In this document: in pieces, positions 1 through 32,000 of the stretch
How the letters are laid out: every line of letters begins with the position of its first letter
Position numbering within the stretch: position 1 is the stretch's first letter
From: Thermosulfurimonas dismutans
GTDB lineage: Bacteria > Desulfobacterota > Thermodesulfobacteria > Thermodesulfobacteriales > Thermodesulfobacteriaceae
Reading direction: 5' to 3'
Assembly: GCF_001652585.1 (NCBI RefSeq)
Contig: NZ_LWLG01000001.1
Coordinates: 90,001 to 122,000, forward strand
Length of the DNA stretch: 32,000 nt
Program-made: the position numbers and the translations under genes
The notes under the pieces: model-generated
What the model was told of the DNA's origin: nothing
What the model saw: only the letters and a program-made list of their open reading frames with translations
Database searches by the model: none

Positions 1-961
<961 letters not shown>

Positions 962-1025
962 TTAAACCCCATACTGACAAGAAGAACGCCTTTACGTAAG
1001 CCCAAACTCCCATTATGTTTTAGAT

Positions 1026-1829
1026 ATGATCCGAGAGCCGGCGGTAGCAGGTCAGTTTTATAGCAATGATCCCGAAACTCTCCGGCTAGAGCTCTCCCGC
1101 CTAATTGTGGAGAAGGAACCCAAGGTAGAGGCCAAGGCCGTAGTGGCCCCACACGCCGGTTACATGTATTCGGGCCATGTAGCCGGTGCGGTTTACGGTC
1201 GCCTTGTACCTCCAGAAGTAGCAGTGGTTATCGGGCCTAATCATACCGGCCTTGGGCAGGCAGCCGCCATCCTGCCCTACGGGACCTTCCTCACTCCTTT
1301 GGGAGAGGCCCCTATTGAGGCCTCGCTGGCCGAAGCTCTGCTTCAGAAGGTCCCCTTCCTTCGAGAAGACGCCCTGGCTCATCTCTATGAACATTCATTA
1401 GAGGTCCAAGTCCCTTTTCTGCAGTATTTAAATCCATCGATAAGCCTGGTTCCTATCTGTCTTTCGAGGCTTGACTATGAAGAGATGGCCACTTTAGGAC
1501 GGGCCCTGGCGGAAGTGATAGCGAACCACCCTCGAAGGATAACCATTGTAGCCAGTACAGATTTCAGTCATTACGTCCCAGACGAGGTAGCCCGGGCCAA
1601 GGATCGCCTAGCCATTGAACGCATCCTTGCGTTTGATACCAAAGGGCTACTTGAGGTGGTCTTCCGCGAGAACATCAGTATGTGTGGTGTCATTCCCACG
1701 GCGGTGACTATAGAAGCAGCCCGCCATCTAGACGCTTCGCAAGCCGAACTGGTAAAATACGCCACCTCCGGAGAGGTCTCCGGAGACTACGCTCAGGTGG
1801 TAGGCTACGGTGGAATTCTGATGTGGTAG
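1026..1829 (+). CDS. amrB: AmmeMemoRadiSam system protein B (MEMO1-family)
   Basis: 267-aa ORF. The N-terminus MIREPAVAGQFY and the His-containing motifs APHAGYMYSG, HSLEVQVPFLQ and STDFSHY are typical of the Memo/AmrB family. The ORF ends 9 nt before the gltX ATG. Confidence 0.8.
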   Translation: MIREPAVAGQFYSNDPETLRLELSRLIVEKEPKVEAKAVVAPHAGYMYSGHVAGAVYGRLVPPEVAVVIGPNHTGLGQAAAILPYGTFLTPLGEAPIEASLAEALLQKVPFLREDALAHLYEHSLEVQVPFLQYLNPSISLVPICLSRLDYEEMATLGRALAEVIANHPRRITIVASTDFSHYVPDEVARAKDRLAIERILAFDTKGLLEVVFRENISMCGVIPTAVTIEAARHLDASQAELVKYATSGEVSGDYAQVVGYGGILMW

Positions 1830-1837
1830 AGGGTACC

Positions 1838-3235
1838 ATGAACAAAATCAAGACCCGTTTTCCACCCAGTCCCACGGGACATCTTCACCTAGGAGGGGCT
1901 CGCACGGCCCTTTTTAACTGGCTATTTGCCAGACACCACGGAGGGCTCTTCGTCCTCCGTTTTGAGGACACCGACCGGGAGCGCTCCCGGCAGGAATATG
2001 TGGACTCCATCCGGGAGGCCCTGGAGTGGCTTGGTCTTTATTGGGATGAAGGTCCCTACTTCCAATCTCAGCGCCTCGAGATCTATAGGGAATATGCCCG
2101 TAGGCTTTACGAGGAGGGCAAGGCCTATTACTGCGAGTGCTCCCCCGATGAACTCGAACGCAAACGTAAGGAGGCCTTGGCCGCAGGACGTAAACCCAAA
2201 TACGATGGTACCTGCCGGGAAAAGGATCTCCCCCCTGGTCCAGGACGGGTTCTGCGTTTAAAAATTCCCCCCGTGGGGACCACGGTGGTGGAAGACCTTA
2301 TCCGGGGAGCAGTGGCCTTTGACCATCAAGAGCTCGACGACTTCATCCTAGTAAGAAGCGACGGTACCCCCACTTATCAATTTGCAGTCGTGGTGGACGA
2401 TCTCACCATGGGCATCACGCATGTCATCCGGGGAGACGATCACCTCTCAAACACCCCCAAGCAAATTCTCCTCTACAAGGCCCTAGGGGCCGAACCTCCA
2501 AAATTCGCCCACGTACCCATGATCCTGGGTCCGGACGGCACTCGGCTTTCCAAACGCCACGGAGCTCTCTCTATCTTGGCCTATCGGGAGGAAGGATACC
2601 TTCCCCAAGCCCTGCGAAACTATCTCGTGCGTCTGGGCTGGTCGTACGGAGACCAGGAAATCTTTACCTTAGAGGAGATGATCGAAAAGTTCGATCTTTC
2701 CAGGGTGAGCAAATCCGCGGCCCGGTTCGACCCCGAAAAATTTCTGGCTCTGAACGCCCACTGGCTCCGGGCCACCCCCACGGAGGAACTTGCCGAAGAA
2801 ATAAAGCCCTTCATCACCAAGCTTGGGTTGCCCATCCCCGAAAAGGAGTATCTCCTCCAGGCCCTTGAGACCGTCAAACCCCGGGCTCGAACCCTTCTTG
2901 AGGCCGCGGAGATGATGCGGTTTTATCTAGTGGAGGAAATCTCGTACGATCCTAAAGCCGCTCAGAAGTTTCTCACTCCAGAAATTGTACCGGTGTTTGA
3001 GAGGCTCCTCCAAGAACTTGCGAAAGTCGAGTTTGAGGACGAGGCCTTGGAGAAGCTCTTCCGAGGGTTAGCCGAAGAACTAGGGCTTAAGCTCAAAAAG
3101 ATCGCTCAGCCGGTACGGGTGGCTTTGACCGGCAAAACCGTAAGCCCGGGGCTTTTTGAAATTATGCGCATTTTGGGAAGGGATCGCGTATTGAAGCGTC
3201 TCAAACAAGCTCTGAACTACATAAAGGAGGCCTAG
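1838..3235 (+). CDS. gltX: Glutamate--tRNA ligase (class I aaRS)
   Basis: The ORF-track frame is 1682..3235, but the conserved protein begins at the ATG at 1838 (MNKIKTRFPPSPTGHLHLGGARTALFNW, HIGH-type motif). A KMSKS-type motif is present (RLSKRHG). The 52 upstream codons are Arg-rich, overlap amrB and are not GltX-like. Confidence 0.93.
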   Translation: MNKIKTRFPPSPTGHLHLGGARTALFNWLFARHHGGLFVLRFEDTDRERSRQEYVDSIREALEWLGLYWDEGPYFQSQRLEIYREYARRLYEEGKAYYCECSPDELERKRKEALAAGRKPKYDGTCREKDLPPGPGRVLRLKIPPVGTTVVEDLIRGAVAFDHQELDDFILVRSDGTPTYQFAVVVDDLTMGITHVIRGDDHLSNTPKQILLYKALGAEPPKFAHVPMILGPDGTRLSKRHGALSILAYREEGYLPQALRNYLVRLGWSYGDQEIFTLEEMIEKFDLSRVSKSAARFDPEKFLALNAHWLRATPTEELAEEIKPFITKLGLPIPEKEYLLQALETVKPRARTLLEAAEMMRFYLVEEISYDPKAAQKFLTPEIVPVFERLLQELAKVEFEDEALEKLFRGLAEELGLKLKKIAQPVRVALTGKTVSPGLFEIMRILGRDRVLKRLKQALNYIKEA

Positions 3236-3240
3236 ATCCT

Positions 3241-3330
3241 ATGACCGATCTACTAATAATTCTCTTGATCCTTCTCTTTTGGATCTTCTTGAACAAAGTG
3301 CTATTGCCAAAAATGGGAGTTCCTACCTGA
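3241..3330 (+). CDS. Hypothetical 29-aa single-pass membrane peptide (the frame continues to 3396 if the TGA at 3328 is recoded)
   Basis: Below the ORF-track size cutoff. My translation is MTDLLIILLILLFWIFLNKVLLPKMGVPT followed by TGA. The ATG lies 10 nt after an AAGGAGG embedded in the last gltX codons. The peptide is strongly hydrophobic and helix-like. No family recognised. Confidence 0.3.
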   Translation: MTDLLIILLILLFWIFLNKVLLPKMGVPT

Positions 3331-3346
3331 ATGTCTCAAACTTCCT

Positions 3347-3365
3347 GCTCTCTGGATCAGAGAGC
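3347..3365. terminator. Perfect 8-bp hairpin (GCTCTCTG-GAT-CAGAGAGC) between convergent gltX/mini-ORF and tRNA-Arg
   Basis: The inverted repeat was read directly from the sequence. It sits where + and - strand transcription converge. Neither side has a clean U-tract, so the terminator role is tentative. An alternative SECIS-like role is discussed in the findings. Confidence 0.35.
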
Positions 3366-3396
3366 TTCCAAGAAGAAAAGAAAGGCCAAAAAATAG

Positions 3397-3470
3397 AGGG
3401 CGCGGCGGGATTCGAACCCACGACCTCTGGCTCCGGAGGCCAACGCTCTATCCGACTGAGCTACGCGCCC
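3397..3470 (-). tRNA. tRNA-Arg (anticodon CCG)
   Basis: The reverse complement is GGGCGCG TA GCTC AGTCGGATA GAGC G TTGGC CTCCGGA GCCAG AGGTC GTGGG TTCGAAT CCCGC CGCGCCC. It folds as a cloverleaf with a 7-bp acceptor stem, the GG of the D-loop, the TTCGAAT T-loop and anticodon loop CU-CCG-GA. No CCA is encoded. Confidence 0.9.
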
Positions 3471-3481
3471 TTCTTCCTCAA

Positions 3482-3509
3482 ATTTTAAAAGTCCTCCCCA
3501 ACCTGTCAA
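3482..3509 (-). promoter_or_regulatory. Sigma70-like promoter for tRNA-Arg (-35 TTGACA, 16-nt spacer, -10 TAAAAT)
   Basis: The minus strand reads TTGACA (3509..3504), ggttggggaggacttt, TAAAAT (3487..3482). The tRNA 5' end follows about 11 nt later. The -35 element abuts the leuD stop codon. This is a consensus match by eye only. Confidence 0.45.
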
Positions 3510-4025
3510 CTAGCCGTCTTCAAGTCGAGCGTTACGGTATTTGCAGATGAGATGAGGAATCAGTCCTCCGTCCCGAATGAGCTCCTGCATAAAAGGTGGA
3601 AGAGGCCGTACCTTATACACCTTGCCCTTGGTGAGATTACGGATCTCGCCCGCCTCAGGGTCCACTTCGATCTCATCACCCTCTTCGATATCCCGGCTGG
3701 CCTCGGTACTCTCCAATATCAAAAGACCGGTGTTGAAGGCGTTGCGATAGAAGATGCGGGCAAAACTTTCGGCAATCACACAAGCCACTCCACAGGCCTT
3801 GATGGCCACCGGAGCGTGTTCCCGAGAAGAACCGCAACCGAAGTTTTTCCCGGCCACGATGATGTCTCCGGGATTGACCTTTTTGACAAATTCGGGATCG
3901 GCATCCTCCATACAGTGTTTGGCTAGTTCCTTAGGGTCAGTAGTATTTAAGTAACGGGCCGGGATAATAACATCCGTATCCACATTATCTCCGAATTTAA
4001 AGGCTTTTCCTCGGATAGCAGCCAT
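3510..4025 (-). CDS. leuD: 3-isopropylmalate dehydratase small subunit (aconitase-family swivel domain, short archaeal-like type)
   Basis: 171-aa ORF with the conserved [14 protein letters not shown] motif. It starts 3 nt after the stop of the large subunit gene. Confidence 0.85.
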
Positions 4026-4028
4026 GAT

Positions 4029-5309
4029 TTAAGCCTCCTTCAATCCCAATTCTTCCGGGCTTCCAATACGACCAAGCACCGCCGAGGCCGCGGCCACCGC
4101 TGGCCCGGCAAGATAGACCTCGCTTTCGGGATGCCCCATGCGCCCGACAAAGTTCCGGTTGGTGGTAGCCACCGCCCGCTCACCTTTGGCGAGGATTCCC
4201 ATATGCCCTCCGAGACAGGGCCCGCAAGTGGGCGGGGAAATAATGGCTCCGGCCTCTAGGAAAATCCGAAGGTAGCCGCGCCTCAAAGCCTCCCGATACA
4301 CAAAGGGCGTAGCTGGAATAATAATGGTCCGCACATTGGGATTAACCTTGCGTCCATTGAGGATCTTGGCCGCCACTGCTAAGTCCTCAAGTCTCCCGTT
4401 GGTGCAGGAGCCGATCACCACCTGATCAATAGGAATCTCTGGAATCTCGGTCACAGGTTTTACGTTGGAGGGCAGATGAGGAAAGGCCACCTGAAGCTCG
4501 ATCTTGGAACAGTCATATTCCCTGATCTCCCGATAACGGGCTTTACGATCGCTTTTATAGATCTTGGGAGCCTTATGAGAGTGTTTACGCACATAGTTCA
4601 GGGTTCGGCGATCAGGCTCAATGAGGCCTACCTTCCCCCCGGCCTCAATGGCCATGTTGGCCATAGTGAAACGCTCCGCCATAGGTAGCCTGCGGATAAC
4701 CTCTCCGGCGAACTCCATAGCCATGTAAAGGGCCCCATCTACCCCGATGTCTCCAATAGTATACAGAATCAGGTCCTTCCCCGAGACCCAAGGCTTGAGT
4801 TTTCCCCTATAGACAAAGCGGATAGTCTCCGGAACCTTAAACCAAGTCCTCCCGGTAATCCAAGTCGCCGCAAGGTCGGTAGAGCCCACTCCAGTGGCAA
4901 AGGCCCCTAGAGCCCCGTAAGTACAGGTATGACTATCGGCTCCAATCACGATATCCCCCGGGGCCACCAACCCCAGCTCCGGGAGCAGAGCGTGTTCGAT
5001 TCCGCAAACCCCACCCTCATAGTAGTGTTTTATCTTGAAGCGATGGGCAAATTCCCGACAAACCCTCACCTGCTCGGCGCTTTTTATATCCTTGTTAGGT
5101 GTAAAGTGATCCATAACGAGCACAACGCGATCGGGGTCAAAGAGCCGGTTGATCTTGGTTTCTTCAAAAATCTTTATGGCCAGAGGAGCCGTAATATCGT
5201 TGGCCAAGGTCAGATCCACCGGGACTTCAACCAATTCCCCGGGTTCTACCGCCGGAAGCTCGGCCCGATCCGCCAGGATCTTTTCGGCCATGGTCATGGG
5301 TCGCTTCAT
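4029..5309 (-). CDS. leuC: 3-isopropylmalate dehydratase large subunit (aconitase family, about 426 aa type)
   Basis: Carries the aconitase-family Fe-S ligand motifs (GADSHTCT, IGSCTNGR, CGPCLGGH). I place the start at the ATG at 5309 (MKRPMTMAEKIL), 5 nt after a GGAGG. The ORF-track start at 5324 is a GTG lying inside that Shine-Dalgarno sequence. Confidence 0.88.
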   Translation of the reverse strand: MKRPMTMAEKILADRAELPAVEPGELVEVPVDLTLANDITAPLAIKIFEETKINRLFDPDRVVLVMDHFTPNKDIKSAEQVRVCREFAHRFKIKHYYEGGVCGIEHALLPELGLVAPGDIVIGADSHTCTYGALGAFATGVGSTDLAATWITGRTWFKVPETIRFVYRGKLKPWVSGKDLILYTIGDIGVDGALYMAMEFAGEVIRRLPMAERFTMANMAIEAGGKVGLIEPDRRTLNYVRKHSHKAPKIYKSDRKARYREIREYDCSKIELQVAFPHLPSNVKPVTEIPEIPIDQVVIGSCTNGRLEDLAVAAKILNGRKVNPNVRTIIIPATPFVYREALRRGYLRIFLEAGAIISPPTCGPCLGGHMGILAKGERAVATTNRNFVGRMGHPESEVYLAGPAVAAASAVLGRIGSPEELGLKEA

Positions 5310-5400
5310 CGGAAACCTCCACACCTTTGAATAAGGTTTTATTTAATTACTACCTATTAAGCTTCTAGACAAGCACCCTTACAGGGGGTATCGCTAAATT

Positions 5401-6048
5401 ATGAAAGCCCTCAGGGAAGCGGCCAGAGATCTGGCCTACCTCCTGGATCGCGGTTATCCCGAAAGAGCTAGTCTCAAATTGATCGGGGATCGCTTCGGTC
5501 TCACCGCTGAAGAGAGGGAACTTCTCATCCGGGCCACCGTTCCCCGGCAAAAGGCCCTTCTCCGCCGGCAAAAGAAGGTGAGGGCCCGAGAGCTTAGAGG
5601 AGCCCGGGTAAGCGTTGACGGCTTCAATGTCTTGGCTACCCTAACACACGCCTTAAGAGGTTACCCCCTTGTGCTTGCCAGAGACGGTTTTATAAGAGAT
5701 GCCGTGCGAGCCGGGAAAAATTTGCGTCTTGAACCAGAACTACCCTCGCTCCTTGGACTCCTTGAAAAATTCTTTCGCCGGTTTCGTCCTGCTCATGTCG
5801 GTTTCTATTTCGATGCCCCCGTTTCTGGAAGTGGAAAGCTTGCGGCCAGGATCCGTATCTGGCTCAAAGAGCTACCCCTCCCGGGTGAGGCTCTAGCATT
5901 GCGCGACGCCGAAAGGCGGGTGCTCTCTGGAGAAATCGTCTGCACCGCGGACGGACCTCTCCTTGAGCGTGCGGATAAGGTCTTTGATCTTGCAGGCTTC
6001 ATTGTTCGGCGTTATCTGAGAAGCCCCCTCTTCAAACTCTTCAGTTAA
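5401..6048 (+). CDS. Hypothetical protein, DUF434-like N-terminus plus a PIN/NYN-like C-terminal domain
   Basis: 215-aa ORF. The N-terminal LREAARDLAYLLDRGYPERASLKLIGDRFGL resembles the DUF434 family as I remember it. The C-terminal half (VSVDGFNVL ... FYFDAPVSGSG ... VCTADGPLL) looks like a small nuclease-like alpha/beta fold. The family assignment is from memory and not searched. Confidence 0.55.
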   Translation: MKALREAARDLAYLLDRGYPERASLKLIGDRFGLTAEERELLIRATVPRQKALLRRQKKVRARELRGARVSVDGFNVLATLTHALRGYPLVLARDGFIRDAVRAGKNLRLEPELPSLLGLLEKFFRRFRPAHVGFYFDAPVSGSGKLAARIRIWLKELPLPGEALALRDAERRVLSGEIVCTADGPLLERADKVFDLAGFIVRRYLRSPLFKLFS

Positions 6049-7336
6049 CAGGCCCGGGACAAAAGGGATCGCGATCCCGAAAGGGATCAAGGCCGGAAGT
6101 GGCGATCACGGCCAGACATCCTCGACAAATAGCGTAGAGCCGACAGTCATAGCAGGCCTCTGGCCCCCGGCGGTATTTCTCGGACCTCTCCGAGTGATAG
6201 ATCTCCAAGAGATCGTTCTCAAAGATATTTCCCAAATAAGAAGAAAATTTCCGACAGGCATGGACCTCGCCATCCGGGAGAAGGGCCACAAAGTTGAAGG
6301 CCGCGCCACAACCAAAGCCGGTACAGCCCCCACAAAGTTCGTCTTTCTTGCGGTAAAGCAGATGGTTAAAAAGATTGTCCTTCAAATGGAGGTGAGGCAG
6401 GTTTGCACTCTCCTCAAGAAATTCCACCATCAAACGAAAAAAAGTGTCCCTTTCAGCCGGAGAAAGTTTTCGGCCCTCCCCGGTAAGGGCCAACCGATTA
6501 AATGTAAAGGTCTCCACTCGACCGGAAAGGCTTCTGGCCAGAGGCAGGACCTGATCGACGTTTCCGGCATGAAGGGTCAACATCACGCTCGCTGAGACCC
6601 CGGAATCCTTAAGCATTTCTAGGAAGGAAAGCGTTCGCCTAAAATGGCCTGGGCCTCGGATAAAGTCGTTGTAAGCTTCAAGGCCCTCAAGGCTTACCTG
6701 ATAGTAGGCCGGGGGTTCAATGGCAAGAATCCTCTCAAACCAGGCCTCCGGTACCGGATTCCCCAAAATGGCCAGGGTAAAATCTCTCTCCGAGGCCTCC
6801 CTATAGAGCTCGAAGAAGTCGGGATGCAGAAAGGGATTGCCTCCGGAAAACGAAATCTGGCCCTGGACCCGCATCTCTTCACAGAAATCATAGAAACGAT
6901 CCAGCACTCTCAAGGCCTCTTTAAGATTTAAGGGCCTGCGGTCGGTGCGGTCGTAACAATGACGGCAGGCAAGATCGCAGCGCTGGGTAAGGTGCCACTG
7001 AAGGGTAAAAATCTCCGACCGACGAAAATCCTCTCCCGGGAACCAGGCCTCTTTATAAGGACTTCCGGACCGAACAACCCGAGTAGGTTCTTTGAGGAGA
7101 TACCCCTTCTTAACGCCTAACCTGAGGACCCCCTTTAGGACGCTTAATGAGACCGCCTCTTTGTGGGCCACTTCTCTGAGATCCCTATCTTCAAGGACAA
7201 GTTTCAGGGCTAGAAGATCATAGGGAGATGGTTTTTCCCGGTGCTTTTGGTCGGTCTTGAGATCTTTCCAGAAGAGCTCAAAGTCCCCTCCCTGCCTCTT
7301 TAGTTCAAGGGTAGGGTTTAAATAATAGCCCTTCAC
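6041..7336 (-). CDS. Radical SAM/SPASM-domain peptide maturase with an N-terminal extension of about 110 aa (SbtM-like candidate)
   Basis: 431-aa ORF with a GTG start. The canonical CxxxCxxC is present at C120/C124/C127 (QRCDLACRHCY). The C-terminal SPASM-type Cys clusters are CGGCTGFGCGAAF..HACRKF and CYDCRLYAICRGC...FCPG. It lies 46 nt downstream of the small UGA-containing ORF. Confidence 0.85.
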   Translation of the reverse strand: MKGYYLNPTLELKRQGGDFELFWKDLKTDQKHREKPSPYDLLALKLVLEDRDLREVAHKEAVSLSVLKGVLRLGVKKGYLLKEPTRVVRSGSPYKEAWFPGEDFRRSEIFTLQWHLTQRCDLACRHCYDRTDRRPLNLKEALRVLDRFYDFCEEMRVQGQISFSGGNPFLHPDFFELYREASERDFTLAILGNPVPEAWFERILAIEPPAYYQVSLEGLEAYNDFIRGPGHFRRTLSFLEMLKDSGVSASVMLTLHAGNVDQVLPLARSLSGRVETFTFNRLALTGEGRKLSPAERDTFFRLMVEFLEESANLPHLHLKDNLFNHLLYRKKDELCGGCTGFGCGAAFNFVALLPDGEVHACRKFSSYLGNIFENDLLEIYHSERSEKYRRGPEACYDCRLYAICRGCLAVIATSGLDPFRDRDPFCPGPVN

Positions 7337-7353
7337 TTTAAGCTTATTCCCCA

Positions 7354-7369
7354 GGGCCTGACCAGGCCC
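7354..7369 (-). promoter_or_regulatory. Intercistronic hairpin GGGCCU-GGUC-AGGCCC between the small ORF and the radical SAM gene
   Basis: A 6-bp GC stem with a 4-nt loop, read on the minus strand 12 nt after the TGA at 7382..7384 and 18 nt before the GTG at 7336. No U-tract follows. It could be a partial terminator or RNA-stability element, as is common between RiPP precursor and enzyme genes. Confidence 0.35.
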
Positions 7370-7381
7370 TTAATCTTAACC

Positions 7382-7657
7382 TCAGCCACTTTTACCAGAA
7401 GGTTTGACAGGCATATGAGCTTCAGGCTTTTCTTCAGAGGCCTTCTCCGTAGCCTCTGGAGTAGCATTTTCGATGGTATTCTTTGAGGACTTTATGTCCA
7501 TATCCATTTGAGCGGCACCGCCGCCCTTCTTGGAACCTCAACCGCTACAGCCACTCTGAGAAAGGGCTCTGGCTGGAAGGCTCAAACCTCCACTCGCAGC
7601 CAAAAGGGCCGAAAGACTAACTCCCGTCAGCATTCTTTTGATTTTTTCTGTTTTCAT
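7382..7657 (-). CDS. Candidate selenocysteine-containing RiPP precursor peptide (91 aa with U40; 39 aa if the TGA terminates)
   Basis: My translation from the ATG at 7657 is MKTEKIKRMLTGVSLSALLAASGGLSLPARALSQSGCSG, then TGA (7540..7538), then GSKKGGGAAQMDMDIKSSKNTIENATPEATEKASEEKPEAHMPVKPSGKSG, then TGA (7384..7382). A GGAGAGAGGAG Shine-Dalgarno sequence sits immediately upstream. An in-frame stop lies 4 codons upstream of the ATG. The gene lies directly 5' of the radical SAM/SPASM gene on the same strand. The ORF track shows only the antisense ORF 7508..7708. Confidence 0.45.
7510..7526 (-). promoter_or_regulatory. bSECIS-like hairpin (17 nt, GGGCGGC-GGU-GCCGCUC) 11 nt 3' of the in-frame UGA
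   Basis: The minus strand reads UGA ggttccaagaa GGGCGGC GGT GCCGCTC. The stem has 5 GC pairs plus G.U and G-C extensions. The apical loop contains GGU. Both the size (17 nt) and the 11-nt spacing match the minimal E. coli fdhF SECIS geometry. Confidence 0.4.
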
Positions 7658-7691
7658 CTCCTCTCTCCTTCACAAAATTTCATATTTCTTA

Positions 7692-7720
7692 TTTATATCA
7701 TGCTATAAAATAAATAGCAA
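7692..7720 (-). promoter_or_regulatory. Sigma70-like promoter for the small ORF (-35 TTGCTA, 17-nt spacer, extended -10 TGATATAAA)
   Basis: The minus strand reads TTGCTA (7720..7715), tttattttatagcatga, TATAAA (7697..7692). This lies about 35 nt upstream of the ATG at 7657, within a very AT-rich stretch. Consensus match by eye only. Confidence 0.4.
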
Positions 7721-8007
7721 ATTTTTTATTGGAATTCCTTATAAAAATATATAAAAAGAAAATCCGTGGGTTTACTGGTAACAGGAAGAAAGTAAAGTTA
7801 TATCCGAATTGAGCGATTCCGAAGGCCAAATCCAGGCTGAAGATGAAAATTTGATCAGTAAAATCAATGGTTATGCAATATCCTTCGCAAAGGATTGGCT
7901 AGCCTAATGGATTAAGCAAAAATAGGAATAGGGCCTGACCTAGCTCAAGAATGGGGTTGGGGACGAAGCCCAAAAGGATACGTCAACCAAAATCGCTCAG
8001 ATTGGGT

Positions 8008-8013
8008 TATAAT
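8008..8013 (+). promoter_or_regulatory. Perfect TATAAT -10 box upstream of yebC
   Basis: TATAAT lies 30 nt upstream of the yebC ATG and 17 nt upstream of its GGGAGG Shine-Dalgarno sequence. No convincing -35 element was found. Confidence 0.25.
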
Positions 8014-8042
8014 ATGGCAGCTCAGAAAGAGGGAGGTTGGAG

Positions 8043-8798
8043 ATGGCAGGACATTCTCATTGGGCTCAGATCAAACGGAAAAAGGCTGCTCAGGACGCTA
8101 AGCGCGGGAAGCTTTTCACTAAGATCACCCGAGAAATTATTGTAGCCACTCGAATAGGAGGAGGAGATCCTTCCTCCAATCCGCGGCTTCGAGCTGCCAT
8201 CGCCGCAGCCAAAGCGGCTAACATGCCCAAAGAGAATATAGAAAGGGCCATCCGTAAAGGCCTCGGTCTTGAAGAAGGTACCCAGTATGAAGAGGCCACT
8301 TTTGAAGGCTATGGTCCTGGAGGAGTGGCCGTCTTCATCGAAAGTGTTACCGATAATCGTCGTCGGACAGTCTCCGAACTTCGCCACATATTCAGCAAAT
8401 GCGGTGGGAATTTAGCAGAACCCGGAGCCGTAGCCTGGATCTTCGAAAAGAAGGGGCTGATCGTGATCCCCAGAGATGGTCTCTCTGAAGATCAGGTTCT
8501 TGAGGTAGCCCTCGAAGCCGGAGCCGAGGATGTCCGTAGCTACGAAGGCGAGTTTGAAATCATCACCACCCCTGAAGATTTTGAAGAAGTAAAAGCCGCC
8601 ATCGAAAAAGCCGGTTTTTCTCCCTCCTCGACCAAGGTGACCTTGGTACCCAAAACCACCGTTAAACTCGAAGACGAAAAGACCGCTCAGCAGATGCTAC
8701 GCCTCATGGAAATGCTGGAAGAGCATGACGACGTGCAGCAAGTTTATGCCAATTTCGATATCCCGGAAAACCTGATGGAAAAACTCTCCGGAACTTAG
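8043..8798 (+). CDS. yebC: YebC/PmpR-family DNA-binding transcriptional regulator
   Basis: MAGHSHWAQIKRKKAAQDAKRGKLFTKITREI is the hallmark YebC N-terminus. I place the start at the ATG at 8043, 6 nt after GGGAGG. The track start at 8037 is a TTG. Confidence 0.92.
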   Translation: MAGHSHWAQIKRKKAAQDAKRGKLFTKITREIIVATRIGGGDPSSNPRLRAAIAAAKAANMPKENIERAIRKGLGLEEGTQYEEATFEGYGPGGVAVFIESVTDNRRRTVSELRHIFSKCGGNLAEPGAVAWIFEKKGLIVIPRDGLSEDQVLEVALEAGAEDVRSYEGEFEIITTPEDFEEVKAAIEKAGFSPSSTKVTLVPKTTVKLEDEKTAQQMLRLMEMLEEHDDVQQVYANFDIPENLMEKLSGT

Positions 8799-8801
8799 AA
8801 C

Positions 8802-9275
8802 GTGCGAATCCTCGGCCTTGACCCCGGGTCCAGGGTAACAGGTTACGGACTCATCGAAGGACAAAATCCCCCTCGGGCCCTGGCCTGGGGGGTTATAAAA
8901 CTCGGCAACCGTAATGGACTCCCCGAAAGACTCTATAGGCTTTATCAGGAGCTCGGAAAGATCCTGCGGGAATTTCAGCCGGAGGTGATTGCCCTTGAAG
9001 AAGTTATCCCTGAAAGATATCCGCGGGCGGCTCTCTCTTTGGGGCAGTCCCAGGGGATAATCCTTCTTCTTGTAGGGCAGACCGGCCTCCCCCTCTTTAC
9101 TTATCACCCTCTTGAGGTTAAAACCGAACTCACGGGAAACGGAAGGGCCGGGAAGGAACAGGTTAGCTACATGGTAAAACAGACCCTAGAAATTGAAGAA
9201 CCCCTTGAAACCGACGCCGCGGATGCTTTGGCCTTGGCCCTGACGCATTTTTATCGGATAAACCGTGCTTTCTGA
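8802..9275 (+). CDS. ruvC: Crossover junction endodeoxyribonuclease RuvC
   Basis: 157 aa with a GTG start. MRILGLDPGSRVTGYG carries the catalytic Asp. It sits in the yebC-ruvC-ruvA-ruvB order common in bacteria. Confidence 0.92.
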   Translation: MRILGLDPGSRVTGYGLIEGQNPPRALAWGVIKLGNRNGLPERLYRLYQELGKILREFQPEVIALEEVIPERYPRAALSLGQSQGIILLLVGQTGLPLFTYHPLEVKTELTGNGRAGKEQVSYMVKQTLEIEEPLETDAADALALALTHFYRINRAF

Positions 9276-9837
9276 GATCACAGGTCAGATAACCAAAAAG
9301 ATTCCCGGGAAGCTCTGGCTTAAGACCGGCCCTCTGGTCTGGGAAATCTTCGTACCCTTTACCTTTACCGAAAACCTTCCTCCTCCGGGAGAAAAAGTCC
9401 GGATCTCGGTCTGCGTGTTTCTTCGGGGAGAAATCTTTGAAATGTATGGTTTCCCGGATGACACCTACCGGGAGGCCTTCCTCTTGCTCTCCTCGCTTCC
9501 GCGGATCGGACCCCGACTGGCCTTAAATCTTCTGGCCCTTTTTAGCCCGCAGGAACTCGAGGAGGCGGTACGAACTGAGGACGTCTCGGCCCTTTCCAGG
9601 GTCCCTGGCATCGGTCCTCGAAGGGCCGAAAGACTCTGCGTGGAACTAAGAGCTCGACTCGGACTCAAAAGACGCCATAGGGAACGATCTCCCATCTATG
9701 AAGAGGCTCTCACGGCCCTCAAAAACCTGGGTTTCTCAGCCGTGGAGGCTGAAGAAGCTCTGTCCCAAGTCTTTACCGGTAAAGAAGATCTGGACGAACT
9801 TTTACGTAAGGCCTTAAAACGCTTCTCACCAGCCTGA
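9265..9837 (+). CDS. ruvA: Holliday junction branch migration complex subunit RuvA
   Basis: 190 aa. Helix-hairpin-helix motifs are present ([32 protein letters not shown]). It overlaps ruvC by 11 nt. Confidence 0.9.
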
Positions 9838-9857
9838 AAGCTTTATATAATTTCTCC

Positions 9858-10835
9858 GTGGATCTTCTGCGTCCTAAGACTTTAAAGGAATATATCGGCC
9901 AGGAAGATATCAAACGGGAGCTTGAGATCTATCTTTCGGCGGCCAAGGCCCGTAATGAAGCCTTAGATCACGTGCTTCTTACCGGCTACCCCGGTTTGGG
10001 GAAGACCACCCTGGCCCAAGTTATCGCTCACGAGTTAGGAGTGAATTTCAAGATCACTTCTGGCGCCACCCTTGAAAGACCCGGGGATCTTGCAGCCATT
10101 CTTACCACTCTTGAAGAACGGGATATCCTCTTTATAGACGAGATCCATCGCCTTCCCCGGGCCTGTGAGGAGGTGCTCTATCCGGCCATCGAAGATTTCG
10201 TCCTAGATCTGGTGGTGGGGAAGGGACCTGGGGCTCGGGCCGTACGGTTAAAACTTCCCCGTTTTACTCTTATCGGCGCCACCACCCGCCCGGGATTGAT
10301 CTCCGCCCCTCTGCGCGACCGCTTCGGCATAGTATTCAAACTAGAATTCTACAGTGAGAAGGCCTTGGCCCGCATCATAGCCCGCTCAGCCGAGATTCTA
10401 GGCCTTCGAATCACCCCTGAAGGAGCCCAAGTCATCGCCTCCCGTTCCCGAGGCACCCCTCGGATTGCCAACCGCCTGCTCCGCCGAGTAAGGGATTATG
10501 CCGAGGTAAATGGTAGCCGAGAAATCTCTAAAGAGGTCGCCGAAAAAGCCCTTGCCTTAATGGATCTCGATCCCTTAGGCCTTTCCCCGCTTGACCGACG
10601 CATTCTCCTTACCATCCTCGAAAAATTCGACGGAGGTCCAGTGGGACTGGGAACTTTGGCCACCGCCCTCTGTGAAGACCCCCAGACCCTAGAGGACATC
10701 TATGAACCCTATCTCATCCGGTGCGGTCTCTTGCGCCGAACCCGCAAAGGTCGTATGCTCACGGAGCGAGCCTACATATATTTAAAACAGGTTTCACCGG
10801 AAATACCTCTTAACAATAACCTATGGGAGAACTGA
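9858..10835 (+). CDS. ruvB: Holliday junction branch migration DNA helicase RuvB
   Basis: 325 aa. It has [12 protein letters not shown], Walker [12 protein letters not shown], Walker [10 protein letters not shown], and the sensor/arginine motifs [13 protein letters not shown]. Confidence 0.95.
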
Positions 10836-10839
10836 AACC

Positions 10840-11670
10840 ATGGCCCGTTTAACCATACCAGAAATCCAGGCTAAAAAAGGAAAAGAACCTATCGTGGCTC
10901 TTACGGCCTATGATGTGATCTCGGCCAGGCTAGCCGAAGAGGCCGGCGTAGAACTTATTCTCATTGGTGATTCCGCAGCCATGGTGGTGCTAGGACACGA
11001 GGACACCCTCCCCATCACCATGGAAGAGATGCTCATCTTTTCCCGGGCAGTGGCCCGGGGGGCTCGGAAGGCCCTCCTGGTAGGAGACATGCCTTTTCTT
11101 TCATATCAGACCGGCCCGCCGGAGGCTATACTTAATGCCGGCCGATTTCTCAAAGAAGGGGGTTGCCAGGCCGTAAAGATCGAAGGCGGCGAAGAAGTGT
11201 CCGAAATCGTTAATGCCGTAGTTAAAGCCGGTATCCCGGTCCTGGGGCACATCGGCCTTACGCCTCAACGAGCTTCAGCCTTAGGAGGATATAAGGTTCA
11301 GGGACGCGATCTAGACTCTGCTCGCAAACTTATGCGGGACGCCGAGGCCCTGATTTCAGCTGGGGTCTTTGCCCTTATTTTAGAATGTGTCCCCTCCGAG
11401 CTGGCCCGCCGCATTACCGAGAAGGTCCCTGTCCCCACCATCGGCATCGGGGCCGGTCCTCACACTGACGGCCAGATCTTGGTCTTTCATGATGTAGTCG
11501 GGCTCTGGCCTCGATTTAAGCCCAAGTTCGTAAGGACTTACGCAGAGGTCTCCAAAGAAATTCTCCGGGCCGTTTCCACTTACGCCGAAGACGTAAAACA
11601 GCGTAGGTTTCCGGGCCCGGAGGAAAGTTTTCGTATCTCGGAAGAAGTCCTCAGGGCCTTAGATAGTTAG
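10840..11670 (+). CDS. panB: 3-methyl-2-oxobutanoate hydroxymethyltransferase (pantothenate pathway)
   Basis: 276 aa. The PanB signature regions LTAYD, LIGDSAAMVVLGHEDTLPIT, VKIEGG and GHIGLTPQ are present. Confidence 0.95.
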   Translation: MARLTIPEIQAKKGKEPIVALTAYDVISARLAEEAGVELILIGDSAAMVVLGHEDTLPITMEEMLIFSRAVARGARKALLVGDMPFLSYQTGPPEAILNAGRFLKEGGCQAVKIEGGEEVSEIVNAVVKAGIPVLGHIGLTPQRASALGGYKVQGRDLDSARKLMRDAEALISAGVFALILECVPSELARRITEKVPVPTIGIGAGPHTDGQILVFHDVVGLWPRFKPKFVRTYAEVSKEILRAVSTYAEDVKQRRFPGPEESFRISEEVLRALDS

Positions 11671-12117
11671 CTCTTCCCCATCGTGAATACCGACCAGCTT
11701 GATCTTAAAGATGACGTTCTTGCCGGCTAGAGGGGGATTGAGATCCAAGACAATCTTTTCGTCATTCACTGCGGTTACCAAGGCGGGAAACTGCATCTCC
11801 CCTTGAGGGGTGTCCACAATAAGGTTTAACATCATACCTACCTGGGGCTCGGTCTCCAGAGAAATAGCAGCCCGAGGGATCTCTTTGACCAAGTTATCAT
11901 CCCGTTCCCCAAAGGCCTTGTCCGGGGAAAGCAGTACTTCCTTCTCCTCACCTTCAGCCATTCCGATCACAGCTTCGGACAGCCCCGGAATGATCTCTGG
12001 AGAGCCCACTTCAAAATAAAAAGGCTCTCCATCGGGAGTACGTTCAAACACCTCGCCGTTTTCCAACATCCCTACACAATAGATACTTACCACATCACCT
12101 TCTTTAACCCTGCGCAT
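11659..12117 (-). CDS. FKBP-type peptidyl-prolyl cis-trans isomerase (SlyD-like, with IF insert, no His-rich tail)
   Basis: 152 aa. It has the FKBP core (GDVVSIYCVGMLENGEVFERT ... IPGLSEAVIGMAEGEEKEV) and ends LAGKNVIFKIKLVGI. Its 3' end overlaps the convergent panB by 12 nt. Confidence 0.85.
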   Translation of the reverse strand: MRRVKEGDVVSIYCVGMLENGEVFERTPDGEPFYFEVGSPEIIPGLSEAVIGMAEGEEKEVLLSPDKAFGERDDNLVKEIPRAAISLETEPQVGMMLNLIVDTPQGEMQFPALVTAVNDEKIVLDLNPPLAGKNVIFKIKLVGIHDGEELTI

Positions 12118-12225
12118 ACAAACTCCTTTTTATTAAAATTTATTAGAGGTAGAAGATGGAAGGAGACCCCCACCCCCTACCTTTAAAGAATTTTACCATG
12201 CTTTTAGGAAGGTCAACACCTTAAA

Positions 12226-13143
12226 TTAAAGACGAGGCCGAACCCCAGGGGGGACCTTTGAAAAAAAGAAAAGAGCCACCGGAGGTAAACCATCCGAAAG
12301 TCTAGTAATTTCCGGCGCCGCAAGAAGACTCTTCACGGCCTCAATGTGAAGCTTGTGCCCCGAAAATTCGGCTGAAATCTCACCTTTAAAAGTAAGGCCA
12401 GTTATATAGAGATCCCCCAGGAGATCTAAGGCTTTATGGCGCACAAATTCGTCCTCGGTTCGGAGGCCATCTCCATTAAGAAGTCCTTTTTCATCAAGCA
12501 CAATAGCATTCTGTAAGCTTCCTCCCTTAAGGAGACCTCTTTCTTTACGTCTCAATAGCTCCTCTTTGAATCCGAAAGTCCTAGCAAAGGCTAGTTCTCT
12601 CTGATACGTAAGCGGCGTGATCCGGAGAGACAACTTCTGATCCCTTATCAGAGGATGGTCAAAATGGATATGAAAGGAGAGCCTGAGTTCTGAAGCCGGT
12701 TTAAAAGTAATTCTTCCCACTCCATTTCTGACCTCAAAAGGCCTGAGAATTTCGATATAACGTTTTCTCTTCGGCTGAAGCTTGAGACCAACCCGCATGA
12801 TCTCACGCACGTAAAGCTCAGCCGAACCATCCAAGAGAGGAAGCTCGGCTCCATAAACTCGCACAAAGACGTTATCTATCCCTAAACCATGTAAGGCCGA
12901 AAGCAGGTGTTCTACCATAAAAATGTCATTTTTCCCGTCCGAAAGAACCGTAGCCCCTTCCGTGCCCACAACATTCTCAGGGCACAACTTTATCCGAGGT
13001 CGACCTTTGAGATCCGACCGTTCAAACACAATGCCGGCCTCAACTTGAGCCGGCCAAAGTTCCACCCGAATATTTTTGCCAGAAAAGACCCCAACTCCTT
13101 CTAGGATCACCGGCCCTGCTACCGTTTTTTGCCAATCTGCCAT
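12226..13143 (-). CDS. lpxC: UDP-3-O-acyl-N-acetylglucosamine deacetylase (lipid A biosynthesis)
   Basis: LpxC motifs are present (QKTVAGPVILEGVGVFSG, VEHLLSALHGLGIDN, HKALDLLGDL). I use the ATG at 13143 (MADWQKTV) because the 13 upstream codons in the track ORF are not LpxC-like. Confidence 0.9.
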   Translation of the reverse strand: MADWQKTVAGPVILEGVGVFSGKNIRVELWPAQVEAGIVFERSDLKGRPRIKLCPENVVGTEGATVLSDGKNDIFMVEHLLSALHGLGIDNVFVRVYGAELPLLDGSAELYVREIMRVGLKLQPKRKRYIEILRPFEVRNGVGRITFKPASELRLSFHIHFDHPLIRDQKLSLRITPLTYQRELAFARTFGFKEELLRRKERGLLKGGSLQNAIVLDEKGLLNGDGLRTEDEFVRHKALDLLGDLYITGLTFKGEISAEFSGHKLHIEAVKSLLAAPEITRLSDGLPPVALFFFSKVPPGVRPRL

Positions 13144-13284
13144 AAACCTAACCCTCAAAGATTTTTGGTTAGTTAATTGCAAATTTTATGCCACCCCAAA
13201 AACCTCCAAAACTTTCATCAGGAGGGGGCAACATGACTTGTTTATCTAATATCCCCAGAGCCAAGATGTCACTTAAAAGTAACA

Positions 13285-14208
13285 CTAAACCAGAGGGATA
13301 CCGAGTCGCCTCAATAGGCGTTCCTCTTTTCGCCACCCTCGAAGGACCTTGACCCAAAGGTCTAGATAGATCCTTTTACCTAGGATAAATTCCAGTTCCT
13401 CCCGAGCTAGAGTCCCAATCTTTTTCAAAAGTTGTCCCCCTTTGCCGATCACGATACCCTTTTGAGAGTCTTTCTCCACATAGATCACCGCCTGAATATA
13501 GAGCACTTTCTTCTCCGGATCCTCACGAAATTCCTCTACCACCACCGCCGTTGAATACGGAATTTCTTGTCTGGTCAACATAAAGAGCTTTTCCCGGATT
13601 ATTTCGGCTGCCAAAAGCCGTTCCGGCTGATCGGTAACCATCTCTGGAGGATAATAAGGCGGGCCCTCCGGTAACATGGCCACGATTTCTTCCGTGAGCT
13701 CGGAAAGCCCATCCCTCTCTAGGGCAGAAATGGGGACAATGGCCCTGAAAGGATAAAGTTTGGAAAAGAAATCGATCACGGGAAGAAGTTCGGCTTTCTT
13801 AACAAGATCGATCTTGTTAAGGGCCAGAATAGTTGGCTTTTCCGTCCGGCGCAGGATCTCAAGGATTTGTTCCTCCTCCCGGGGACGTCTGTCCGCCGCA
13901 TCTACTACCCAAACTACTCCGTCCACTTCCTCGATGGCCTTGACCGCCTGTTCTACCATTAAGCGATTGAAAAGTTCCTTGGCTTTGTGGATACCCGGGG
14001 TATCCACAAAGACCACCTGGTAATTCGGTCCGGTAAGGATGCCCCGGATCTGGAACCGGGTGGTCTGAGGTTTAGGAGTGGTGATGGCCACCTTAGTGCC
14101 GATAAGCTGGTTCATAAGGGTGGATTTGCCTACATTGGGGAGCCCGATCAGGGCCACAAACCCTGAACGATAGCCCTCCTCTTTGGAAACCTCCTTTTTT
14201 TCTTCCAC
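13285..14208 (-). CDS. era: GTPase Era
   Basis: 307 aa. It has G1 GLPNVGKSTL, G3 DTPG, G4 NKID, and a C-terminal KH domain (VIGKGGQLLKKIG). Confidence 0.95.
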   Translation of the reverse strand: MEEKKEVSKEEGYRSGFVALIGLPNVGKSTLMNQLIGTKVAITTPKPQTTRFQIRGILTGPNYQVVFVDTPGIHKAKELFNRLMVEQAVKAIEEVDGVVWVVDAADRRPREEEQILEILRRTEKPTILALNKIDLVKKAELLPVIDFFSKLYPFRAIVPISALERDGLSELTEEIVAMLPEGPPYYPPEMVTDQPERLLAAEIIREKLFMLTRQEIPYSTAVVVEEFREDPEKKVLYIQAVIYVEKDSQKGIVIGKGGQLLKKIGTLAREELEFILGKRIYLDLWVKVLRGWRKEERLLRRLGIPLV

Positions 14209-14228
14209 TTTAAAACTCCTTTCTCCCC

Positions 14229-14266
14229 AAAATTAATAAAGGGCGCCCGTCTCTTGTCGGACGCCC
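14229..14266 (-). terminator. Intrinsic terminator after the carbonic anhydrase gene
   Basis: The minus strand reads GGGCGUCCG-ACAAGAGA-CGGGCGCCC (9 bp including one G.U), followed by UUUAUUAAUUUU. The + strand version has a C-A mismatch but a GTTTTTT tail. Confidence 0.55.
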
Positions 14267-14291
14267 GTTTTTTAAAAAACTAAAATACTAC

Positions 14292-15041
14292 TTATTTAAG
14301 AATCTTCCTAGCGTTCACAGGCTGAACCGGACGATTGTTTTCGAAGCCCATAATCTTTTTAAATTTTTCAGCTTGGGCTTCGGAGATCTGAAGGGGGTTT
14401 TTCAAGAAAAGCCATATAACCCCTTCGGAACAGGGCGGCGTAGTAAGAGAACCGCTATACCGGTAATAGTCCAGATTTTCGGGCAAAAGGGCCTGCATAT
14501 TCACCAGACTTTTCAGTTCCTTCTTCCCCTCGTGTTCTGGGGCCTCTTTCCATAACTTGGCAATCTCCGGATGCTCGGCTCCTCGGTCAAAAACAACGCC
14601 AATTACCGCCAACTGTCCGTCATCTGCCTGATGTACGAAATGCAACTCCAAGAGGTAATATTTCCCTTCTACGGTGTGTTCACTAGGCGAATGGAAGTGA
14701 AACTGTTTAAGATGAAATTTTTTGCCATCCACCACGATATAATTATCTTCCTTCGGAACCACCATAATGGTGTGACCATTATTCACGATCTCACCACTTA
14801 TTTGATCACGATAGTGGAAATTTATAGGCTCAAGCTGAGCTTCAATGGTCACCGAAGAATTAATGTCTACCGGGGATTGGTTCTTGCCCACCTTACACAT
14901 AAAATATTCATGAGCTAAATCTCCCCAATGGGCCGGTCCTATCTTGCCCACATACCCCCATTTGACCACATGTCCTCCGCCTGCCAGGGCTACCCCACCA
15001 ATCATTAAAGAACCTACCAAGCCTCCTATAAATTTCTTCAT
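14292..15041 (-). CDS. Alpha-class carbonic anhydrase, secreted (N-terminal signal peptide)
   Basis: 249 aa. The signal-like N-terminus is MKKFIGGLVGSLMIGGVALAGG. Alpha-CA signatures are present: HWGY, GKNQSPVDI, NNGHTI, QFHFHSPSEHTVEGK, ELHFVH (three Zn histidines) and YRYSGSLTTPPCSEGVIW. Confidence 0.9.
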   Translation of the reverse strand: MKKFIGGLVGSLMIGGVALAGGGHVVKWGYVGKIGPAHWGDLAHEYFMCKVGKNQSPVDINSSVTIEAQLEPINFHYRDQISGEIVNNGHTIMVVPKEDNYIVVDGKKFHLKQFHFHSPSEHTVEGKYYLLELHFVHQADDGQLAVIGVVFDRGAEHPEIAKLWKEAPEHEGKKELKSLVNMQALLPENLDYYRYSGSLTTPPCSEGVIWLFLKNPLQISEAQAEKFKKIMGFENNRPVQPVNARKILK

Positions 15042-15072
15042 GCTTACCCCCCAAATAAAAGTGGATTTTGAC

Positions 15073-15783
15073 TCAAATTTTAGGTTCTTCTCTAATTTTT
15101 TTCAAGGCACGGCGGGCCGCCTCCTGGGCGGCCTCCTTTTTGGAACGGCCCCGTCCTCGGGCCAAAACCCTGCCTCCTACCAGAACCTCCATCTCAAAAG
15201 AGGGGGCATGTGAAGGTCCTTCCTCGCTTACCAGACGATAAACGGGCGTTTCTCCCCACTTGGCCTGTGTTATTTCCTGTAATCGCGAACGATAGTCGGA
15301 AAGAAATCCCTTTTCGGCATGAGGAATAAGCCTTCCAAAAATCCTTTTTACAAAAGAAAAAGCCTTTTCGTAGCCGCCATCAAGATAAATCGCTCCTATT
15401 ACCGCCTCCAAAGCTCCCGCCAGAATGGAAGCCTTGTGCCGGCCTCCGCTTTTGCTCTCTCCGCGGCTAACCAAGATAAACTCCGAAAGGCCGATGCGCT
15501 CGGCTACCCGGGCCAGCCTTTCTTCCCGCACCAGCCAGGCCCGCATTCGAGAAAGATCCCCTTCCTTACACCCGGAATACTTCTCGTAGAGAAGATGCGA
15601 AATCACCACCGAAAGCACCGCATCTCCCAAAAACTCCAGTCTTTCGTTGTCCTGAAGATCTCCTAGTCTTCTTTCAGCGGCATAGGAACGATGTGTGAGG
15701 GCTTTTACTAGAAGACTTGGATCCCGAAACCTGAAGCCTAGTTTCTTTTCAAGCCGGGGAAGCTTCGAATAAAGTTCCTTCAT
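15073..15783 (-). CDS. rnc: Ribonuclease III
   Basis: 236 aa. It has the RNase III signature [11 protein letters not shown] and a C-terminal dsRBD ([12 protein letters not shown]...[14 protein letters not shown]). Confidence 0.95.
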
Positions 15784-16544
15784 TGGGATACCAAAAAGGC
15801 CGAAGGAAAGTCCTTTTTGAGTTTTTCGGCCAATCTCCTAGCCTGATCGAGATCATACGCCAAAAAGATCTTGACCCGGTAAAAAGTGGCACCCTCATGA
15901 GTAAAGGGTTCAATGAGAACCAGTTTGAACTTGCGGGAAAGCCGTTCTCGAAGGCACACGGCATTGGCGTAATTTTGGAAGGAACCCACCTGAAGGTAAT
16001 ATTCGCCCTTTTTGAGTTCGGGCAAACGGGTAAAGATCACCCCTCGCGGGGTCCTTCTCCCTTCGGCCAGGGCCACAATTCTTACTCGGGCCACGCCCTT
16101 TTCTACCATACCGAGAGTCCTGGCCGCAGCATAACTCAGATCAATGATCCTTCCCGGCACGAAGGGCCCCCGGTCGTTTATCCGCACCACTACCCTCCGG
16201 CCGTTCTCAAGATTGGTCACCATGACATAAGTACCTAGGGGTAAGATCTTATGAGCCGCTGTCAAGGCATACATGTTGTAAGGTTCCCCGCTGGCCGTGG
16301 GCCTTCCGTGGAACTTCGGTCCATACCAGGAAGCCAAGCCCTCCTCCACATATCCTCTGGCCGAGGGCAAGGGATAATAGGTTTTCCCGTTTACGGTGTA
16401 AGGCTTCTGGCTGACAGAAATTTTTTTCTTTGGAGGCCCTAAAGGGACATGCACGACCTCTACGTTATTTTTTACCCCCCCGCAGGCTGAAACTATCCCA
16501 GTCATCCCAAAGAAAAGAAGCCACCTTAAAACTTTTTTGGTCAT
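15780..16544 (-). CDS. rlpA: Septal ring lytic transglycosylase RlpA-family lipoprotein (DPBB domain plus C-terminal SPOR domain)
   Basis: 254 aa. The lipobox is GIVSAC. The DPBB core is [60 protein letters not shown]. The tail is SPOR-like ([14 protein letters not shown]). It overlaps the rnc start by 4 nt. Confidence 0.85.
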
Positions 16545-17078
16545 CCCCCTTCCCTTTTAAGGGCGGATTATACTATAATCTTCCCCTAAACTCCAAAACT
16601 TGAATATTAGTTTAAGATCTCTCCACTTCTCCGTTTTATTACTTTTTCCTACTCTTTCCAGCCTTCTTTCGGTAGGCTGAATGTAGAATCTTCTCCACGA
16701 GGCCCTGATAAGGGCGTTAATGAACCTCAAAGGCCTTGCTCTACCCTGGTCTCCCTCAAGAGGAGGTTTAAACTACTAAAACCTTGACAGCTTCGAGAAA
16801 AGGAAGTCATCTGGGCCCTGCCGTCGAACTCAGAAGCCCCTATCCAGCTTGAACTTCGCCGAAGAGATCAATCTAAAGGTCTCAACTGTCGGGCCCCCTA
16901 CTTTATCGCTCCTACAGGAAAAGACCTAAAAACCAACGAAGGCCAATTCTCATATTACGCTTGGATCCCTTTGCTAAAATGGCTCAGAAAAGACTCCAAG
17001 ACCCCAATCGAAAAAAAAGCTCTGTCAATTTGAAACCCTTGCGCCTTTTCCAAAAAACGTAAAAATGGGAACTTACCG

Positions 17079-17717
17079 ATGAAACTCGGCGAAGCCCAAC
17101 AGCAATTGCGGGAGGAGGTCTGGCGAAAACTTACGGAAACAGGGGTAGCCCGTTTTCCAGGGGCCTACGGCCGTATTCCAAATTTTGTAGGCGCAGAAGA
17201 GGCCGCTAATAAAGCTTTAGAGCTCCCCGAAGTAGAAGCTGCTCGCGTAGTTTTCGTCAATCCCGACAGCCCCCAGTATCCATTACGGGCCAAACTACTC
17301 TCCGCAGGAAAAATCCTGATCCTGGGCTCCCCGAAACCAAAGAGCAAAAAGCCCTTTCTCCTAATTGACCCCACCCGACTCAAACCCCATCCTCTACGGC
17401 TGGCCAGCCTCAAAGGGGCCTTTCACTATGGCGAAAGGCTCGCCCTCGAGGAATTACCTGAGATAGACCTTTTCGTAACCGGTTGCGTGGCCGTCACTCC
17501 AGAAGGAAAAAGATTGGGCAAGGGTGATGGTTTTGCGGCTCGGGAATACGCTCTCCTCCTTTCATCCGGGAAGATCTTCCTTGAGACCCCGATCCTTACC
17601 ACCATCCATGAGCTACAAGTCCTTCCCAAAGTTCCGACCGAAGAGCATGACCTCCAGATAGATATCATAGTAACCCCCCAACGCATTATCCGAACCCGTG
17701 TTTCACGTGAAACATAG
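17079..17717 (+). CDS. 5-formyltetrahydrofolate cyclo-ligase family protein (archaeal-like subtype)
   Basis: 212 aa. The motifs YGRIPNFVGAEEAA, VFVNPDSPQ and GKGDGFAAREYALL resemble the MTHFS-like family (a G-x-G-x-G-[YF] motif followed by an acidic residue). The assignment is from motif memory and not searched. Confidence 0.65.
   Translation: MKLGEAQQQLREEVWRKLTETGVARFPGAYGRIPNFVGAEEAANKALELPEVEAARVVFVNPDSPQYPLRAKLLSAGKILILGSPKPKSKKPFLLIDPTRLKPHPLRLASLKGAFHYGERLALEELPEIDLFVTGCVAVTPEGKRLGKGDGFAAREYALLLSSGKIFLETPILTTIHELQVLPKVPTEEHDLQIDIIVTPQRIIRTRVSRET
17699..17714. other. parS centromere-like ParB binding site, perfect 16-bp palindrome TGTTTCACGTGAAACA
   Basis: An exact match to the canonical bacterial parS consensus, read directly. 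It is embedded in the last codons of the MTHFS-like gene (cgT GTT TCA CGT GAA ACA tag, the last five codons plus the final base of the preceding cgt; 3 nt before the TAG) and lies 2.6 kb upstream of parA-parB. Confidence 0.8.
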
Positions 17718-17777
17718 GAAAAGACCTCTGCTTTTCGTAAAGGCCTCAAAAGTCTTTTCCGGTCGAGAAAGAGAAAC

Positions 17778-17806
17778 TTGGTTATAGTTTTCTTTTCAGT
17801 TAGAAT
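17778..17806 (+). promoter_or_regulatory. Sigma70-like promoter for the histidine kinase-parAB unit (-35 TTGGTT, 17-nt spacer, -10 TAGAAT)
   Basis: Read by eye. The -10 element ends 9 nt before the ATG at 17816 with no Shine-Dalgarno sequence in between, which implies a leaderless or near-leaderless mRNA if the promoter is real. Confidence 0.3.
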
Positions 17807-17815
17807 ATCATCTAA

Positions 17816-20362
17816 ATGATCCTCAACGACCAAAACCGTAGTTTTTTGGATCTCCTCCCTGATGGCGTCATGATCGTGGATGCTGAAGGAAAAATCCTTT
17901 ACGCCAATCCAGCCATGTCCAAGCTCTTGAAAAGACCTCTCTCTGAGATCAAAGGGGGATATTGTTACAAACTGATCCATGGCACCGAGGAAAGGCCTCC
18001 TTTTTGTGTGCACGACCTGATGCACACGGAAGATAAGCCTGTAACTAGAGAATTTTTCGAGCCTCATCTCAAGGTCTGGCTCTGGGCTTATGGGGCCCCT
18101 ATAAGGGATGAATCCGGAAAAATTCGGGCCTGTTTTCATATCACCAGGGACGTCACCGCCGAGAAAAACAACCTTATCGGTAGCCATCTTTTCGAAAAAA
18201 TAGTAGATACCCTTCCAGGATACTTCTACCTTTCCGATAAAGATTACCGTATATTGGCCGCCAACCAGCGTTTCAAAAATTGGGTAGGCATGGAACCTAT
18301 AGGCCACAAATGCCACGAGGTTATTCACGGCAGTCCCAAACCTTGTAAATGGTGTCGTCAAAAAATTATCTTTGAAAAAGGCAAAACCATAGAATGGGAG
18401 ACCATTTGTTCCAAGGATCAGCGTTGGTATTTAGCTATTAATACACCTTTTGATTCTCCTTCCGGTGAACGATTCAAAATCACCCTCATATTTGATATTG
18501 ATCGTCGCAAGCGCCTTGAGGAAAGGCTCAAAAGAGTCTTCGAGGAAAGTCCGGCGGCTATTTTTATATCTGATTGGGAAGGGAACATAAAACTGGCCAA
18601 TCCGGCCTTAAGAAAACTCCTGAAAGTCCCCCTGGATTTAGACCTAACCCGATTCAAGACCAGCGATTTTTATGTAAACCAGGAAGATCGAAACCGGCTT
18701 CTTCAAGAATTGGAAAAGAAAAAAGAGATTTCAGGCTATGAACTAGAAATCAAAGACTTTCTTGGCCAAAAATTATGGGTAGCATTGACGCTCAAAATGG
18801 TAAAAGAAGAAGGTCAATATCATATTTGGGGAACCCTCCAGGACATTACCGTTCGTAAAAAAGCCGAACAAGCATTGATTGAAAGCGAGGCCCGTTTTAG
18901 GGTCTTAGCCGAAAATGCCCCGCTGGGTGTTATTCTTATAGATGACCAAGACAAAATCATCTATTTCAATCCCGCAGCTGAAAAGATTTTTGGCTATAAG
19001 ACCGATGAGATTTTGGGGAAGAGCTTCCATCTAATCTTAGCCTCGACAAATTCTTACAAGGGTGCACTTGCAAGTTTTAAACAGATACCCAAAATCGGTA
19101 ATAGTCACCTGGCTAATCAGAGATTCGAACTCCAGACCAAACGAAAAGATGGTACTGTTTTTCCGGCAGAAATCTTCCTTTCTATCATACAATTGCCGGA
19201 CAAGCTTTACTATCTTTGGATAATTCAGGACATCTCAGAAAGGAAAAAGTTAGAAGAAAAACGATTGCAATTAGAAAAACATCGGGCCCTTGAACTTCTA
19301 GCTGGAGGAATTGCACACGATTTCAACAATATTCTAGCTTCCATTATAGGCAACTTGGAATTGGCGCAAAAGTTAACCGAAGACCAAAAGCTCAAAAATA
19401 TCCTTAAACGAGCCGAAAAGGTAGCCTGTGAGGCCAGGAATTTGGCCCGAGATCTTCTGACCTTTTCCAAGGGCGACATTCCCGTGCCCAAGGAAGTAGA
19501 TCTTAGGAGTTTTTTGGGAGAACTGGCCCGATTTCTTCTCCATGGCTCGGCTATAAAACTCCATCTAGAAATCCCAGAAGGTCTCCCTCCAGTAAAGATT
19601 GACCCTACCCACTTGGCCCAGGCGATCCAGAATCTTATCCTCAATGCCAAAGAGGCTATGCCGGAGGGCGGAGAGCTATTCATTCAGGCCGTCCACGTGG
19701 ACGATCGCGTAGTCATCGTGGTGCGGGATACCGGACCAGGCATCCCCAAAGACATCTTGCCCAAAATATTTGAGCCCGGATTTACCACCAAACCTGCCGG
19801 CACAGGCATCGGCCTCTCGGTGGTAAAGACCGTGGTAGAACGATATAATGGAGAAATCTCCGTACATTCCGTACCTGGAAAGGGCACCACTTTTAAAATC
19901 TTTCTTCCGGCGGGGGAAAGCAAAAAGAAATCTCGCTCTGAAAAAAAGACCTTAATAAGAGAACCTAAAATATTTTCTGGGCAGGTTTTGGTAATGGACG
20001 ACGAAGAATCTATACGCATCCTACTCAAAGAGACCTTGACCCTTATGGGGCTTTCGGTAGAGACTGCCGAAGACGGAGAAGAGGCCCTAGAGAAATATCG
20101 AAAAGCGCTTGAAACCGGTAACCCTTTTGATCTAGTAATCCTTGATCTTACGGTTCCCGGCGGAAAGGGCGGAGTCTGGACCATTGAACGACTCCGAAAG
20201 TTAGATCCCCAAGTCAAAGCTATCCTTTCCACCGGCTATACCCTAGATGATGTTCGCAAGATAGTGAAAGATCTTCCTTTTGTGGATATACTACGCAAAC
20301 CTTACACCATGGACGAACTTTCGCAGATTCTCGAAAAACATATTTTGGAAAAGAAATCTTGA
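17816..20362 (+). CDS. Multi-PAS hybrid sensor histidine kinase (4 PAS-like modules, HisKA, HATPase_c, C-terminal receiver)
   Basis: 848 aa. The H-box is GGIAHDFNNILASIIGNLELA. The N/G boxes are LILNAKEAM, VRDTGPGI and GTGIGLSVV. The receiver is VLVMDDEESIR...LVILDLTVPGG...KAILSTGY. PAS S-box-like repeats include ANPA/FNPAAEKIFGY. Confidence 0.9.
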   Translation: MILNDQNRSFLDLLPDGVMIVDAEGKILYANPAMSKLLKRPLSEIKGGYCYKLIHGTEERPPFCVHDLMHTEDKPVTREFFEPHLKVWLWAYGAPIRDESGKIRACFHITRDVTAEKNNLIGSHLFEKIVDTLPGYFYLSDKDYRILAANQRFKNWVGMEPIGHKCHEVIHGSPKPCKWCRQKIIFEKGKTIEWETICSKDQRWYLAINTPFDSPSGERFKITLIFDIDRRKRLEERLKRVFEESPAAIFISDWEGNIKLANPALRKLLKVPLDLDLTRFKTSDFYVNQEDRNRLLQELEKKKEISGYELEIKDFLGQKLWVALTLKMVKEEGQYHIWGTLQDITVRKKAEQALIESEARFRVLAENAPLGVILIDDQDKIIYFNPAAEKIFGYKTDEILGKSFHLILASTNSYKGALASFKQIPKIGNSHLANQRFELQTKRKDGTVFPAEIFLSIIQLPDKLYYLWIIQDISERKKLEEKRLQLEKHRALELLAGGIAHDFNNILASIIGNLELAQKLTEDQKLKNILKRAEKVACEARNLARDLLTFSKGDIPVPKEVDLRSFLGELARFLLHGSAIKLHLEIPEGLPPVKIDPTHLAQAIQNLILNAKEAMPEGGELFIQAVHVDDRVVIVVRDTGPGIPKDILPKIFEPGFTTKPAGTGIGLSVVKTVVERYNGEISVHSVPGKGTTFKIFLPAGESKKKSRSEKKTLIREPKIFSGQVLVMDDEESIRILLKETLTLMGLSVETAEDGEEALEKYRKALETGNPFDLVILDLTVPGGKGGVWTIERLRKLDPQVKAILSTGYTLDDVRKIVKDLPFVDILRKPYTMDELSQILEKHILEKKS

Positions 20363-21123
20363 TCCTAGCACTGGCTAATCAAAAAGGCGGGGTGGGCAAG
20401 ACTACCGTGGCCATCAACCTTTCGGCCGCCTTGGCCGAACATGGCTACGAAGTCCTTCTCGTAGATTTAGATCCTCAGGCTAACGCCTCCAGCGGCCTAG
20501 GAGTAAGGGTAGCTGCGAGAAGGAGTCTCTATGCTGCTCTCTGTGGAAAGGCTCCCCTAAAGGATCTCATAATAAACACTCCTTTTGGGATAGATCTCAT
20601 CCCATCCTCGGTAGAACTGGCTGGGGGGGAACTAGAACTTTCCTCGCTTCCTGGAAGAGAATGGCGTTTGAAACAAGTCCTTTCCGGAATTATAACCAGC
20701 TACGATTTCGTAATCCTTGACTGTCCCCCTTCACTGGGCCTCCTTACAGTGAACGCCCTTTGTGTTGCAAAGGGCGTAATCATCCCCCTTCAGTGCGAAT
20801 ACTATGCCCTTGAGGGGCTTTCACTTCTAGTAAAGACCCTAAGACGAATAAGAGAGAATCTCAATCCAGATCTTTTCATCTTCGGGATCGTCCTCACCAT
20901 GCATGATGTCCGTAATCGACTCTCTAGGGAGGTAGCTGAGGAAGCCCGCAAACACTTCAAATGGACGGTCTTCGAAACTCTCATTCCTCGCACAGTACGC
21001 TTGAGTGAGGCTCCGAGCCATGGCATCCCCATTACCAAATACGATCCCCAAGGGAAAGGAGCTCAAGCTTTCCTTTCCCTAGCCGAGGAGGTCCTAAAGC
21101 GTGCCAGGAAAGAAAAAAGATAG
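20359..21123 (+). CDS. parA: Chromosome partitioning ATPase ParA/Soj
   Basis: 254 aa. It has the deviant Walker A NQKGGVGKTT, then VLLVDLDPQANAS and ILDCPPSLG. The TTG start overlaps the kinase stop (tcTTGAtcc). Confidence 0.92.
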   Translation: MILALANQKGGVGKTTVAINLSAALAEHGYEVLLVDLDPQANASSGLGVRVAARRSLYAALCGKAPLKDLIINTPFGIDLIPSSVELAGGELELSSLPGREWRLKQVLSGIITSYDFVILDCPPSLGLLTVNALCVAKGVIIPLQCEYYALEGLSLLVKTLRRIRENLNPDLFIFGIVLTMHDVRNRLSREVAEEARKHFKWTVFETLIPRTVRLSEAPSHGIPITKYDPQGKGAQAFLSLAEEVLKRARKEKR

Positions 21124-21958
21124 AAGGCTAGGTCGTGGTCTTTCGGCCCTTCTCTCGGAAACGGAGGCTGAAGGTGAACTCCGTACGGTCTCAATTTCTG
21201 CCATCTTACCCTCTCCCTTCCAGCCTCGGCGAAACTTCTCCGAGGAATCCCTAGCAGAGCTTGCAGCCTCCATCAAAAGTCGGGGACTACTTCAGCCGCT
21301 CCTCGTACGAGAAATTGCCCCGGGGACCTACGAACTAGTAGCTGGGGAGCGACGCCTTAGGGCCGCTAAGATGGCCGGCCTTTCAGAAGTCCCGGTTTTG
21401 ATAAAACACTTCTCGGATGAGGAGGCCTTGAGTGTAGCCCTTATCGAAAACCTTCAGCGCGAGGATCTTAATCCTCTTGAGGAGGCCGAGGGATACCGGC
21501 GCCTTATAGACGAATTCGGTCTCTCCCAAGAAGAGATAGCCCGTCGGGTAGGCAAAGATCGCTCCACAGTGGCCAATGCCCTAAGGCTCCTCAAGCTTCC
21601 GGAAAAAGTAAAGGAAGATCTGCTTGAGGAAAGGCTTTCGGCTGGACACGCCCGAGCCCTTTTAGCCTTAGAAGATGAAGGGCTCATCCTCAAGGCTAGA
21701 GATCAGGTCCTGAAACGCAAACTTTCGGTAAGAGAAACCGAACGGCTGGTAAACAGATTAAAGGAAGGCCGGCCCCAAAAGAAAAAAGCCCTTCCGGATC
21801 CGGATCTTGAGGCCCTGGGACGAGAACTCGCCGAACTTTCAGGGGCTAAAGTAAAGGTCGAAGTAGTAAAAGGACGCCCTCGTTTCCGCTTCGATTTTGA
21901 AGACCTGCAATCTGCCGAAAGGTTCTTAAGTCTCCTGAGAAGACTATCTAGATGTTGA
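21101..21958 (+). CDS. parB: Chromosome partitioning protein ParB/Spo0J
   Basis: 285 aa. It has RGLSALL, the ParB box GERRLRAAKMAG, LIENLQREDLNPLEEA, and the HTH QEEIARRVGKDRSTVANALRLL. The GTG start overlaps parA by 23 nt. Confidence 0.92.
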   Translation: MPGKKKDRRLGRGLSALLSETEAEGELRTVSISAILPSPFQPRRNFSEESLAELAASIKSRGLLQPLLVREIAPGTYELVAGERRLRAAKMAGLSEVPVLIKHFSDEEALSVALIENLQREDLNPLEEAEGYRRLIDEFGLSQEEIARRVGKDRSTVANALRLLKLPEKVKEDLLEERLSAGHARALLALEDEGLILKARDQVLKRKLSVRETERLVNRLKEGRPQKKKALPDPDLEALGRELAELSGAKVKVEVVKGRPRFRFDFEDLQSAERFLSLLRRLSRC

Positions 21959-23335
21959 AAGGAGGCGAAATTTTATCTTCTGGTCCTCAAGATAGAATTC
22001 TCCCGGGCCAGAAATTTCGCTTTTGACCTCGTATTTATTTCTTCCAATAAAAACTCTTACCCCGGGGTAGACCTTCTCCAGTACCTGTAAGGTATAATTC
22101 TGATAAGATAGGAGTTCTTCTTCCTTTTGCTTGATTTTTTCTTGAAGATCAGCCTGTTCGAACATCTTCTCCCTAAAGACCGCTTGAATCTTCTGTAATA
22201 TCCGGAATTTTTCCGGGGTAAGTTTACCTTCCTTTTTGAGTTTAAGCCCCAGAAGCATGGCCTTGCGGAGCTTCTCCGTGGTCTCATCAAGAAGGAGCAG
22301 TTCCGCTTTAAGTTTTTCGATCTCTTCAAAAATTTCCGAAGGATGGCCCACCTTGATATAGGTTGGCATAAAAGATTCGTTGCCAACCACTTTAATCACC
22401 GCCCCTTCGCCGACCTCCACCTCCCCAGCGGCCAAAAGTCCTCGGCCCTCGATCACGGAAAGGTTCTTTCCTACTTTAACTCGGGCTTGAAGAATATAGT
22501 CTTTGACCGTTAGAGAGCCTTTCACTTTAACCGTAGCGTATTCAATGGCTTTGATAATAGCCTTTCCAGAGATCTCAACGAAGGTATTCTCACCATGAAT
22601 GAGACCCCCTACAGAAAGATCGCCGTCTACTTTGATCTCGGTCCCGTCTTCCACGCCACCGCCGATCTCCACGTCTCCTTCAGCTAGGACCTTGAAGCCC
22701 CGCTTGACTCCGCCAGTAACGACCAGTTTTTCCCCATAAAACCGGATATTTCCCGACTTCCAGTCCACATCCCCTTCAAGGGTATAGGTGGGAACCAAAT
22801 TTAGCTTCCCTTGTTTTTCGATCAGGCACCCGTCCCTTTCGGCGATAAGGATCTCGTTTTTTTCATCAGGACGAAGGCCTTCGCCGTAATTGAAAGAGAC
22901 ATCCTTTACCGGAGGCGGAGGGATAACCTCTCCCCAAATATTACAGCCCGGTTGTCCTGGCTTAGGAGGAATGTGCCTTATGATCGGAGTTCCGGCCTTA
23001 ACCGAAACCACCAGATTCATTTCTCGGAAATCAATACGATTCTTATCAACCTCCCTTGGACCATGGGAGAGGTCTACCAAAAGCTCCAGACGGCCATCCT
23101 CCCCAGGCGTAGGCGGTTTACCCCGGGCGACAACGATCTTGCCATTCTTTACTTCCGGCTTCTCTAAAATTCCCGAAAGCCCGAGATTGGAAAGTTCTTC
23201 CCTAATCTTTGCCCATTCCTCAGCCGAAGGTATGCTTGCACCCTCCAGGTAGGCCTCTAGCTCATCATTTGAGGCCCGAAGGAGATAATCTCCCAGGGGG
23301 TAACCTTTTTTCTTCAAAGCTTCTCTTATACCCAT
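21944..23335 (-). CDS. FapA-family (DUF342) protein
   Basis: 463 aa. The central region has beta-helix-like degenerate repeats (GDVEIGGGVEDGTEIKVDGDLSVGGLIHGENTFVEISGKAIIK...VKVKGSLTV...VKVGKNLSV...GEVEVGEGAVIKV). A coiled coil follows, then the C-terminal VRVFIG...YEV, as is typical of DUF342/FapA. Confidence 0.7.
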   Translation of the reverse strand: MGIREALKKKGYPLGDYLLRASNDELEAYLEGASIPSAEEWAKIREELSNLGLSGILEKPEVKNGKIVVARGKPPTPGEDGRLELLVDLSHGPREVDKNRIDFREMNLVVSVKAGTPIIRHIPPKPGQPGCNIWGEVIPPPPVKDVSFNYGEGLRPDEKNEILIAERDGCLIEKQGKLNLVPTYTLEGDVDWKSGNIRFYGEKLVVTGGVKRGFKVLAEGDVEIGGGVEDGTEIKVDGDLSVGGLIHGENTFVEISGKAIIKAIEYATVKVKGSLTVKDYILQARVKVGKNLSVIEGRGLLAAGEVEVGEGAVIKVVGNESFMPTYIKVGHPSEIFEEIEKLKAELLLLDETTEKLRKAMLLGLKLKKEGKLTPEKFRILQKIQAVFREKMFEQADLQEKIKQKEEELLSYQNYTLQVLEKVYPGVRVFIGRNKYEVKSEISGPGEFYLEDQKIKFRLLSTSR

Positions 23336-23360
23336 GTTCTAAATATCTTATCGGCTGAAA

Positions 23361-23960
23361 CTAGCGCTTACGCCAACTCTTCTCCTCTCCTCGAAGGAGA
23401 CGTTTAATATTCTCGCGGTGTTTGATCCAAATGAGAACGGCCATAAAAGAAGCCAGTATCATATAGGGAACTCGGGGACAGAAGAGATACACCCATAAGG
23501 GTGCCGAAAGCGAGGCCAGAAGGGAACCTACCGATACGTACCCGCTAAGGGCCACCGAAAATATAAATAGAGGTAGGCTTATCCCTACTGCCAGTGGACA
23601 GAGAAGAAGCAAAACGCCGGTAGCACTGGCCACCCCCTTTCCTCCTCGGAAACGGAGATAAATTGGGTAAAGATGTCCAAGAAAGGCCGCCAACCCCACT
23701 CCGGAAAGCCACCAATAATAGTAAGGGTCGGTTCGTAAGAGATATTTAGCCAACGCCACCGGGCCAAGGGCCTTTCCCAAATCACCGACAAGGGTAAGGA
23801 ATCCCCATTTTTTCCCCAAGAGTCGGGCCACATTGGTGGCTCCCGGATTTCCGGAGCCTGCCTTTCGAGGATCTATCCCAAAAGGTTTACATATTAGAAT
23901 AGCAAAAGGGACAGAGCCCAAAAGATAGGCTCCGATTATAAAGACCAGGCCTTTTAGCAT
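23361..23960 (-). CDS. plsY: Glycerol-3-phosphate acyltransferase PlsY (acyl-phosphate dependent)
   Basis: 199 aa polytopic membrane protein. It carries the PlsY motifs GSGNPGATNVAR, DLGKA and FRGGKGVAS. Confidence 0.92.
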   Translation of the reverse strand: MLKGLVFIIGAYLLGSVPFAILICKPFGIDPRKAGSGNPGATNVARLLGKKWGFLTLVGDLGKALGPVALAKYLLRTDPYYYWWLSGVGLAAFLGHLYPIYLRFRGGKGVASATGVLLLLCPLAVGISLPLFIFSVALSGYVSVGSLLASLSAPLWVYLFCPRVPYMILASFMAVLIWIKHRENIKRLLRGEEKSWRKR

Positions 23961-23991
23961 AAATCACCCATATCAGAATTAGGGCTTAATA

Positions 23992-25374
23992 TCAAGATTT
24001 ATGGCGAGCTTGGGACTTAAGCTTCTTTTCTATCTGTTCCCTTAACGGGTCATCCGGTGGGAGATTTTTTAAGGCCTTTTGATAGTGGTAAGTAGCCACC
24101 TTAAAGTCGCCCTTCAAGGTAAAATAACGCCCAAATTCGTAGTGGGCCCGACCTTCCTCTCCCAAATCCGAAAGGAGTTTCCCAAAATAAAAGTGGAATT
24201 GTGGGAAATCGGAAAGTTCGTCCTCGAGCTTCAAAAATTCTTCATGGGCCTTTTTCTTGAGTTTCAATTCCTGATAGGTCCGGGCAAGCAACCAGCGGGC
24301 CCGCACCTCTTCGGGATGGTATCGAAGATAGCCCTCTAAAACCTGAAGGGCTTCTTGATATCTACCGGCAGAAAAGTAAACCTCAGCCAAATCCAGGCGA
24401 AAGTAATCCTTTTCGGGGTAAACCGAAACCACGTAGAGCAACTCTTTGATGGCTTCCTTGAAGAATCTTCTTTTGGCCAATGCCATGCCTAGACCGTAAT
24501 GAAGCAAGGGGTCTCTTGGAGAATACTTTAGGGCCTCTCGGTATCGGACTACCAGGGTTCCAGGATCATGAGTTATAACCTTGAGTCTTACCTGTATGCG
24601 ACGAAGATAAAGAGGATCCGTCCGACGCCAGGGACGGGTTTTGTATTTCTCCACCACGGTCTCAAGATAAGTAAGCCGTTCCGGAGGGGCCGGATGAGTA
24701 AGAAGATAGTTGGGGCCATTCTGGGTAAGGAGCCACCGGTGTCGAACTATCTTGCTGAGAATAGTAAGAAAGGCTTGTGGATCGTAACCCGCGGCTATCA
24801 GATACTCAAAGCCCAGACGATCGGCTTCTTCTTCATCCGCTCGGCTATAAGAGAGCGCCCGAGTAAGGGCTAGAGCCGAACTCGTAGCCGCAATAGCCCC
24901 GCCAGCCTTACCGCCTCCCAAGAGAAGACCCGCGATGGTCACAGCTCCGGTGGCGATCTGAAGACGTTTCAAGGCCTCAAGTCTGCGGGCCACATGCCTG
25001 GCCTGTACGTGAGCAATCTCGTGGGCCATAACCGCTGCCAATTCATCCTCCCGGTCAACCTCTTCGATCAGACCAGAGGTAAAGAAGATATAACCTCCAG
25101 GTACCGCAAAGGCGTTGAGGCTGCTATCTCGGATGATGAAAAACTTGAACGGGAAATACTTTGGGCCTGCCTTTTCAAGCAGGTTCTGACCTATACGCTT
25201 CAAATAGGCGAGAACCTCCGGATCGTTTACCAGCTCGGCCTGGGCCCTAATTTCTGCGAGGATCTTTTTTCCTAAGATAGCCTCATCTTCAGGGGAGAGA
25301 ACGGCCTTAGCCGGGGAAATGCGAACACCAAAAAGTAAAACTACCAGTAAAAAGAGCCAGAAGGTTCGTTTCAT
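23992..25374 (-). CDS. M48-family zinc metalloprotease with C-terminal TPR repeats (BepA/YfgC-like), secreted
   Basis: 460 aa. It has a signal peptide (MKRTFWLFLLVVLLFGVRISPAKA), the HExxH motif (MAHEIAHVQARH), a downstream E(EE)ADRLG, and TPR-like repeats in the C-terminal half. Confidence 0.85.
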   Translation of the reverse strand: MKRTFWLFLLVVLLFGVRISPAKAVLSPEDEAILGKKILAEIRAQAELVNDPEVLAYLKRIGQNLLEKAGPKYFPFKFFIIRDSSLNAFAVPGGYIFFTSGLIEEVDREDELAAVMAHEIAHVQARHVARRLEALKRLQIATGAVTIAGLLLGGGKAGGAIAATSSALALTRALSYSRADEEEADRLGFEYLIAAGYDPQAFLTILSKIVRHRWLLTQNGPNYLLTHPAPPERLTYLETVVEKYKTRPWRRTDPLYLRRIQVRLKVITHDPGTLVVRYREALKYSPRDPLLHYGLGMALAKRRFFKEAIKELLYVVSVYPEKDYFRLDLAEVYFSAGRYQEALQVLEGYLRYHPEEVRARWLLARTYQELKLKKKAHEEFLKLEDELSDFPQFHFYFGKLLSDLGEEGRAHYEFGRYFTLKGDFKVATYHYQKALKNLPPDDPLREQIEKKLKSQARHKS

Positions 25375-25398
25375 AACATAATTTTAAACTTTACCCTC

Positions 25399-25429
25399 AA
25401 AATAAAAAGAGGGGGCCGAAGCCCCCTCT
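25399..25429 (-). terminator. Rho-independent terminator of groES-groEL
   Basis: The minus strand reads AGAGGGGGC-UUCG-GCCCCCUCU (9-bp stem, UUCG tetraloop), followed by UUUUAUUUU. It lies 27 nt after the groEL stop. Confidence 0.8.
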
Positions 25430-25455
25430 TAGGTTTCCTCTCTCAAAGGGTATCT

Positions 25456-27090
<1,635 letters not shown>

Positions 27091-27111
27091 CTATTTGAAT
27101 TTTTTGGATTT

Positions 27112-27402
27112 TTATTCCTCAATAATGGCAAGCACGTCGTCTTCACGCATAATCAGGTATTCTTCCCCTTTGATCTTGACCTCCGTCCCGGCGTATTTCC
27201 CAAAGAGGATCCGGTCGCCCTCTTTGACCGCCAGGGGCTGCCGCTGACCGTTCTCAAGAATTCGGCCATCTCCTACGGCAATTACCTTCCCCATTACAGG
27301 TTTCTCCTTGGCCGTGTCGGGAATAATAATTCCTGATTCAGTCTTCTCCTCCTCCTCCAGACGTTGAACCAGAATACGATCATGAAGCGGCTTGATCTTC
27401 AT
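27112..27402 (-). CDS. groS: Co-chaperonin GroES (Cpn10)
   Basis: 96 aa. [35 protein letters not shown]... It lies 33 nt upstream of groEL. Confidence 0.97.
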
Positions 27403-27429
27403 AGCAACCCCCTCCTTTAGAAATTTTTA

Positions 27430-27456
27430 TTAGCACTCTCAAAGGTCGGTTGCTAA
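27430..27456. promoter_or_regulatory. CIRCE (HrcA operator) inverted repeat upstream of groES
   Basis: TTAGCACTC-tcaaaggtc-GGTTGCTAA compares with the consensus TTAGCACTC-N9-GAGTGCTAA. The left arm is perfect and the right arm has 2 mismatches. It lies 28 nt upstream of the groES ATG. Confidence 0.75.
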
Positions 27457-27482
27457 TATAATCATTAAGAAGGGGAGTGCAA
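27455..27482 (-). promoter_or_regulatory. Sigma70-like groESL promoter (-35 TTGCAC, 16-nt spacer, -10 TATATT) abutting CIRCE
   Basis: Read on the minus strand. The -10 element overlaps the edge of CIRCE by 2 nt (27455..27456), so CIRCE starts right at the -10/TSS region, the usual arrangement. The promoter lies immediately after the stop of the upstream 634-aa gene. Confidence 0.45.
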
Positions 27483-27489
27483 GAGGGGG

Positions 27490-29394
27490 TCAACGCCGGA
27501 AAAGGGCCCAAAAGAGCGCCAAGATAAAAAGTAGAAACGAGGCCCCTAAAAAAGAAGAAAAACTAAGTGGCAGATAGGGCAGAAGTTCTGGAGCGGTGAC
27601 CGCCAGAAAGGAAGGCACCGAAAAATAGAGCAGAAAAAGAAGGATCTCTCCCACAACAAACACCTTGAGAAAGGTAGATAGTTGTTTTCGGAAAAGTCTT
27701 TTGGCCTCGAGTCTCTTCTTCTCCTGCTCTAAAGTTTCGATCAAACTGTGAATATTGGCAGCCTCTTTTAGAAGACTGCGGAATTCTTTGATCGGATCCT
27801 TGCCGAGGCGCTGCTCTAAGCGAAGCAAACGGTTACCGACCTCGCGTAATCTCTGATTGAACACGGATTCTCCATACTTATAGGGGTAGCTAGACCAATA
27901 TCTCTTGAGTGCATGATATCGAGAAAAAAATTCCGATATCCGCTCTCGGATCTCCCGAATTTTCCGATAAGTGTATCCCTGAATCTCCAGACTCAATTCC
28001 ATAGCCTCAAGGGCCGCCTTCTCAAGTTCGAAAAAGCAACCTTTATATATTTTCTCCCGAAAATTACTAAGCTGATCCTCAAGAGCAGAGAGTTCTTCTT
28101 CGGAAAGGAGTTGTTTCAGGCGATGAAGGCCATCTTCGGCCTTCCGGAGTGTCGTTAAAGCCTCGGCCTGTTTCTTCTCTATTCGGGAAAGCAATTCCTT
28201 TTCTAGCTCTTTACCAAAAAGCAAAAAGGCCGGCTCAAGGAACGCCAGAGTAAAAATCACCGGATGGCCAAGCAAGGGAGACAAGCGAAAAAGATCACGT
28301 TCGGTCCCTCCGAGATAAAAGGAAACCAAAAGTTTATGATAGGTAGCGGGCACCGCCGAATGGTCCTTCTTTAAGGCTTCGGCATAAAAACGCTCAGCAG
28401 AGACAAAATCTTTCTGCATCTCATAGATACGAGCTTTTAAGAGCAAAATGGAGGTCTGGACCAGCGGTGGGAGGTTTTCGGTCTTCACCTCTTCGAAATA
28501 GTAAAGGGCCCGTTCATAATCTTCCTGTAAGATCGCCAGATGACACAGTCCCAATCCTACCCGATAATCAGAAGGATCACCTGCGGCCAAGAACCTCTTT
28601 TCAGACTCCTTAAGGTTCCCGGTGTGAAGATTTTCCAAGGCTATGAGAAGATGACCTCCTTTGGTGGGAATCTCTTTCCCCAAACTGACCTGAGAAAAAT
28701 GGGACCATTCCGGGACTTTGTAGTAAAGGATGCGCAGGAAGGCCGGCTGTAAGTAAAAGTATCGAGCGTAGAGTCCTTGAAGCTCCTTAGCGAAAAGTTC
28801 GCCTTTCAAAAGCCTTTGGGTGAGACTCTGCCCGAGGTCTTTCAAAGTCTGATAAAGATAGGCCTTTAAGGCCTTCCCGCTAACCATCTCTTTGAGTCCG
28901 GGGCAATCCGCATTACGATGCCAGGGCAGACCACAATAGAAACAAGGTCCCTTCTGCCCAACCCAAAGGAGATCTCTGGTTCTGAATAGGACCTCGGGAT
29001 CAGCGGTTGTAGGCAAAATAACTTCGAGAAGATTTTGCCATGGTTTAATGGTTAACAAAAAGCCAAGTTTTTTAGAAGCCCTCTCTAAGGCTTCCTTCAT
29101 GGAAGGACTTACATAAAGCTTCCCGGGTCTAAGCCAGGAAACATTGGCCTTTTCCGGAAGGAGGTTAAAGGGAAGAGGAGCTTCTCCAAGCTCCCTGCTA
29201 AAAGAGGACCTCAATTCCGAAAAGGTCTTATTCAGGGTGGCCAGATGCTCAGGGGCAAAATGAAAGAAATCACCTTCACGTCTCAGGTAGGCGGAGAGGT
29301 GTTTCAAGACCAGCGCTCGAAAATCGCGTTCTCTGCCGGGGAAGAGATAAGCCGCCAGCCTTTCATGGAAGAAAAAGCGCAATCTCTCATTCAC
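27490..29394 (-). CDS. Hypothetical 634-aa protein: N-terminal domain with a CCHC zinc knuckle, TPR-like region, long coiled coil, C-terminal double transmembrane hairpin
   Basis: A long ORF with coding-like composition. It has an exact C-x2-C-x4-H-x4-C motif (CFYCGLPWHRNADC, residues 151-164). TPR-like helices are present (YERALYYFEEV..., FVSAERFYAEALKKD). Heptad-rich segments span about residues 400-560. The last ~55 residues form two hydrophobic helices. Its start overlaps the lspA stop by 4 nt. No family recognised. Confidence 0.7.
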   Translation of the reverse strand: MNERLRFFFHERLAAYLFPGRERDFRALVLKHLSAYLRREGDFFHFAPEHLATLNKTFSELRSSFSRELGEAPLPFNLLPEKANVSWLRPGKLYVSPSMKEALERASKKLGFLLTIKPWQNLLEVILPTTADPEVLFRTRDLLWVGQKGPCFYCGLPWHRNADCPGLKEMVSGKALKAYLYQTLKDLGQSLTQRLLKGELFAKELQGLYARYFYLQPAFLRILYYKVPEWSHFSQVSLGKEIPTKGGHLLIALENLHTGNLKESEKRFLAAGDPSDYRVGLGLCHLAILQEDYERALYYFEEVKTENLPPLVQTSILLLKARIYEMQKDFVSAERFYAEALKKDHSAVPATYHKLLVSFYLGGTERDLFRLSPLLGHPVIFTLAFLEPAFLLFGKELEKELLSRIEKKQAEALTTLRKAEDGLHRLKQLLSEEELSALEDQLSNFREKIYKGCFFELEKAALEAMELSLEIQGYTYRKIREIRERISEFFSRYHALKRYWSSYPYKYGESVFNQRLREVGNRLLRLEQRLGKDPIKEFRSLLKEAANIHSLIETLEQEKKRLEAKRLFRKQLSTFLKVFVVGEILLFLLYFSVPSFLAVTAPELLPYLPLSFSSFLGASFLLFILALFWALFRR

Positions 29395-29831
29395 TTTTTA
29401 AGCCCCCAGAGATAGAAAAAAAGCCCCAGGGTAATCGCAGCATCCGCAAGGTTGAAGGCTGGCCAATGATAGGGGCCGAGATGGAAGTCCAAAAAGTCAA
29501 AGACCGCTCCATGGGTAAACCGATCCCAGGCATTCCCTAGGGCTCCCCCAGCCACCATCCCCAAAGCTATTTGGCTGCCTCTTTTTTTTTCGGAACGCGC
29601 AAGCCATACTAAAACCACCAGCCCCACCAAGGCTAAACCTATAAAGACAAGCCGACCCTTTTCTCCAAAAGTGGCCAAAAGTCCAAAGGCCACGCCCGGA
29701 TTGCGCACCTTAACCAAATTAAAAACCCCGGGGATGACCACCATTTTCCAAGGCAGGACCTTTGATAAAAGACTCTTAGAGAGTCCATCCAAGAAAACGA
29801 CCACCAAAGCGGTAAGAAAAAAGATTCTCAT
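29391..29831 (-). CDS. lspA: Lipoprotein signal peptidase (signal peptidase II)
   Basis: 146 aa four-TM protein. LspA motifs are present (NPGVAFG, GGALGNAWDR, VFDFLDF, FNLADAAI). It overlaps the ileS stop by 4 nt. Confidence 0.9.
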   Translation of the reverse strand: MRIFFLTALVVVFLDGLSKSLLSKVLPWKMVVIPGVFNLVKVRNPGVAFGLLATFGEKGRLVFIGLALVGLVVLVWLARSEKKRGSQIALGMVAGGALGNAWDRFTHGAVFDFLDFHLGPYHWPAFNLADAAITLGLFFYLWGLKK

Positions 29832-32000
29832 TCCTTGAGCCTACCCTCTTCCTTGAGTCTTCGGACCACCTCCCGACAGCGGGAACAAAGGGCCGGATAA
29901 TCCTCTAAGCTCCCCACCTCCGGTTTCCACTGCCAACAACGCTCGCATTTCTTTCCCGGCGCCCGTCGCACTAGAACCTTCAGCCCAGGGACCTCCTCGG
30001 CCTCCCAAAGGACTTCCTTTTCTCCAGGCTCGGGTAGGCTCTCCACCACCTTGAACGAGGATACAATGGCCAGGTATTCCCAGTAGGCGGGATCCGCAAA
30101 AATGGGACGCTTTTCCGCCGGAACCGCCGCCAGGACTTCGGCTTCAAGAGAACTCCTTATAAGCTTGGTTTCTTGCCGGGCCTTCTCAAGGGCCTTGGTG
30201 ATCTCTCCCCTTATGAGAAGCCGCCTCTCCCAGGACTCAACAAATTCTTCGTCCGGCTCGGGCCAACTTATTTCGGGGAATGAAAGGAGGTGTACGCTCT
30301 CCGCTTCCCGTGGAAAAGGATAATATTGGTAGATATCCTCGGCCGTAAAGGAAAGAATAGGTGCCATGAGGCGCACCAAGGCCTCTAGGGCTTCATAAAG
30401 TATGGTTTGCGTAGCTCTTCGCAGTCGATCCTCAGGGTGGTCGCAGTAGAGCCGGTCTCGGTTGATGTCAATGGCCAGCGCCGAGAGTTCCACCACACAA
30501 AAGCGGTGTATCTCCTGGACTACAATATGAAATTGGTACTCCTCATACGCCCTGCGTACCCGTTTTATGAGTTGTCCAAGACGATAAAGAAGATACCGCT
30601 CAAATTCCGGAAGTTCTTCCCAGGGAACCCGATGTTTTTGAGGTTCAAAATCGCAGAGGACGCCTAAAAGATAGCGACAGGTATTACGGATTTTGCGATA
30701 GGCTTCCACCAGGCGCTTCAAGATCTCGTCTGAGAGTCTGATGTCCTCCCGATAGTCCTCGGAAGCTACCCAAAGTCGCAAGATCTCGGCCCCGTATTTT
30801 TTGATAATGTCCTGAGGATGGACCACGTTACCCAGGCTCTTTGACATCTTGCGCCCTTGACCGTCCACCACAAACCCGTGGGTAAGGACGGACTTGTATG
30901 GCGGCACACCTCGTGTGCCTACGGCACAAAGGAGGGAGCTTTGGAACCAGCCCCGGTGTTGGTCCGAACCCTCTAGATAAAGGTCCGCCGGAAAGGCCAG
31001 TTCCGGACGTCTCTCAAGCACGGCCGCGAAAGAGACCCCGGAATCGAACCAGACATCAAGTATATCTTCCTCCTTACGGAACTCTTCGTTTCCACAGACC
31101 GGACATCGCGTGCCTTCAGGCAAGAGTTCCTTCGGCTCCCGCTCGAACCAAAGATCCGTGCCCTCCTTCTCGAAGAGGGCCAAGACCTTTTGGTAATACT
31201 TTTCTTCCCTTAAAAGCTCGCCACATTTTTTACAGACAAAAACAGTAATAGGTACGCCCCAGGCCCGCTGACGCGAAAGACACCAATCCGGCCGTTTTTC
31301 CACCATCCCTCGAATACGCTCCCGTCCCCAGCGGGGGATCCAGGTTACTCGCTCTATAGCTTGCAGGGCTTTTTCTCTCAGGCCCGCCTCCTCCATGGAA
31401 ATGAACCACTGCTCGGTGGCCCGAAAAATAACCGGTTTCTTGCACCGCCAGCAGTGAGGATAGCTGTGTTCTATCTCCGAGGCGTAAAGTAATCGCCCCT
31501 TTTCGCGAAGGACTTCGATAATCTCTTCATTGGCGGAAAAAATCTCCTTTCCACCGAAAAGGGGCATATCTTCTTCAAAATGGCCGGTATCATCCACCGG
31601 AGAATAAACCTCAAGACCGTATTTAAGACCGCTTTCGTAGTCCTCCTCACCGTGGCCGGGAGCAATGTGAACGCAACCGGTTCCGGCCTCAAGGGTCACG
31701 TAATCGGCCAGGATGAAAAGGGATTCCCGGTCGTAAAAGGGATGGCGAGCATGCCGACCCTCAAGCCTCCGGGGATCGAAACGGCAAAGGATCTCCGGAA
31801 GATCCCGGTCAAGCTCGGCACAAAGGGCCGAAAGGCGACCTTCAGCCAGCAGCAGAATCTCTTCGTCCCATTTCACCGCTACGTACTCAAATTCCGGGTT
31901 GAGCGCCACGGCCAAGTTGGCTGGAAGAGTCCAAGGAGTAGTAGTCCAAATAACCACTGAAACCGGGGCCTTAGGAAGATCCGGAAGGGCCGCCCGGGCA
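29828..32000 (-). CDS. ileS: Isoleucine--tRNA ligase, type 1 with C-terminal zinc finger; the N-terminal part lies beyond the window end
   Basis: The frame stays open upstream of the track start at 31957 (…LPKAPVSVVIWTTTPWTLPAN), so the gene is 5'-truncated by the window. The KMSKS motif (GRKMSKSLGN) and the C-terminal CERCWQW...CSRC zinc motif are present. It forms the classic ileS-lspA pair. Confidence 0.95.
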   Translation of the reverse strand, partial: ARAALPDLPKAPVSVVIWTTTPWTLPANLAVALNPEFEYVAVKWDEEILLLAEGRLSALCAELDRDLPEILCRFDPRRLEGRHARHPFYDRESLFILADYVTLEAGTGCVHIAPGHGEEDYESGLKYGLEVYSPVDDTGHFEEDMPLFGGKEIFSANEEIIEVLREKGRLLYASEIEHSYPHCWRCKKPVIFRATEQWFISMEEAGLREKALQAIERVTWIPRWGRERIRGMVEKRPDWCLSRQRAWGVPITVFVCKKCGELLREEKYYQKVLALFEKEGTDLWFEREPKELLPEGTRCPVCGNEEFRKEEDILDVWFDSGVSFAAVLERRPELAFPADLYLEGSDQHRGWFQSSLLCAVGTRGVPPYKSVLTHGFVVDGQGRKMSKSLGNVVHPQDIIKKYGAEILRLWVASEDYREDIRLSDEILKRLVEAYRKIRNTCRYLLGVLCDFEPQKHRVPWEELPEFERYLLYRLGQLIKRVRRAYEEYQFHIVVQEIHRFCVVELSALAIDINRDRLYCDHPEDRLRRATQTILYEALEALVRLMAPILSFTAEDIYQYYPFPREAESVHLLSFPEISWPEPDEEFVESWERRLLIRGEITKALEKARQETKLIRSSLEAEVLAAVPAEKRPIFADPAYWEYLAIVSSFKVVESLPEPGEKEVLWEAEEVPGLKVLVRRAPGKKCERCWQWKPEVGSLEDYPALCSRCREVVRRLKEEGRLKE

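Follow-up and report, generated by a model that had tools for sequence, protein, structure and literature searches.

A mis-annotated selenocysteine peptide gene and its SbtM maturase in Thermosulfurimonas dismutans, with a probable second selenocysteine at the terminal UGA

The stretch of DNA analysed here, referred to as the window, comprises 32,000 nucleotides of Thermosulfurimonas dismutans (contig NZ_LWLG01000001.1, positions 90,001 to 122,000). It contains a real, mis-annotated selenocysteine (Sec) peptide gene, sbtA, which belongs to the already described SbtA/SbtM selenium natural-product family. The GTG start codon of the maturase gene sbtM lies on the same strand, 39 nt beyond the proposed TAA of sbtA. 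The features of the locus are given below by their positions in the window, with their basis in brackets:

7668..7658, minus strand: Shine-Dalgarno-like GGAGAGAGGAG, immediately 5' of the sbtA ATG (sequence)
7657..7376, minus strand: sbtA precursor gene, proposed full model of 93 codons plus TAA (sequence, TIGR04081, alignment with relatives)
7657..7655, minus strand: sbtA start codon ATG (sequence)
7657..7568, minus strand: SbtA leader, residues 1-30, with a basic N-terminus, a hydrophobic stretch and A-R-A (TIGR04081 and homologues)
7549..7547, minus strand: Cys37 codon TGT, in an SG-C-SG unit (sequence)
7540..7538, minus strand: UGA codon 40, read as Sec, context SG-U-G (sequence; conserved downstream frame)
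7526..7510, minus strand: SECIS-like hairpin 1, GGGCGGC-GGU-GCCGCUC, 7 bp, starting 11 nt past UGA40 and overlapping the KGGGAAQ codons
7384..7382, minus strand: UGA codon 92, probably a second Sec, context KSG-U-G-stop (motif identity with U40)
7381..7376, minus strand: Gly93 codon GGT and the proposed true stop TAA at 7378..7376 (sequence)
7370..7353, minus strand: SECIS-like hairpin 2, AGGGCCU-GGUC-AGGCCCU, 7 bp, starting 11 nt past UGA92, in the sbtA-sbtM spacer
7336..6041, minus strand: sbtM, radical SAM/SPASM thio(seleno)oxazole maturase, 431 aa, GTG start (TIGR04082, Pfam)
7336..7091, minus strand: SbtM residues 1-82, RRE-like, four β-strands then three helices (AlphaFold2 model)
6979..6956, minus strand: CxxxCxxC (C120/C124/C127) of the SAM-binding 4Fe-4S cluster (invariant columns of a 22-sequence alignment)
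6325..6059, minus strand: SPASM region of the auxiliary clusters, with C338, C343, C361, C395, C398, C404, C407 and C426 invariant (Pfam, alignment)

The layout drawn by the initial annotation can be read directly from the letters: the ATG at 7657 and the sequence preceding it, 39 codons (MKTEKIKRMLTGVSLSALLAASGGLSLPARALSQSGCSG), the TGA at 7540..7538, 51 further open codons up to the TGA at 7384..7382, and a radical SAM/SPASM ORF of 431 aa. By residue the gene runs M1...C37...U40...U92-G93, and the core carries the units SG-C37-SG, SG-U40-GS and KSG-U92-G, in which Sec or Cys is placed within Gly-X-Gly/Ser. The ORF had been taken for unannotated; GenBank in fact holds it on this strand as two fragments, TDIS_0110 (39 aa) and TDIS_0109 (41 aa), each named “hypothetical protein,” and the first of these is the truncation to 39 aa that gene callers had been expected to make. 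An exact look-up of the full-length peptide in public records gave these 39- and 41-aa fragments only, and a homology search with SbtA in which U was replaced by C gave no match. The promoter proposed 5' of sbtA stands in part: the hexamers TTGCTA (7720..7715) and TATAAA (7697..7692) and their 17-nt spacer are present, and the site was not accepted by the promoter scan because the second hexamer has no T at position 6.

The sbtM product scores 581.1 bits with TIGR04082, the curated SbtM model (cut-off 350), contains the Pfam domains Radical_SAM (PF04055) and SPASM (PF13186), and is 100% identical to an NCBI entry named SbtM [Thermosulfurimonas dismutans]. In the AlphaFold2 model (pLDDT 92) its N-terminal fold resembles the RRE domain with which RiPP maturases recognise peptides. 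The profile match spans positions 107-516 of 516, the first ~106 being absent, and the protein is a short form, lacking an N-terminal extension of roughly 100 residues that most homologues have; in-frame TAA codons upstream of sbtM exclude a longer ORF. Six clade relatives are equally short (427-431 aa), and among the homologues compared this form is restricted to the Thermosulfurimonas/Caldimicrobium/Thermodesulfatator clade. Being a variant of the clade, and with a score well above the curated cut-off, the enzyme is not disqualified by the missing extension.

The precursor passes the SbtA model TIGR04081 with 31.9 bits, a margin of 1.4 bits over the cut-off of 30.5, and residues 1-28 align with profile positions 1-27, which is the whole profile. 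An independently built leader HMM gives 35.9 bits (E 4e-9). A survey of 83 SbtM loci and the window yielded 79 matches to this HMM, corresponding to 74 non-redundant SbtA precursors, and the leader motif xLKKxLAGLxxAGL is conserved among them. The initial annotation could attribute neither the leader nor the long tail to the described family. The leader is the very region that the 27-position model covers, and long, low-complexity cores with several predicted Sec residues are the norm among the 74 homologues: Sec is encoded in 66 of them, and 52 of these have two or three. Its broader proposal, that a RiPP precursor with Sec has an SbtM-type maturase as its partner, is supported; as both NCBIfam models are passed and NCBI already names the enzyme SbtM, the sequence comparison favors plain membership of the SbtA/SbtM family over the related but separate system offered alongside it.

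The closest relatives (T. marina and the loci L082, L001, L002, and L003) have the leader, SG-U-G, a (K/R)KGGG block and a terminal GKSGU[GA]-stop in common with T. dismutans, within the same synteny (ruvCAB-yebC / sbtA sbtM / DUF434-aconitase). Conservation past the first TGA, which had been proposed as a check, is found: SG-U-G, the reading frame and the GSKKGGGAAQM block after UGA40 are kept, and over 11 codons the changes relative to the relatives are 3-4 synonymous vs. 1-2 non-synonymous. The column of Cys37 is itself UGA in T. marina and L082 (QSGUSGUG). A CxxU redox motif, as first suggested, is unlikely and was rejected, the relatives having UxxU and the units being repeated along the core; they look like repeated Gly-Sec/Cys modification sites. 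The chance of a 51-codon open frame is about 0.09, which by itself is weak evidence, and what sets the read-through frame apart from chance is not its length but that relatives conserve it, that Cys and Sec replace one another, and that hairpins accompany UGA. Among the neighbors in the 83 loci there is no recurring gene family besides sbtM, and no dedicated transporter or protease. The DUF434/DUF5616 gene was considered as a component of the system and rejected, as it is a neighbor only in the closest relatives.

Folding of the RNA after the first TGA, also proposed at the outset, gives the 7-bp hairpin 1 at -15.4 kcal/mol, with a modest z of -2.1; hairpin 2 folds at -17.4 kcal/mol, with an equally modest z of -2.25. 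The two share the 7-bp stem, the start at position 15 (11 nt after UGA) and a GGU(C) loop. A covariance model, R1, trained on 103 SECIS elements taken from distant SbtA genes, has its best match in the window at hairpin 1 (7543..7508, 19.7 bits, E about 6e-4) and does not detect hairpin 2 in the window at E ≤ 10, so that the support for the latter consists of its fold, its position and the comparison with relatives, which have a hairpin at the same place with different stem sequences. The Rfam SECIS families have no match in the window at gathering thresholds or at E ≤ 10. Across the family, a hairpin of at least 5 bp is present at 89% of 183 UGA sites vs. 31% of 26 Cys-codon sites; at the UGA sites most start positions are 14-19 and a G is found in the loop in 98%. 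Hairpins with 5 bp or more whose start falls at positions 13-20 follow 71% of terminal and 77% of internal UGAs vs. 14% of sbtM stop codons. The covariation count (98% pairing) is partly circular, because predicted hairpins had been a criterion in choosing the alignment. Where “GAGG(T/S)” recurs in the peptide cores, much of it is simply translated SECIS hairpin, and it may be RNA structure, not peptide function, that shapes the SbtA core.

No selA, selB, selD or tRNA-Sec gene lies within the 32-kb window, and a literature search for Thermosulfurimonas together with sel genes found nothing specific. The T. dismutans protein TDIS_RS01570, a Sec-type MccSep with a SECIS, serves as a representative of another selenoprotein family (PMC13510729), which speaks indirectly for Sec decoding in this organism.

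How far the gene extends, and whether it belongs to this family at all, can be weighed against other explanations. That UGA40 is a genuine stop, the substrate being a 39-residue peptide with Cys37 and the 41-codon TDIS_0109 a separate or untranslated ORF, agrees with the GenBank record, which has exactly these two fragments, with the frequent use of TGA as a stop in this genome (it ends 11 of the 25 ORFs in the window, sbtM among them), and with the existence of all-Cys SbtA variants (L017, L023, and L038). It is nevertheless very improbable: past the UGA, relatives preserve the frame, the terminal motif and the GSKKGGGAAQM block while the codons drift synonymously, hairpins go with UGA and are mostly missing at Cys-codon sites, Cys and Sec are exchanged at column 37, and the read-through architecture is common to 66 of the 74 homologues. 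Equally improbable is a distinct, uncharacterised Sec-peptide system that merely resembles SbtA/SbtM. The absent first ~106 positions of the SbtM profile and the marginal score of the peptide would fit such a system, but both curated cut-offs are passed, the short enzyme aligns end to end with the long forms at 48-53% identity, and leader, motif, SECIS type and C-terminus are common to homologues across phyla.

A more serious competitor, though still an improbable one, holds that only U40 is inserted and that the UGA at 7384..7382, where the initial annotation had ended the ORF, is the true stop of a 91-residue product, hairpin 2, between the two genes, then stabilising the mRNA or acting as an attenuator. 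In T. marina the public gene call, of 83 aa, passes two UGAs and stops at the terminal one, model R1 misses hairpin 2, and in L002 a U-rich, terminator-like tract comes after the corresponding hairpin. Against this, there is no T-run in the window, a scan of the sbtA-sbtM spacer having found no T-run terminator, and hairpin 2 has the spacing and loop seen at site 1. The KSG-U-G at UGA92 repeats the motif of the U40 site, just as the terminal KSG-U-[GSA] of the family matches the internal sites, and it is followed by GGT and TAA. In 28 of 66 homologues the last UGA is followed by exactly one codon and then a stop, an arrangement found after only 2.7% of sbtM stops; a stop occurs within five codons in 54 of the 66, compared with 15% after sbtM stops, and the codon right after a stop-proximal UGA is Ser or Gly at 51 of 62 sites. 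From these comparisons, decoding of the final UGA, which stands one codon short of the stop, is very probable across the family and would use a SECIS outside the coding sequence. If the terminal UGA is decoded, the T. dismutans peptide contains two or more Sec residues; the comparative statistics favor decoding, and the gene most likely encodes two selenocysteines rather than one.

The explanation preferred as a whole, and held with high confidence, is a two-gene sbtA-sbtM operon encoding a 93-residue precursor in which two UGAs are decoded as Sec and which SbtM heterocyclises. In the proposed sequence of events, a precursor with a conserved signal-peptide-like leader and a low-complexity core of three modification units would be made by decoding both in-frame UGAs as Sec, each with a GC-rich GGU-loop hairpin 11 nt further on, the one inside the coding sequence and the other in the spacer; we infer this decoding in the present organism. 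SbtM would bind the precursor via its N-terminal RRE-like domain, and its radical SAM chemistry would remove the β-hydrogens of Sec or Cys. Each Gly-Sec/Cys unit would thereby become a 5-seleno(thio)oxazole and be lighter by 4 Da, if the chemistry described for another family member (PMC9204691) applies here.

The SbtA leader, which is the family-defining region, resembles a Sec-type signal peptide, and export is suggested by this likeness. A tentative reading, and one that is rather less probable than its opposite, is that SbtA peptides are exported by the general Sec pathway and that the mature poly-seleno/thio-oxazole peptide is an extracytoplasmic metal-binding or redox-active agent. It fits the loci because they have no conserved transporter or protease gene and a signal-peptide-like leader is present in all 74 homologues. 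Under export, the conserved leader may be both the SbtM recognition sequence and a signal peptide, cleaved here after A-R-A. A lipobox-like [..][GAS]C is found in 27 of the 74 leaders, that of T. dismutans having none, and in L041 the corresponding Cys column is UGA, so the Cys of those leaders may mark the first of the modification sites and not a point of lipidation.

As a find the locus is unremarkable: its family has been described before, and NCBI already lists the enzyme of this genome as SbtM. Its value lies in a corrected gene model, in which one 93-codon gene with one Cys site and, most likely, two Sec sites replaces two “hypothetical proteins” of GenBank, and in the comparison of 74 precursors, which gives a family-wide picture of SbtA. 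The T. dismutans pair, with a compact thermophile enzyme that has no N-terminal extension and a simple three-site core, would also be convenient for finding the natural product and its function.

The SbtA/SbtM system was reportedly predicted by Haft and Basu in 2011. The Bandarian laboratory has established that SbtM of another member makes a thio(seleno)oxazole from Gly-Cys/Sec in vitro, SbtA being described with two or more Sec residues set in G-U-G and a range of “Geobacter and Desulfobacteria” (PMC9204691). The T. dismutans locus is alike in its two genes, with the precursor directly 5' of the maturase and no dedicated transporter or protease, and in having Sec in Gly-Sec-Gly, a SECIS shortly after it and at least two Sec residues in the peptide, the second here being probable. 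It differs in the length of the enzyme (431 aa vs. about 520-540 aa), in the motif, SG-U-G as opposed to the GG-U-G quoted (PMC9204691), and in its host, a thermophilic sulfur disproportionator outside that range; it also differs from its close relatives in having Cys at one site where they have Sec.

Among other radical SAM/SPASM enzymes, the predicted SbtM fold matches the solved structures of SuiB, CteB, and SkfB over the full length by Foldseek (recognition domain, radical SAM barrel and SPASM), the SuiB match being a structure with bound precursor. These enzymes are only 16-18% identical to SbtM, and they form Lys-Trp or thioether cross-links rather than an oxazole. The anaerobic sulfatase-maturing enzyme anSMEcpe shares the radical SAM/SPASM fold (Foldseek E 1.6e-11 to the predicted SbtM) and oxidises the Cys β-carbon; the thioaldehyde-type intermediate that results has also been proposed for the opening step of SbtM (PMC9204691). 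By contrast with SbtM, it has no recognition domain, and its product is formylglycine, without a heterocycle, in a folded sulfatase.

The nearest functional parallel lies with the bufferins, in which the precursor BufA occurs with the MNIO enzyme BufB and with BufC, and 5-thiooxazole is formed from Cys (PMC11626156). Bufferins and SbtA have in common a long precursor, an N-terminal Sec-type signal peptide (predicted for SbtA) and the lack of a dedicated exporter. In bufferins, however, heterocycle formation depends on a multinuclear non-haem iron enzyme together with a DUF2063 partner and involves no radical SAM enzyme, and the products are folded small proteins with disulfides and no selenium, whereas the SbtA core is of low complexity. 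At the 83 loci the sole conserved neighbor of sbtA is SbtM, and not an MNIO (DUF692) and DUF2063 pair; the resemblance is functional only. By this analogy, a periplasmic metal-binding role is suggested for the SbtA product, and the SbtA system, if its peptides are indeed exported, would be the radical SAM and selenium counterpart of the bufferins.

The small open reading frame (ORF) with an in-frame TGA that the initial annotation described upstream of the maturase is confirmed, and the minus strand reads as stated there. Its 3' end is revised in the following gene model:

7657 (minus strand): sbtA start ATG, with GGAGAGAGGAG directly before it
From 7657 (minus strand): first 39 sbtA codons, encoding MKTEKIKRMLTGVSLSALLAASGGLSLPARALSQSGCSG
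7540..7538 (minus strand): first in-frame TGA (site 1, UGA40), then 51 more open codons
7384..7382 (minus strand): second in-frame TGA (site 2, UGA92), K-S-G before and GGT (Gly) after
7378..7376 (minus strand): TAA stop proposed for sbtA, directly 3' of the GGT codon
7336 to 6041 (minus strand): sbtM ORF, GTG start, 431 codons

Both UGAs share an SG-U-G context (C-S-G-UGA-GGT and K-S-G-UGA-GGT), and the next four bases are identical at the two sites (UGAGGUU). The stop formerly placed at 7384..7382 is probably a second Sec codon, as this UGA lies in the SG-U-G context and is followed by a Gly codon and then TAA. TGA terminates 11 of the 25 window ORFs checked, sbtM among them; being an ordinary stop in this genome, it requires a special decoding signal when in frame. 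GenBank splits the region into two genes annotated as hypothetical proteins: TDIS_0110, of 39 aa, and TDIS_0109, of 41 aa, whose first residue is Met51. The end of sbtA (7376..7384) and the sbtM start (7334..7336) are in the same reading frame on the minus strand, with two TAA codons and hairpin 2 lying between; no intrinsic terminator is predicted between the two genes.

A leader HMM built from 17 precursors was searched against six-frame translations of the window and 83 fetched sbtM loci, with TGA read as U. The 79 matches (74 non-redundant) place a precursor beside nearly every sbtM. Selenocysteine (Sec) is present in 66/74, with two residues in 23, three in 29 and four or five in 11, and the remaining 8/74 are all-Cys. 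The codons following the last motif UGA were compared with those following true sbtM stops of the same loci. A stop follows after exactly one codon at 28/66 last sbtA UGAs versus 2.7% of sbtM stop codons, and within the next five codons at 54/66 versus 15%. Where at least one codon precedes a nearby stop, the codon after the UGA encodes Ser or Gly at 51/62 sites. No such constraint is expected after a true stop, which makes translation of the terminal UGA very probable. Two sbtA paralogues lie close to a single sbtM in some genomes (loci L003, at 3457..4000, L006 and L016), as in Caldimicrobium, with peptides of 90 and 60 aa.

When the UGA plus 48 nt is folded, each site forms a 7-bp GC-rich hairpin with its first paired base at position 15, leaving an 11-nt spacer:

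7526..7510 (minus strand): hairpin 1, GGGCGGC-GGU-GCCGCUC, -15.4 kcal/mol, z -2.1
7370..7353 (minus strand): hairpin 2, AGGGCCU-GGUC-AGGCCCU, -17.4 kcal/mol, z -2.25

The RNA folding proposed earlier for the region 3' of UGA40 yields a hairpin at 11-nt spacing. The SECIS element of E. coli fdhF combines an 11-nt spacer with a GGU-containing loop. All 183 accepted UGA sites were surveyed against 26 sites at which the same motif has a Cys codon, the all-Cys variants serving as a natural control. Hairpins with at least 5 stacked pairs occur at 89% of UGA sites and 31% of Cys-codon sites, with mean folding energies of -13.6 and -7.6 kcal/mol, and stems start at positions 14-19 in 133/162 UGA sites but are scattered at Cys codons. 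Of the loops at hairpin-bearing UGA sites, 98% contain G and 70% contain GU; the most frequent are AGGUG, AGGUA, GGU and GUU. Hairpins of 5 bp or more that begin at positions 13-20 are found at 77% of internal and 71% of terminal UGA sites, compared with 14% of sbtM stop codons and 7% of sbtM TGA stops. The hairpins are tied to the UGA. The all-Cys variants (L017, L018, L022, L023, L038 and the second copy in L006) are without UGA-linked hairpins, and that of L023 consists of repeated K-T-S-C-S-G units.

An alignment of 103 elements from distant genomes, excluding the window and its close relatives, shows both-sided changes in all six stem pairs and 98% pairing, a value that is partly circular because the elements were selected for a predicted hairpin. 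The covariance model derived from it, searched against 64 kb, has its best match at 7543..7508 of the window (19.7 bits, E ~6e-4). The next match (13.1 bits, E ~0.06), at 10247..10283 on the minus strand, runs antisense to ruvB and lacks a UGA where the model expects one; it is probably due to chance. Hairpin 2 is not detected at E<=10 in these 64 kb; it shares structure and position with the other elements and lacks the GUGCAGGUGGCAC-type sequence of those in coding regions. Terminal stems in the relatives T. marina (GCCCCG...CGGGGC), the MAG locus L082 (GGCCCU...GGGGCC) and locus L001 (UUAAGGCCU...AGGCCUUAA) differ and occupy the same place, the pattern of a conserved structure. The recurrent G-A-G-G-T/S after each Sec in loci L005-L080 is encoded by the coding-region SECIS hairpin GGUGCAGGUGGCACC, and KGGGAAQ in the window overlaps hairpin 1. 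Much of the "low-complexity" core sequence seems to be dictated by RNA structure.

The nearest contigs by SbtM identity (T. marina, 63%; L082, 65%; L001-L004, 50-63%) share ruvB-ruvA-ruvC-yebC, sbtA-sbtM, a convergent DUF434/DUF5616 gene and aconitase-family genes. The DUF434/DUF5616 gene (window 5401..6048, plus strand) overlaps the 3' end of sbtM by 8 nt (6041..6048). T. marina and L082 share this arrangement, distant loci do not, and the gene is therefore probably a mere neighbour. The same small gene is present in each close relative:

T. marina: MKEKELRKLLAGLSLSALLAGGGLAAAPVLAQSGUSGUGSKKGGGPALMETQPAENATKNATENATENATEVPRAEKPQGKSGUG-stop
L082: ...GQSGUSGUGSRKGGGAAQMEK...KPAGKSGUA-stop
L001: ...GESAUAQKAGGGAAQKESPQKPAGKSGUA-stop
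L002: ...QQGSSGUGGTPKKGGGPAKK...KPKGKSGUG-stop

The comparison with related genomes bears out read-through: in all of them the frame stays open past the first UGA, and the block G-S-(K/R)-K-G-G-G-(A/P)-A-(Q/L)-M is conserved 3' of it, with 3-4 synonymous versus 1-2 non-synonymous codon changes over 11 codons. All end in GKSG-UGA, one Gly or Ala codon, and TAA or TAG. The public T. marina call (L081 2719..2970, 83 aa) reads through two UGAs and takes the third as the end; this suggests that Sec-Gly is to be added, giving 85 aa, and many public SbtA models may need the same C-terminal correction. The core middle (window 7430..7480, minus strand) contains E-N-A-T type repeats (ENATPEATEKA; ENATKNATENATENAT in T. 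marina), whose length differs among the window, L081 and L082.

Cys37 of T. dismutans (TGT, 7547..7549, minus strand) occupies a column that is UGA in both T. marina and L082 (QSGCSGUG versus QSGUSGUG), which argues against the former reading of CxxU as a redox motif. Cys/Sec exchange within one column is a classical signature of a Sec codon, and the one in column 37 is recent and falls on a modification site. A lipobox-like L-x-[GAS]-C ends 27/74 leaders, about a third. In L041 (Olavius symbiont Delta 4) the lipobox Cys column, residue 29, is a UGA (TLSAUATG), so this Cys may be modified rather than lipidated.

Pairing of a Sec peptide with an SbtM-type maturase, as initially proposed, is supported by both family models. 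The 431-aa protein scores 581 bits (cut-off 350; runner-up family 175) against NCBIfam TIGR04082 ("thio(seleno)oxazole modification radical SAM maturase SbtM"), contains Pfam Radical_SAM and SPASM domains, and is 100% identical to a public entry, encoded on a 406,894-bp contig, to which NCBI gives the name SbtM of Thermosulfurimonas dismutans. The read-through peptide, with U as C, reaches 31.9 bits (cut-off 30.5) against TIGR04081 ([quoted passage not shown]). Its residues 1-28 align to the whole 27-position profile, so that the signal-peptide-like leader, previously not attributable to the family, is precisely what the model defines; the tail, likewise left unattributed, is a family feature. 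Two other window ORFs, 21944..23335 (463 aa) and 27490..29394 (634 aa), both on the minus strand, match no NCBIfam model at E<=1e-5.

In a 22-sequence alignment, C120/C124/C127 (CxxxCxxC) and eight C-terminal cysteines of SbtM are invariant. Comparison of the window protein with homologues P0015-P0120 distinguishes a short form (427-431 aa) in T. dismutans and the Thermosulfurimonas/Caldimicrobium/Thermodesulfatator clade from the more common form of ~520-540 aa, which has an extra N-terminal region (~100 residues) with the motif L-x-D-L-A-R-x-E. A longer ORF is ruled out by in-frame TAA codons 5' of GTG 7336, and the missing extension, the sole family feature absent here, is a clade variant. 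In the AlphaFold2 model (pLDDT 92, pTM 0.90), residues 1-82 form an RRE-like domain of four beta-strands and then three helices. Foldseek matches the whole model to several solved maturases: SuiB in complex with its precursor peptide (E 1.5e-16), SkfB, CteB, PqqE and anSME. The short form is thus predicted to retain the RiPP maturase architecture of recognition domain, radical SAM barrel and SPASM domain.

Transcription would probably start in the AT-rich region upstream of sbtA and continue into sbtM. The promoter proposed there, TTGCTA-17-TATAAA, has the hexamers and spacer but fails the rule of the promoter scan. The ribosome, aided by the two hairpins, would insert Sec at UGA40 and UGA92, which requires SelB, tRNA-Sec, SelA and SelD. 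None of their genes was located within the 32-kb window; a working Sec system in T. dismutans is implied by TDIS_RS01570, which contains Sec, has a SECIS and was used to represent another selenoprotein family (PMC13510729, 2026). SbtM would then recognise the precursor and oxidise and cyclise each Gly-Sec/Cys unit to a 5-seleno(thio)oxazole. Another family member performs this cyclisation in vitro, with a 4-Da loss, absorbance at 304 nm and transfer of the beta-hydrogen to 5'-deoxyadenosine (PMC9204691). The leader resembles a Sec-type signal peptide (basic start, hydrophobic stretch, A-R-A before L31), through which the precursor may be exported. No other gene recurs near sbtAM in the 83 loci, and processing or export, if any, must therefore rely on general machinery.

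The overall reading is supported with corrections, with most likely two Sec rather than one. The locus is a mis-annotated, newly recognised member of the known SbtA/SbtM kind and not a new kind of system; the corrected sbtA gene model and the family-wide statistics are the contribution of this analysis. The family occurs here in Thermodesulfobacteria, Nitrospirota/Thermodesulfovibrionales and many Desulfobacterota, a wider host range than the stated "Geobacter and Desulfobacteria" (PMC9204691). Outside the family, the nearest functional analogy is with bufferins, signal-peptide-bearing precursors whose Cys are converted to 5-thiooxazoles and which bind copper in the periplasm, although their modifying enzyme is of another class than SbtM (PMC11626156).

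Follow-up and report, generated by a model that had tools for sequence, protein, structure and literature searches.

A probable bacterial SECIS element inside sbtA, the thio(seleno)oxazole RiPP precursor gene of Thermosulfurimonas dismutans

Analyzing a stretch of 32,000 nucleotides from the genome of Thermosulfurimonas dismutans (hereafter the window), we found a 17-nt hairpin that, with a probability which we put at about 0.9, is a bacterial SECIS element located inside sbtA, the precursor gene of the thio(seleno)oxazole RiPP of this organism. This reading builds on the sequence of the element, its geometry, its membership of a family, its conservation and its covariation, all of which were observed directly. 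The system itself is already described, and the novelty is only local: a gene that is split in GenBank and the variant of the system carried by Thermodesulfobacteria. With the hairpin read in this way, the annotation would be corrected, TDIS_0110 and TDIS_0109 becoming one selenopeptide precursor with two Sec, and the range of the SbtA/SbtM selenium-RiPP would extend to the thermophilic sulfur-disproportionating Thermodesulfobacteria. The finding leaves unchanged what is understood of how SECIS elements or SbtM work.

The sbtA gene and its neighborhood

The open reading frame of sbtA reads MKTEKIKRMLTGVSLSALLAASGGLSLPARALSQSGCSG-UGA-GSKKGGGAAQMDMD...KPSGKSG-UGA-G-UAA, with UGA at codons 40 and 92, and its product presents the motif S-G-U-G twice and S-G-C-S once. 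The 28 N-terminal residues form a signal-peptide-like leader, and residues 1-28 match the NCBIfam profile TIGR04081 ([quoted passage not shown]) with 31.9 bits for a cutoff of 30.5, a narrow margin for the window peptide, the SbtA from T. marina reaching 39.4 bits. In GenBank the gene appears as two separate hypothetical proteins: TDIS_0110, of 39 aa, which ends at the first UGA, and TDIS_0109, of 41 aa, which runs from an internal Met to the second UGA. A protein search with the Cys-substituted SbtA, a short query of low complexity, returned no matches.

The gene sbtM starts 39 nt after the stop codon of sbtA, on the same strand. Its product matches the profile TIGR04082 ("thio(seleno)oxazole modification radical SAM maturase SbtM") with 581 bits (cutoff 350), contains the Pfam domains Radical_SAM and SPASM, and shows 100% identity with the SbtM recorded for T. 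dismutans. The cysteines C120, C124 and C127 (CxxxCxxC) and those of the SPASM domain are invariant in the SbtM alignment (A1). Only positions 107-516 of the 516 profile positions are matched, the first 106 or so being absent; because SbtM has 427-445 aa in all the close relatives, we regard its short form as a feature of the clade and not as a truncation. The neighboring genes are of the housekeeping type (leuCD, gltX, yebC, ruvCAB, panB, lpxC, era, rnc, groEL, parAB), and a tRNA scan together with the gene annotation found neither tRNA-Sec nor sel genes within the window. Indirect support for Sec decoding by T. dismutans comes from its MccSep gene TDIS_RS01570, which is listed among the Sec-containing representatives with a SECIS-like element in a paper from 2026 (PMC13510729). 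The coordinates of the different features are collected in Table 1.

Table 1. Features of the sbtA-sbtM locus, in positions of the window
Feature	Positions	Strand	Basis
sbtM, radical SAM/SPASM thio(seleno)oxazole maturase, 431 aa, GTG start	6041..7336	-	TIGR04082, Pfam
Probable SECIS hairpin 2, AGGGCCU-GGUC-AGGCCCU, in the sbtA-sbtM spacer	7353..7370	-	Fold, TGA-hairpin scan, compensatory changes in orthologues
sbtA, 93-codon precursor: ATG 7657, Cys37, predicted Sec40 and Sec92, stop UAA 7378..7376	7376..7657	-	Translation; TIGR04081
In-frame UGA 2, probably decoded as Sec92, in S-G-U-G and separated from UAA by one codon	7382..7384	-	Sequence, translation, orthologues
Tentative lower stem enclosing hairpin 1: UCCA 7534..7531 with UGGA 7506..7503	7503..7534	-	Predicted in the 66-nt fold
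Probable SECIS hairpin 1: 5' arm 7526..7520, loop GGU 7519..7517, 3' arm 7516..7510; encodes GGGAA	7510..7526	-	MFE, covariance-model match, clade alignment
11-nt spacer GGUUCCAAGAA, from UGA 1 to hairpin 1	7527..7537	-	Sequence; in the family, 11 and 14 nt are the commonest offsets
In-frame UGA 1, probably read as Sec40, motif S-G-U-G	7538..7540	-	Sequence, translation, orthologue comparison
UGU, Cys37; UGA (Sec) at the aligned position in T. marina, L084 and L088	7547..7549	-	Orthologue alignment
Shine-Dalgarno-like AAGGAG, 7 nt before the sbtA ATG	7665..7670	-	Sequence

Geometry of the two hairpins and chance within the window

Along the minus strand, UGA 1 (7540..7538) is followed by GGUUCCAAGAA (7537..7527), GGGCGGC (7526..7520), GGU (7519..7517) and GCCGCUC (7516..7510), with AAAUGG coming after the hairpin. 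The stem consists of seven pairs, six G-C or C-G and one G.U, forming a perfect helix with no bulge, and this hairpin is the minimum-free-energy structure in all the stretches folded with RNAfold. The UGA at 7540 lies in frame within the ORF starting at ATG 7657, and the codons of hairpin 1 read (K)GGGAA(Q). The first-pass annotation of this DNA had proposed a 17-nt hairpin 11 nt 3' of an in-frame UGA, with which both the sequence and the minimum-free-energy fold agree, and its claim that the RNA structure is superimposed on Gly-Gly-Gly-Ala-Ala codons is borne out by the translation. It had placed the loop at nt 17-19 after the UGA, a position that has to be corrected to nt 19-21 since 11 + 7 nt precede the loop; the corrected position is within the range of 16-37 nt, as had been stated.

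The second UGA is followed by GGUUAAGAUUA (11 nt) and then by hairpin 2. The S-G-U-G motif, a spacer of 11 nt starting with GGUU, a GC stem of 7 bp and the presence of GGU in the loop are common to both UGAs. Hairpin 2 is separated from the start of sbtM by 16 nt and abuts a Shine-Dalgarno-like run, GGGGA. It is non-coding, and codon complementarity therefore provides no explanation for it.

The stability of hairpin 1 was compared with that of dinucleotide shuffles, a check which the first-pass annotation had put forward and which, by the terms of that annotation, turned out formally unfavorably: positions 7505-7545 gave a z of -0.87, with 32 of 200 shuffles folding as well, and positions 7510-7540 a z of -1.36 (21 of 200), hairpin 1 being thus not significantly more stable than shuffled sequence. 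For hairpin 2, z was about 0. Such a test of fold energy is weak and of low power because the element is a G+C-rich hairpin of only 17 nt, which it is unable to single out, and position-specific tests were therefore used; we consider that this lack of excess stability is outweighed by the other, comparative evidence.

Considering all 914 TGA triplets present on both strands of the whole window, an equally strong hairpin starting 10-17 nt downstream was found for 8 of them, and a strong hairpin starting at exactly 11 nt for 3, two of which are the two UGAs of the 93-codon ORF. TGA is also the commonest ordinary stop codon in the window, terminating 11 of the 25 genes, and none of these 11 stops appears among the 25 strongest hairpins, a list that reaches down to a score of 15. 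When the peptide was kept fixed and its codons redrawn from window usage, 4.3% of the redraws matched the strength of hairpin 1 (P = 0.043), a result that is modest on its own because the codons of Gly (GGN) and Ala (GCN) are complementary. About 45% of the synonymous redraws form some hairpin, the Gly/Ala run itself favoring hairpins.

UGA being a normal stop in 11 of the 25 genes of the window, any read-through must be local, and a genome-wide reassignment of UGA was rejected on the same ground. When the window was scanned for further genes interrupted by a UGA, none was convincing, so that the sole comparator within the organism is the second element of the gene itself.

Conservation in close relatives and in the wider SbtA family

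The relatives compared were Thermodesulfatator (L001), T. marina (L082), Caldimicrobium thiodismutans (L083) and five metagenome-derived loci (L084-L088, from MAGs and assembled contigs). In all of them sbtA lies upstream of sbtM, the UGAs occur in the same motifs and hairpins are found 11-18 nt after the UGAs; Sec, as read from these codons, is retained in L001 and in L082-L088. The residues encoded under hairpin 1 vary (GGGAAQ, GGGPAL, GGVSAPV, GGGSAPA, GGGAAKK) but the stem is kept. Orthologous stems are for example GGGUGGC-GGA-GCCGCCC in L001 and GGGCGGA-GUU-UCCGCUC in L088, the closing C-G pair of the latter having become A-U through a compensatory change. In the clade alignment (A3), 91.4% of the cells are paired, versus 41-57% when the partners are slid, and two pairs show double changes. 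Hairpin 2 presents compensatory variants among orthologues as well: AGGGCCU/AGGCCCU, AAGGCCU/AGGCCUU and GCCCCG/CGGGGC.

The Cys37 of the window aligns with a UGA, in the motif U-S-G-U, in T. marina, L084 and L088. In these sister taxa one hairpin follows two UGAs 9 nt apart, with offsets of 20 and 11, and it is the upstream one which is Cys in T. dismutans. As far as the aligned codons indicate, this would be a Sec/Cys interchange of the kind typical of genuine selenoproteins. The product called by NCBI in T. marina has 83 residues and extends across three UGAs.

Scanning metagenomes with the SbtM alignment gave 80 loci, and a leader HMM finds SbtA in 63 of 82 sequences. A GC hairpin is present 6-20 nt downstream in 140 of 148 non-redundant UGAs in Sec context (about 70 related loci), and at 14 of 43 other UGAs, several of which are probably genuine too. 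The offsets in the family are mostly 11 or 14 nt, 17 nt occurring also; the commonest loops are AGGUA, AGGUG, GGU and GUU, with one G of the loop invariant. Within 10-17 nt, a hairpin follows 91% of 99 internal Sec sites, whereas for 37 Cys codons placed in this context the figure is 13.5%, and Cys-only precursors (e.g., L074) are devoid of the hairpin-coding motif G-A-G-G-T. Resampling synonymous codons over the 99 internal Sec sites gave a median P of 0.03, with P <= 0.05 at 70% of the sites.

From these sites an alignment of 123 elements (A2) was built, from which the window and L001 were excluded. RNAalifold predicts for it a single stem of 6 bp, in which all six pairs show double or compensatory changes; one of them is U-A in 75 elements, C-G in 35 and A-U in 8. 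The covariation amounts to 0.546, versus 0.188 in shuffles (0 of 500 reaching the observed value) and at most 0.148 for slid partners. The "percent paired" of this alignment is partly a matter of construction, because sites were chosen for having a hairpin, which affects neither the double changes nor the 140 of 148.

A covariance model (R1) derived from this alignment, thus without the window or L001, was run, filters off, against all of the window. The site 7507..7540 on the minus strand came out best, with 19.2 bits and an E-value, to be taken as rough, of about 0.008; the next match reaches 7.6 bits. Hairpin 2, which departs from the consensus in its loop and closing pairs, was missed by the same search over the whole window. 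In Rfam 15 no match to the element was obtained at the gathering score, and the matches at E < 10 were only of chance level. Since Rfam offers no matching model, the approximately 140 natural SECIS variants, with their strong covariation, could serve to train a bacterial SECIS model. Together, the family, the second UGA, the orthologues, the covariation, the contrast with Cys codons and the covariance model support the SECIS identity that had been claimed from the sequence of the hairpin.

Proposed decoding, its alternatives and comparison with known systems

With the UGA at 7540 in the ribosomal A site, hairpin 1 would stand at the mRNA entrance, 11 nt downstream, where its G/U-containing apical loop would recruit SelB-GTP-Sec-tRNA(Sec), and through this recruitment the UGA would be decoded as Sec40 and not as a stop. 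Hairpin 2, located 3' of the stop codon in the sbtA-sbtM spacer, would act likewise on the UGA at 7384 to give Sec92. The product would be a peptide of 93 residues with a signal-like leader, Cys37, Sec40 and Sec92, both Sec lying in S-G-U-G, and the adjacent SbtM would oxidize Gly-Sec, and probably Gly-Cys37 too, to seleno/thio-oxazoles. We infer SelB binding, Sec insertion and the chemistry in T. dismutans, the latter by analogy with the Geobacter-type enzyme. In the homologue characterized by the Bandarian laboratory, a thio- or seleno-oxazole arises when SbtM takes four hydrogens from a Gly-Cys/Sec unit (PMC9204691; PMC11002830).

Three other explanations were weighed against this decoding. 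If the UGA at 7540 were a true stop, TDIS_0110 and TDIS_0109, which GenBank keeps as separate hypothetical proteins, would be two unrelated small ORFs (39 and 41 aa) and the hairpin a by-product of GGN/GCN codon complementarity, a view with which the fold energy of hairpin 1, no better than that of shuffles, and the hairpins still given by about 45% of the same-peptide redraws agree. We consider it very improbable: beyond UGA 1 the reading frame continues without a stop until a second UGA, which is also set in S-G-U-G, orthologues retain the two UGAs with their two hairpins despite the changed residues, hairpin 2 is non-coding and thus beyond codon complementarity, a hairpin follows far fewer same-context Cys codons than Sec sites (13.5% against 91%), the covariation supports a constrained structure and the 83-residue NCBI product of T. 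marina spans three UGAs. Somewhat less remote, but still improbable, is that the hairpins are mainly regulators acting at the mRNA level (terminator or attenuator, stability element, or translational coupler for sbtM) rather than SelB sites. The end of hairpin 2, 16 nt from the GTG of sbtM and against the GGGGA run, speaks for such a role and makes a regulatory side effect on sbtM conceivable; the mid-coding position of hairpin 1 speaks against it, and the fixed distances to the UGA (11, 14, 17 nt) and GGU/GUU loops at about 140 sites suit a decoding element and not a terminator. An intrinsic terminator was rejected, no U-tract following either hairpin and a terminator scan of 7250-7950 finding no terminator-like site.

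Read-through of the UGA without Sec, through near-cognate suppression by Trp or Cys or through a local recoding signal acting without SelB, appears to us hardly credible. Nothing direct favors it; in vitro, SbtM acts on substrates with Cys as well as on those with Sec (PMC9204691), and therefore maturation would extend to a product containing Cys. Against this possibility stand the classical selenoprotein signature made of an aligned Sec/Cys interchange and a hairpin associated with UGA rather than with Cys codons, the use of UGA as a normal stop elsewhere in the window, and the family consensus GGUGC-AGGUR-GCACC, close to the minimal SECIS of E. coli fdhF, GGUUGCAGGUCUGCACC (PMC10945757). Returning to SelB-dependent decoding, a bolder version of it, which we judge unlikely, would have SbtA-type SECIS elements tolerate a geometry much looser than that of the E. 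coli paradigm and play a second role, the coupling of sbtM translation to successful Sec decoding of its substrate. The looser geometry is suggested by the single hairpin found after two UGAs in the sister taxa, and the second role by the location of hairpin 2 in the 39-nt spacer, against the ribosome-binding region of sbtM, where occupancy by SelB or the ribosome could couple the two events.

The SbtA/SbtM thio(seleno)oxazole RiPP system was reportedly described, as the "selenobiotic" family, by Haft and Basu in 2011. In its SbtA genes the UGA is directly followed by a SECIS, and at least two Sec are probably encoded (PMC9204691; PMC11002830), and an account from 2022 considered that the SbtA/SbtM pair appears limited to Geobacter and "Desulfbacteria" (PMC9204691). 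The locus of T. dismutans resembles this system by its signal-like leader, its Gly-Sec-Gly motifs, its at least two UGAs with a presumed SECIS directly downstream and its adjoining radical SAM/SPASM maturase. It differs by its clade, Thermodesulfobacteria instead of Geobacter or Desulfobacteria, by an SbtM of 431 aa without the first 106 or so profile positions, and by its internal hairpin, GGGCGGC-GGU-GCCGCUC (encoding GGGAA) where the common SbtA form is GGUGC-AGGUR-GCACC (encoding GAG(G/S)T). Where the sister taxa have the first Sec of U-S-G-U, T. dismutans has Cys.

In the general bacterial model (bSECISearch, attributed to Zhang and Gladyshev, 2005), the apical loop has a G near its beginning, at 16-37 nt from the UGA, and hairpin 1 is a stem-loop with an early loop G in this range. 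An 11-nt rule for the SECIS of E. coli fdhF was reportedly established by Liu et al. in 1998. Hairpin 1 shares with that SECIS its length of 17 nt, a spacer of 11 nt, GGU in the apical loop and the overlap with coding sequence, but has no bulged U in the stem and a loop of 3 nt, which becomes CGGUG on opening of the closing pair; SelB, moreover, is lineage-specific. A further likeness is a possible lower stem, set off by an internal loop. Among the relatives, L084 could form a lower stem by pairing UCUA with UGGA, and in T. marina a lower stem is predicted in a different register.

Paired UGA codons and single hairpins

In T. marina (L082) and seven other related sbtA/sbtM loci, two in-frame UGA codons spaced 9-18 nt apart, as in the motif Q-S-G-U-S-G-U-G, precede a single hairpin, which lies about 20 nt after the first UGA and about 11 nt after the second. 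Two Sec codons seem to be served by one SECIS in these loci; the upstream position of the pair is occupied in the window by a Cys codon (7549..7547). At the 3' end of sbtA in many delta-type loci, the encoded protein terminates in ...S-G-UGA-(S/G)-UGA and the hairpin is offset by 12-14 nt from the first UGA and by just 6-8 nt from the second. This second UGA is probably a real stop, in which case UGA would mean both Sec and stop, two codons apart.

The Caldimicrobium-type loci (C. thiodismutans, L083, and the metagenome-derived L085, L086 and L087) possess an extra small ORF about 200 nt 5' of sbtA, which has no match in NCBIfam and no counterpart in the window. Its leader, unlike that of SbtA, is not signal-like, and its core reads ...FPKG(T/I)SSU(G/S)SSUGDKP(K/R)R(S/N)GVS..., with two UGA codons spaced 12 nt and followed by a single hairpin, GGAGCGGA-GUU-UCCGCUCC. 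The ORF may represent another type of Sec precursor for the maturase SbtM, one not yet described.

Features of the window and of related loci (positions are those of the window unless a locus is named)
Feature	Locus	Position	Strand	Remark
Extra small ORF	L083	1020-1196		Caldimicrobium type
Extra small ORF	L085	1027-1203		Caldimicrobium type
Extra small ORF	L086	1023-1199		Caldimicrobium type
Extra small ORF	L087	758-943		Caldimicrobium type
Paired UGAs, single hairpin	L082	1321-1370		also L084, L088, L018, L036, L070, L078, L055
sbtA 3' end, S-G-UGA-(S/G)-UGA	L003, L008, L009, L012, L017, L022, L026, L027, L051, L059			
SbtA leader	window	7574-7657	-	leaders also in L003-L081
SbtA linker	window	7385-7510	-	
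sbtM	window	6041-7336	-	
Stretch 3' of hairpin 2	window	7340-7352	-	includes the Shine-Dalgarno-like run GGGGA
DUF434 + DUF5616 protein gene	window	5401-6048	+	convergent with sbtM, 8 nt overlap at its 3' end
634-aa ORF	window	27490-29394	-	
9-bp hairpin	window	25397-25445	-	just 3' of groEL

SbtA leader and linker, and the start of sbtM

The SbtA leader resembles an export signal, with a basic N-region and a hydrophobic core; in the window A-R-A precedes L-S-Q, and more than 20 delta-type SbtA present a lipobox-like L-x-G-C near residue 29. Export or lipid anchoring of the product is possible. Between the two Sec motifs runs a low-complexity linker, in which tandem N-A-T-E repeats occur in relatives (L082, L084 and L088; NATENATENATE) and a degenerate form of them (ENATPEATEKASEEKPEA) in the window.

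SbtM has 427-445 residues in the window and all close relatives (mostly 427-431), where its match to the 516-position TIGR04082 profile is confined to positions 107-516; elsewhere in the family it mostly has 500-550 residues. The absence of the N-terminal ~100 residues is a clade feature. Hairpin 2, in the sbtA-sbtM spacer, ends 16 nt upstream of the sbtM GTG start and is immediately abutted by the Shine-Dalgarno-like run. Both genes share a reading frame, with UAA-GAU-UAA between them, and their translational coupling is possible.

Neighbouring genes and other features

The DUF434 + DUF5616 neighbour of sbtM is also present in T. marina and L084, whereas it is replaced by an Endonuclease_5 family protein gene in L083, L085 and L087 and by a GTPase-like gene in L086. 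The 634-aa ORF had no match in Pfam or NCBIfam at E < 1e-5. Finally, the strong hairpin AGAGGGGGC-UUCG-GCCCCCUCU is probably the groEL terminator, and it appears in the census of TGA-associated hairpins by accident only.
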